A stretch of DNA of 63,832 nt, filler included, from Stramenopiles sp. TOSAG23-2 (lineage: Eukaryota), in assembly GCA_900128395.1 (NCBI GenBank). It is 9 parts of 9 records of this genome, joined end to end, with 100 filler letters (N's around TTAATTAATTAA, not from the genome) between each part and the next. Parts side by side here need not be neighbours in the genome. Positions count along the whole stretch, not along the records: positions 1 to 7,720 come from LT650282.1; 8 more parts are not named here. One strand, written 5' to 3'. This document shows, piece by piece, positions 1 to 63,832 of this stretch. The notes under the pieces are model-generated. The model did no database searches. It was given only the letters and a program-made list of their open reading frames with translations, and was not told where the DNA came from. Position 1 is the first letter of the stretch. The number at the start of each line of letters is the position of its first letter. The position numbers were made by a program, and so were the translations under genes.

Positions 1-75
1 TTAAATAAGAAATATATAGTGTTTTTGTTGTATATAAATACATATATATATAGTAAACAAACGTACAAGACAAAG

Positions 76-3000
76 ATGAAGTTTACAAATATATTATTAG
101 TCATATTGTTAGTATTATCTACAATAGCATGTATAAATAGTTTAGGAGTTGGTACTGGTGGTACTGGTAGCACTGGTAGCACTGGTAGCACTGGTGGTAC
201 TGGCAATACAGGTGCTTCTGGTGCAACTGGTTTAGATGAGCCTAGTGATGATATCACAGATGAAGGGCCAACTGGTGGCGTCATTGATATTTCACAAGCA
301 TTAAGTGAGGATTCTTCCACCGGTGTTACTGGTTCAGAAACTGGTGCAGAAACTGGTAGTACCGGTGCAGAAACGGGTGCTGAGACTGGCCCTGTTAATA
401 CAACCATTGTATCGGATCTAGATGAAGATGTTAATAAAACATATACGGAAGTTGTTAAACAAGAATTAGAAATAACAGCTGGAAGTACGGAGGTACTATC
501 TTTAAAAGATGTTCGAGATAAAGAAAACGAAATTTTTAAATCAATAGTTAAATTATTTTCAGGTATGGCATTAGCGAAGGATATAGCTATTACCTCGATT
601 GATACACCATCTTCCTCCTTAAGAAGAAGATTGCTAGCAGCAGATGATACAATTATTATCAATTACGAAGTTAAAGTGAAACGTGCGTCGAGAACAAACG
701 ATGTGAAAGCACGCATGGAAGCTGGAGAATTTCTAGAAGAACTAAAAAGTGATATATCATCCGCAACTAACGTGGACTTGGGAAAATTAAAAGTAGTTGC
801 AAAAACTCCGAAAGTAGAAGAATACGTTGCTCCTGTTCATATAGAATGTTTAAATAATTGTACCAACCGTGGTACGTGTGATTATTCAAAAGGCAAATGC
901 ACGTGTAATACCGGTTATTTCGGTAAAGGTTGTGAACGAATGTTAAATATTGATTGTCCACATGACTGTAGTGGTCATGGACGTTGTCAACAAACATTAA
1001 CTGACGGACCTAGTATTTGCCATTGCTCACCTGGTTACAGTGGCATTGACTGCTCGGAAGGGCGGTGCCTGAACGATTGTAGCGGGCGTGGTACTTGCTT
1101 GACCAAACCTGACCTATATTGCCAATGTAACTTTGGCTTTGTTGGTGCAGACTGTAGTAGAAAAGTGTGTCCAAATGATTGTTCCGGGCATGGATATTGT
1201 AACAACGGCGTTTGTACTTGCTTAGCAGGATACAGTGGTTATGACTGTGCCAAAGGTGCATGCCCAAGTGATTGCCATGGTCATGGTGTATGCCAACATC
1301 ATAAATGCCATTGCGATGCTGGTTTTGGTGGCCAAGATTGTGCAAAGGAAGTATGTGGTCCTGACTGTATGCATGGCGAATGTATTGATAATAAATGCAT
1401 TTGTTTCAAAGGTTTTGTTGGAAGAGATTGCGATACTCGTACTTGTGGTGGTGATATGGTATTGGATCCAGAATTTGCTTCCTCGAAAACTAGAAAAGCT
1501 ACGAAACCATTTTGCAGTGGAAACGGTATTTGCTCCGTTGACCATCGTTGCGAATGTGATTTTGGATTCACTGGTGAAATATGTGAATTTAGAGCATGTC
1601 CAGGAAATTGCTCTGCACATGGCGTTTGCTTAAATGGTACATGCCTGTGCGCTGATGGATATGTCGGCAACATGTGTCAGGATAAATTATGCCATGCAGA
1701 ATGTGAAAAACATGGCGAGTGTAACAATGGTACATGTGTATGTGATCCAGGTTATGGAGGTAAAAATTGCCAAGTAGCATTATGCCCAAAAAATTGCTCC
1801 GGGAAAGGTGTGTGTGAGCATGATGGCCGTTGCCGTTGTAATTTAGGATATGGTGGTATCGATTGCTCCGAGGCAATGTGTTTGAAAAATTGTAATGGCC
1901 ATGGTACATGTGGTATCGATGCGAATACTGGTGCCGGTAAATGCACTTGCCAGTTAGGTTTCGCCGGGGAACGCTGTAATATCCCAATTTGTCATAGCAA
2001 AAAATGTGAAAATGGTTATTGCGTTGATGGTCAATGTTATTGCCAAAAAGGATTTACGGGTAACCGCTGTGAAATCAAAGAATGCCCAATTGATGATAGG
2101 ACTGGTGTACCATGCCATGGTAATGGTCCATGCAAAAATGGCAAATGTATTTGTAACGAAGGGTATACCGGGGAAGATTGTAGCATATTGACAAAGCAAT
2201 GTCCACATGACTGCTCCAAGAATGGTGTGTGTACACCAAATGGATGCAAATGCTTTGAAGGATATCGTGGTACATCATGCGATCAAGTTGGTTGTAAGCG
2301 GAACTGCACAACACATGGTACCTGCGTGCATAACTCCCGGTGCGTATGCGATAAAGGATATGCTGGATTAGATTGCAATACCACATTCGTCTGCAACCCT
2401 ATGAACTGCTCTGGACACGGTGTTTGTAATGGACCTATGAAGTGTACATGTGATGAAGGGTGGATTGGAAATGACTGTTCTTTATCACTTTGTGGAGATA
2501 GTTGCGATTTGATCCATGGGCGTTGCCGGGCAAACCGCATGTGTGAATGTAAGCAAGGGTGGGGTGGACCAGACTGCTCATGTAGAAACATGCCTAAAGT
2601 TGGAGTATGTTCCGGGCGTGGTATGTGCGCAAAAGGTGAATGCTTTTGCGATGCATCTTTAGGTTATGGTGGAGCAGAATGTAATGAACCATTGTGTGCA
2701 AACATGTGTGCTGGACATGGTGAATGTTTAGCAAACAGACAATGCGATTGCGAAGAAGGTTGGGGCGGTGCAGATTGTAGCGACAGAGCATGCCCAATTA
2801 ATTGTACGGACCATGGTGTATGTGCACCTGGTGGTTTTTGTGTATGCTTAGGCGGTTATACTGGGTTGGCATGCGAGAGACGTACATGTGAAAATGATTG
2901 TTCAGGCCATGGACGTTGCAATAATGGAACGTGCATGTGTGCACCAGGATATACAGGTGACGACTGTTCTATAGTTTTATGTCCTCAAGATTGTAGTTCA

Positions 3001-3495
3001 AGAGGTAGTTGCGTGAATGGCACTTGTATGTGTGCTCCACGTTGGTTAGGTGCGGATTGTTCCGTGAAGGATTGTGAACATGGTAGATACAGTCCTGTTA
3101 AAGAAAAATGTGTATGTGAAACTGGTTTTACTGGTGAATGGTGTCAACGGAATGATACTGCCGATAGTTGCGGTGGGTGTTCCGGCCATGGTACATGTGA
3201 AGTCGATAGTGGTTTATGTAATTGTTTAGATGGTTATACTGGTGCACGATGTGCAATCGTTGTATGCCCAAATACATGTAGCGGCCATGGTCGCTGCGGT
3301 AGCTATGGTTGTACATGTGAGATGGGATGGGCTGGTATTACTTGTGGTACAGCACCGGAAGATGAGGATCAAGTAGGTTTATATACTGTGCGTAGGAAAG
3401 AAGGTGCTTTGCGAAAACGTATCACCGATGCAAAAAATAAAGACATGGATAGATTAGTGCACGGTCCACAAAGTTTATCGCCTCCACAAATATAG
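76..3495 (+). CDS. Secreted tenascin-like multi-EGF-repeat protein
   Basis: ATG at 76 starts a hydrophobic signal peptide (MKFTNILLVILLVLSTIACINS), followed by a TGS/TGA-rich linker, an RRRLL motif and more than 20 CxxxCSGHGxC...CxCxxGxxGxDC EGF units. Intronless. Confidence 0.9.
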   Translation: MKFTNILLVILLVLSTIACINSLGVGTGGTGSTGSTGSTGGTGNTGASGATGLDEPSDDITDEGPTGGVIDISQALSEDSSTGVTGSETGAETGSTGAETGAETGPVNTTIVSDLDEDVNKTYTEVVKQELEITAGSTEVLSLKDVRDKENEIFKSIVKLFSGMALAKDIAITSIDTPSSSLRRRLLAADDTIIINYEVKVKRASRTNDVKARMEAGEFLEELKSDISSATNVDLGKLKVVAKTPKVEEYVAPVHIECLNNCTNRGTCDYSKGKCTCNTGYFGKGCERMLNIDCPHDCSGHGRCQQTLTDGPSICHCSPGYSGIDCSEGRCLNDCSGRGTCLTKPDLYCQCNFGFVGADCSRKVCPNDCSGHGYCNNGVCTCLAGYSGYDCAKGACPSDCHGHGVCQHHKCHCDAGFGGQDCAKEVCGPDCMHGECIDNKCICFKGFVGRDCDTRTCGGDMVLDPEFASSKTRKATKPFCSGNGICSVDHRCECDFGFTGEICEFRACPGNCSAHGVCLNGTCLCADGYVGNMCQDKLCHAECEKHGECNNGTCVCDPGYGGKNCQVALCPKNCSGKGVCEHDGRCRCNLGYGGIDCSEAMCLKNCNGHGTCGIDANTGAGKCTCQLGFAGERCNIPICHSKKCENGYCVDGQCYCQKGFTGNRCEIKECPIDDRTGVPCHGNGPCKNGKCICNEGYTGEDCSILTKQCPHDCSKNGVCTPNGCKCFEGYRGTSCDQVGCKRNCTTHGTCVHNSRCVCDKGYAGLDCNTTFVCNPMNCSGHGVCNGPMKCTCDEGWIGNDCSLSLCGDSCDLIHGRCRANRMCECKQGWGGPDCSCRNMPKVGVCSGRGMCAKGECFCDASLGYGGAECNEPLCANMCAGHGECLANRQCDCEEGWGGADCSDRACPINCTDHGVCAPGGFCVCLGGYTGLACERRTCENDCSGHGRCNNGTCMCAPGYTGDDCSIVLCPQDCSSRGSCVNGTCMCAPRWLGADCSVKDCEHGRYSPVKEKCVCETGFTGEWCQRNDTADSCGGCSGHGTCEVDSGLCNCLDGYTGARCAIVVCPNTCSGHGRCGSYGCTCEMGWAGITCGTAPEDEDQVGLYTVRRKEGALRKRITDAKNKDMDRLVHGPQSLSPPQI

Positions 3496-3715
3496 ATTTT
3501 TCAACACTATCAAATGTACATTCCCCCCCCCCCCAACACAAACATTTTTCCCCCAAAACAGTAAGAGAGAGAGAGAAGAGAGAGATTTTATAAAAATTAC
3601 GAGTATCATATGATATGACATAGTAAAACAAAGAAAATTATACGTTCGTAAAAGAAAATATTTTTACTTCGTAATATTTATCGTACAAACCCTAATATGA
3701 TTTTCGTAATCTTCT

Positions 3716-5537
3716 TTACAGCTTTGAAACTGTTTGTCTTCCACCTCCATTCATTAATTCTTTTGGACACCAACATGCATGCGTTCCTGAGCTAATTCGA
3801 TGTGGTAATTTCATTCTACATACTGGTCCAGCACTTACATCCAATCCATCAATTAAGATTACTTCACTTTGATTTTTATCCATATCTGTAACTAATGTAA
3901 CTAAATATCCATCATCTTCACTCTTTGGGTTCGTTCTTGGTGCAAATGCAGGCTCGCTACAATATCGATTTGTACCACAATTATATGTTACTGATGTATT
4001 ATTATCTAAATCATGTTTCACAATACCAGTGAATAATAACCATGCCGGTTTCAATAATGCGGAATATGCATATCTGTATGTTTTACCTGCATATGCTTGA
4101 TTGAACACGCCGAATTCTGTTAGGCGATCTTTTCTGTCATCTAATGGGCCTTCAACTGTTTCATTTGTCGTTAAGTTAAATTGCCATCTCCATAATTTGC
4201 ATTGTAATATATCCATCCCTCCAAGATTTGGAAATATTTTATGATACTACATAATATGTGAAAAGTTAGAGACAAATTCTAGATCTAATATATATAAATA
4301 TATTATATTATAATATCAATAACGAAATTATCTATATATCAGAATTACGATATTTACTTACTTTCTCATCAACCTCCTTTTTCCATGCTGTATTATTTTT
4401 TGGTGAATTTGGATTTGGTCCACCATCATACATACATTGGCGATACCCATCCATTACAATAACTTCTTCTCCTTTATCATTTACCTTTTCATATGCATTT
4501 AGAAAATGTAATACAAATGTTGTTTTCACTTCAAAAAAACGTACTTCACTACTTTGTCCATATCGAGGGATGACAGCAAAGCGACATGGTTTTCGACTTG
4601 TGCGGTTTTTGAATTTTCCTTGCTTTAATAATTTTTCATCAAATTGTGTTGCAAGATCTGATAAAATTGAATAATTTTCAGAAAAACACATATCGTGTGG
4701 TAGTTTTGGAGCAGAGAGAGGAATATCTACATAATGAACTAGTTTTTCATCTGGGGAAACAACACCATAATGCATAAATGGTGCTTCTGTGGTATAGTTG
4801 AAGAATAGCAATTCTCCAGTTGCTTCATCAACTTTAGCATGAGCAGATATTCCATCTTTAGGAAAATATGTGGATTTCCCTAAATTTTCCATTGAATCTG
4901 GATCTAGCCTATATGGTTCGCCGCACCTATACCACATGGTTAGTATTTTTCCAGCATGGACAACAACATCTGTTCTGTGGAGTGTAGCATATGAATGAGT
5001 GATGTGTTAGAGGGTATATATCTTGGTTTAGGGGAATAGGAATAGAATTTACTAACGATGATGTATCTTTCAATTTTTTTTCTAACCCCCAACCGTCTTT
5101 TCTCTCGGCTTTATTCATATCTCTTTCACTAACCCCTACCCATAAACTTCTATTAGCTTTTTGTTCTGCTAAGAAACCATCAGTTTTAACAAAACGATTA
5201 CGATAGGAACATTTACCACTACCATCTAATGATACTTGATGTAACATTGCATCTCCATCAAATGGATGATAATTTCCAAGTGGTTTGTGAGTAGGTTGCT
5301 CCGTGTTTCGTAAATAAACTCCTGAAACATCTGAAGGACATGTCCCTTCCAACACTTCTAATGATGGTACATTAACTTCAGTCAAATTCGGTGCACTGTG
5401 GAGCGTAGTGTATGAATGAGTGATGTGTTAGAGGGTATATCTTGGTTTAGGGAAATAGAATTTACTTACAAAACACCTGACATGTAAGGGTGATCTGTTT
5501 GACCTAGATTTGAATATGCTTTTGATACGACTTCCAT
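3716..5537 (-). CDS. Carotenoid/stilbene cleavage oxygenase (RPE65/CCD family), 4 exons (5537-5470, 5395-5057, 4974-4362, 4246-3716), C-terminal PTS1 SKL
   Basis: Splicing GT-AG introns 5396-5469, 4975-5056 and 4247-4361 gives one frame: MEVVSKAYSNLGQTDHPYMSGVFAPNLTEV...HPFDGDAMLH...KDTSSTDVVVHAG...SAHAK...PHDM...VLHF...GTHACW...SKL. The four Fe-binding His contexts are present. Confidence 0.9.
4247..4361 (-). other. Ordinary AT-rich spliceosomal intron (115 nt)
   Basis: GTAAGT donor, CTAAC branch-like site and TAG acceptor. Removal joins EVDEK to YHKIFPNLGGMDILQC in frame. Confidence 0.85.
4975..5056 (-). mobile_element. Introner-like repeated spliceosomal intron, copy B (82 nt)
   Basis: GTTAGT...CTAACACATCACTCATTCATATGCTACACTCCACAG. 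Near-identical to 5396-5469 and 6993-7074. Removal restores KDTSS/TDVVVHAG. Confidence 0.85.
5396..5469 (-). mobile_element. Introner-like repeated spliceosomal intron, copy A (74 nt)
   Basis: GTAAGTAAATTCTATTTCCCTAAACCAAGATATACCCTCTAACACATCACTCATTCATACACTACGCTCCACAG. Removal restores SGVF/APNLTEV. Confidence 0.85.
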
Positions 5538-5566
5538 GTGTGTTGTATAAGGATGGTATGTGGGTA

Positions 5567-5670
5567 TAATTTTCTCTTACTCATATATTATATATATATA
5601 TATATATTGATATCCTACATAATTCTCTTACTCATATATTATATATATATATATATATATTGATATCCTA
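5567..5670. repeat. Tandem duplication of about 52 bp containing a (TA)n microsatellite, upstream of the oxygenase
   Basis: Two copies of TCTCTTACTCATATATTA(TA)nTTGATATCCTAC. Confidence 0.7.
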
Positions 5671-5888
5671 CTTTTGTGTCTATTATTATGATATAAATAA
5701 TTATCATTTATTATTTTTTAATTGATGAAAATGAGAATATAGTTTGCACAGTGGACTGATACCACCACGCGGAGATGGGACGACAGAAATTCAAAATAAA
5801 GTTTATAATACATACAATATGCTATACCTCTCTCGATTAATATAGTATATTATACATATATTATGTACACTTCTGTACACCCTTTATA

Positions 5889-7623
5889 TTACAATGAAGA
5901 ACAATTAAAACCATGGATAACAGGCAATTCTCTTCTTAATGCCTCTGCTACATGTGGTAACTTCAATTTCAAATCATGCATATCAAATGGATCAGCAACT
6001 GTGTCAAATAGGAGTTTGGTATAACCATCCTTTTCCGGTTTGCCAACATATTTAGGTGCCCCAGGACATTTGCCTTTGCAACAAATAAACTTATACGTAG
6101 ACATTGGCGGGCCATTAAATTCAGATACTACTAGACGAAATGACCAGTCATTACGTCTCCCTTCAATAGCTCCTTTCTCGTTGCCATCACTAAAGGCATT
6201 TTTTTGCAATCCACTATGAATAACAGTACGATTTAGCTTTGTTTGATCTGCACTTTCCAACAATCCTCTAAAACTTCTTGCTGTCATGTTTGAATCTCGA
6301 TATTGCCAAGCATTGGCAATATCAAGCACTGTTGCTCCAATATCAATTGTAGCAATTGGTACTTCCAAACTTACGTTGCCACGAATGCCTGGACCAGCAC
6401 ATACCAAAGGCACGTTAAGTGCTCCCTGCCATGGTTTACTTTTATCAACATCATCATGATCATTGAGCATTTCACCATGATCACTGAAAAAGCAAGCAAT
6501 TGTATCTTTTTCAATTGAATTACCACGTTCATTCACTGCATCTAATACTTTACCAAAAAGCCTATCCAGATTTTCCATTTCCGCTCCATAATTACAGCGT
6601 GTTCTTGCGTTTGATGGCTCCATTAAATTTTGTTCGCAATTAGGTACTTTTCGCTTTGAATCAACTGGATTTGGCCATCTTCTTCCAGCAGTTTCATTAC
6701 CCATTTCTTCTGTAACAGCAAACGGTGGATGCGGGCCTGGGAAACTTACCCACATTAACCATGGTTTATCTTTCGGTGCTCTTTTCAAAAGCGTAGCCGC
6801 TTGATCTGCTGTAAAATCATCTTGATAAAGTCTTTGTGGAAATGTAGATGTTTGACAAATTTTAGGATCAAATTTAACCATGCAATGACGATGGGCAACA
6901 AATGCATTAATTTCTGTGCCATTTGACAATCGCAATGTTTGGTCATTTAAAAAATAACCAAATGGTTCATGCGGTTTTGGCCAAGTACACATCTGTGGAG
7001 CGTAGTGTATGAATGAATGATGTGTTAGAAAAGATGTTCTTCTTGGTTTAGGAGAATAGAATTTTACTTAAAACTCCGCCCTTACCCTCAAATCGAATTG
7101 AATCACTGAAACCCAGAGCATGTGCAAGATATGTGTTACTAGCATTACGTGTATCTTTTCCAATTTCATATCCAAGATGCGTTGCTTTTGTTAAGTCATC
7201 TTTACCAGTTGACATTGTATGATATCCAGCACGTTGCAACGCAGTGAAATACGTCGGATTTTCTTTCGCCTTATAATCATTGGCTTTATTATTTGGGACA
7301 CCTGCATGGTCATATTCTCTTAAAGAAGCCATGCAGGCACGTGACGGAGCACATACTGGAGCTGGTACAACGGCACCACGTGGAAATGTAGTTCCAAGAG
7401 CACGCAGTCGCTCTATATGTGGCAAATGAAGAGGTGGTGCTTCCCCAACATTTTTATGAGTAAGCCCGTCCCAGTCCCATCTCCATTGATCTGGCATCAA
7501 AAGAAGTACATTAGGTCTTGAATCCTCGGATGCTAATGCTGAAATTGTTGTTGTTACAAAAATTAAAGTTAACAATAAAAATGCCTTCATTATTGATAAT
7601 GATACTAATAGAGGATGAATCAT
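5889..7623 (-). CDS. Secreted sulfatase (formylglycine-dependent, S1 family), 2 exons
   Basis: Signal peptide, RPNVLLLMPDQWR, CAPSR active-site motif, GKDD, SFPGPHPP and SDHGEML. One intron at 6993-7074 (or 7071) joins the two ORFs in phase 0. Confidence 0.9.
6993..7074 (-). mobile_element. Introner-like repeated intron, copy C, in the sulfatase
   Basis: (GTT)TTAAGTAAAATTCTATTCTCCTAAACCAAGAAGAACATCTTTTCTAACACATCATTCATTCATACACTACGCTCCACAG. Same family as copies A and B. The donor is either GT at 7074 or TT at 7071. Confidence 0.8.
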
Positions 7624-7720
7624 TGTATTTATAAGAAATATCTAGAATTTTATAGTAATAATATAATATTTAAAAATCCAATAACTATATTTCTTTTTGG
7701 CTAATCTATAATTTATTATA

Positions 7721-7820
7721 NNNNNNNNNNNNNNNNNNNNNNNNNNNNNNNNNNNNNNNNNNNNTTAATTAATTAANNNNNNNNNNNNNNNNNNNNNNNN
7801 NNNNNNNNNNNNNNNNNNNN
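7721..7820. other. Artificial contig spacer (N44-TTAATTAATTAA-N44); same spacer at 15534-15633, 23347-23446, 31151-31250, 38955-39054, 46743-46842, 54523-54622 and 62282-62381
   Basis: Identical 100-nt N-runs carrying a six-frame stop linker. The complete contigs between them shrink monotonically (7713, 7713, 7704, 7704, 7688, 7680, 7659 bp). Confidence 0.98.
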
Positions 7821-8350
7821 TGCCAGGGGTGGCGTTGCTGGTTTTGGTGGTAAATAATTGTTTAATGGATTCATATCTATATATATATTCCTAATTATCT
7901 ATTCACTAATAATAATAAGACCAATATGCTAATATGGTATATGTATATATCGCAATGCACGTTAGTTGTATGCGAATATATTTGCTGTACAATAAATGTT
8001 ATATTTGTATTGAACAAAACTGTGAAATAACTTTTTTTTTGTGGATATATCTTTCAAATCTTACTTATTATATATATATCCACAATAATGCTAATATTTA
8101 GGTAATTTACGTAAAAATTAAACTATAAATATATGTCTATCTATATATATATAGATAGAGAGATATGCAAATTGAATTTGTAATAGTATACAGTTTCCAA
8201 TGTAAATAAATGTATTATCTACGGTAAATACGTGTATTCTTTCTTTCTTTCTTGTAAAATATCAATAAAATATATCTATATTTTGATTGTCGATGTGGTC
8301 AATCTCCCATTCATTATTCATTTTGAATGGTGTGTAGGATTCTTCATTTA

Positions 8351-8469
8351 TACATTATTAATAAAAAATACAATAGTGTACCGTTTTATTTTGTATCTTT
8401 TTTCATCTTCCATTTTATTAAAATACACATAAAATAAAACGGTACACTATTGTATTTTTTAATAATGTA
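8351..8469. repeat. Foldback/MITE-like inverted repeat (arms of about 40 bp, 38 bp loop)
   Basis: TACATTATTAATAAAAAATACAATAGTGTACCGTTTTATTTT (8351-8392) pairs almost perfectly with 8431-8469. Confidence 0.8.
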
Positions 8470-8484
8470 AAAAAATTGAACAAA

Positions 8485-8724
8485 ATATTCATCTTTTCCT
8501 AAAATACTCAATGCGCCAAATGGTAAACACGTTGTTTTTACTTCGTCACCTGTACCTGATAATAAAACATTACTACCTTTTTTAATATCCCAAGTAATTT
8601 CTTCTGGATATTCACCTGCTGTACAAGTGACAGTGACGTTGACGCAAGTTGAAAGACTGGAGCAGATGAAATTACCGATTATAACGACGATTGTTAACAG
8701 AATTTTTTGTTTAACATCGGGCAT
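8485..8724 (-). pseudogene. Truncated secreted-protein gene fragment
   Basis: Signal peptide (MPDVKQKILLTIVVII) plus CTAGEYPEEITWDI...CLPFG...GKDEY, then the frame runs into AT-rich sequence and the hairpin. Confidence 0.45.
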
Positions 8725-9821
8725 TATTATAGTTATTGAGTAAAATGGCTGAATCAACTTTCTCTCTAAAAGTGAAATATTTTATTATCGGTTTTCTTAC
8801 CAAAATTTCAATTCGCTTAATCAGATATTGATAGAACAACACGTCTCAGGCTAAGTGATCCATACAATGTAGAATAATATATATGCGTATCGCGTATTAT
8901 AAGTTATAGTTTATATGTTTCATTAGACGACTATTATCTGGATAAGACTAATACGACGATTTGACGATTTGTGCAACAAAATTAAAAAAAATACAAAATA
9001 TGAGTCAATTTTGTCAGTATCGTCACTTATTAGTTTAATCAAAAAATCCTGTTGTCGCGTTAAACACTGTTCCAACCACTACTAGGCTTTTTTGTTTTTG
9101 TATAGCTAGAAATTGCTTTGTCCAATTTTGGAAGTTAGCAATTGTATAAGTTTGACAAGTTGGAGGTATGGATGTATTGATAAACAAAAAAACACTGTCG
9201 TAATTCTTCTTCCTTCTCTTAATGACAATCGTTTGGTTGTTGTACTTGTTGCTCTTCTATCGCTTAATACTTATTATTTTTCGTACTTCTACTTTATATC
9301 ATTATTGTCTGTAAATATAATATTGTGCCTCCTTTTTAGTTTTATTAGTTTTTTACAATATCAGCGGAAGTTATTATTGAATTATTACACACTATTATTA
9401 TTATAACATGTAGTCGTCTAAATTTATACTTGTTTACCGCTATTGGTAGTAATATGGTTTTTTACACCTAACACACTATCCTCCAGCCAACAATAGCATC
9501 AAAACACCATTACCGCCTCGTGATAAAAAACCATCTCTATCCTATCCCCCTGCTACTCTTTCTCAGCCTCAGGACAGAATAGGTACTATACCTGAAGAAA
9601 AGTACTATTAAGGTTTTTGTATGGTTTGCCAATTTCTTTCTACTGTTGCCTGTTAACACCATCATGCTTAATATGAGGGTGCTAGCTGGCTAGGAAAGTA
9701 GTCCGGTAGTAAGGAACTCTCCAATTTTGTAGTGTAAAATAGAATGTTAGCTGGTTAGTAGAAAAAATATACACTCTATTATTTTTAACTTAGTATGCAT
9801 TATTGTAGACTTATTTTGTAA

Positions 9822-10343
9822 TGAGTGTCTATCACAATTGGTGTTAGATGTGAAAGAGTACAATGCTATTTCTGAAGAAAAAGACTATTAAGGTTTGTGT
9901 ATCGTGTGTTTATTTCTTTGCTAGATGCGAGAGTATTTGCTAGCATGTTTTCAAAATTATCATCCAAACTATATCGCAATGTACTTGTAGAACGACTCAG
10001 CAGCCACATTGATACGGAGCTGGGCGAGAAATTTACGTGGCTCATCAACCACACTGCATCTGGTAAATCCTTGAAAGAACGTTGTACAGCTCAGATTATT
10101 GTTGTTAACGACTTCTACGACTGTTTGGCAACTATGCGCCGATACAAAAATCACTTGGGGGCTCATTCAAACGACTTCAACGTGAAATAAAAAGAGTTGG
10201 AGAACATGTTGGCAGACGCAAAACAACGGTGGAAAGAAAAATTCGGCACCTTACAAAATCTTGAAAGGGCGCCGAGACCAAAAAGAAAAATGCCCACCGA
10301 GAGCCAAGCCGCAAACAAAGCTAGAAAAGTGAGCCGGGAATAA
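9822..10343 (+). pseudogene. Decayed ORF of unknown function (frameshift near 9880, in-frame TAA at 10188-10190)
   Basis: The frame of ORF 9897-10190 continues past its stop for 50 more sense codons (KELENMLADAKQRWKEKFGTLQNLERAPRPKRK...). An upstream frame reads ECLSQLVLDVKEYNAISEEK. Confidence 0.5.
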
Positions 10344-10400
10344 AACTTTTTACAATAAATTATATCCACACCGTATTTATATCCATTACCACCCACAATT

Positions 10401-10484
10401 TTATTTCATTGGTTCCACTACCAGTTCTTTATCCGATTGCAATTCGTTGGATGCATATTGAAGAGCCCTACCATCCTGTTTCAT
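10401..10484 (-). pseudogene. Single DUF4116-like repeat relic
   Basis: Manual translation MKQDGRALQYASNELQSDKELVVEPMK* fits the xxxGxALxYASxELxxDKEVVxxA repeat pattern. Confidence 0.6.
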
Positions 10485-10498
10485 TGGTTCCAACAAAC

Positions 10499-10636
10499 CT
10501 ACGAAAGTATCAGATCAACAATCTCTTGGAGAATTGAGTTCTCGTTAGCATATGCCCAGTCGACAGCTGTATTTTCAAATTCGTCAAGCGAGTTCATAAC
10601 TCTACAGGACATATATTTCAATAATAATTGAATCAC
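10499..10636 (-). pseudogene. Ankyrin-repeat C-terminal relic, same family as 45970-46742
   Basis: VIQLLLKYMSCRVMNSLDEFENTAVDWAYANENSILQEIVDLILS* aligns by eye with VIEFLLTNMSLTSINKKDKWDGVTPLDSAYENKSPIKQKIIDLIRSK. Confidence 0.65.
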
Positions 10637-10669
10637 AAACCAAAATTAAAATTCGAGTCAATAATATTT

Positions 10670-11032
10670 TTATTCATCATTAGGATTCGAATTTCTCGAT
10701 ACATTTGATGTTATAATTTTCTCTAGTACACCTTGATAACAATATCGAGTGTAATATGTATCCACTGGTTTCAAAACACTAAAGTGAACCCCGACTGAGG
10801 TGTGGTTATTTGTTTTACAAATAAAAACATTGGGTTCGTCTATCTCGAATCTAAATAAATCTCGTCTCACAGCCGTGTTGAAATAACAATATTCACCTTT
10901 TCTGGGTGGTCTATGGTGTTCCATGGACTCTAATTTTATGATGGCTAACCTTGCATTCTCGTCCCTTTCTCTCTTTTCCATATCTGTTAGTTCATACCTT
11001 AACTTCTCGTCTACTATATCGCACGGATTCAT
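10670..11032 (-). CDS. Hypothetical protein (120 aa)
   Basis: ATG-initiated intronless ORF (AAAAAATG context) with protein-like composition. No family recognised. Confidence 0.5.
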   Translation of the reverse strand: MNPCDIVDEKLRYELTDMEKRERDENARLAIIKLESMEHHRPPRKGEYCYFNTAVRRDLFRFEIDEPNVFICKTNNHTSVGVHFSVLKPVDTYYTRYCYQGVLEKIITSNVSRNSNPNDE

Positions 11033-11418
11033 TTTTTATTTCTACAACTTATTGTTTAATATATTTCTTCTTTGTTCAATATATGTAGTTATATGTATTT
11101 ATTTTTTATTTATTCTTAAACACAATTTATAAATATTGCAATAAACAAAATAACAGATGTGGTTATATATAATATTATAACTTAGATTTTAACCATTATA
11201 TATTATATAATATAGTGTAGTAATAGTTTATAGTATTTTTTAAAACTTATTATATTTAGTTTCTCCATCCAACTCTTCTTCTGTTTCTGCATTTACATTA
11301 TCGTTTTGCATGTTAAACGAACCCAATGGATATCAAAGTTGATGTCCGTATAATATAAATAAATATTTAATATAACTTTCCATGTTGAGTATAAAAATAC
11401 GTGTTTGGTGCCCAGTCC

Positions 11419-11611
11419 TGGTGATACTTTTTGAAGTTCCGAATCTCACTACGAAATGTTGTATTCTTACGGTGTTTATTATCCCTATCAAAAGGTATAT
11501 AAAGAAAGAAAAGTATAGGTGATTGCCGTACGAAGTATGTTTTGTGTGTGTAGTGTCTTGGTGCCTGATAGCTTGGTGATACTTTTTGAAGTTCCGAATC
11601 TCACTACGAAA
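11419..11611. repeat. 38-bp exact direct repeat (11419-11456 and 11574-11611)
   Basis: TGGTGATACTTTTTGAAGTTCCGAATCTCACTACGAAA occurs twice. Each copy is preceded by TTGGTGCC and followed downstream by CCTATCAAAA. Confidence 0.85.
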
Positions 11612-12021
11612 AAATATATTATCCTATCAAAAATGTACATCAATCTACCAGAAAACAGGTTTTTGATGTACTACAAAATAAATTAGTGCTATCGCCTTGT
11701 ATTTTTATCTTAGTATGAAGTCACAGTATACTTCGTTTTTGCAACTACCCATCAAGGTTTCAATTTACGTGAAAGTCGTTTAGCATTAGATAGCATTGGC
11801 GAAAGGAAAAAAAATGGACTATTTAAGTGTTGATTTTTCATGAAAAGAGACATCCATTTGCTTTCGGGATCAAGTAGGAATATTCTGGTAGTGTTAGATT
11901 GCTATATACGCATCACAAGAAGAATTTATTTGATATCTTTACTACCCAACACAACTTTCTGCGATTTCTTTCACTCAACAAAAAATTGTGAGTATTTAAG
12001 AGAGCGTATTTTTTTATAAAT

Positions 12022-12396
12022 ATGACAAGCCACAAACGTTCTACAGAAAATTCAAATAGAACGCAGCTGAAAAAAAGACGAATCACAAGATTCACATCCA
12101 ATGAAGAATATATAGAATTATATGATGGGAAAATGGTAGATTTGCTACTGAAACTATCACAGTCGAATCATCCCAACGCCCCTGATTGGTTGAACGATCC
12201 AAGAAATAAATACCGGATTCAGTTGCAGTTGGAATTTTTATCGAAAGCACCATACTGTAATGATGAAAAAGAAGCGAGAGGAAAACGACTGTTTCGTATC
12301 GGGGATACAATACATCAACGAGTGCAATATCAACAGTCACGTGATCACGACGGTGAGTTTGGGTCAAAATACCCACAGAACAGCTGCGGTGAATAG
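12022..12396 (+). CDS. Hypothetical protein (124 aa) with a basic NLS-like N-terminus
   Basis: ATG ORF preceded by TATAAAT, containing KRS...LKKRR. No family recognised. Confidence 0.45.
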   Translation: MTSHKRSTENSNRTQLKKRRITRFTSNEEYIELYDGKMVDLLLKLSQSNHPNAPDWLNDPRNKYRIQLQLEFLSKAPYCNDEKEARGKRLFRIGDTIHQRVQYQQSRDHDGEFGSKYPQNSCGE

Positions 12397-12520
12397 AGAC
12401 TGTAATTTCGAAAAGAAATGATCTATAATCTGTATGTGCGTTTAATTCATTAAATGTATCATCACCCCCCCCTGAAATCCCATAGAATAAAACAACGGAT
12501 CCCAGCCACTTACTTATAGT

Positions 12521-12976
12521 TCAATCGAATTCATATGGTCTTTGAGGCTCGATCGCCCGTTTCGGGACAGTCTTCAATTTATTCGCAATGGATATTTTAT
12601 GCTGACTCAACCGAATGTAGGAGTTAATTGCCGCAGCTTTTGCCTCTCGTTTTCCATAAATATCTTTTAGCAACCGTGCCTGCATTTTTTTCACTTCACG
12701 AATATCCCGTGTAATGCATGTGCGTAACGACAACAAATGTTCTTCAAAATGCAATATAAATTGCGCAAACCCAATATCTTTATGCTCTTTTTGAAGCGGT
12801 TGGTTGGTTCTCCTTTTAAATGCTTCGTACATTATGGTGTACATATTTTGATTTCCCGAAGAGTCGCTTAACTGATCTCTTAACTGTAATAGATAATCGT
12901 AATTTGTTGTGATGCACAAATAACACGGCTTCTCTATTTTCTCAACGTGTGGCGCATCCAAATTCAGGACACTCAT
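12521..12976 (-). CDS. Hypothetical 151-aa protein with a CxxC...HxxxH putative Zn site, possibly viral
   Basis: PCYLC near the N-terminus and HFEEH mid-protein. TATATAAG boxes lie just upstream of the ATG. Confidence 0.55.
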   Translation of the reverse strand: MSVLNLDAPHVEKIEKPCYLCITTNYDYLLQLRDQLSDSSGNQNMYTIMYEAFKRRTNQPLQKEHKDIGFAQFILHFEEHLLSLRTCITRDIREVKKMQARLLKDIYGKREAKAAAINSYIRLSQHKISIANKLKTVPKRAIEPQRPYEFD

Positions 12977-13054
12977 TTACTAGTACCGCCTTCGCTTATA
13001 TATAACACCTGACTACATAAAGACCTTATATACAACAGTCGGTGTATTTATAGT

Positions 13055-13250
13055 CGAAAATAGGAAATTGTCTAATGTCTGTACTTAAACAAGCACGAGC
13101 CATCAGCTCCAGCGGTCCCCTAGAAAACTGCGCCAATGTATGTACTATCAAAAACGAAAATAGTAATAGTCTAATGTAAGTACTTAAACAAGCACCTTCT
13201 ACTTTTGATAGGCAAAGTAAAAGTTACCAAGTAAAAGTTACCAAGTAAAA
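13055..13250. repeat. Cluster of short direct repeats in a non-coding region
   Basis: CGAAAATAG..GTCTAATGT..GTACTTAAACAAGCAC at 13055-13096 and 13155-13195. AAGTAAAAGTTACC tandem at about 13215-13250. Confidence 0.7.
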
Positions 13251-13305
13251 TTGTATTTACAAGGTAAATAGCGTTACGGAAACAAGTTGGGGAAACGGCA
13301 TGAAA

Positions 13306-15533
13306 TCAAAAAAAAAAGATTGGTGTTATTGTTCCCAAATTGACTACTTTTAAAATTATTACCGTAATTTCGAAAAGAAATGATCTATAATCTGTATGTG
13401 CGTTTAATTCATTAAATGTATCATCACCCCCCCCTGAAATCCCATAGAATAAAACAACGGATCCCGACAATAAAGAATGTGCAATAGCTGTAGTCACCAC
13501 GGGATTAAACTGGTTTTCTATTGTAGATATTGCTATTGCTTGGGATGTATCAAAATGTATCAATGTCCCGCCACCAACATAATCATTAGCTGTACGAGTA
13601 TTTCTGCCCAGTTCAATTTTATTACTCATTTTTGAAAAAATATTAGTGACTTGCGAAAAAAGCCCGTTGTACATATTTAGCCCACCGTCGAACATTATGG
13701 GCACCAACAAATCCCCAATTGTGATATTGTAATTGTGCAACAAAGTGAGGTTTGTCATCTCTCCATGCTCAATACCAGTGTGCAGATTAATTTTGCCTAT
13801 ATCCTCACCCGCGCCATTATTAGACGTTATCTTTTGTGGTAGGCATGGAAGTTCCGTAGGACATAACTGAAAATCAACACATTTGCTAGAACCGCATAAA
13901 CTACTTCCGTGGATTTCTAACACAGAATTGATGTAGCCATCTTCATATGACAAATAAGCTGTCGTTAATTGTGGCTGATTGAAAGATATTTGTATTTTAT
14001 TGGTTTCAATACTCTCTGCATACGAAGGGTCAGGTTCTTGTACAATCTGAAAGGTATTTCTAAGTGAAATATTTACGTCCCGTGTATTTATTTCTCCATC
14101 ATTCCCAGTCAAAGCCTTAGTATAAATCATGACGCCATTACTTGTTTGAACAGCATCAACTCTGTGTTTTCCAAAGACCCCGGATAGTTTTCCAACCGAA
14201 GCGTCTAGGTTGGAGCCATAAATTGTTAACCAGGAGTTGCCATCTGTGGGCACAGTTCCCGGGGATATCATAGTAATAATTGACATCGCATAAGAGGTAT
14301 TTGCTTGACTAACTATCCCTAATTTTTTATTTGCCACAACACGCCAGTAATGCGTTTGGCCCATTCCAGGTGCAGTATAACATTGCAAACTTGTATACGG
14401 AGCCACAGTGGACGCATTGGCGCATTTGAATCCTTGTCCATGCGGTCCATAGGTTACATGAACAAGATCAGGCCCAAAATTACTGCCGTAAAGTGTTATT
14501 TTTTCCCCACCTTGTTGATCTAACATATTAATAAGGCTTCCAGATTCTATTTCAACTCTATCTATACGCGCTGGACTAGGCAAAGTACATATGCGAATTT
14601 CTATATTAGATATACACCAAGTCTTGTCACTCGGCGGTATAATCTGAATTTCATTGACTCCGTCGGAATCACCACCACCATAATTATACAGACCTGTATT
14701 CACTGTTAGACCCGATGGTTTGCTCTCAAAACATTCATTACAATGCAACTTTCCTGGCTTTCCCACACCCTGAACAGTACCCACATTCTGCCCATTAAGA
14801 GTCACCGTTGCGATGTTACTAGGATCACTTTCGCCCGCAGCTTCAAAACCCATATCTCCCTTGATAACAATGTTTATTGCACTAACGTCTCGAGTGCCAT
14901 TGTTTAAACCCGCTTTTCGCACCGGGTCCACAAATCTTAAAGCGTCAAAGGGATCATTTCTTTTGCACCAAAACTCTTTTCCACATAGTTTACATCCTAT
15001 AGGATATTTCCCATCGCCAGCTCCTTTATTGAAAGGGTGAGGAGCACATCGACTACCAGGTTTAATAGCACTTAAACATTCGCTAGTTAAATGATTATTT
15101 AAAATCTTAGCATGGCACTCTTCAATTGATGCACAATGATGTTGATAAAAAGCTAATTGCGGATCTTCCGGCACAAACAGGCATTGTGAAGGACATTCCT
15201 CCCCTGGGCATTTTCCTACAATAGGGCTACTTTCAACAATTTCAACTGCCAGGGACAACTGGTCAAATCCCCAATATCCATCAGCTATGTCGCTTCCATA
15301 GTTACTCCCAACTTCAATCCATAAACTCTTTGAGTCTGGTATTTCTAACTGAACAGTTTCATCAATAGATGCAAAACATCTGGTGACTCTATCTTTGACA
15401 CCTTTATTATTCGTTTCCTTATTGGTATGATCAAAACTACTGTAAAGTCCAGTGTCCCAGTCTTTCCATTTACCAGTACATTCATCGTACTGGGGACTAT
15501 CTTTTCCCGATTCCCATACCAATACCTTAGTAG
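13306..15533 (-). CDS. Large Cys-rich extracellular protein with IPT/TIG domains (5' partial; 3' end probably truncated)
   Basis: GGEKITLYGSNFGP...VTYG...C...LQCYTAPGMG and PTDGNSWLTIYGSN are IPT/TIG signatures. The frame is open to the contig end and intronless. Confidence 0.7.
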
Positions 15534-15633
15534 NNNNNNNNNNNNNNNNNNNNNNNNNNNNNNNNNNNNNNNNNNNNTTAATTAATTAANNNNNNNNNNN
15601 NNNNNNNNNNNNNNNNNNNNNNNNNNNNNNNNN

Positions 15634-16010
15634 TGTAACTCTTTTGAAATGGTAGAAGAAGACATTTTTGTTGATATAGATACAGATGATGACGATGATT
15701 GTTGTTGTTGATCATGATGATCATAATATTCATGTTGTTGTTGTCGTCGTTGTTGTGTATAGTGATAATATTCTTCCTGTTGATAATAATCTCCTGTTGA
15801 TTGATTTTGATAGTGTTGTTGTTGATAATATTCATTATTTTTTGTTGGTCTATTATTATTATTATTATTATTATATTCTTGTTGTTGTTGCTGTGTTTCA
15901 TAATAGTTATTGTAATCTATATTATTATTATTGTAATCTATGTTATTGTTGTTGTTATCATTGTCATTGTCATGATACGCATCATCCTCATTGGTAACAA
16001 ATGATGACAT
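15634..16010 (-). CDS. N-terminal fragment of an Asn/Gln/Tyr-rich low-complexity protein (3' partial)
   Basis: MSSFVTNEDD... followed by poly-N/Q, open into the contig gap. Confidence 0.45.
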
Positions 16011-16845
16011 GCTGGTTCTCCGCGTATAGATGAATATGAAACCTTTGGATAAATTGTTGTTTACATCTGAACTAAAGAAACTTTGAAAAGTATTCCGGAT
16101 TCTTCTACACACATGATATATATATATTTTTGTAAATTAATTTCAAAAAAAGGTCAAATTTTCAGATTAGTAGCGACTGTAAGTACAAGTATTGGTAGTC
16201 TTAAAAATTGGGAGGTTATGATTTATGGATTTTTATGATTTATTAGAATTAATGAAACAAGTATTATATTAATAAATAATTATAAATTATCGGATATTAT
16301 ATTATTCATCATATTCCACTCTAAATATAGTCAGTTTGGTAACTTAAAACGATAATACCCTAAAATATAACTCTAAAATTTGGGTTGTAATGCTATGTCT
16401 ATGCTAACGCATGCGGCATTAAAAATTTACCGACGCGATGCTATTCGCATGTACTGTATTACAGACGTATTAAAATACAGACACAGAAATAAGCTTATAT
16501 AGACTATGTATTAATACTAAAAGTTGTACTTAATCAAAACCAAGCATATTTTTTCAGGCGCTTAGCATGAACACAGCACTAGCAGCTATCCATCATTTAA
16601 TAAAGCAAACTGAAATGAATGAAGAAGAAATCGTTCAAACAACGTGATGCAAAATATTTGATCAAAATATATATGAACTAAGAATAACAACAACAACAAT
16701 AAACAAATAGATTATAGAATATATATATAGAGAGAGATATATAACAACCATTCTACATACATTTATATTTAATATTATTTGCAATAATAAACGTGTGTGT
16801 GTGTGACAAATATTTATATACATAGGTCATACTTTTCAAAATACA

Positions 16846-17916
16846 ATGAAACGTGGTGAATATAAAAAAATAGATAATCAAGATGTGGACGAGGAACAAG
16901 AAGATGAGATAAACGTTGGACTATCAACAAACGTTGAAGACGTAAATAATAACAACAGCGAGAAAAACACGGAAAATACCTTTAACATACGTCTTAAGGT
17001 ACCAGGTGAAAAAGAAGTAGTGGTTTTATTGCCATCATCTGAAACCACTGTACAAAATGTAAAAGCATATGTTGAAGAAAAAACAGGAACAAAAGTAAAA
17101 TGTCAACGTCTAGTATTTGCAGGCAGAGTATTAGTTGATAAAAATACGGTTGGTTCATATAATATTGTAAATAACTCTATTCTTCATTTATTTCCTATAT
17201 CGGAAGCACAAGCAGATGCAAATATTGCTGCTGCAGCAAATGCACAAAATTCATCGACATCATCGTCAAATGGTGAAACAGTGCCAGCAACAGCAAGAAG
17301 ACCAACTTCAGCACAAGAAGAAATGAACCAACAACGTTTAAATCATGGAAATAGTTTTTTTTCTGGCGGCATACATGTAGAAAATCCTGCATTATTGTTA
17401 TGGAGAGCACGTGTTAAAATTATTTCCATCGTATGTATATTCTATTTCTCATTGGCATTGATGGATGAGATACCTGTTATCTTTGGATTGGAAGATAGCA
17501 AAAATTTGGCACCATATGGTCAAGTTGGTAAAGATAATATATTATTTATGCCAATGATTATTTTTGGAATTATATCGCATATAACTGGAATTGTAATTGC
17601 ATTACATGGAATCCGCGCAACGCATACGTTAGTTCCAAGGCATGCATTAATATTTTTCAAAGGATTTAGTGTTGTTATATTTTTAGCATCGATTAATACT
17701 GCAATTGAAACATATGTTTCCTACAAAAATGCTACTTCTCGAAGTTCAATTACCGATGATGCAAAGGATGCCATCTTTTTATCTCTTGGTTTAGATATAT
17801 TTGTAAGAATTTGTCTATGGTTTTTATGTTGGGTAACTGCTCGAAATTATCTTTATTTATGTCGTCAAAGAGAAGCAAGTAGAGCAAATAGTACTGCTGC
17901 TGTTGCAATTGTTTAA
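16846..17916 (+). CDS. Ubiquitin-like-domain membrane protein (Ubl plus about 4 TM helices)
   Basis: TVQNVKAYVEEKTG...QRLVFAGRVLVD.NTVGSYNI.NNSILHLF Ubl signature. Four hydrophobic segments in the C-terminal half. Confidence 0.85.
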   Translation: MKRGEYKKIDNQDVDEEQEDEINVGLSTNVEDVNNNNSEKNTENTFNIRLKVPGEKEVVVLLPSSETTVQNVKAYVEEKTGTKVKCQRLVFAGRVLVDKNTVGSYNIVNNSILHLFPISEAQADANIAAAANAQNSSTSSSNGETVPATARRPTSAQEEMNQQRLNHGNSFFSGGIHVENPALLLWRARVKIISIVCIFYFSLALMDEIPVIFGLEDSKNLAPYGQVGKDNILFMPMIIFGIISHITGIVIALHGIRATHTLVPRHALIFFKGFSVVIFLASINTAIETYVSYKNATSRSSITDDAKDAIFLSLGLDIFVRICLWFLCWVTARNYLYLCRQREASRANSTAAVAIV

Positions 17917-18532
17917 ATAAAAGAGAGAGAGAGAGAGAGAGAAAGGATTGTGTAGGATATTTGATAGGTAGATCTTGGATGATAATAAATCCATAAAATC
18001 CAAAAATGGCCAATGTTAATTGGATGAAAATATCTAGAATATCCGATTTATGGTATTACCTATATAACTATATATTTATAGTATACTAAATCTGTACTAA
18101 TTAGACCACGCCTGTTTTGGGGAGAGTTTCATCCGTCATATTTACAAGGATAATACAGTAAGGAATATTTTCAGCTCTATTATAATTTAAATTGTGCAAT
18201 TCTCCTCTCGTCGGCACTCGGCACTATATCATCGCAAAAAATAATAAAAAAAAGGGGGCGAAAAAATTATTAATTTTTTTTTTTATTATATTAAAAAATA
18301 CTATGACTGGATGACACTAAACAGTGCAAAGAAACATTACTTTTATAATGTATATCTCTCCAAATTAAATTTACATATATATATATATATAATTATTTAA
18401 ACAACAACTCCCACGTACATGCATACAATAAACATTTTAGAAACACTTAAAAACTGGGCAGATCTACCCAGTAAATAACTTTAACAACTACAACTGCATA
18501 CCATTGCGCAAAACGTGCAAATCCTGAAAACT

Positions 18533-21463
18533 ATGGATCGCGTACTTTTCTTCATAACATCTTACCATGTTACCTATGTTTTTCTATTATTTTATTGCAT
18601 GTTTCCGTCTGTTTCTTGTACGGGCGTCAAAATATCAAAGTCCGGAGAAAGAGTAAATCTTTTAGAGGATCCTATATATTCAAAAGTAATAAAAAAAGAC
18701 ACAAGTAGTTTGGCAAAAGCAATAGGGGGAGATGTACAGTCAAAAGTAGAAGACCATATATCGAATGATTTAGATGCTGATAAGGCTACTAGACATTTAG
18801 GACATCGTAAAACACGTTTGCCTGTACAAAACATATTCATCTATGAAGTGCAATCGCCAATTGAAATAGAATTTTCAAAAGCTTCTATGAAGGCAAAAGC
18901 TTCATGCTTTGATCAAACAGATGAAGATGCGGTTCTACGTGCGTTGGAAATGTTAAACGACCTTGTACCGTTAAAAAAGAAGGAAAATATATATGATATG
19001 TATAAAACGAATCCAAAACTACAACAGTTTCTACGTATTAATAACGTTCAAAAAGAGAAAGGTTCACGTACGGAAGAATTTGCTATAAATCAAAAATTAG
19101 CGTTGTATTATTTCTCAAACATATTTACTCAAATTGTAAAACTGCCATTAATGGACAAAATTTACGATAATGCATGGGAACGCCCATTAATATACCGTTT
19201 AACGTCTGTCCGTAGACATCTACAAAACGCATTAACAAACGCTATTAAGTTCAAAACACAACACACTATCAATTTAAACAACGGGCAACTCGCTTGTCAA
19301 AAATTTATTCAAATTCAAAGATTATTACAAGCTTCTACGACATTTTTAAACCAATTATCAACCTGTACTGGCAATAATTTCGCTGAAGTCCCAGCAAAGA
19401 CATTATCGTGCAAATTTGATTTTACTTTTCCAGAATTAATAATAGCAAAGACAATAGAATTTGAAACACTTCAAAGTATAATGAAAGAAACATCTTTGTT
19501 GGAGCAAACATTAAAACATAGAAGTAGTTCCTGGAAAGTAGATACCACCACCGTTGTCAATCGTGAAAATGAAGGGAGGAAATCAATGCACAAACAACCA
19601 AAGAATATGAAAGAAACAATGCAAACAAAGAGTAGCAATGGTATGAAAAAGTCATTAGCATCAAAAGCAAAAAACAATAAGAAGGAGAGGAGAGAAGAAG
19701 ATACAAAAATATCGAATATAGAAGAAGCTACAAAAATATCGAATAAAGCTATAATGCCAATTATTGCTGGTCGATTGAATCCTGCTGATGCAAAGAAAGG
19801 TCTTTATAAATCTGGCAATATAGTCCATAACGATGCAACTTATTTTATATTAACAAAGCAAAAGGCACAAATGGACGAGGCCAGCTGGAGACCTATACCC
19901 GATTTTCAACAACGACGTGCATTGAAACAAGACTATGAAGAAAATGATATTGTTACGTTTGGAGATCAAGTATATACATTAAGCGATATCAACGATCAGG
20001 ATAAATTCGATGGATGGTCGCCAATAAAGAGGATGCACAACGTCGATAGTAATATAATCAAGCATACGCTTATACCAAATATATATGGTATATTTGATCC
20101 AGTACGAGCAAAATCAAATAAATACGAGTTAAAAGATATTGTATATGCAATGGAAGATGAAGCGTATTATGTGTTAATAGATCCAAAACGTCAAAATGAG
20201 GACAACGCGTGGGTACGAATAAATCACATTGATGATAAATTGGCAGCAGCATCGGGTTACAATGCAAATGATTTAGTTGAAAATGATGGTCAAGTTTTTT
20301 TACTGTTCTCACCATTTAAGCAAACAGATCCGGAATCATGGATGGTGTTGCCCCGCCATGATAATAACATTCAAATGGAAATTAAAAAAGCAACAGCAGA
20401 AAAAAGAAAGAAGGAGAAAATCTTTGAATCTACAGTAAAAAATGAATTAGCATTTGAGGAGCGGGAGAAAAAAAAATTAAAAATTTTAAATGAAAAAATG
20501 AACATGGAAATAAAAAAAAGTATGCATAGATCCAACAATAACGCGGTAAAAACTAATACAGGGTTGCCTCCCCAATATCCCAAAGATAAATGCATATACC
20601 ACAGCTCACAAACTTCACTGAAGAAATTAGTATGCGGGGCACCAACGAAAGTTAATATGAAAAATGGCATAAATGTTTTTGAAATTCCACTGGAAGATGC
20701 ATATTTAGATCCAAATGTAATGAACAGTAAAAATTTTGCATATGGCATAACAGATCGATGCGGCCACTTACAAAAATATTTGACTGTTTCAATACGCGAT
20801 CCAGTATATCTTGGAAGCATCGATGGTCGGTATGCTTACACATTGCCTAAATTAGTCGGAGAATTAGATTGTCTTAACCATGATTGCCAAGTTCACACGT
20901 GCAATCAATTAACCGGGATGGCTAGCGTGATAAGTGCAAATTTGTACGTATACCGTAAAGTTCGTATGAAGGAAACAAATGGGACAGCGACAAATAATAT
21001 ACCGAACATGGCAAGAAAAAACGTGTTTGTCGCAGAATACGAAATTAATGGCAAAGGTAGTACATTTTCAGTCGACTTTGTGCGCCATCCAATAAATCGT
21101 GTAACGAAGAAATTTGCTCCGTCATCGAAACAAGATTACTCCTTCCTAGAGGTAGAACAAAATAAAATCGAAATCCAAAATATTTGCAATAAGTTAAAGA
21201 AACTTCTGACTCAACATCCAGATGCTTCCGAGGATGATGTATCTCTCTATTTACATGAAGAATATGATATGGTTGAAAGTGAAATGTTAGAAATCCGTAA
21301 ACAATGTAATGAAAAGGAGATGCGGATGAAGGTGTCCACAACAGAGGAGCTGCATAAACAAAAGAAAAAAAAACTACAAGTATCACATGAAAATGGCAAT
21401 AGAGAAGACACATTTCAACGCCGCCATCGTCATGAATGGTTGTCCAGAGCACATGAATGTTAA
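18533..21463 (+). CDS. Large secreted protein with four CBM5/12-like repeats
   Basis: Hydrophobic N-terminus. Repeats of the form Y..xDIV...(G/D)..Y.L.....W at about 19770-20350. Intronless. Confidence 0.7.
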   Translation: MDRVLFFITSYHVTYVFLLFYCMFPSVSCTGVKISKSGERVNLLEDPIYSKVIKKDTSSLAKAIGGDVQSKVEDHISNDLDADKATRHLGHRKTRLPVQNIFIYEVQSPIEIEFSKASMKAKASCFDQTDEDAVLRALEMLNDLVPLKKKENIYDMYKTNPKLQQFLRINNVQKEKGSRTEEFAINQKLALYYFSNIFTQIVKLPLMDKIYDNAWERPLIYRLTSVRRHLQNALTNAIKFKTQHTINLNNGQLACQKFIQIQRLLQASTTFLNQLSTCTGNNFAEVPAKTLSCKFDFTFPELIIAKTIEFETLQSIMKETSLLEQTLKHRSSSWKVDTTTVVNRENEGRKSMHKQPKNMKETMQTKSSNGMKKSLASKAKNNKKERREEDTKISNIEEATKISNKAIMPIIAGRLNPADAKKGLYKSGNIVHNDATYFILTKQKAQMDEASWRPIPDFQQRRALKQDYEENDIVTFGDQVYTLSDINDQDKFDGWSPIKRMHNVDSNIIKHTLIPNIYGIFDPVRAKSNKYELKDIVYAMEDEAYYVLIDPKRQNEDNAWVRINHIDDKLAAASGYNANDLVENDGQVFLLFSPFKQTDPESWMVLPRHDNNIQMEIKKATAEKRKKEKIFESTVKNELAFEEREKKKLKILNEKMNMEIKKSMHRSNNNAVKTNTGLPPQYPKDKCIYHSSQTSLKKLVCGAPTKVNMKNGINVFEIPLEDAYLDPNVMNSKNFAYGITDRCGHLQKYLTVSIRDPVYLGSIDGRYAYTLPKLVGELDCLNHDCQVHTCNQLTGMASVISANLYVYRKVRMKETNGTATNNIPNMARKNVFVAEYEINGKGSTFSVDFVRHPINRVTKKFAPSSKQDYSFLEVEQNKIEIQNICNKLKKLLTQHPDASEDDVSLYLHEEYDMVESEMLEIRKQCNEKEMRMKVSTTEELHKQKKKKLQVSHENGNREDTFQRRHRHEWLSRAHEC

Positions 21464-21769
21464 AATTGTATGATACGTTCGTATTTTGATGTGTCTGATA
21501 TGCATACGAACGTATGCATATGAGATGACCATATATGATATGATATCCATAATGATTGAATTATTATTTAATATACAAAAGTATTTTTTATGATATTTAT
21601 TTAATAAAAATATATGCATATATAATATCATATGCATGTATGCACATATGGTGGTCTTTTGCATATTATTTTAGAAGAGTGTAATATCATATGATATCAT
21701 AATTATCAATTATGCACACATATATAATTTACGAATTTTTCATACTTTTTTACACACTATGCCCAACTC

Positions 21770-23346
21770 TCACATTAAAAGTGCCTCATGTAGAATGCCA
21801 ACATCGTTTCCATCCTTATCCGTCATTATTGTATTGCGCCTTGCATCTAAATAAATGATCTTGGATTTTGTAAATTGACTTATTTGTTCTATGTCTGAAA
21901 TAACGCGTTTCGTTCCCCAATAGTCATGGGCCAATACAGGATCATCTCTATCACCATCCCCTAGCGTCGGTGCCTCCACGTTGTTAACAAATAAATGAGA
22001 ACGATTTCTTAAAACAAAATTGTATACAACATCAATAGTGATTTTTTCATGTAAAACCTCGGTTGGTATCGCAAAATTATGCATATTGGCAGTGCGAATT
22101 GGATGATGTGGGGTCATTATTAAATTTTCATGTAGCATTTTAACGGCAGTATTGTTGCCAATGGTTTTGATTACATATTCAACGATATCGATCTTGTTAT
22201 CGCGAGTTAGTATGAAATCACCCACTTTAATATCTCGAATTTGTTTTTGTAATTTATTTTCAGCCATTCTTACAAAGCCATCGCCCCCGAAACACATTGC
22301 CCCTGATCCTACTTGGTATTTAGTACAACGGCCTCGTTTATTTCTCGATAAACAGACTTTAGTAGTTTTTGGTGATCCTTTGACAATATCCTTAACTATA
22401 TTTACAGCACCATTCGCTAAACCTTTAACAGCCTCGTTCTTGACCTTAATTGCTTCGGCAACAGCGGCAACTGGTTTCATATATCCCTCGGCGTTATTGT
22501 AGGCATCCCTCACGCGCCCGGGGGCTTCGTAAGCCAATGTTGCACCGCTATGAATACTTGGAGCCCAATCCTCTATCTTTCTGTCGACTGCTTTATTCCA
22601 ATCACTTTGCCCATATACATGCCCCGCACCTGCAGCACAAGCAAAGGACACTGCTACAGATGGAGCACAAGCTGCCCCAGCACCGGCAGATACAAGAGTG
22701 TTATCAAAACCTTTCAAAAAGTTAGTAGCTCCTCCTGTAAATCGATCAATCCCAGTCACATGGCCATTTTGACTTTTTATCTTTTCATTCAGATACGGGC
22801 TTGTACCTGGCGGATCCAAATATCCATTGACCCCATCCCAGGCTGAGAATGCCACGGTCGTCAATCCACCCAAGCCTTTAACATTACCTTTAAGGCTCTT
22901 ACCTATCGTCGTAGGTTTTAGCCATTGATTAAAACCATTACCGCCGGCAATTCCACCAGTCTTTAAACGATTCCCCCAATGCTGCAACATTCCTTTGTTT
23001 TTACTAGCTTTGATAAAACTTTCATCATATATTTTGTCATACGCTGTTCTTCCCGACTTCCAAGCATTATTCTGGTTGACATAAGAGTTTGCGGCCAGTA
23101 TCGGGGTAGACGCATATTCAAAATAGCCTTTTCTTTTTGTATTTCCTGGTAATGAACCAGCTCCAAAAAAATTGTACGGTGAAGATGTACTAGATGCATC
23201 GGATTTCTTACCAGAAAAGGTACTACTGGAACCACTGGAACCACTGCCAAATATACTACTATATGCACCACCGCTGAATGGACTTGTATATGATTTCTTA
23301 CCAGAAAAGGTACTACTGGAACCACTGGAACCACTGCCAAATATAC
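21770..23346 (-). CDS. Ser/Gly/Phe-repeat protein with a C-terminal Vint-type Hint autoprocessing domain (5' partial)
   Basis: The frame is open from the contig end. Hint blocks GAM|CFGGDGFVRMA..IRDIKVGD, TPHHPI and VYNFVL...VNNVEAPTLG, plus a Vint-like tail HDYWGTKRVISDI. Confidence 0.85.
23202..23346. repeat. Coding tandem repeat (55 bp identical, period 90 bp) encoding IFGSGSSGSSSTFSGKK
   Basis: 23202-23256 is identical to 23292-23346. Confidence 0.85.
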
Positions 23347-23446
23347 NNNNNNNNNNNNNNNNNNNNNNNNNNNNNNNNNNNNNNNNNNNNTTAATTAATT
23401 AANNNNNNNNNNNNNNNNNNNNNNNNNNNNNNNNNNNNNNNNNNNN

Positions 23447-23553
23447 TCAATAGGTTCTGCACGTTCTTCTTCTAACGCTTCAATCGTTGCTGGTTGTAAC
23501 GACGTACGTTGTCGTTTCGCGGGAGGTGGCGGAGCTTCAGTCATCGATGCCAT
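23447..23553 (-). CDS. N-terminal fragment of an unknown protein (MASMTEAPPPPAKRQR...), 3' partial
   Basis: ATG in AAGATGG context, PPAKRQR NLS-like motif, open into the gap. Confidence 0.45.
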
Positions 23554-23802
23554 CTTGGGTATATATATGTGTGTATATATATATATATATATACTTTTTC
23601 TTTCTATCTTTCTATCTATATATTCTATATATATATTTATTTTCTTAGTTCGATTCATCAATTCAATTTTATTTATTTTCTACTATCTCATGTGTATAAT
23701 AATAATAATAGAGATACACAAAGAAAATATATACAAAGAGTAACAGAAAAATAAAGACAAACAAATATATATATGTATACATATGTAAAAACAAATCAAA
23801 AA

Positions 23803-24405
23803 ATGAATCGAATAATATTAAATAATAAATGTAATCAAATAATAAATCCAATATTACGTAGTTCTTCTTTTTTTTCTACTATTAGTACTTCTTTATATTC
23901 ATCATCATCAAATGAAAACCATTTATTAATTAAAAGAAGATTTAATACATTTGAAAATAATGATAATAATAATAATAACATCTATGGTAATCTTGGATCA
24001 TCAACCGGACAAAAATTAGAATTAGATGAATATGCTGCATTAAAGCGTCAATTCACTGAGACGGATGTGGAAAATTTTGCTAAAGTGAGTGGTGACTTCA
24101 ATCCTGTACATTTAAATGAAGAATATGCAAAAACAACACGTTTTGGAAATAGAATTGTACATGGTATGTTATGTGGTAGTTTATTTTCCACTTTATTTGC
24201 AACACGTTTACCTGGTTCAATCTATATTAATCAATCTTTAAAATTTATGAAGCCGGTATATATAAATGATACATTAGAAGCAAAAATTATTGTAAAAGAA
24301 GCAAAATTACGGACAATAACATGTAGAACTGTTTGTACGATACCTGAAAGAGAAAATGAAATTGTTATTGATGGTGAAGCAACTGTTATGATTCCAAGAC
24401 GATGA
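23803..24405 (+). CDS. MaoC-like hotdog-fold dehydratase (HTD2-like), probably mitochondrial
   Basis: FAKVSGDFNPVHLNEEYA...RIVHGML...PGSIYINQSLKF.KPVY hydratase-2 motif. Ser/Arg-rich presequence-like N-terminus. Confidence 0.9.
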   Translation: MNRIILNNKCNQIINPILRSSSFFSTISTSLYSSSSNENHLLIKRRFNTFENNDNNNNNIYGNLGSSTGQKLELDEYAALKRQFTETDVENFAKVSGDFNPVHLNEEYAKTTRFGNRIVHGMLCGSLFSTLFATRLPGSIYINQSLKFMKPVYINDTLEAKIIVKEAKLRTITCRTVCTIPERENEIVIDGEATVMIPRR

Positions 24406-24611
24406 AATATTAATATAAAAATGATGGGAAAAAATTAGATTTATAAAAAATATATTAAAAAGCGTTTTTTCGTAGTGTACGCGTAAAAATTTTTGTTAAA
24501 AAAAATCGAACAAGAGTATATGATACAACTTTTTACATCATATCATCCCACATCTCTCCTTTTGTTCTCGTCGTATAGTGTTCATTGTTGTCATTCACCC
24601 TCTTTTCAAAA

Positions 24612-26591
24612 TTACAATTTTGCATGATGATGATGTTTTGAATGATCATGTCCAGGTAAGTCCAATACAGGGTTTTTATCAAAGAAACCACTTGGCATAA
24701 ATGCTATCTTACACATTTCTGTTGGCATAATAGGCCAATCCTCAGGTCTTGGAACATGTGTTAAACCAGTTGTATGCCATGTTACTAAATTGCAATCAAC
24801 AATACTACGATTATTTTGTGTAAATAAATCTAATCCAAGTCCGCCTGTACTCATCACAGGGCTATCACCACCAGCACTTAATTCACCTGGTGCAAATGGT
24901 GTTGCAAATAAATTAAATTTGCAAAATGGTGCACGTTTCGCAACAAATGAACTATGATGACCAACATATCGTTGTGCTGCACCTGCTAGTACTTTATATG
25001 CGACTGGATTACCCAATGCATTTTTACTTTCTGATGATACAATTTTCCATTTACGACTTGAAAATGGATTAATATTTCGTTTTGCTTCATTTTCTGTTTT
25101 CAATAAAGTAGAATTGTTTCTAAAAATAGTACCATTTGGATTGTCTTCCCCAATTGGCACTGCTTCTACATTATCTTCATACAATGAACATTTTCCACCA
25201 TCTAACGCCCATTCCATTCGTACACTAAATAAATGTTGATGCAATGGTCCTGAAAGGTTTAAACCAATTAATGGTGCATACCTTTGATCTAATGTCTCTG
25301 CATTTTCTGCGGAGACACCAACAATACCAGTTAATTTCACTTCAAATTCAATCAAACCATCCAGATATAAATACCAATAGAAGCCATAATCATAATTACC
25401 AACTGTATGGAAGGAACTGATGACTAAGCGTCTGTTACGCCGTACCACATTTACGCCTTGCCTTGCATTCGAATGCTTCCATGCAATACCAAAATCTTCT
25501 TCATGTAAACAAATGCCATTTTTATCCGTCTTCACACCACCGTCACCTTTGACTCGATGTGTATCAAAATAATAAATGGAACCTAAACAATCACAACCAA
25601 GTTCTAATGAATTGATTGTATGTCCAATACTATATTCACTTGCATCTAATACATGTTTCCAATGATGCATCATATTATCAGATGTATATGGTACGACCAT
25701 ATCAGATAATGAAGCACGATATAAAATATCACGATCATGAAATTTAACATCGTGTAATACCAATGCATGTACTGGATGCATACTTATACGTAAATCCCAA
25801 TTTTGCCATTTAATATTATGCCCTTCAACTGTAAAACTAGGTCCTTCTGGTTGAATAATTTCAATTGGTTTCAACGTCGTACGTTGCTCTGGTAACATAT
25901 CTGGATCGTAATGATCACTTTGACGCCCTGGTGGTAATGGAACTACATCCCCATCTGAAACATGTGCCACTTTTCCTGCAGTTAAATCGATATGTGCAAT
26001 AATATTTTCAATAGGTTTATTGTAATAATTATCAACAGGTCTATCTTTGTAAAAGGATATTGCTTTCATCGAACGATGTCCAGCTGGGATCGATTCATGA
26101 ACAAAACCACCACCTGGCCATGGATCAATATCAACATGTCCATTTTTAATATCGTCCATCGTGATGCCACGTTTTGCTAATGCTGCAATATATTCCGGGC
26201 ATGAAAATACCGCTCGAAATGCAATTGCAAAGTCACCATCATTATATGGTGCTTGTGCCGTATCAGGCAAGTGTACACAATTTAATACTTTTTCGTTCGT
26301 AATATCAACAATAGCATCAAAACCACCAATACCAAATTCAGTATTTCCTGGACCACCTGTACCAATAATACGTGCATGGCGATCAAATGATTGACCAGGA
26401 CTGTATGATTGCATAAAATCCCTAGTTGGTTCAATCAATTGTATCGTTGAAAAAAAACATTCATCACGTTTTGCACCAGATGCTTTAAAAATATTTGTAG
26501 CTTGTAATATTTCTTCACCTGTTAATGTTTCCAATGGGTGGGATAATGTAGCATTACCGGTGTTGACTAAGGAATTTGCCAATACACTCAT
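24612..26591 (-). CDS. Copper-containing amine oxidase (TPQ), PTS1 AKL
   Basis: HPLETLT..EI, TVGNYDYGFYW (TPQ consensus NYD), HQH copper ligands, LELGCDCLG, H.PRPEDWPIMP. Ends in AKL. Intronless. Confidence 0.93.
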   Translation of the reverse strand: MSVLANSLVNTGNATLSHPLETLTGEEILQATNIFKASGAKRDECFFSTIQLIEPTRDFMQSYSPGQSFDRHARIIGTGGPGNTEFGIGGFDAIVDITNEKVLNCVHLPDTAQAPYNDGDFAIAFRAVFSCPEYIAALAKRGITMDDIKNGHVDIDPWPGGGFVHESIPAGHRSMKAISFYKDRPVDNYYNKPIENIIAHIDLTAGKVAHVSDGDVVPLPPGRQSDHYDPDMLPEQRTTLKPIEIIQPEGPSFTVEGHNIKWQNWDLRISMHPVHALVLHDVKFHDRDILYRASLSDMVVPYTSDNMMHHWKHVLDASEYSIGHTINSLELGCDCLGSIYYFDTHRVKGDGGVKTDKNGICLHEEDFGIAWKHSNARQGVNVVRRNRRLVISSFHTVGNYDYGFYWYLYLDGLIEFEVKLTGIVGVSAENAETLDQRYAPLIGLNLSGPLHQHLFSVRMEWALDGGKCSLYEDNVEAVPIGEDNPNGTIFRNNSTLLKTENEAKRNINPFSSRKWKIVSSESKNALGNPVAYKVLAGAAQRYVGHHSSFVAKRAPFCKFNLFATPFAPGELSAGGDSPVMSTGGLGLDLFTQNNRSIVDCNLVTWHTTGLTHVPRPEDWPIMPTEMCKIAFMPSGFFDKNPVLDLPGHDHSKHHHHAKL

Positions 26592-27291
26592 GATAGATAT
26601 GTGTGTGTGTGTGTATGTGTGTATGTATTTCGTAATTCGACTATTATATATAAGCAATATGTATACTTGTTCTATAATATATGTTTTCCAAATATACGTA
26701 CGACACCGTCCATCAACTTTCATTAATTGAGATGTATTTTATGTTTATAGTGTGTGCGTGTGCCATGTGATTAAATTCGAACGCTTGATGAAGAAATGAA
26801 GGAAGAGGTGGACATAGACTTAAAATTAAATTATATATGAACATAGCATTATGGTGACCCCTACTCGGTCCCTACACTCATAAAATCGTCTAGTCTCCCC
26901 TTGCTACAGCCCAGAATAGGTGACCACCAACCCAGAATCTGGAAGCATCAAAACTTTATAATCTCTCGTCTCCCTTGATATTTACTTCTTAAATTCGATC
27001 ATCGAGAAAGGTTAAAATCTTCATAAATAATGCACCCAGCGTGTGGGAGCATTCTTCGTATGCACATACATGAAATACATTAACATGTATATTGATATAT
27101 AAATTTAAATTATTAATAGCAACTCGGGAACTCATTACTGTATATATAATACAAATAAATAAAAAGGAAGTAGAATATCTTCACTGAATTCAGATATACC
27201 TACAACCTTACAACACCATCACTGGAAAAAAAAAATATACATATCAAGATACAATATAATAATAAAATAAAACAATTTATATAAATTAAAC

Positions 27292-28425
27292 ATGATACCA
27301 ACAATTACTTTATTTAATAACAAACCAGCTGTTGAAGTCGGTAATGAAAAGATACAATTAATTATATTAATGGGGGGTGGCCATATTGCAGCTGTTAAAA
27401 TACCAGGCAATAAAATCAATCCTTTATGGGAACCACCATGGATAACGACTACACCTGCTATGCGTAGAATTGTTGCTAGAAATTTTTCACAATCAGAGGA
27501 AGATAGATTAGAATCTGAATTATTAGCATGCATAGGTGGACATAATTTATGTTGTGATGTATTTGGCTCACACTCAAAAGGTGAAGTTAATGCTGGAGCT
27601 TCGTTCCATGGCGAAGCTGGGTTGACAACATGGGAAGTAACAGATATAAATGAAACAAATGGCTCTTTAACCATGAAAGCACATTTAATACGTACACAAA
27701 TGGTGGTAGAACGTATTTATACACCAGATCAAAATAATAATCCATGTATTACAATCGTAGAACGAATAACAAATTTATTAAATGTAGAACGTGCAATAGG
27801 ACGTAGTCAACATGTAACTTTAGGTAGAGAAATATTAGAAAAAACTAGTGGTATTTGTCGTTTTGATTGTAATGGTGATAAAGGTTTAACATGGCCTGAA
27901 GTGGCAGATAAATCATCAACATTTAAATGCAATGAAAAGTTTGATTATCCAAATATACCGCTTAAAAAACTTTTGGAAGAATCAAGTGATGAGAAAAATT
28001 GTGATTGGAGAAAATATCCAAGAAACGATGTTAATTCTGATTTATGTACTTTACGAATTAATCCAAATGATAAATTTGGTTGGTTTACATGTGCAAAAGA
28101 TATAATTGATAATAATAATAAAAGTTTATTCCTTATATATAAATGGGAACGAAATGTATTTCCATGGTTGATGAGTTGGGAGGAAAATTTTGCACGTGAA
28201 GTAAAACCATGGAGTAGTAAAACATTGACAAGAGGATTGGAATTTGGTTCCTATGCAATGGCATTAGGTCGTCGATGGAATGTTGAAACAAATAAATTAT
28301 TTGATACATTATGTTACGAATGGATAGATGCAAATGAAATGAAGGAAACAAGTTTTACAATTGGTATGAAAGAATGTGTTAATAGTGATGAAGAGAATCA
28401 ATTTAAAAATACGGTGTTGAAGTAG
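27292..28425 (+). CDS. Galactose-mutarotase/aldose-epimerase-like fold protein
   Basis: GGHIA...NPLW.PPW, GHNLCCDVFG, HGEA, HVTLG, W.R..FPWL..WEEN and RGLEFG resemble bacterial mutarotase-like hypothetical proteins (recognised by eye). Confidence 0.6.
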   Translation: MIPTITLFNNKPAVEVGNEKIQLIILMGGGHIAAVKIPGNKINPLWEPPWITTTPAMRRIVARNFSQSEEDRLESELLACIGGHNLCCDVFGSHSKGEVNAGASFHGEAGLTTWEVTDINETNGSLTMKAHLIRTQMVVERIYTPDQNNNPCITIVERITNLLNVERAIGRSQHVTLGREILEKTSGICRFDCNGDKGLTWPEVADKSSTFKCNEKFDYPNIPLKKLLEESSDEKNCDWRKYPRNDVNSDLCTLRINPNDKFGWFTCAKDIIDNNNKSLFLIYKWERNVFPWLMSWEENFAREVKPWSSKTLTRGLEFGSYAMALGRRWNVETNKLFDTLCYEWIDANEMKETSFTIGMKECVNSDEENQFKNTVLK

Positions 28426-28583
28426 AGTTACGAAGTACCTTGTTTTTATGATAAATACGAAGTATCATATAATATATACACTTCGTAAAAAATATTGTGT
28501 ATGTGATATGATAGAAGCCTTTTAGAATATACGTCAAGTCTCCTGGACATTTATGCCCGCCGAGACCACCATACTAATCTGTT

Positions 28584-28589
28584 ATCTCT

Positions 28590-28628
<39 letters not shown>
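28584..28628. repeat. (CT)n/(GA)n microsatellite abutting a stop codon
   Basis: Direct reading of the sequence. Confidence 0.9.
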
Positions 28629-28632
<4 letters not shown>

Positions 28633-29843
28633 ATCATTGGTTTCTTTCCACCAATCTCGATCAACGAAGTTATCGTATCTTTCATTGTTTCTTGATATGA
28701 TAAAAATATAAAATTCCCTTCCATTAAAGAAACTCGAAAGTTATCATTTCTAGGTTGCATGCGATACGTCATCGGATCATTTGGTCTTATCTCATGAACA
28801 CCCTGAGCAAGACATGGACCAGCTGTTGTTGGTATTTTGAACCCATTTTCCGGAAATAAATACATTATATCCTCACCAAAACGTTCTGGGAAAATACGAT
28901 CCATGCTTGTTAATGCATATCTTTGACCAGATTTTATCTTTGTTGATTCTGCAAGTAAAATCTCACCTTTAGCAATATCGCGTACATCGACTAAAAACCA
29001 TGGACTTGCTAATCCATTTATTCCTAATCTTTGTTGTATTGGAGACCCTTCTAATAATCCCGCTAATTTTCCTTGCCATGTATCATTGGCTTGATGTTTT
29101 GATAATATTGGCCCAATTATATCGCTTGGATTTGCTGTGATCATATCCCATCTTCCACCTTCACTTGCAGCACAATATGATAAATAAAGCTCTGTTGTAC
29201 GTTTTGTAACACAGTACATAAACATGAAGAAATTACTGAAATGAATATCATCCAACGATACGTTTTCATTTAAAAAACTAAAGTTTGGTTCCGAATTTTC
29301 ATCCATTACAGGATTATTAAAATATGAACTATAATCCACATTCATCATGCTAGCCATGCTTGAGGTGTATATTAAGCGTTTCACTGATTTGCTTTTGTTG
29401 ATACTTTCAACAAGATGCTTTACAGATTGCAATGCGCGCTCGTTTAGAAGTTTTCCTACTCCATTTCCCACTTTGTTCCCGTTATCCTTAAACCCCATTG
29501 CCATCTCCTCATTAGACATAAATATTTCTGCTGTATGAAAGATAGTATGCACATTCTGAAATATTGTATCATATGCACCTTGCTGTTTCATATTTGCAGA
29601 GTGTAAAGTCAATTTGCTGTGTGTTAATTGCATTTTTTTTAAAAACGCAGTTTTTCTGTCATTGTCAACATCTCGAACACATGCTTTTACTGTATATCCT
29701 TTTTCCAACAACTGTTTTACTAAGTGTGAACCTACATATCCTGATGCACCTGTGACACATACAATTGCATTAGGTGTTAACGCAGTTGACCTTGCTGGTA
29801 ATATACCACTTTCATTAGGATGTTTTAAAAAAGCCTTCGACAT
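28629..29843 (-). CDS. Extended SDR NAD(P)-dependent epimerase/reductase (DFR/CCR/Gre2-like)
   Basis: VCVTGASGYVGSH, IYTSS, YCVTK (YxxxK), NPSDIIGP, VDVRDIA. Confidence 0.9.
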
Positions 29844-30406
29844 TATTATTGTTATTACTGTTTTGTAAACTGTGCTATTTTTCGCTTGTTTGTTTGTATA
29901 TCTTGTTTTTCTTTTTTACTTTTCTGCCTTTTTTTTTTTTCCTCGTTATAGATATATATATAGTATCTTCTTTTTCTGCATTTTTTGCGGCGGGTGTGGG
30001 GTGTGGGTTGTTGAATTGTTCGATTGTTGGTATATATCATCTGCTCGCTATTACTATACTACCAGGTATATAGAGCTAGAGCTACGTACTAATAGCTGTG
30101 GGCTTAATAAAGCTAGCTGGGCTATATATAGCCTTATATAGCTCATTAATACTCTGGCAAGCGGGCAAGCGGGCAAGCCACAGGCAAGCCAGCAAGCAAA
30201 GAGTCTTCCCAGCTGAGATTTCCAGCGTTAGTGATGAAAATGTACATGTATTATATAGACTATATATGTGGTATTAATACTAAAAAAAAATAAGATAATA
30301 TTAATAATATACATTTTTGTCAAAGTTTAAAATTAAATACTTTCGATATTATAATTATAATACGAGCTGTATACGAACATCTCGTACATGTTCTCTCTCT
30401 CTCCCT

Positions 30407-30961
30407 TTACAATTTTGAAGCAGAATTATTATTATTATTTTCTTTCTTTTTTTTCTCTTCAAATCTTTTATTTCCAGCTTCTTCTGCTTTTCGATATATA
30501 TCTAATCGTGTTCCACGTTTATTTTCATATTCTTTTATACCAGGTAAATTCGATACAGCATTTACAAATTTATGTAATAGTGGATATCGTTTACGACGTT
30601 TTGTTAAATCAAGATCATATAAATCCATAGCCCATATACCCATTAATGTATCATAAATAGATATGTCTGGATAATAAATATTTTTTCCAAAACAAAATGG
30701 TCCATTCAAATCATATCCTTTTAACAATGGTTCGTTTCCAGCTTCTTTATTTCTTAAAAAGCGTTCAAAATGTCCAAGCCATTTATGATATACTTCATGG
30801 GACAATCCTGGCATTTTTCTTGCTTTTGCACGATTAAAATATCCAATAGGTTTCCCATAAAATACATCATCACGCATCATTTCACTTGCATCAACAAGTC
30901 CAGCACATAAAGATCTTCCGTTGATATTACTTGGAACTAAATTGAAATGTTCGGCTATCAA
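30407..30961 (-). CDS. Glutathione S-transferase C-terminal portion, PTS1 SKL (5' end missing)
   Basis: WLGHFERFL...FCFGKNIYYPDISIYDTL...YPLLHKFVNAVSNLPGIKEY. Ends in SKL. An in-frame stop lies immediately upstream. Confidence 0.65.
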   Translation of the reverse strand: MIAEHFNLVPSNINGRSLCAGLVDASEMMRDDVFYGKPIGYFNRAKARKMPGLSHEVYHKWLGHFERFLRNKEAGNEPLLKGYDLNGPFCFGKNIYYPDISIYDTLMGIWAMDLYDLDLTKRRKRYPLLHKFVNAVSNLPGIKEYENKRGTRLDIYRKAEEAGNKRFEEKKKKENNNNNSASKL

Positions 30962-31106
30962 TCAATGCATTGTAGCTACTAACAACACCTTGTACATACC
31001 CAGCAGCATCGTCATAATCAAATGTATCTGGTATTGGTGTACAATCAGCAGCTGGAATTGCAATACGTGATGAATGTGAATTAATTCTTGGTGAAATAAA
31101 AACACG
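30955..31106 (-). other. Exon fragment of an MDR-family (NADPH:quinone oxidoreductase-like) gene fused to the GST fragment
   Basis: After an acceptor-like ATGTAG the frame reads RVFISPRINSHSSRIAIPAADCTPIPDTFDYDDAAGYVQGVVSSYNALID, which resembles the MDR IPxxxSxxxAA...TAYxAL segment. Confidence 0.5.
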
Positions 31107-31250
31107 CTACATATAGTATAAATAATGATGTGAATAAATTGATACAATAANNNNNNNNNNNNNNNNNNNNNNNNNNNNNNNNNNNNNNNNNNNNTTAATT
31201 AATTAANNNNNNNNNNNNNNNNNNNNNNNNNNNNNNNNNNNNNNNNNNNN

Positions 31251-31736
31251 TTGAACAACATCTTTCAATTTACTATTCGTTTGTTTTTCATTTAATGCAT
31301 CAATGACATCATTTAATTTTTGTTCTAAGGCTTCAATTTTTGATTCTAAATTCCGTTTTCTACGACGCCCACGTATGGAATTGGAATCTATATCTACGTT
31401 GATATCATCACCATTGTTGTTATTGTTATTACTATTTGTATCATCATCATTATTGTTTTTATTTTTTAATTTAGATGCAGTATTATGCATATCATCACGA
31501 ACAACAAAATGTAAATAATACCATAAAAATATTGCTGGTGTTAATGACATGGCTAAATTACTTATATGCCAATGCCTTGAAAAATCTTCACGACGTGGAC
31601 TTTGTGGACGTGCTTCACTGGTAAATAAACGTTGTTGAAAATGTCGTTTCAATTGATAAATATTATTATTATAACTATTATTACATTTCTTGATGGTATA
31701 TTTATTTTTACATGTATACAATAAATGCCGTAACAT
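31251..31736 (-). CDS. Putative mitochondrial single-pass membrane protein with a coiled coil (3' partial)
   Basis: Arg-rich presequence-like start, one TM (LAMSLTPAIFLWYYLHFVV) and the heptad LESKIEALEQKL. Confidence 0.55.
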
Positions 31737-32790
31737 TTGGCAATAAAAATAATTAATAATTAATTTAATTAATTAATTAAATAATTACAAAAAAAAAAAA
31801 AATATAAAAAATTAAAACAATTTCTAATAAAATGAAATATATCGATGCATACACCAAAAAAAACAGTACAGAGCAATGAATCTAACAAAAAAACCTACTG
31901 GTAATATCGATAATATATATATATATATCTACGTCGATACTACATATGCATATCATTCTCAGAAGCATTTCGTTTTGTATTTTTTATTATTTATACTAGA
32001 GGAGGAGGGTCTCCCGTTGGTCGACAGAGGCCTAATTTCATGCTTGATGATAATGTAAGAAGTACCCTGTCCTATTTGTATTATTCAATGTCCTTAAAAC
32101 TAAGGTTTTTGACGGAAAAGTTTTAAAGGTTGTACTCGAGGGTATTGTAATTAAAGTAGGATACCTATCGATAAAGTGCCATTTATGAAAATGATAGGAT
32201 TTTTTTGAAATTTAAGTACAAAGAATAGTATTGTGAAGGAGGAGCCTTGGACAAACATTTTATTTTTTTAGTTGTTGAATTAGTACAAAGAGAAGGATAA
32301 TTTTAGAGGTAATTTCGGAATATATATCATAAATATATTTACTATGAATTTTAATATGCTCAATGACGTATATATATCCTATTAAAACATTGGTATTTAT
32401 ATTGTTAAAACATATGAATAAGATCTATATCTCCACCCCGACCTTGTTGTAAAAAAGTACAAAATGGCCGAAAAAGCACCTTCTTTCCATTCAGGAAATC
32501 ACCCAATCATATTTGAGAGAGAGACCGTATGGACATATGAGTGATCACATTTTAATCCTTTCCTCTTCTCATTTAAGGATTTAAATCTACATTTCCCCCG
32601 TTATAATCACATACTAATTTAAATTAACAGTCTCATAGTACCATAGCCAAGTTTACTCTGTGATGCTGGTAATAAATTAATATACACACAGTACCTAAAT
32701 GTTAGCATTGACACAAGTAATTATACTGCAATTATAACAAAGTCCTTAAATAAAAGAGGTAGTAAACCGGTTTTTATTGATATATTAACA

Positions 32791-33029
32791 TACCCCGATA
32801 TAATTGTTACTGTGCCGGCCAGTCGTAAATTTTCGGTACAAATTTTTTACTATACTTAAACACTATTTATACCTATCAAACACACAAATTAATCCAAAAC
32901 TCAACACTCGAAAACCTGAAAACCGATTAATTTGTGTATTTGATAGGTAATATAGTGTTTAAGTATACTAAAAAATGTGTACCGAAAATCGGCGAAGGGC
33001 CGGCACAGTAAAAATTATATCGGGCTGTA
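32791..33029. mobile_element. MITE-like foldback element with long imperfect TIRs of about 100 bp
   Basis: 32794-32894 is the reverse complement of 32925-33024 with few mismatches and a 30-bp spacer. The right end reads ...ATATCGGGCTG|TA, like a Tc1/mariner-pogo TA-CAG end. Confidence 0.75.
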
Positions 33030-33094
33030 CACACATTCGATGTAGGAAGTACATTGTTAGTGCACATGTCAACAGAAAACGTAGAATTGTAGAA

Positions 33095-33315
33095 AGATTT
33101 CATTTGATTTCATTTGATTTCATTTTTGATTTCATTTTTGATTTATTTGTTGATTTCATTTGTTGATTTATTTGTTGATATCATTTGTTGATTTATTTGA
33201 TTTTATTTGATTTATTTGTTGATATCATTTGATTTTATTTGATTTATTTGTTGATATCATTTGTTGATTTATTTGTTGATTTATTTGTTGATATCATTTG
33301 ATTTATTTGTTGATA
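33095..33315. repeat. Degenerate minisatellite (GATTTATTTGTT / GATATCATTT units)
   Basis: Direct reading of the sequence. Confidence 0.85.
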
Positions 33316-33364
33316 GCATTCAGCGTAGATTACGACGACGACGACGAATTCGTGCTAGTTTTCC

Positions 33365-33525
33365 TATAGAAAATATTTTTATAATTATTTGTACCATTCC
33401 TCTTCCCACCAAAGGTATTGGAATTAGACATCGAATTATATAGATACATTTTCTGTTGCTAGTTGCTATAGAAAACATTTTTATAATTGTTTGTACCATT
33501 CCTCTTTCCACCAAAGGTATTGGAA
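33365..33525. repeat. Imperfect direct repeat of about 60 bp
   Basis: CTATAGAAAA.ATTTTTATAATT.TT(T)GTACCATTCCTCTT.CCACCAAAGGTATTGGAAT at about 33364-33424 and 33466-33525. Confidence 0.75.
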
Positions 33526-33627
33526 TACATTTTCAGTTATTTGAGATTGTATTATATTATACAAAACCAATAATAATAATAATTCAAACACATAAACATT
33601 GTCAAATTTGAATATTAATATTTTAAA

Positions 33628-34008
33628 ATGACGAACCGATCCATCAACATCTCATCATACCTCTTCCTCCTCGTAACAATAACAACAACAACGATCTATT
33701 TCCTCCTCCTCCATACAACAAATGCAACTTGTCCAAATTCATGTACAGGGCATGGTAATTGTGGTCATTCGGATATTTGCCATTGTTATCGTGGATGGCA
33801 AGCGGGTGATTGTTCACAACGTACATGTGCATATGGATATGCATTTACGACAACACCACAAGGTGATTTAAATATGGATGGTGATCGTGAAGATAATTCA
33901 TTTAAACAATTATCAGAACCAGGTGTGATCTATATCAATACAAATACCATAACATTTGCACGTAGTGGAGGTGCTAAAAATTATATAAAAAAATATACGA
34001 ACGTATGA
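33628..34008 (+). CDS. N-terminus of a Sig1/Ocm-like tubular mastigoneme protein (truncated)
   Basis: Signal peptide plus [46 protein letters not shown], the pattern typical of stramenopile mastigoneme proteins. No continuation found downstream. Confidence 0.65.
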
Positions 34009-34551
34009 TATTTTTTACACACAACAATAATTAATTTAAAAAAAAAAAACACAACAAATTTATTTTATTTTATACGTACACACGCACGCAGCGTTAATAT
34101 TATACCAAAATATTTCTCTATATATGCACAGATGTTTACGCACAAGTCTTTTATTAGTACTGCGTTCTAATGGGTAAATACTATACATTGTATACAGCAT
34201 ATAGCAGGAAAATTGACACAGTAAAATAGTTCACAGTTGACAGCAAAACTATATAACCGGACAACACCACACAACACACAACATCATCAACAAAAACGAA
34301 TTATTATATAATAATATAAAATAAATACCAGTATAACGACCATCATCATCATCATTATATAATAATAAATTATATATTATATATTGTTTGTATGATGATT
34401 ATCCAAATATACAAGTGAAAGATAGTGGCATAAAACGAAGATTCGGTGCAAACATTTGTGCAAAGTTTATATACAATCTTCATTTGTTCAACCCTGATGT
34501 TAACGATACATTATTAAAAGCAACCACTCTAAATCTCAAACATACACTCAC

Positions 34552-36786
34552 ATGTCTTCCTCATCTACAACCGAATTAATCAACAACGCAAACGATGCTG
34601 TAAAGTTCATACTTGATATATCTGAAAATTTTCCTATTATTGGTCAAGTTGCAAGTTTATGTAAAACTATTTATGAAAAAGCAGATACTGCAAGTAGTAA
34701 TAAAGATAATTGCAAAAAAGCTGCAAAACGATGTCGCGCAGTACAAATTATTATTGCACAATGTGCGAAAGATTTCCAACGTAATAATGGTCCAACTAAA
34801 AATCAAACATTTGGTTTAAATAATTTAAAAGAAGCTTTAACAAAGATGGAACAACTTATCGAGAAATATATGAATCGTAGTACATTTGGCCGGATGTTTA
34901 AAGCAAATACATTTAAAAATGAGTATGAATCAATTGATAAAGAAATACATGATGCGATTGAATTAGTTCAATTAGGGTTAGGATCAGAAATTTTAAATCA
35001 AAACAATAAATTATTAGAACAAACAAAGTTTATAATGGATTTAGATGAGAAAATGGATGAGGCACTTGGATTATTGAAAAAACGTAATAGTATGGATACA
35101 GCGAAAGATCAAGTTAAATCAGTTATGGGTCAAAATGAAATTGATCCAAAGGATATAGAAATTTTATATACTGAGTCTCTTGGTAAAGGTGGATTTGGTG
35201 AAGTAGTGTTAGCAAAACGTGCTGGGGATATGTGTGCGGCAAAGGTGATATTGACTGGTGGAATGGGTATCATACAACAACAAGAATTATTTAAAAGCTT
35301 TCAAAAAGAATTTGCATTGATGTGTAGCACAAATACATGTCAACGTGTAATTCATGTTTATGGTGTTGTACTAAAAATTCCTGGTAAATTAATTTTAGTC
35401 ATGGAATATGCTACAAATGGAAGTTTACGTACATATTTAAATAATCAAAATGGAATAGAATTACTTCCAAAAGAATTTGTACAAAATATAATATATGATA
35501 TAGCATATGGTATGAAAGAATTATATAATAAAGGTGTAAGGCATCGTGATTTAAAAGCTGATAATGTATTATTAGATCGTGACATGATTGCAAAAGTTAG
35601 TGATTTTGGTTTATCCAAAGCAGATGCATTAATAACAAGCGCATCTTCTAAATCATCAAAAGTTGGTACACCTGCATGGCAATCACCTGAAGAATTAGAT
35701 GATGAAGATGTTGTAGATGATGAAAAATGTGATGTATATTCATTTGGTATTACTATTTTTGAAATCATAACATGTAAATTACCATGGCAAAATATTAAAC
35801 CATCTAAAATTATGATTAAAGTGTTACAAGGAAAACGACCAGAATATAATAAAGAATTAATCATATCAACGTATGGTAAATTATGTGTTGAATTAATTGA
35901 AGCATGTTGGTCACAAGATCCAAACAATCGTCCAACATTTTCAGAAATTGTACCAAAAATAAAAGCATCATACGAACGTACAAGTCACATTGCATCACCA
36001 CCAAATAATAGGAAAGGATCAGTTGATTCGACAAATCCATCACCACGTCATAGTAAAATTGAAGAACAAGAACGCCAACGTTTAGAAGCAGAAAGAGCAT
36101 CGTTTGAACAGGAAAAACGTGAATTAGAAATGCGTAGAAAAGAATTGGAAGCTGTAGAATTGGAACGAAAGAAACAACAAGCAGAAAGAGCTGCATTTGA
36201 AAAAGAAAAACGTGAATTTGAAGCGCGTAAACGAAAAGCAGAAGAAGCAGATAAAATTGTAACAAAGAAGTATGACGATGGTAAAGTATATGAAGGTCAA
36301 ATGAAAGATGGTAAAAAACATGGAAAAGGTAAAATGGTATATGTTGAAGATGATGAACATTATGCCGGTGAAGTGTACGAAGGTGAATGGAAAGATGATA
36401 AGAGAGATGGAACTGGTAAACATACATATCCTAGTGGTAATGTATATGTTGGTGAATTTAAAGATGATAATAAACATGGAAAAGGTACATATACATGGGC
36501 TGATGGTGATGTATATGTTGGTGAATGGAAAGATGATAAGTTCCATGGAAAAGGTACATATACATGGAATAGTGGATCGAATAAAGGTGATGTATATGAT
36601 GGTGAATATAAAGATGGTAAATTCCATGGAAAAGGTACATATACATGGAATAGTGAATCGCTTAAAGGTAATGTATATGTTGGTGAATTTAAAGATGATA
36701 AGATGCATGGATATGGTAAAATGACATATGCAGATGGTTCTATCTATCATGATGGAATGTGGAAAGATGGTAAACCAGTGCGATGA
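34552..36786 (+). CDS. MLKL-like N-terminal four-helix domain + TKL protein kinase + coiled coil + MORN repeats
   Basis: N-terminus PIIGQVASLCKTIYEKA.....NK..C.....RC..V...LNNLKEALTKMEQLIEKY...RMFKANTF. Kinase motifs GKGGFG, AAK, HRDLKADN, DFG, GTPAWQSPE and DVYSFG. About 7 YxGExKDxKxHGKGxY repeats. Confidence 0.88.
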   Translation: MSSSSTTELINNANDAVKFILDISENFPIIGQVASLCKTIYEKADTASSNKDNCKKAAKRCRAVQIIIAQCAKDFQRNNGPTKNQTFGLNNLKEALTKMEQLIEKYMNRSTFGRMFKANTFKNEYESIDKEIHDAIELVQLGLGSEILNQNNKLLEQTKFIMDLDEKMDEALGLLKKRNSMDTAKDQVKSVMGQNEIDPKDIEILYTESLGKGGFGEVVLAKRAGDMCAAKVILTGGMGIIQQQELFKSFQKEFALMCSTNTCQRVIHVYGVVLKIPGKLILVMEYATNGSLRTYLNNQNGIELLPKEFVQNIIYDIAYGMKELYNKGVRHRDLKADNVLLDRDMIAKVSDFGLSKADALITSASSKSSKVGTPAWQSPEELDDEDVVDDEKCDVYSFGITIFEIITCKLPWQNIKPSKIMIKVLQGKRPEYNKELIISTYGKLCVELIEACWSQDPNNRPTFSEIVPKIKASYERTSHIASPPNNRKGSVDSTNPSPRHSKIEEQERQRLEAERASFEQEKRELEMRRKELEAVELERKKQQAERAAFEKEKREFEARKRKAEEADKIVTKKYDDGKVYEGQMKDGKKHGKGKMVYVEDDEHYAGEVYEGEWKDDKRDGTGKHTYPSGNVYVGEFKDDNKHGKGTYTWADGDVYVGEWKDDKFHGKGTYTWNSGSNKGDVYDGEYKDGKFHGKGTYTWNSESLKGNVYVGEFKDDKMHGYGKMTYADGSIYHDGMWKDGKPVR

Positions 36787-37120
36787 ATGAAGAGAAAGCG
36801 GGGATTTTACTTCTACAGATTCTATAAAACTTTATAATTATTATCATCTATATTTACAATGTACAATTAATACTATTAAATACCATTATTACTAAAATAT
36901 TTCCCATTCCTTCAAAACTGGATTTAAAGCACCAAAAAACTATGAAAAATCAACCATCGAAATATTTAAAAAATAGAATCAAAAAGCACTATAGAAATGA
37001 AAAAGTATCAAACAATTTTATATCAAAATTCAATTCACCATTTCCTTCTTCCACTTAGTTTCATTTGTTTCATTTCGATATACGAAAAGTATCATCGTGC
37101 TCGCACAGTATTTTTTTTTA

Positions 37121-37165
<45 letters not shown>

Positions 37166-37316
37166 ATTAAAAAAATAATTTTGCAACATCATTTGAAATT
37201 TTGAAAATTTTGGCATAAAATATTTGAAATTGTGGAAGCAAAGTTTTAAAACCATTATTAATATATATATATACAACACATAGAAAATACAAACAAACAC
37301 AGCAATCCAAAATACT

Positions 37317-38954
37317 ATGGACGATATACCAAATCACTTATCCAACCAACAACCAACCATGAACATCGATGCCATCAATACAATTCCTATGAATAATTCT
37401 ACACCATCAAAAGTACATCAACGTAATAAGACATTTAGTGACATAGAAACGACAATCGACACTAATAAGACGTCAACAACAGTAGTGAACATATCACGTA
37501 TGTTAATATTTGAATCTGGATTAGTATATGCATCCAATACAAATGGTGATAGTATATTATTAGAACCACATTGCATGACATTCACCTTTATATTACATAA
37601 TGGAATGCATCGTCAACATGTATCGAAATATGCACCAAGGCAAGCACATTATTTATTGAAAAATGCATATTACATAATGGAATGCATCGTCAACATGTAT
37701 CGAAATATGCACCAAGGGAAACACATTATTTATTGAAAAATGCTATTTTATTTAAAAATACGCATATTACAACAACAAACACAGCAACAACAACAGCCAC
37801 GTCGTCGTCATTTTCAAATATTAATAATAATACATTTACATCACCATTCTTTTGTCCAGATGTATACCAATTATTAAATATACCATTTCATACAAGTAAT
37901 ATAGAAAAAATGAATGGCGATAATAACGACAAAAATAGTTTCATTGATAGAATTCATTGGCCGAAATTTATGAAATATAACAATTATTGTATTATAAACA
38001 ATGAAGATGAATCGATTAATATATTATCAACAGATGGTTTTAGTAAATTATCATTATCACCACATGAACAAATTGTACATGTATCGTATCCATTTATCAT
38101 ACCAGTAACAACGGGTGCTACGTCAACAACAACAACATCATCAACAACAACAACAACAGCAACGATGACAACAACAAATAGATCATCATCGCCAACAAGC
38201 AATCAAACAAATACTACTACTAATAATAATAATATGATTCATCATATCAATATCAATCATCGTATCCATTTATCATACCAGTAACAACGGGTGCTACGTC
38301 AACAACAACAACAACAACAACAACGATGACAGCAACAAATAGATCATCATCGCCAACAAGCAATCAAACAAATACTACTACTACTAATAATGATATGATT
38401 CATCATATCAATATCAATCATATATTTCCATCAACCAAATGTCCATCGATGTTTCAACATCCATTTACTATTGCAAAGAAATTATCTGATTCAACTTTAT
38501 CAGTAAATCACAACGACAATGACGATGATGATGATGGCAAAGACAACGGCAATTTATACGTAGTAGATACATTATTACCAAAAGCAATAGATATAAATGA
38601 TGATGAATATAAATTAAATTTATATGATTGGCATGATGTAACATCATGTGTTAGCCCATTAGGATTATCGTGGAAAGAAGAATGTGTTGAATTAGGCAAA
38701 GGTGTTGTACCAATGCATGTTCCTACCATTGAACGTGTTTTAGTAGAATGGAATGAAAATCATACAATATGGTTTATAGGTTCACATATACCCGATAATA
38801 AAACTACGAAAGAAACAAGACAAAAGAATAGTATTGAAACAGAAGAAGGTACAAGAGAAGATACATTACCATTAGTAGAATATGGTTTATTACTTCATAA
38901 TAATAATGCATATTTGAAAATTTTATATGAAAAAGGTTTTCATCATAGTGATAA
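37317..38954 (+). CDS. C5orf34/DUF4524-like protein (frame broken by two local duplications; 3' partial)
   Basis: RMLIFESGLV.A....GDSILLEPHC..F...RQH.SKYA.....LLKNAILFKN...PF resembles the C5orf34 N-terminal domain. The three ORF pieces join once the duplicated segments are collapsed. Confidence 0.6.
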
Positions 38955-39054
38955 NNNNNNNNNNNNNNNNNNNNNNNNNNNNNNNNNNNNNNNNNNNNTT
39001 AATTAATTAANNNNNNNNNNNNNNNNNNNNNNNNNNNNNNNNNNNNNNNNNNNN

Positions 39055-40378
39055 ACAAATCCATCCTCAGACGATGAGATACAACTCTCACAACATTCCT
39101 CGTCATCATCCTCATCATCTTCCTCCGAATCCGACAACGAAGACCATTCTTTTGCAAATAAAAATAATAATAATACTAACAAATTATCACAACCACTATC
39201 CAACGAGGATGAAAAAATATTATATACGCATATCAATTTAATTGATAAACAATTAATAGAATGGTACAATGTAAATACATCAAAAAAGAAACGTACAAAA
39301 ATTAAAAATAATACCATGTATACCCTTTCATTTTTAAATGATTTATATTTAAAAAGACAAAAATTAATTAATTGTTTAAATAAACCATATTGGTTATTTG
39401 CATTAGAATCAAATGATTTAATACGATCGAAAATAATTGATTTTAATGATGGTGATATATTAGGTACATATTTAAAAGATATACAATTATTACCTGAAAT
39501 AGAAATAGATAATTTGCCACAAAAAAAGAACAATACTAAAAAGAAACAGAAAAATAACATTATCAACAACAATAATAATAAATACATACCAAACAATCGT
39601 TTAATATTGAAATTTATATTTCATCATGATAATAATGTTATTAAAAATAAATCATTATCCATATATATATATATAGATCATACATCTAGTACATTATTAA
39701 TTGATTGGACAAAAACACGTATCATGGAAAATAATATTATATCCTTTGATGAAGATTGTTGGAAACATGGTGGACCACAAATGTTAATGCATGGATTTTT
39801 TAAATATTGGAAATGTGATGATGAATTATTAAAAGAAGAAAAAATAAATGAAGCGGAGGATGAAAATACAAAGTTAGAAGAAAATATAATAAATGAAATG
39901 GAAACATTAGAAAAAGGTATGTTATATATCATACGTGAAATAATATTTTTTTCTGTACATTCATTTCATATAGGTATTAATAAAATAATTGTAAATAAAA
40001 ACAACAACAACAACCAGAAAAACAACTATGAAAATATAAGAAAAAAACGTATACAAAATAATCCAGATCGACCAAAATCATTATTACATCGTTTAACATT
40101 TGGTATTTTACCTGATTATATTGCAAAAGTAGATGGTGAATTAACAACGGATTATGGAAACAAACTAAATGGAGGGAATAAAAAGAGTAATGATGATCAG
40201 AATATAAGTATATTAAATATACAATTACCATATTGGTTACAAAATGATCATGAACGTAAACGTTTACGATATAAATTTAAAGTCATGGAACATTTTGATT
40301 TATGTTTTGTTGTCTCTATGTTAATCATATTTTTAACTGGCATATATTATTTAACATTATATCGTTATATTGGCAATA
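39055..40378 (+). CDS. Asn-rich hypothetical protein (5' end displaced, see the inverted copy)
   Basis: The frame is open from the contig start (TNPSSDDEIQLSQ...) through ORF 39316-40611. The likely start MATNPSSDD appears inverted at about 40379-40558. Confidence 0.5.
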
Positions 40379-40616
40379 ATGATGACGAGGAATGTTGTGA
40401 GAGTTGTATCTCATCGTCTGAGGATGGATTTGTTGCCATGTATATATTATATACGGTTTGGTTGGAGAGTACTGATCTATTTGATGTATTAAAAAAAATG
40501 ATGACGAGGAATGTTGTGAGAGTTGTATCTCATCGTCTGAGGATGGATTTGTTGCCATGTATATATTATATACGGTTTGGTTGGAGAGTACTGATCTATT
40601 TGATGTATTAAAAAAA
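40379..40616 (-). repeat. Tandem 119-bp duplication that includes an inverted copy of the contig start (39055-39107)
   Basis: ATGATGACGAGGAATGTTGTGAGAG...TTTGT is the reverse complement of 39055-39107 and is present twice. Confidence 0.85.
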
Positions 40617-41010
40617 TACTAGGTTTGTTTGTTATTTTAATAAATACAATCGTATATATATATAATAATGTTTTATAATATAATAATACTTTTTAGTTGT
40701 TGTGTGTATAAAGAAGTATGGACAGGATAATAATAAAACAACACAAGCACGCACAACAATAAAAACACTGCTGGTGCTGAAAAAAGAAAAAAAAGAAACT
40801 CAAAAACTGATGTTGTTATCATAAATATATAATTATAATATCCAATTAAAAAGTTATAAAGATTCCTATAAATGAATTAATTGAATAATAAGTAATTTAA
40901 TACAATGGATAGAATACGCTTCCTCACACACAGATAAAAAAAATACAATTCTGGACGTTCACAACTATTTTTAATATTTCCATTTTATTGAATTTATTGG
41001 AAAAAACTAA

Positions 41011-41274
41011 TGTTATTCCCATGGTATTTAACCATGTTAATCCGACTAATATAGTGCTATTCCTATGATATACAATGCTACACCCATGTTAATCAACATA
41101 ATACAATGCTATTCCTATGTTATTTAATGGTATGTTTATGTTAATCGACATAATATAGTGCTATTCCTATGATATCCAATGCTACACCCATGTTAATCGA
41201 CATAATACAATGCTATTCCTATGATATTCAATGCTACACCCATGTTAATCGACATAATACAATGCTATTCCTAT
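41011..41274. repeat. 52-bp minisatellite (about 5 copies) upstream of POLD1
   Basis: TGCTATTCCT recurs at 41055, 41107, 41159, 41211 and 41263. Confidence 0.9.
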
Positions 41275-41666
41275 ACTATGTTCAATCAAATGAATTTCCC
41301 CGCGCTAATTATCACCTATCACTTTGCTAATCTCCATTGTATTCCCATAGTAATTCCTTCAGTGATTCATCATTTTTAAGTACAAAAATCAATCTTGAAA
41401 TATTTGAAAAATGATCTGATATGTATATATAGTAGAACTCATTTGGTGGATTTATTATATCAATCAGATATATATATATATATATAAACGATCGACTGTG
41501 TATGTACGAGAAACATTTAAATTAATTATACGTATATATATATATAGTTCAAGGAAAGACATTTTTTTATTTTTTTTATTTTTTTTCAAAATCATCATCA
41601 TCATTTATTTTTTATTTTTTTTTTTAATTATTTGAAAAATTAATATATTAATATATATCATAAAGA

Positions 41667-44600
41667 ATGGATCAAGAAAATAATAATCCAACACCACCTA
41701 TAACAACGACAACAACAAATTCAAATAAACGTAAAAATGAAGAAACATCTGATAACAACAACAACAACAACGAAACAACAACTAGTTCATCTACATCTTC
41801 ATCTACAACATCAAAACGTGTAAAAGTGAATAGTGGTAATAAAGCATCTTCATCACAAAAAACATATGAAGAAATATTAAAAGAAGAAGAAAAAGAGGCA
41901 ACATTACCACCAAATAATCCAAGAAATTGGAGACGTCCACATGTACCACAAATCGATGTGGAAACGATGCCAATCGCATTTCAATGGATGGATATTGATA
42001 TGTATGAAGGCGAACCATTGGAAGAAAATCCAAAAATTATGGCAGATTTACCAGGTAGTACAAATAAACCAGTACCAATTGTACGTTTATATGGTGTTAC
42101 TGAAGTTGGTAATAGTGTATTAGCACATATACATGGTTTTACACCATATTTTATATGTACCATACCAAGAAGTTTCGATCCTGCACATGTAAGTATATAT
42201 ATATATATATACATACTACACAAACATAGTATTCCATCTACTAACAATATTTTTACACTCTCTCGTCTTATCCAACAACATTAGTGTGGTGCATTTCGTA
42301 AAGCATTAGATCAAATGGTTGCATCCCAACGTAAAAATAGTAGAGAATCGATATTACAACATGTATTATCTGTAACTATTATTGAACGTCAAAGTTTATT
42401 AGGATATCATGGTAAAGAAGGTAAACGTCAATTTTTAAAAATTCATGTAGCAATGCCAACATTAGTACCACGTGCAAGACGTGTATTAGAACAAGGATTT
42501 ACATGTCCTGGATATGGTTCATTACAATATCAAACATATGAAAGTAATGGTAAGTGTTTTGATCAAAATAAATAATAAAATAAAAAAAACATACACACAT
42601 GCATTTCCTAACAACAATAACATTTATACATATATATATATATATACAACTGAACAAACCACCACAGTGCCATATGTATTACGTTTCATGATTGATAATG
42701 AAATTGTTGGTTGTAATTGGATTGAATGTCCTGCAGCAACATATAAATTACGACGTGGTAATGAAAAAGTTGGTAAATCACAAATTGAATTGGATATCGT
42801 GTACAATTCCATTATCTCACACAAACCGGAAGGGGAATGGATGAAAATTGCACCATTACGTATATTATCATTTGATATTGAATGTATGGGGCGTAAAGGA
42901 CATTTTCCAGAAGCAGAACAAGATCCAGTCATACAAATTGCAAATACGGTTACTGTACAAGGTGAAGATAAACCACGTAGTAAAACTATTTTCGTTTTAA
43001 ATGAAACAACACCAATTGTTGGTGTCAATGTTGATGTTAGTACGGATGAACGTTTACTTTTAACGAAATGGACCAATTTCGTGAATGAAGCAGATGTTGA
43101 TGTATTAACTGGATATAATATACAAAACTTTGATTTGCCATATATATTAGATAGGGCAAAAGCATTAAATGTATTAAAAAGTGTTTCCCAATTAGGACGT
43201 ATTAAAAATCAAGATACAACGATACGGGAAGCTACATTTAGTAGTGCTGCACATGGTACACGTAAAGATAAGGAATGTTTAATCAAAGGTCGTACGGTAT
43301 TTGATATGATTAAATACATGCGTCGTAATCATAAATTTAGTTCATATACATTAAATAATGTTAGTGCACATTTCCTTGGTCAACAAAAGGAAGATGTACA
43401 TTATAGTATTATCAGTGATTTACAACGTGGTTCCCCAGATGATCGTAGACGTTTAGCGGTGTATTGTTTAAAAGATGCATATTTGCCACAAAAATTAATG
43501 GATAAATTATATGTAATGATTAATTACGTAGAAATGGCACGGGTAACCGGTGTGCCATTGGATTTTTTAAATTCCAGAGGGCAACAAATTAAAGTATTAT
43601 CTATGCTTTATCGTAAATGTGGACCACTTGGTTTAATCATACCAACAATGCAACGACAACAAAATAGTATACAAGCAAATGGTGGTGTTGCATATGAAGG
43701 TGCTACTGTCATTGAACCGAAACGTGGTTATTATCGCAAACCAATCGCAACGTTGGATTTCGCATCGTTATACCCATCAATCATGCAAGCGCATAATTTA
43801 TGTTATAGTACATTATTAAATCCAACGGAAGCAAAACAATTGGATAAATCACAATATAGCATCACACCGAATGGATATTATTTTATTAAACCAGAAGTGA
43901 AAAAAGGTATTTTACCAGAAATTTTGGAAGAATTATTAGCTGCTAGAAAAATTGCAAAGAAAGACATGAAAGCTGCGAAAGATCCATTAACACGTGGTGT
44001 AATGAATGGTCGACAATTGGCATTAAAAGTCAGTGCAAATAGTGTATATGGTTTCACTGGTGCAACGGTTGGTCAATTACCATGTTTACCAATTAGTAGT
44101 AGTGTTACTGCATATGGTCGTGAGATGATTGATGCAACAAAAGCAAAAGTGGAAGAATTATATACCATAAAAAATGGATATAAACATGATGCGGAAGTTA
44201 TCTATGGGGATACGGATAGTGTGATGATTAAATTTGGTTGTGATGATGTAGCCACTGCGATTAAAATGGGTGAAGAAGCTGCACCAATTGTTAGTTCGAT
44301 TTTCATCACACCAATTAAATTAGAATTTGAAAAAGTATATTGTCCATATTTATTAATGAATAAAAAACGATATGCTGGATTGTATTGGACGAAACCGGAA
44401 AAATACGATAAATTGGATGCAAAAGGTATTGAAACCGTACGACGTGATAATTGTGGTTTAACCAGACAAGTCGTTAGTACATGTTTGAATAAAATTTTAG
44501 TACATGGTGATGTGGAAGGTGCAATCAAATATACAAAACGTACTATATCGAATTTATTGATGAATAAAATTGATATTTCCCAATTAATTATAAGTAAAAG

Positions 44601-45255
44601 TTTAAGTAAAAGTCCAGATTCAGATGATTACAAAGCAAGAATGGCACATGTTGAATTGGCACGTAAATTAGCAAAACGCGATCCAGCAACTGCACCGGTA
44701 GTTGGTGATCGTGTACCATATGTTATGACACAAAAAGGACCACGTGCAAAAGGATATGAAAAAGCGGAAGATCCATTATATGTATTGCAAAATAATTTAC
44801 CAATTGATACGCAATATTATTTAACAAATCAATTGACTAAACCATTAACACGTATTTTTGAACCAATTACTGGTAATGCAGATGCAGTATTAAAAGGTGA
44901 TCATACACGTAAAGTATATAAAGCAACTAGTAAAAAAAGTGCTGGTGGTTTAATGGGTTTCGTTACGAAAAAAAAATCATGTGCTGGTTGTCGTACACCA
45001 ATTGCAAATAATGTTGGTGCATTATGTAAACATTGTTTACCACGGGAAGGTGTTATATTTATGGAAAAACAAAAGAAAATTCAACAATATGAAGCTAAAC
45101 ATAGTAAATTATGGGCACAATGCCAACGTTGCCAAGGGACATTGCATACGGATATTTTATGTAGCAATAGTGATTGTCCAATATTTTATATGAGGATCAA
45201 AGCACAAAATGATTTAGAAGATGCAACGAAAGTATTGCAAGAGTTTAAGTGGTGA
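41667..45255 (+). CDS. POLD1: DNA polymerase delta catalytic subunit, 3 exons (41667-42188, 42285-42549, 42668-45255)
   Basis: HGFTPYF, SFDIEC, GYNIQNFD, YCLKDA, LDFASLYPSIMQAHNLCYST, KVSANSVYGFTG, YGDTDS, KKRYAG and C-terminal CysA/CysB. GTAAGT..CTAAC..AG introns at 42189-42284 and 42550-42667 restore the frame. Confidence 0.97.
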
Positions 45256-45969
45256 GCGCGTGGGGGGTGGGTGTGAAGAAGGATGTGTGTGGGGTGTTTG
45301 TGTTTGTGTGTGTGGGTGGGGACCGAGTAGTTTAAATTTAAATATTTTTATTTTTAAAAAAAATTCAAATTATTTTTTATATATAAATAATATATTATAT
45401 AAAATATAAATGATTTTAAACATTTCTCTCATTTGTAAAAATTACTCTATATTTGTTTTGAAGGTTTCCTTTTTGCAGGTTACCCAATGCTTTTGAATAT
45501 TCTTTTTTAATTCCATTATATAATTTAAATTTAGTGATATAAAATGTAAGATTTAACACCCGCGCACAAGAAGGAATATATCTAGAAGAGGATATTTATA
45601 TAGATTCAAACATTTTTCATACGTTCCTGATATATATATATATATATATACACAGCATTTGAATATTTAAATGTACTGTAATATGGTGTTTTTATAAAAT
45701 TGCAACATTATAATAGTATCAATGATAATGTTAATCTTTTGTACCAATATTGTATTATCAAAACGTTGTAATAGTTGTCTCTGATATTGGTACTCTCGGT
45801 CACGTCGTCAAAATTTGAGTTTAAACAAAAAGTAAATTATTAATTTGATAATATGTTTTCATTTCTAGTTTTTAATATAGTTACATGTTTATTATAAATG
45901 AAAAACGAAACATATTATATTTTTAGAAAAGTTTTGTATACTGTCTCTCTAATATTTCGAAGTAAACAT

Positions 45970-46742
45970 TTATATATTTATCATATTTTGTTTGACTAAT
46001 ACAATTTTATATATATATTTTAATTTTTTATAATTCTTCTTCTTTACGTTTTCCACCTTTTGAACGTATAAGATCAATGATCTTTTGTTTAATTGGACTT
46101 TTATTAATATATGCATAGTCCAGGGGAGTGGATCCCGAGTACCCCTTCCACCTTTTGAACGTATAAGATCAATGATCTTTTGTTTAATTGGACTTTTATT
46201 CTCATATGCACTGTCCAGGGGAGTGACCCCGTCCCACTTGTCCTTCTTATTAATGCTAGTAAGAGACATATTAGTTAATAAGAACTCAATCACCTTCGTA
46301 TCCTTTTTGTTATCCCATGCTGCATAATGTAATGCATTATATCCATATCTAGTTGCAATATTAGGATCAGCTTCACATTGTTCAATCAAATATTTAACTA
46401 TTTGGAAATGTTCGTTCTCCGCAGCTGCCATTAAAGGTGTACGTTCATAACCACGACTATTTTTACCTTCTTGACTCACGTATTCTTTCAATGTCATATT
46501 ATTATTATTATTACCATTACTACCATTCACATCATTACGGCCTGTAATCAATAATTTCACATCCTCAAAACGTCCGTATTCACATGCAATAATTAATTTA
46601 TTTTTTATTGCTCCATGTTTTACTTTAAAAAGCAATTCAATCGATTCATCATCCAATTTATTCCATGGTATCTCTAATATTTTCAATGACGTATTATTTT
46701 TCAACACTTTAATTAACAAACGAACTTGTGCGACTGTAAGAT
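45970..46742 (-). CDS. LRR + ankyrin-repeat protein (5' partial; C-terminus scrambled by a 95-bp duplication)
   Basis: NTSLKILEIPWNKLDDE LRR, followed by TPLMAAAENEH..IVKYLI, NALHYAA and TPLD.A ankyrin repeats. Confidence 0.8.
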
Positions 46743-46842
46743 NNNNNNNNNNNNNNNNNNNNNNNNNNNNNNNNNNNNNNNNNNNNTTAATTAATTAANN
46801 NNNNNNNNNNNNNNNNNNNNNNNNNNNNNNNNNNNNNNNNNN

Positions 46843-47063
46843 TTCAAATTATGATTCTGATGATTTATAGCTCCTTTTCTAAAAAGTCTTTCGAACATCT
46901 TTTTGCTGCAGTCATTTTTATGACCACTAATCCAACCATGTTCTTGACATTTAATGTTGCAATAATAAACACTTTTACATTTTGCACATAACTTTAATAA
47001 TTTCTTACAGCTTACTTTACCACATGTACCACATTGCTGCATTTCTACTGTTAATGATGCCAT
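46843..47063 (-). CDS. MYND-type zinc finger protein (3' partial)
   Basis: CGTC......LKLCAKCKSVYYCNIKCQEHGW..GHKNDC. Confidence 0.85.
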
Positions 47064-47798
47064 TGATAAATGTTCATGTACTTTGTTTCGTTTCTCAGTT
47101 TTCACTGGTTTACATTTTCATTTGCGTTAGGTGCTTTAGTTTACCTGGTTTTCGTTTTGAAAAAGTTTATTTATTATTGTGGGTTTTTTTCTTTCTTCGT
47201 CGCGTATTTCGCGCGCTTCGTTTTTTCCACATCACCTCAACCTTTTTTAACCTTGCCTTTTAGCTTGCACTAAATATTTACTATAATATTTGCACCTTAT
47301 ATTATAACTTTAATTATATTATACCCTTTCCATTTTCCGATTTTCCGCATCATGTGCTCATTTTAATGAATTTAATTTCCAATTTTAATTTTTTTCCATA
47401 ATTCCTGTGCAACTCTACTTTTTCCTATCAAATTAGGGTAATGTACAAGTACGTATAATAATATAAATTTACTTTAAAAAATTATTCGAAATTTAAATTA
47501 AAAAAAAAAAAATGAAAAGAAGAAGATACCTTAACCTGGTAAAGCCAGAACGAAAGAGCACAACAACATAAACAACAACATCAAAAACAAAACCAAGAAA
47601 GAGGAGAGAAGAAGAAGACTGGTTGTTGGTTGTGCTTCAAATGAATAAACAAAAAAGATATATATTATATATTTATAAATATAAACCAATATATAATAAT
47701 AAAATACATTTTATCATAGTCGCGAAAGATAGAAACTGAAACTACTGCGCGTCTTCTCCCAATCACACCTCTTACGATTACAAGAATATACGAATACC

Positions 47799-50700
47799 AT
47801 GGCATCCTCATATTTACCACCACCCGTTCCATATATCATCCCGAAAATAAAATCTGGACCAAAACTTGGCAAGTTAGGGCTGGAAGTGAAAATAATTAAT
47901 TCTTTTGATATAAATGGTAAAGAACTTGAGTATATATTATTAGATGAGGCATCAGATGCAGCAGTTGTACTGCCAACACCTAGTATAATCAAAAGTGTAA
48001 ATAGAAATGATGTTAAACCACCCACGATGGATCACTTTATAAAGTTAATTGTCGAAAGTGGTTTAGATGCCATACCGATGGAATTAATACCATTACCATC
48101 AAAATGGACTGAAAAAGGAAATGAAAAGTAAGTATTGTTTTATTTTTTTTGTTCAATAATTTACATACATACATATATATATATATACACATATATATAG
48201 TATAAATTACACAGTGTATTTTCTAACAACAACCCAAACATTTACAATAAATAGATTAAAAAATTTCAGATTAATACTTCGCTCACAACATAATGCTTAT
48301 ATAAATCAGTTGGAAATGTTGCATAAATTAAACTTTAAGTATCAACGAAAGCATGGGGTATTACCAGTTCAATTGAACCCACTAGATTCTGATATGAATA
48401 GTATGGAAAATGATAGCAATCAAAACGAGGAAAGTGATATCAATAAAGGCCTATCAGTATCAAATATGCCAAATGAGAAAGAGGAGCAATTATTTGGGGC
48501 ATTGAATCTTAAAGGTGAAATTGCGCATATTACATATGTAGATAATATTGTCCCACTATGCAAAAAAGCCACTGATGCATTTGCTACTCTTGTTTTAACT
48601 GTTCTATTGCGTACAAGTGATAAGATAATATTGACAAAATTTGTTGAAAGTGGTGGTGCAACCGTTTTAAAAAAATGGTTGAAACAATATTCCGCTAAAA
48701 AAGATGAAGAATTAACGACATTGGTATTAGATGTCCTAAGTACCATTCCAATGAGCGAAATGGCGGTGAAAGAAAGTAAAATAGGAATAACTATGAGGAA
48801 ACTAGCCAAAGTAGAGAATGGATTCAAAGCGACTGAAGCTGACCATATCGTGAACAAATGGCGCCAGGATGTTGTTAATCAACGTGAGAATAAAATAAAA
48901 GAGAAGGAAAGACAAAAACAGGAGGCTGAGAGACAAGCAAAATTGAAAAAAGAAGAAGAGGAGAAAGAACGTCTCAGATTAGAGGAACAAAAACGCCAGG
49001 CTGAGCAAGCTAAAAAAGAGAAGGAGGAATTAAAAAGAAAACGCAAAGCAGAGAAAGCAGAGGCAAAGGCTAAGAGGCTTGCAGCTGCTGAAGCTGCAAA
49101 AGCAGAACGATTGAAGAAAAACGCTAATGGCGATGATGATGATGTAGTAATGAAGGATGGTAATAATAAAAAACGAGGAAGGGACGGGAATGATCGAAAA
49201 AAGAAAAAGAAAAAAAGACGCCGAATTAGTTGGGGAAAAGGTGAAAAACTTGAGGAAGTGAAATTTTTTTCAAAGTCGGATATTGTAAAAGATCCTAGTG
49301 GAAATGTTGCTACTAATGGTGGCAAAAATACTGGTATGCAAGCCCAGGATGATAATAATAATAATAATAATAATAATAATGTTAATAAAAACAATACTGA
49401 AAATCAGATAAGTTTTAAAGAGAAACAACGAAAAGACAAGGAAAAAGAAGCAGCGGCGCTTTTGAAAATGAAACAAGATAAAAAGGCAGCGGAATATAAA
49501 AATTATTTTGATAATGCAATCGCTGATGCAGAGTTTATAACACCAAAACAAATTTTAATCGGTCAAGGCATAGAAAAAGTAAGAAAAAAACTTGCAAAGA
49601 AAAGAGATACTCCATTTTCTGATAAGATCCAGAAAGAAAATAATAAGATAAAAGAATATGTTACAAAATCTAAAGCCCCGGTCGATATTTCAACAGAAGA
49701 GAAGGATTGGCGCGACCATAAAATGCCAGATTGTTATGAAATTAATGACATAGAAGCTTATAAAGTTATATCTGGTGTTGAAGGTCTAGATGATCTTACC
49801 AACAATGATGACATAAATGCATCAAATATAAGTGCAAAGAATTTAGATGGAAATAATAATAATGAAAAGAAGGGACAGAAAGTTATCCTATTAGAAGACC
49901 CAAGACCTGAATTGTTAGCTGCATTGAGCATAAATGGCGGATCTTTGGTAAAGAACGATTTACTTCCAAAAATAGTTTTAGGCAAAGAAGATAGTAAACT
50001 TGTATTTAAAGGTCGTTTGTCATTGTTTCAAGTTATACCTGAAGTGAAAGATATTCTAGATATAAATAGCAATCAAGATGATATATTTAAAGATTTACAA
50101 AAATTTGTACGCCAAGAAAAGTTTCCATTGCAAAAAGTCCCCTTGCCACATTTAAATACTATACCACTTGAACTTCGTGGTGGTTTTCAGCAGCAACAAC
50201 AGCAACAACAGCAACAACAATATGGACAAAACCAAGGCCAAGGAGGTTGGGTAAATATTGCAAATAATAATAACAACCATTTCAACAATAATATGCAAGT
50301 TCAACAACAACAACATATGCAGATGCAAAGACAACCTGTACAACAGCAAATGCAACAACAACAACCTCAATGGCATCATCAACAACAACAACAGCAATAT
50401 GTTGGAGCTGCCGTACCAATGGATGCTGCAGCTATTGCTGCAGCTTTAATGGCTGTGCAACAGCAACCTGCTGCAAGTACTCCACAATATCCTACGAAAA
50501 TACAACCAACTTTTACTGAGCCTGGCAGCCAAATGATGGCTGGAATTGTTACCAAAATTGTTGCAAGATCTCCAGAAATTGCAAAATGTTTTTGTATTGT
50601 GAATCAAGATTGTTATTTATCAGCAAATACCATGTTGATGTGTGGACAACAATGGCCACCATTCATGGGCCAAGGTGTTAAATTAGTTGTCTATCCACAT

Positions 50701-50973
50701 CAATCAGGAAAAAATCGTTGGAAAGCTAATTGGGTTATGTATGATAATACAGTAATTCAACAAAAAGGTGGTGGCGTTGTAAATGGTTCTGTGCGTCATG
50801 TTTCCGATCGATGGTGTATTGTTAATGCAGATATTTTTTTACCACGTGTTACAGTTGAAGGATGTGGTTATACATGGCCCCCTGCAATTGGAACTCTATG
50901 TAGTGTCAATGTTATACCGCATGTACAAGGAAAAAATAGATGGAAAGCACTTAATTATCATCAAAATCAATAA
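47799..50973 (+). CDS. PNUTS/PPP1R10-like protein: TFIIS-N domain, PP1-docking RxSW motif, Q-rich region and two S1-like domains; intron 48128-48254
   Basis: FVESGG..VLKKWL...VLDVL..IP.....KESKIG...RKL...A..IVNKW (TFIIS-N/LW) and KKRRRISW...LEEVKFF. Removing the GTAAGT..CTAAC..TAG intron restores the frame. Confidence 0.75.
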
Positions 50974-51172
50974 AAGGTGTCCGGGTGGTATCATAAGAAA
51001 AGATATCATATGCATATGATATTGTGTGTGTGTTAAAAAATATTTTTTTTATTCTCTCTTCTAGAGAGATGTGGGAGATCTTTTTTTACGAAAAAAACAA
51101 CAACTTAGGGTTAGAGTCTTATAAATATATATTTATACATTCAAAAATATTTTTAGACTTTCGTATTAGTAA

Positions 51173-51814
51173 TCAAGTTACACTGCTGCTGTTGCTACTA
51201 CTACTACTACTGCTGTTGGTGGTAGTGTTCTTATTTAAAACTTTTAATCGTTCTTCCATATATTTACAAGCTGATTCTGGCACTTTATTGTAATCTAATT
51301 GATTTAATTTCAAAATTTCTGTCCATATAAATAATTCTTCATTTGGATTGGGTACTTCAAAAATATTTTCAACAATAATCTCTCGGTATACTTTACTTTC
51401 ATCAACGCTTGCAAAGATATCGCGATGTATATACTCTGTTGGCATGCGCCTGAGTTTTCCGCGTATTTTCACCATCTTTCCTAGTTTACTTGAATTAGCA
51501 ATTGCATCGTTCACGTTTTCATTTTCTTGATTTAAAAAAACTAAGCAATTTATAACGCCTGTTCCATCATCTATGGTAAATTTTAAAAGTTTCATAAATC
51601 GTTTATGATATATAACTACCCCAACGATCTCTACGTTATTTACAGGTCTCATAAAATTATTTTCGCTTTTTATAAAGTGACTATTTGGTATTTGTGGTGC
51701 ATTTTTTAACTTGTTAATTTGTCCAATAAATAGTTTAGCATATGCAAAATATAGTGGATCTAATGCATAACATACTGGTTCAGGAAAGACAAGTATTTCA
51801 TTGTTTCCTTGCAT
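51173..51814 (-). CDS. STN1: CST complex subunit STN1-like OB-fold protein
   Basis: PVNNVEIVGVV...FTIDDGTGVINCLVF...GKMVKIRGKL...REIIV..I....NPNEE..IW. Confidence 0.75.
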   Translation of the reverse strand: MQGNNEILVFPEPVCYALDPLYFAYAKLFIGQINKLKNAPQIPNSHFIKSENNFMRPVNNVEIVGVVIYHKRFMKLLKFTIDDGTGVINCLVFLNQENENVNDAIANSSKLGKMVKIRGKLRRMPTEYIHRDIFASVDESKVYREIIVENIFEVPNPNEELFIWTEILKLNQLDYNKVPESACKYMEERLKVLNKNTTTNSSSSSSSNSSSVT

Positions 51815-52137
51815 GACATTTATTCTATTATATATTCAATATTTACAAATATATGTGGGACGCAGAGTCTCCTTGTATAATTACGTTGCAACTAATTGGA
51901 ATATTTGTTTGCAATGGTATGTTTTATCAATATACAATATATATATATGTTATTATAGTGTATATATACCCATAGTATGTAGTTATAGTATAGTGTTTTA
52001 TTAGTATACATTCATAAGAAAATGTTTGAAAATCATATAGGACGAACTACAGAAATATTTTATAACAAACAACATATGATACACACACACACACACACCA
52101 GCACACACATATACTGTAACATTCTCCACTCTCTCTT

Positions 52138-54435
52138 TTAACGTTTTCGTTTCTTTGTTTTCGGTTCTTCTACGATATTTTCCTCCTCCTTTACCATATC
52201 CTCCTTTTTAACAACAGCAGCACCACTATCACTATCATCATCATCATTATTTCCACCAATATTACCATTAGAAATATGTTTTGTCTTCTCTTCAAGATAT
52301 TTATCATAACCATCTGGTTTTTCTGGTATTGGCATCGATCTAAATGTTTCTAAAACATTTTTAACATCTTGAAGTGGGTTGATACTTTGAGACAAGATTG
52401 GTAAATATGTTGTTATTTTACCTAAAAATGCAGGGACACATAAATATTTTTCATTGTCAACGCCATTACCATCAGCAACTGGGACACCAACAACTTTTAC
52501 ACGCTCACTGTTAAATAATGGATCAGCCATATTAGTATACATATAAGATGAAGAACTGGTTTGTCCAACATTACCATCGCCATTGCTACTTTCATCATCA
52601 CCATCTGGGCTTAAACCTAACGTGTTGTATCTATATCGGATCCCGTTTAATCCTTCCAACATTAAATCATTTGGATACATTTCATAAAATCGTTTTTCCA
52701 ATGCTTCAACAGCACTTAAATCGCCACCACCTTTACATAATCTCAATTCAAGTTCTAAATATATGCGAAATATAATTTTACATTTGTCTTTTGGTAAAGA
52801 TGGAATGACTCTTTCAAGCAATGTCCGTAAACCATTATCATCATTTTGATTCATCAAAAATTTAACATACTCCAACGCATATTCCAATGTACTATTAAAT
52901 TTTTTCAAACCTAATTCAAAAATATTATGAGCAATCTTCGGCTGTTTATTTGAGCGCAATTCCATATTTGCCGCTGCAACAAATACATGCCAAGTGCAGC
53001 TACCGTCTTTACTATTACGCGCTTTTTTGAATATTTTTCTTGCGCAATCAATTTTACTTTTTTCATCATGATTTAATCCTTTCTTGCCTGATACATCCCC
53101 ATTTCTACGAATAAATTGTTGGTATTGTATCCACACCAATGGCTTTGATGTCTCCTTTTGTAATTTTTTATATAATGCTTGGCATTCTTTCAATTTTTTA
53201 GCTTGTTCCAAGAAATCACAATGCGCTAATCCTAATGTCAAATTAGTAGGTAATGCTATTGAAGACAACTGATATACGCTAAATGCAGCATCAGTATCTT
53301 TCGTTGAAAATTCGTATTTTGCAAATTCATACCATATAGTTGGAAAATGACGTAATGTGCATAAGCATCGTTTATATTGAAATCTTACTCGAGCTTTTCG
53401 TTTTACTTGTTCAATATTTGATGTTGTTTGTTCCATTTCCCATTTAATAATTCTTTTCCACACTTGCAATTGCTTCCCATAGGTTTGATCATAATCGTAT
53501 TTTGCTGGTATTGCTAATAAATTATATTTCACTAAATTATGTACCATTGGTTGCAATTCCCTTGCTAATGTTCGATTTGCCATCGCAATTGATTGTGTTT
53601 CCTTTAACAATCGTTCTGCTAATATTTTATTTGACGCATCGACTAAACCGCGCTCAAATATTTCATATTGCTGCCAAATGGATTCAATGTTAAAGATAGG
53701 ATTTGATAAGGCACGTCGATATGCACTTCGTATCTTAGTGACCCTTTGTCCCATTTCATAGTGATTATCTTGTGGCAATTTACTTTTTAAAAATTCAATA
53801 TAATTTGTCCAAATTCCTGTTGAATCTGGTGCATATAATATTTGATCTAAACAATGTTCATATGCTTGTTCAATGTCACTTATACATTGATCACGCTTTT
53901 CTGTCGTATTTTCATCAGTAATAACATCCCAATCTTGACCTTGTTGTTGGATTACAAATTCAATGTAATATCGCCATAATTCCATACTAACGCTTTCTGC
54001 TAAACCTCGTTGAATGACTTTTTGCGCTTCGTTAGTATTATTTAAAGAAGCTTCATGTTCAGCATAAAATTTCCAATATCTTCCAGACGTAGGAAACTTA
54101 CTCAAAAATCGTTCATAGATGGCCCGCGCTTCTGTTATATTTTCAGCTGGCATGGAACGTGCTTCGGTAAATAACGCCTCCCATGCTTTAATATTCCATT
54201 CATTGTTTGATATAGATTCCTCCGCAGCAAGAAGTTTAGTGGATGGATTATAACTAGAAGCAGTGTTACTTTCATCTTCATTTTTTTCACCATTTTGACT
54301 AATATCATTATTAGTTTTCGTTGCAGTCGTATCAGTCCCTATTTCTAAGACTTCATCTTCTTCGTCTGAATCACTTTCTAGATTCATTGCAGTATTCGTA
54401 TTATTATTATTATTATCACTATTACTACAGCACAA
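52138..54435 (-). CDS. CSTF3: Cleavage stimulation factor 77 kDa subunit (Suf/Rna14, HAT repeats); start uncertain (ATG at 54387 or an upstream exon)
   Basis: ARAIYERFL.KFPTSGRYW, ELWRYYI.FV, IR.AY.RA...P..NIE.IW..YE.FE, W...I.WE, AR.IFK.AR and IA.NIFELGLKKF. Confidence 0.9.
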   Translation of the reverse strand: MCCSNSDNNNNNTNTAMNLESDSDEEDEVLEIGTDTTATKTNNDISQNGEKNEDESNTASSYNPSTKLLAAEESISNNEWNIKAWEALFTEARSMPAENITEARAIYERFLSKFPTSGRYWKFYAEHEASLNNTNEAQKVIQRGLAESVSMELWRYYIEFVIQQQGQDWDVITDENTTEKRDQCISDIEQAYEHCLDQILYAPDSTGIWTNYIEFLKSKLPQDNHYEMGQRVTKIRSAYRRALSNPIFNIESIWQQYEIFERGLVDASNKILAERLLKETQSIAMANRTLARELQPMVHNLVKYNLLAIPAKYDYDQTYGKQLQVWKRIIKWEMEQTTSNIEQVKRKARVRFQYKRCLCTLRHFPTIWYEFAKYEFSTKDTDAAFSVYQLSSIALPTNLTLGLAHCDFLEQAKKLKECQALYKKLQKETSKPLVWIQYQQFIRRNGDVSGKKGLNHDEKSKIDCARKIFKKARNSKDGSCTWHVFVAAANMELRSNKQPKIAHNIFELGLKKFNSTLEYALEYVKFLMNQNDDNGLRTLLERVIPSLPKDKCKIIFRIYLELELRLCKGGGDLSAVEALEKRFYEMYPNDLMLEGLNGIRYRYNTLGLSPDGDDESSNGDGNVGQTSSSSYMYTNMADPLFNSERVKVVGVPVADGNGVDNEKYLCVPAFLGKITTYLPILSQSINPLQDVKNVLETFRSMPIPEKPDGYDKYLEEKTKHISNGNIGGNNDDDDSDSGAAVVKKEDMVKEEENIVEEPKTKKRKR

Positions 54436-54622
54436 TATAAGTTTTTAGAGAAGTTTACGTATATTTACTATGTAGCAAATGAAAATGTAAACCAGTGAAA
54501 ACTGAGAAACGAAACAAAGTACNNNNNNNNNNNNNNNNNNNNNNNNNNNNNNNNNNNNNNNNNNNNTTAATTAATTAANNNNNNNNNNNNNNNNNNNNNN
54601 NNNNNNNNNNNNNNNNNNNNNN

Positions 54623-57600
54623 TCAAGCGAATATATTGGCAGAGGTATTGGCAGTATTGGTATAAGCCATGATGCTAAAGATTCACATGGAAATTTGCGT
54701 AGAATTAGCTATGTGGAAGGGTCAGCGGCAACAGAATTCAATTTTTCCGAAATTTTGTCTACTGATTACACTATTTGCACAGTGTCAAGATACACCGGAG
54801 ATTCCCGAGGAAGGATTTTTACTGGAAGTACTGGGGATTGGTTACATGGACACTGGAATGGTAATGTTGGCTCTTTCCACTATGATCATAGTTTGCGCCT
54901 TACACCAGATGGAAGCAATAAGCCACCAGCCACAACAAATGAAAATCGGATGAGATGGATTGCAGCATGCGCGACGAACAAAGGGGATGATGCGTATTAT
55001 GTGAACGGAAATAAATATACGACTGGAGGGGGATCGGTATCAGGGCCTTATGCTGTTCTCATTAATTCTGGCCCATATGTGGAAAAGTCCGATTGGGGGG
55101 TAGCCTATGTAGCCACCTGGAATTACCATATGAGCGATGCTGACATGGATACAATGAGTAATTGGCTAAATCCTACTACAACTCCTGTTCCACATTGGTT
55201 TGGTTGGAACAAATGCAAGGGATGGCAAATTAAAAATCACGTACCGATTACAGTGGATGTAGGAACATCGTTTGCAAATGTGAAAGAAATCAGCTTAAGT
55301 GAAACGGGTATGGCGTGTCCTTCAATTGTCGATAAGAATAATTGGGTAAATGGTGACACTACGGTCGAAACATTTTCTATCTCTGTGCGCGGCAAAACAA
55401 TGCTAGTAACAAGGACAGATACAGATAACGAAGGATGGGATATTGGCTTGAAAATAAATTGTGACGTCCATAAACGTGGGTTTTTTTACGACGAGGCTTG
55501 TATATCGTTTGCACATGCATCCTCTAAACCAAATCAAATTACCCGTCAAAATGTTGTTCTATATAAGTACGGTGTATTTAATGACCTTCCACATTCACGA
55601 AGGACCGTTAGGAAAAATATTGCATATAAAAAAATGGCTTCTAGTTCCTCCGTTCATGAAAGTCATACAAACGCTATTGCTGCGAAAGTAATAGATGGGA
55701 ATAATAACAATGGCGTCTTTGATGAAAATGAATGCGCTCATACAGCAGGAAAGATGTCCTGGATACAAGTTGATCTTGGAACAAAGGAATCAATTGGTGA
55801 AATCTATTTGGCTGGCAGCACTACGGCGTTATCTGCAGGTTGGACAGTCAAAATTGGAGATACTGGACTAATTTATGCAATTGCTACTTACGAAACGAGA
55901 AGAGGGGACTGTATAGAATATGACTCAACAACATCTACGTGTACTAAGTACCGTAATGCTGAATGCGTATCGCATATAACAATAGAAGAGGAGTGTAGTG
56001 ATGTAGCCATTATGAATAGTGGTGCAAGCAACGTTGACAACAATGTTGGATATGGTGGGCTCACAAGCAATGCGAATCGACCATTTGGATGTTATCATGA
56101 TGTAAATGGAGATAACAAATACCATTTGAACACAAAAGTAACTGCAACTCCATGTACTATGAACTATAATTGTATTTGTAAATCTTTCAGTGCCAGCGAT
56201 ACAGATCCAACGTATGCAACAAATGTCGATGCAATGTGGACTAATGGTGGGAATGAAGGTATCAGATTACGGTTTTCAGGTGTGCAGGGGCGATACATCA
56301 CGCTGTTTTCTCAAGATGCTATGGTACTGTGCGAAATGGAAGTTTACGAAGATTACATATCGAATTTAGTCGTAGGGAAAACGGCTACAAGTTCCAGTGT
56401 GGCGAACAATGGCTTCGCGGCGTTAGCGATAAATGGGCAGCATAATGATGGCGTGTATGATAGTAGTAATAGTCAATGTGTCTTTACACAAGAAACTGCG
56501 TCCTGGGTGCAAGTTGACCTCGGATCCTATTATATGATTACAGAAATTAATTTAATAGGTCGCAGTACAACTGACAGTGCGTCTGCATCTATTCAATCCA
56601 CGGGATGGAGCATCCAGGTTGGAACTGGTGGTGATGGTACAGATAGTATTTACGCAGACGACATCGATGCTAGTTGGACTGAGACTACGCATGAGGGTGC
56701 TCGTTTATATTTCTCAGGCGCATACGGTCGATATGTCCGCGTCGTATCAGGCACTGTGATGGTTCTGTGTGAAATTGAAATTTATGGCAATTATGTCCAC
56801 CATGATGAGGAAAATGATTGTAAAATTTGTCCATATGGAAAATACCAAGACGAGGCGGGGCAAAACAATGTGAAAACGATTCCGAAACCGACCATTCAAA
56901 CCGTTATTGAAGATGATGTAAACGAAGAAGCCGTCATCTCGTTCTCTGCGTTGCAGTGCATTCACGATTTTAATGCGGTGACGAATCCAACGGTACATCC
57001 ATTAAACCAGCCATTAATGCCATGGAATGTGGATATAACATACGTCGATGCCAGCCCAAAAAGTGATCCCAATGCAGCTCGTTTAGGGATTTTTCGCCCT
57101 GGATATTTAGAAAACGCGGAGTCCATTCAAAATGGTGGTGTTAGCTACGCGTATTTGAATTTATTGGATGAAAAGGTAAAATTGAACTATGAATTGAATG
57201 GCGCAACTCCTACGTTCACGATCACATACCGGTGCAGTTTTTCATTGAAAACAGATCCGTACGATGTCTCAAAACCGGCTTCAAGTGACGCTACTAAATA
57301 TTTTCAACCTGGAGCTTTTGATACGGCTTACCCAATTGCATACAGTATTGAGCAAGATTTTATTATAACTGTTAAAAATATAAATGAGCCGCCAAGTATT
57401 AATTACACCCTTACTGGTCTCGGAAATGGCAATATGGAAGAAAATGCAGCATCCAATTTTGAAATTGCAACTTTTTCATGTCAGGATGATCCTGAGGCAT
57501 CCTTATGCGGTGGATGCTCCAACATGATGTATGGTTGTTCGGGAAATGCTATGCATACAACGTGGGGACAGACAAATTGCGGGGATGTCGTCAGGGCATT

Positions 57601-60600
57601 CAATGTAGTAGGGCAGCGTTTACTAGTAAACGATCCATCTATATTAAATTATGAAGCCTTGCTTGATAGCTTGGGCACTACTACTGTGGCAGTAACCGTA
57701 CGAATAATAGATGATGGTCATGGTCAATGCGAGGGAGTCAAAGGTGATTTTTTAATGTCTGATTTCACAACGTTTGAAGTGACCATTTTGGATGTGAATG
57801 AGCGACCGACTTCGCTATCTTTGGTTTGCACCGCGGATGACGCGCAAGCAAATCCTCCACTATGTATAAGTGCAGCATTTGAAATTGATGTTACTACTGC
57901 ATCTATTGGAGACGTCATTGGTAAATTGGTTGCGGAAGATGAAGATGCTGGGGATACGCATGATTTTTTCATGGTACGAGGAACAGATTATTTTGAAATT
58001 ATTAATGATACCGATACAAACGGTGCTGCGATGCAAAAAGTGCAAATAAACAACATCATTTACGACGGTACGTCTTCCAGAGTTCTAATAATGTCCTTTT
58101 ATGTTACTGACAGTGGTGGGCTTCGATATCCACAAACTGGAGAAATTATTCACGAGATTGTGTTAAAATACCCAGCATGTGCTGCCAGTAAACCATTTTC
58201 CATTTCTCCTGATTTGAATACTGATACATATACGCAAAAAGAATATTCTGTCATTAATTATGAAACTCCAATAAGCATGGAATATTACGACGATAATAGC
58301 CTGGGTGGAGACCAATTGTCATTTGAAACTAGATCTCCAAGGCGCATGACGCTATCAGCAAATTTGACGTATGGCTCCTTTGACGATGACTACACGAATG
58401 CAATGAATTTCGATGGATCAACCGAAATAGAAATCTTGGATTTAGATTCTCTTCCAATCGGTAACGATCCGTACACAATTAGCGTCTGGATTAAACCAAC
58501 TAGTGTGATAAATAATGGTGGAATTGTTGGATGGGGTACCTGTATTGATGATGCTAATAGCTGCAATGGAATTAGGCTTCAAACAAACGCCCAGTCGGAA
58601 ATCGAGGTGGTGAACTTTTGGAATGCAAACGACCTTACAGTTATACCACATTCGTCATACTTTGGATTGGATGCATGGCATCATATTGCTGCGGTATTTA
58701 CGAAAAGTGGAGAACGATCTATATATGTAAACAGTCGATTGCTTGGAACTGACAATCCTGGTTCATCGCATTCTGTGCAAGCTACGGATGCTTTTATTGG
58801 GCGTGTTAATGAGAACGAATATTTTAATGGAGAAATAGAAGAGTTAGCGATATGGAAGAGGGATCTCAGCTCGGAAGAAATTTTAATGTTGTACAACTAT
58901 AGCACGTGTGACGTTGAATCGGATCCACACATTTGCATTTCAGCATGTGATGGGTCTTTATATATCCCAGATCATTCGGTCTGGGATAGTGAATATTTGC
59001 CGTTATTGCATAAATTTTATACACTTGAAATACGGGTAAGGCAGATGCAGTGGGATCCTGTTCTGCAAATGTGTTACAATCATATTGTTTGGCCGGTAAC
59101 AGCATTTAATTATGCCTTGGAAATTCTTCCTAATGCAGAGTACGTGTTAAATGTTCCCCTTACAAATGCAATCAAGGGTATATACACCATTGAAGCTTGG
59201 GTTAAATATACACATGACTACAATGGGGCAGATAAATATGCAATAAATACGGAGTGGTGGGGTGTTGCCGCTGTTGGCGTCATCGGCACAACTAAATTAG
59301 GTTGGCCGCAATCACCTGATAGGTGGCAAAAGATCAGAGTCGCATTTGACACTGGTCAACACGCCCCGTTGAATATGAAGTGGTATGTTGGAAAAAGAGA
59401 TAATGGGGGAAACATCGGGTACATTTACATAACAGATCTATCTATCAACGGGCCACAAGGTACTACATTTTTATTTGGAAATTTTGCAAATGGTGCCGAT
59501 TTGTCATATTATGATGCAAGCGCATCAAGTGTCACAACGACATACTCTATTGTGTCATACCTAAATTCCAACCAGTTGACTGTAAATTTGGTAAATAAAA
59601 ACGATAGGCCAGAATTGTATGATACAATAAACAAAGTCATGTTAACAGAAAATACAGATACCGCTATGTTTCAAATTGTTTACAACGATGCAGATAATAC
59701 AATGGTTTTGTTAGATAACGATGTAATATGTAATAATAGAAATGGTATAACTGCGCTAGACGGTTGGACAAGCATGGATACCTGTCAAAGCATATGTGCA
59801 CAAAATATTTCATGCGCTGCAGTTAGTTGGGGAAGCAAGGAATATAATTCAGGATGGTACTATCGCGGGATAGAAGGTGAATCATGCAATACTGTATGCG
59901 AAGCTGTTGGGTTGCCTGGAAAGTGTGATGCAATTAAGATGACAGAAATGGCTATTTCTAGCTGTGATGAAGCTTGTATTGCATCGACTATTGGTAGGAG
60001 CGTGCCATGCGCTGATACAGACTATGGATCGGATAAAGACATTGGGCTATACCCTTTCGTGCTCCTACCATCGCAGTCATGTAAAACACATCATACATCA
60101 GAATCAGCCGCATCAACATGTGATGCGGTGGACAATGAGGTTGCGCGTATTTGTGCGTGTACCCATAGATCTATTACTACACAACGCTGTACATTATTTA
60201 ATGAATGTAAAGAAACCAAAAAATCTTATGGTTCCAATGTGTACGTCAAAACGTCAACAATGCATCAAATGTACATTATGAATGATCAGTCGACGCCCGA
60301 AACTTGGAGTGAGCATTGGCAACTAGTTAGTTCATCAAATGAGGCCTTGTGTGGGTCGTGGTGCATAAAGTTGCGCGATTTTATCAGCTTAGACTATGAA
60401 AATATTCCAGGTTACAGCATTGCGCTCCGTTTAGTTGATGGAGAGGGTTCTGAGACATTTGGGACATTTGACATAAATGTTCAAGATGTAAATGAAAAGC
60501 CTGTAATTACGGATAATGCTGTACGACAAATTTTTGAAAATCCGCTTTCAGGAGACGAAGTGCCTTTTGAGGTTGAAAAAATCGACGAGGATGGAGATGA

Positions 60601-62281
60601 AATGGAATGTAAGGTTATCGATGGAAATTTAATCAATTCTTTACCAGCATTGAAATGGTATACAGATGACACTGCATTAGAAACTTGGACGACATCATGC
60701 ATTTTTGCGGTAGATGTTGCATCTTTGTTTAATTTTGAAATCTTGAAAGAGATCAAATTAATTGTTGTAGTTCGGGATGTGTCCCTAGTTTTTCCTGGTA
60801 CTCTTCAAAGCGAAAGTGCCGTTGTTGAAATCAATGTACTGAATGTCAACGAACCGCCTTGGTTTACTGGATCTAAGAATTATGCTTTCGACGTAAATGA
60901 AGAAATGTCAATTGAAAATTTGATAACTTTAATGGATACTTTTTCTGACGTTGACGAAGATAATCAAGGAAACGCGGTATTTCAAATTGAAAACATAACT
61001 CAAAACCAAAATCAAGGTCAAATTGACGGCAGCGCTATCTTCACTTTAGAATCTACAACAGGGATCTTAAAAATGTCGAGTGCAACGGATTTTGAAATTG
61101 TTACGGAATATACACTATTTGTAAAAGGCGTAGATATTGGGGGGCTTCATGATTATTGTGTCGTAGTTGTAAATATACTCGATGTGAATGAATCCCCAAA
61201 TTTGCAGCTACAACCACAATATCAAATAGCAGAAAATACTATTAGTGCTCAAGCAAACTCCGTTTTATACGATGGTAGTTATACGGCTGTGCCAATCGTT
61301 GTTACGGATCCAGATGATGATAACACAAAACGGACACTAGATCTAACCAATCAAGTAACATTAAGTGGCTTTAGTCCTGCATCTGCTAGTAGTATATTTT
61401 ATAAGCACAATTCTTCTCACACGAGTAATCCATCCATTTTCAAATTCAATATTGGAGTAAACTCGGCACTAAATTATGAAGTAAATTCGTTGTATTCTTT
61501 GCAGGTTACAGTACAGGATGGAGGCGGTCTGTCCACTAGCGGCACATTTACAATCAAGGTTGATGACGCAAACGATGCACCACACTTTTATATACCACCG
61601 CCACCAATAGGAGATTCGGCGACCAGTTTAAGGTGTCGTCACCTACTGCTTGGCTACGATTTGTGCCTATCGGCAAGAAAAAATGTTGAATTCGGTCAAA
61701 ATATTGGCGGTGTCGTCATTGCCGAAGATGAAGATGAAGGAGACATTCTCACCTTCGCCATAGACTCACAACAGGAACGAAATTCTGGCTCTGATACTGA
61801 TCCATGGAGAAATTCTGCACCAGATCAAAGCAATAATACAAATCGTTTTAAAATGAAACCAATTGATCGAACCGTTCAATTTTTAATGGATGCGGACGAG
61901 GGAACTGGGAGACAACTGTACGAATTTGGCACGTTTGAGTATCGTATTATGATGGAAGTAACAGATAACGTCGTTATTGATACCTTGGACATCGTCATTG
62001 TCTTGCAAGATGTAAACTATGCGCCAGTCTTTCAAAATTGTGATGTACCTCGGGTTGCTCTGGAAAGCGATACAAACAATGGACTAGGACTGGTTCAGCC
62101 ATCTGTAAGCTCTATAGAGTTTATTCAAGATGTGGTGGCAGTTGACAATACACAGTACCTTTCATTTTCATCTGAATATTTTGCAATTAATCCGGCTTGG
62201 CCATCATTTGCTAACTGCGTTGATTGTGGTTTTGAGTTATGTTTTCAATTTGAAATACCGCGTTTCCTTGATTATCTTCGT
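54623..62281 (+). CDS. Giant extracellular adhesion-type protein fragment: ConA/LamG-like, two F5/8-type-C/fucolectin domains and multiple cadherin repeats (partial at both ends)
   Basis: A single open frame spans the whole 7659-bp contig. Cadherin motifs DVNE.P, A.DED.GD, LNYE/LDYE and D.GGL. FTP-like NIA..K.A.SSS...W.QVDLG...LCE.EVY. LamG YTISVWIKP...WHHIAAV...FNGEIEELAIW.R.LS.EEI. Confidence 0.88.
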
Positions 62282-62514
62282 NNNNNNNNNNNNNNNNNNN
62301 NNNNNNNNNNNNNNNNNNNNNNNNNTTAATTAATTAANNNNNNNNNNNNNNNNNNNNNNNNNNNNNNNNNNNNNNNNNNNNCAATAGAAGTAAGCTTCAA
62401 ACATGTAAAGCTTGTCGATATGGAAAATGTCAAGAAAATGATAAATTTTGTAGTCAATGTGGAAACAATCTGAGTAATAGTAAGGAGAGGAAAAAGAGGA
62501 AATGTAATTATAAA

Positions 62515-63009
62515 ATGAAGATATCAGATTTCAATAATGGTGTGCTGATAATATGTATTGTCTTTGGATTTTGTATATTAAATACGTTCTCGCAAGTTAA
62601 TGCGCATGAACATAGGGGTCATAATCATCATCATCATAAACATGATGAAGATGTATGTGCTAATAGCGATGACCCCGCAGCTTGTAATGAAAAACAATAT
62701 GGAGAAAATGCTAATTTATTCCACAAAGTTGGAAAAGTTTTCAATGCAGAAAAACGACGACAACGACGTGAAAACCACAACACTGCAGATGCTGTTGAAA
62801 ATGGGCCGAAAGAAATATCATTATATTGCCCCTCAGATCCACAAGTGCGTATTGTTGATTTGGATGAAGCAGAACGTGATCGAGATATTTGCTTAGTATT
62901 AAATATAGCTGCACCTGATATCAATTCCAGACTAGTAATATTTTGTAACTCTGAGAGTGGTAGTGAATTTACTAATGCAAGAAATTCAACAGAGTCGGAA
63001 GATACTTGA
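62515..63009 (+). CDS. Small secreted His-rich protein
   Basis: Signal peptide, HEHRGHNHHHHKH and several Cys residues. Confidence 0.55.
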   Translation: MKISDFNNGVLIICIVFGFCILNTFSQVNAHEHRGHNHHHHKHDEDVCANSDDPAACNEKQYGENANLFHKVGKVFNAEKRRQRRENHNTADAVENGPKEISLYCPSDPQVRIVDLDEAERDRDICLVLNIAAPDINSRLVIFCNSESGSEFTNARNSTESEDT

Positions 63010-63131
63010 AAAAAAATCATCTAAAGATATCAATTCCAGACTAGTAATATTTTGTAACTCTGAGAGTGGTAGTGAATTTACTAATGCAAGAAATTCAACA
63101 GAGTCGGAAGATACTTGAAAAAAAATCATCT
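62917..63131. repeat. 106-bp exact tandem duplication (62917-63022 and 63026-63131)
   Basis: Direct comparison of the two copies. Confidence 0.9.
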
Positions 63132-63832
63132 CCGGGGTTCGTAAACTAGCTACAAAAAAAATAAATCTTTAACGTACAAAATATGGATGTTGTCGTCGAG
63201 GGTAGAAGTTATCATGAGCATGCATATATAAAATAAAAAATAATAATATATATTTAAGGATATATGACAATCTGTATTTATATTGTAGAAGAATATGGGA
63301 ATTATAATGCACGAGATTTGATAGAAAAATATGTGTAATTTGTACTTATTAGTATACTAAAATTTATTTGTCCCTTGGAGTCTTCTCTCAGAAAAACCGG
63401 GTCATACCAGGCATAGCGGCCATATCTTCTAGAATATTAATGAAATTAATTTATAAAAATAAAAAAATATTAATTTTAATATATTTTAATCAAATATAAA
63501 TGTAATATTTATACGTATAATATTTAAAATATACTACGTTCGTATCACATACGAATGATTCGTATAATATATATTATATATATATATATATATATATTAC
63601 GAAGTCGTAACATGTATCATATACTCAAATATATATGTACATTATCATATCATACGTTTGATATTGATACATCTCATTCATATCATATATTATGCATGTA
63701 TATTAAAATGATATTGGAACACATGTACAGAGTAATTAAAATTCCATTATTTCCTCTTTTCTCTTTTTTGATATCATATATTTTTTCTTTTTGTAATTTT
63801 GCTACGCAACTACGATATATATCCTTATTATA

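Follow-up and report, generated by a model that had tools for sequence, protein, structure and literature searches.

A probable family of very short introners, with neither target-site duplications nor terminal inverted repeats, in two adjacent genes of a marine protist

The window, a 63,832-nt stretch of DNA from Stramenopiles sp. TOSAG23-2, is made of nine separate pieces with linkers N44-TTAATTAATTAA-N44 between them, so that the three similar introns reported within 2.1 kb in a preliminary description of this DNA are to be taken as three copies on one 7.7-kb contig. All three lie on the minus strand of this contig, in a carotenoid-cleavage-oxygenase gene and the adjacent sulfatase gene, and are sense to their host genes, as first described. 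A search of the window with nhmmer returned no copy in its remaining 56 kb. The features of the locus are:

3716..5537, minus strand: gene for a carotenoid-cleavage oxygenase of the RPE65 family, with exons at 5537-5470, 5395-5057, 4974-4362 and 4246-3716
5396..5469, minus strand: copy A, intron 1 of the oxygenase gene, 74 nt, phase 2, GTAAGT..CACAG, nhmmer E=8e-16
4975..5056, minus strand: copy B, intron 2 of the oxygenase gene, 82 nt, phase 2, GTTAGT..CACAG, nhmmer E=8e-15
4247..4361, minus strand: third oxygenase intron, outside the family, AT-rich, 115 nt, phase 0, no nhmmer match
5889..7590, minus strand: sulfatase gene, exons 7590-7072 and 6992-5889
6993..7071, minus strand: copy C, intron of the sulfatase gene, 79 nt, phase 0, nhmmer E=1e-16
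7071..7071, minus strand: first base of the copy C donor, T in the window (TTAAGT) and G in other DNA of the same locus (GTAAGT)
5427..5432 (A), 5006..5011 (B) and 7024..7029 (C), minus strand: TCTAAC, putative branch point

The oxygenase protein ends in SKL, and the Pfam RPE65 profile is collinear on exons 2-4 (profile positions 2-94, 109-295 and 321-469); Pfam Sulfatase matches both sulfatase exons (positions 1-102 and 139-300). With the borders first proposed, the frames left open after intron removal measure 1563 and 1626 nt, and the sulfatase frame stays open when copy C starts at 7071. The spliced products align with their homologues across all three junctions without gaps there, which bears out the statement that intron removal restores the frames.

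A 37-nt core from copy A, with up to 3 mismatches allowed, is present at three places in the window (4975, 5396 and 6993), and none is expected from 100 shuffles; a repeat search of the window returned the same three copies. The existence of related GT..AG introns at three sites in two adjacent genes was confirmed. By BLAST, copies A and B are 90.8% identical over 65 nt, in an alignment that agrees by eye with the 5 substitutions and 2 indels counted earlier, and copies A and C are 97.3% identical over 37 nt and 91.7% over a further 24 nt. End-to-end identity between allelic representatives is 0.854 (A-B), 0.85 (A-C) and 0.765 (B-C), so that to call the copies near-identical was generous. They are poor in G, with 5, 5 and 6 residues (5 in copy A, as stated before). 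Rfam gave no match between 3600 and 7720 at E up to 1, so that no known small RNA carried by introns is involved. The third oxygenase intron, called unrelated from the start, indeed has no similarity to the family profile, yet it carries the donor GTAAGTAAA and, close to the 3' end, TCTAAC. Part of the family consensus is thus the splice signal of the host.

Splicing, proposed for checking in metatranscriptomes, was evidenced by RNA contigs that join the exons exactly at the intron borders. For copy A, the joint of 5395 to 5470 appears in a contig of RNA run X15 (one study); for copy B, the joint of 4974 to 5057 is found in contigs of X15 and X17 (two studies), as is the joint of 4246 to 4362 for intron 3. 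For copy C, a contig of X15 joins 6992 to 7072 (one joint), and in an X17 contig that stops at 6992, the loose end of 15 letters was read by eye as 7072-7086. In addition, one 80-nt X15 contig spans the copy A donor unspliced, and all four joints are absent from RNA run X18, where contigs end close to the exon ends. DNA run X4 has none of the splice joints of the copies, and its contigs continue through the introns. The sulfatase intron therefore exists as first described, but its 5' border lies at 7071 and not 7074, i.e. 3 nt less. Three observations place it there: the RNA joint, the position of the donor in the family alignment, and a valine kept in homologues (...GKGGV, followed after the junction by (L/M)CTWPKP) that the 82-nt model would remove. 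The aberrant first base in the window reads 7071 A>C in an X4 DNA contig (depth 9.21 of 9.21), and the independent locus L050 has GTAAGT.

Repeats of this kind could arise from repeat-induced misassembly or from amplification chimeras in single-cell or metagenome assemblies. Such chimeras do exist in the material: X4 contigs jump between copies, from 5011 to 5444 and from 5442 to 7008, and the 5' flank is common to two metagenome loci, L013 and L037, that differ 3' of the repeat. However, an independent metagenome contig (L039) has all three copies with their flanks, L050 has copy C, words of the 7.7-kb contig are present in 20 public runs of 13 studies, and the RNA contigs are spliced at the borders with frames restored. 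The family sequence is also complex and has no chance matches in shuffles, which argues against a low-complexity effect. The misassembly named beforehand as a refutation is contradicted by L039, L050 and the RNA contigs, and we regard an artefactual origin of the family as extremely improbable. In X4, depth climbs to 286 and 55 in the bins that hold the introns, from ~9 elsewhere, and many contigs have loose ends at the element borders, those from other copies starting at 5395/5396. The rise in depth is a sign of other copies in that metagenome, from which no copy number is derivable.

One metagenome scan with an exact 22-nt core that begins with TCTAAC gave 54 matches in 52 loci, and the DNA examined amounts to 335 kb. 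A profile search (nhmmer) gave 67 hits, 65 of them with E<1e-6, and these collapse to 43 distinct sites, three in the window and 40 elsewhere. Because the exact core was required, decayed, intergenic or antisense copies are perhaps under-sampled; the presence of TCTAAC in every scan-derived copy likewise follows from selection, and the motif is also kept in most copies found by the profile alone. Copies are 74-96 nt long (median 82) with 8.5% G. Their consensus has a strong donor GTAAGTAAA, TCTAAC ~30 nt from the end and a CACAG acceptor. Nearly all full copies align from model position 1-5 to 77-83 of 83 with unrelated flanks, and the ends of the element are GT and AG exactly at every site. 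Splicing was read from RNA contigs for the three window copies and is deduced from restored ORFs for the other 40 sites. Degenerate relatives of the family were also seen (L036 and L012).

The unrelated flanks noted for the three window copies extend to the 40 further sites, which lie in mostly unrelated genes. In an all-against-all BLASTP, similarity among host ORFs was limited to four ABC-transporter hosts and one other pair at 28% identity. Other introns of the window and the loci, of which seven distinct ones of 89-316 nt were found heuristically, are unrelated to the family in sequence. In the working definition of Gozashti et al. (2022, PMC9860276), introners are introns that fall into groups of like sequence, the resemblance extending to the splice border at either end. 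Here, similar introns are present at non-homologous positions and their similarity stops at the splice borders. The window introns are thus very probably members of an introner family, and a very short one; it is a known kind of element and constitutes no new class.

The distribution of the copies bears on how they spread. At 42 of 43 sites, the summed ORFs are longer in the sense than in the antisense direction (medians of 464 and 61 codons), and the remaining copy sits between two same-strand ORFs, within a longer intron; 39 of 43 sites have at least 30 open codons on both sides. In the 335 kb, none of the 43 copies was in non-coding DNA or antisense, in a sample biased by the exact-core scan, and DNA outside long ORFs makes up ~13-18% of the DNA examined. 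Under random DNA insertion, this sense and genic bias has P of ~2e-6 to 9e-4. As first reported, neither target-site duplications (TSDs) nor terminal inverted repeats (TIRs) are apparent, and this now holds over 43 sites. Comparison of flank with flank gave TSDs at 0/43 sites for k=4 and 2/43 for k=3 (1.0 expected), duplications with one repeat inside the intron showed no excess, and the first 12 nt match the reverse complement of the last 12 at a mean of 3.7 positions of 12. Insertion sites show a weak G|G preference only. The copies are also as poor in hairpins as had been supposed: the five folded had minimum free energies of 0 to -5.9 kcal/mol, no better than shuffles (z -0.82 to +1.01).

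Sense-only insertion that leaves no footprint favours a transcription-coupled route of the reverse-splicing type over DNA transposition, and a cut-and-paste DNA transposase is less likely as the vehicle. The same family may nevertheless have moved as DNA, as a non-autonomous transposon derivative without TSDs or TIRs (helitron-, crypton- or integrase-like) or with an unseen duplication of 1-2 nt, and this is a real, if lesser, possibility. The sense-only genic pattern would then result from selection and from the way copies were detected. Antisense exonic insertions would be lethal and hence unseen, and the exact 22-nt core would survive by selection only in working introns. The published record lends this route weight: 40.8% of 130 families with determined status have neither TSD nor TIR, yet the authors argue for movement as DNA in most introners, including many such families, and introners are gene-enriched in 161 of 175 genomes (as given in PMC9860276); TSD-free helitron and crypton introners have been described as well (PMC12130899).

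Helitrons have TC...CTRR ends and insert between A and T. The ends of the present copies are not helitron-like, and the flanks offer nothing beyond the weak preference noted above. Movement as DNA also sits poorly with 0/43 intergenic or antisense copies where ~15% of the DNA is non-coding, and with element ends that fall exactly on GT and AG throughout, without gain or loss of codons. The preliminary description suggested looking for a longer, autonomous element with matching ends; none is present in the 335 kb. Viral contigs had no match to either of two family motifs, and there is thus no sign of a viral vector.

A different reading is that the introns are old and now immobile, and that their long conserved blocks owe their likeness to gene conversion or to selection, be it for extended splicing signals or for a bound factor. 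In its favour, the donor GTAAGTAAA and TCTAAC recur in the unrelated third intron of the oxygenase gene, and two ABC-transporter paralogues with 46% protein identity agree in the position and phase of their family introns, which are 84% identical where third codon positions are saturated at 37.5%. Instead of by insertion, this shared position could be explained by an old intron, by homogenisation or by constraint. No intron-less allele was recovered either: the X4 contigs, which drop rare variants, contain none for this species, and among the loci no alignment crosses an emptied junction, as expected from loci that were chosen for carrying a copy.

Several observations weigh against great age. 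Allelic copies are, for example, 88.2% and 96.3% identical, against 99.4% and 99.2% at third codon or synonymous positions; since they vary at least as much as such positions, likeness between copies indicates recent copying and not constraint. At unrelated sites, the variable centre can be near-identical, with overall identities of 98.8% (L005/L052) and 96.3% (L027/L008). The introns of the ABC-transporter pair differ in this centre, and that of L027 is closest to the copy of L008 at an unrelated site. A second copy in L027 is absent at the DNA level from its paralogue L030, which has an uninterrupted ORF of 983 codons there. Further, the nearest orthologue proteins are continuous at all three window positions: an oxygenase orthologue with 83% identity (P0121) across its junctions, and sulfatase orthologues with 73-79% identity (e.g. 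P0249 on a 15-kb contig) at theirs. This continuity rests on gene calls, and some of the contigs could be cDNA-derived; a sulfatase of the same species in the same collection was called as exon 2 only (P0241, 367 aa). For the presence/absence comparison once proposed, these gene calls point to absence of the introns in the nearest orthologues, and no empty allele was found within the species. The next relatives of the oxygenase, and its closest outside eukaryotes, are bacterial (55-62% identity), which suggests that the gene was once intron-less. Together with the lack of sequence relatedness to the other introns, these observations make the old-intron reading improbable.

Whether copies spread locally, as the preliminary description hinted, is answered differently by two measures. 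Within-locus pairs are overall no more alike than others (0.775 and 0.783, P=0.65). Private 8-mers, however, are shared among the three copies of the window to an extent seen in 0.2% of random triples, and the summed private 8-mers give P=0.026, from which local spread would draw weak support. Neighbouring copies are 190-2255 nt apart, and by eye there is no clear nucleosome-like period.

Micromonas introner elements are longer than the copies of the present family. Those of M. pusilla that belong to families without TSD or TIR resemble it in several ways: they are sense introns in transcription units, are removed by the spliceosome, encode no protein and occur as near-identical copies at unrelated sites. 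Their presence/absence patterns indicate gain, as those of the present family may, and the R-loop reverse-splicing model for them predicts insertions near one another (PMC4540971, PMC9860276). By the same descriptions, they differ in their green-algal host (the present lineage was placed by a POLD1 tree), in a predicted stem-loop (Simmons et al., 2015, PMC4540971) where the present copies are unstructured, and in dozens of identical copies where the highest identity here is 98.8%. Fungal introner-like elements share the lack of TSD and TIR, the strong gene bias and a proposed reverse splicing, and are thought to decay to ordinary introns, as the degenerate relatives found here may illustrate (Collemare et al., 2013, PMC3609843; PMC9860276). 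They are reported, however, to be longer than regular introns and to have stable predicted secondary structure (PMC3609843), whereas the present family is unstructured and as short as, or shorter than, other introns (median 82 nt against 89-316 nt).

Aureococcus is itself a stramenopile. The MITE-like introners of Micromonas and Aureococcus are likewise short, non-autonomous and intron-creating in marine picoeukaryotes, but they are described as having 3-9-bp TSDs and/or TIRs, one splice site often coming from the TSD, and those of Aureococcus add 12 nt to the mRNA (PMC9860276 and its ref. 12). The present copies contain both splice sites, leave zero footprint, and, over the 43 sites sampled with the exact core and the profile, show none of the MITE-type features, i.e. 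TSDs, TIRs, or copies outside genes or in both orientations. The 'direct insertion' introners of Alternaria alternata, in another lineage and habitat, are similar in that the element is the intron and no feature of known DNA transposition is reported (PMC9860276, Fig. 2A). No description of the present family was found in the introner literature, including that on stramenopiles, and the family may already be in the supplements of published catalogues.

Our overall reading, to which we give a probability of roughly 0.5, is that of a short introner family that has spread recently by an RNA-type route. Each copy would be a complete spliceosomal intron with its own donor, branch-point-like motif and acceptor; as the spliceosome excises it exactly, insertion into a coding exon would leave the protein unchanged. 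This agrees with the earlier view of an intron-generating element that carries its splice signals and inserts cleanly, which is upheld by the RNA joints, the 43 sites and the continuous orthologue proteins. The spread of the family was probably recent, and some copies may derive from their neighbours. The likeliest origin of new copies would be coupled to transcription and specific for one strand: an excised intron would reverse-splice into RNA or R-loop DNA and then be copied into DNA. Propagation through RNA and the spliceosome, taken alone, is plausible at slightly less than even odds; as proposed beforehand, it fits the strict sense-only pattern, and the mechanism itself we infer. The fuller version, with sense-only reverse splicing sometimes near the source and a site preference that brings introns to the same codon position in paralogues, is more speculative and, on balance, unlikely.

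The origin of new spliceosomal introns is an old question, and introners are their main known source, with the RNA route so far resting mainly on the fungal and Micromonas cases. The present family is minimal (~82 nt, unstructured, footprint-free, sense-oriented, without TSD or TIR). If the reading is right, it offers a compact, unstructured and abundant model, in a lineage other than fungi and green algae, of how introns are gained through RNA, traceable in ocean metagenomes and metatranscriptomes. It has colonised an oxygenase gene whose nearest relatives beyond a small eukaryotic clade are bacterial, and the two ABC-transporter paralogues may each have gained an intron at one shared site, by parallel insertion. 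The host is an abundant uncultured marine protist, probably a stramenopile; with such abundance and many public DNA and RNA runs, presence/absence polymorphism, splicing efficiency and the rules of insertion-site choice could be measured in nature.

The preliminary description of repeated introns at three sites in two adjacent genes holds: allowing up to 3 mismatches, a 37-nt core recurs at 4975, 5396 and 6993, where no match is expected by chance. The window comprises nine separate contigs, eight of them ~7.7 kb long and one 1.5 kb, which are ordered roughly by falling size, and adjacency across a linker is meaningless. All three copies and their host genes are confined to the first piece (1-7720), which carries three genes.

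Features of the first piece, and the linkers
1-3495 (+): EGF-repeat gene, a single open frame of >1,160 codons
3716-5537 (-): carotenoid-cleavage oxygenase, RPE65 family (Pfam; exons collinear)
4975-5056 (-): copy B, in the oxygenase
5396-5469 (-): copy A, in the oxygenase
within 1-7720 (-): sulfatase (Pfam; exons collinear)
6993-7071 (-): copy C, in the sulfatase
7721-7820, plus 15534, 23347, 31151, 38955, 46743, 54523 and 62282: linkers, N44-TTAATTAATTAA-N44

The EGF-repeat gene has dozens of EGF/tenascin-like cysteine repeats after a signal-like start and is without an intron. The short spacer that separates the oxygenase start from the sulfatase end contains, at 5566-5671, two tandem, (TA)n-rich 53-nt units (83% identity), at which RNA and DNA contigs break.

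By BLAST, copies A and B are 90.8% identical over 65 nt, and A and C match in two blocks, one 97.3% identical over 37 nt and the other 91.7% over 24 nt. End to end, the allelic representatives score 0.854 (A-B), 0.85 (A-C) and 0.765 (B-C), so that the copies are clearly related but the term 'near-identical' was generous. Each copy has 5-6 G, and the family profile finds no further copy in the remaining 56 kb of the window.

Splicing was assessed by placing on 3600-7700 the contigs of one DNA run (X4) and of three RNA runs, each from a different study (X15, X17 and X18). RNA contigs join the exons around copy B (4974/5057) in X15 and X17, around copies A (5395/5470) and C (6992/7072) in X15, and around the unrelated intron 4247-4361 (4246/4362) in X15 and X17. 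In addition, an X17 contig stops at 6992, and its loose end of 15 letters reads by eye as 7072-7086. None of the four joints occurs in the X18 contigs of this region or in the X4 DNA contigs, the latter traversing the introns. The RNA joints thus place splicing of all three copies exactly at their ends. An 80-nt X15 contig passes the copy A donor unspliced and could represent pre-mRNA or DNA in the library. X4 depth over 4285-4421, which overlaps the AT-rich unrelated intron, is 321 vs ~9, probably owing to low-complexity (TA)n cross-matching and not to another repeat family.

The joint 6992/7072 moves the border of copy C from 7074, as initially drawn, to 7071, and the sulfatase alignment retains a valine that the earlier 82-nt model would delete. 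The copy C donor is TTAAGT in the window and GTAAGT in X4 DNA (7071 A>C) and in L050, a metagenome contig of the same locus. The window T may be a genuine allele, which would force the use of another donor, e.g. the in-frame GT 3 nt upstream, or else an error of amplification or sequencing. Spliced proteins computed by script align with eukaryotic and bacterial oxygenases, and with sulfatases, with no gap at any junction. Insertion therefore left no added or lost codon, in keeping with the clean, frame-restoring insertion first proposed for all three sites.

The family extends well beyond the window. A 22-nt core scan of metagenome contigs gave 54 exact matches at 52 loci, among them the locus of the window itself in another assembly (L039 and L050). 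A profile search of all the DNA analysed (335 kb) gave 67 matches, 65 of them at E<1e-6, which collapse to 43 distinct sites, 40 of them new (44 sites if two paralogous ones are kept separate). Copies are 74-96 nt long (median 82) and consist of 8.5% G, 28% C, 36% A and 27% T. The G+C content of all loci is 28-37%, as in the window's pieces. Allelic pairs agree at 90% or more of third codon positions, which suggests that the sample represents a single species complex. Most host ORFs show no relationship to one another; the exceptions are similarities within a set of four ABC-transporter hosts and, weakly, in one other pair. The 80-nt repeat leads to chimeric metagenome assemblies: X4 contigs jump between copies (5011-5444, 5442-7008), and loci L013 and L037 switch 3' flank at the repeat.

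Anatomy of the family intron
5' end of every copy: strong donor block, GTAAGTAAA, then a TTCTATTCCCCTAAACC-like stretch
centre, all copies: variable, often A-rich, defining subfamilies
between centre and tail, all copies: TCTAAC motif
3' end, all copies: C/A-rich tail with final CACAG

The unrelated intron 4247-4361 also has GTAAGTAAA at its start and TCTAAC near its end, which makes these two elements general splice signals of the organism and the remainder family-specific. The absence of target-site duplications (TSDs) and terminal inverted repeats (TIRs), noted at first for three copies, extends to the 43 sites. Flank-to-flank TSDs are found at 0/43 sites at k=4 and 2/43 at k=3 (null 1.0), TSDs with one repeat inside the intron show no excess, and in the TIR test the inverted ends match on average at 3.7/12 positions. 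The flanks show a weak preference for G on both sides (at -1 in 18/43, P=0.0014; at +1 in 16/43, P=0.01), and phase 2 is over-represented (22/43 sites, P=0.012). Five copies fold no better than shuffled sequences (MFE 0 to -5.9 kcal/mol, z -0.82 to +1.01), which agrees with the earlier view that a hairpin is unlikely, and an Rfam search of 3600-7720 gave no match.

Copies at unrelated sites are up to 98.8% (loci L005/L052) and 96.3% (L027/L008) identical, with a mean of 78% over 903 pairs. Between alleles, intron identity was 88.2% vs 99.4% for third codon positions in one comparison and 96.3% vs 99.2% in another. Because the introns vary at least as much as third positions, the family sequence is not under strong constraint, and the likeness among copies would reflect recent copying rather than constraint.

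Relatives of the host genes may point to intron gain. Gene calls run continuously over the window junctions in the oxygenase relative P0121 (83% identity, IMG, 6.5-kb contig) and in the sulfatase relatives P0242-P0250 (73-79% identity; P0249 on a 15-kb contig). Judging from these gene calls, the closest relatives in the protein collection appear intron-less at all three junctions. The same-species sulfatase P0241 (367 aa, 89 member sequences) covers exon 2 only, so in this case, at least, the gene call failed to span the intron. Past a small eukaryotic clade, the oxygenase is most similar to apocarotenoid-15,15'-oxygenases of Alphaproteobacteria (55-62% identity over exon 3), which suggests that the gene was acquired without introns. 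The eukaryotic versions end in SKL/AKL/PRL, a tail of peroxisomal type. The oxygenase thus looks like a bacterial gene gained by the protist lineage and later colonised by three introns.

The ABC-transporter paralogues in loci L027 and L030 (46% protein identity) offer a further comparison. L027 carries a second family copy at a place that in L030 lies within an unbroken ORF of 983 codons. The two also share the codon position and phase of a family intron (L027:6259-6339 and L030:1781-1863), an observation that points away from recent copying. The introns there are 84% identical, against 37.5% (saturation) at third codon positions, as could be the case for an old intron with homogenised ends. 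Their centres differ, and the nearest relative of the L027 intron sits at an unrelated site, in L008; possibly the two paralogues were hit in parallel, by insertion or replacement at a preferred site.

Orientation bears on the route of insertion. After copy removal, the sense ORF total exceeds the antisense at 42/43 sites (medians 464 vs 61 codons), the exception being a copy within a longer intron between two same-strand ORFs, and at 39/43 sites the frame is open for 30 codons or more on each side. DNA outside long ORFs makes up ~13-18% of the 335 kb. If insertion were random in DNA and antisense exonic copies alone were lost, the probability of finding 0/43 copies in non-coding DNA would be ~2e-6 to 9e-4. 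This figure, the exact GT/AG ends and the absence of a footprint are more readily explained by insertion that is coupled to transcription and strand-specific. Such a route would resemble the reverse splicing into mRNA or R-loop DNA proposed for Micromonas introner elements (IEs) (PMC4540971), and that proposed for fungal introner-like elements (ILEs) (PMC9860276). Against it stand the bias of the 22-nt core scan towards working introns and the view of Gozashti et al. that movement as DNA is the rule in most families, although 40.8% of 130 assessable families are without both TSD and TIR (PMC9860276). No longer element with the same ends occurs in the 335 kb, and no family copy was found in viral contigs.

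The preliminary description had also hinted at local spread. Similarity within loci (eight pairs) does not exceed that among other pairs (0.775 vs 0.783, P=0.65), which speaks against it. On the other side, two 8-mers are common to A, B and C and absent from the rest of the family (random triples 0.2%), six are private to A and B, the summed private 8-mer test gives P=0.026, and in the six multi-copy loci the copies of one locus are always on the same strand. These patterns hint at neighbour-to-neighbour copying; gene conversion would look the same.

By the working definition, the window family is an introner. The Gozashti survey describes 548 families in 175 genomes, with median lengths of 30-654 nt and commonest in aquatic protists (PMC9860276); families without TSD or TIR are already known. 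Unlike MITE-type introners, the window family shows neither TSD nor TIR; unlike fungal ILEs, it is neither structured nor longer than regular introns. Non-TSD Micromonas IEs are closest in behaviour. Text searches of the literature gave no description of the family. The same survey also screened 520 partial aquatic genomes (PMC9860276), so its supplementary tables may already include it.

The host is likely an uncultured marine stramenopile, as judged from POLD1. Among the matches listed, the best named relatives are mostly stramenopiles (57-60% identity), with fungi similar, and environmental relatives reach 63-99%. In a tree of 30 sequences chosen by hand, namely the window plus 29 of the 120 matches listed (17 of them named, 12 unnamed), the window falls in an unnamed clade adjoining oomycetes and ochrophytes (support 0.80); it may belong to a MAST lineage.

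Variants or decaying relatives of the family also occur: a degenerate, tandemly duplicated copy at L036:2989-3112 (-), a copy with a duplicated 5' block at L019:541-619, a copy at L009:3319-3445 that lies inside an intron of ~125 nt with its donor further upstream, and a 114-nt intron with faint likeness to the family at L012:642-755.
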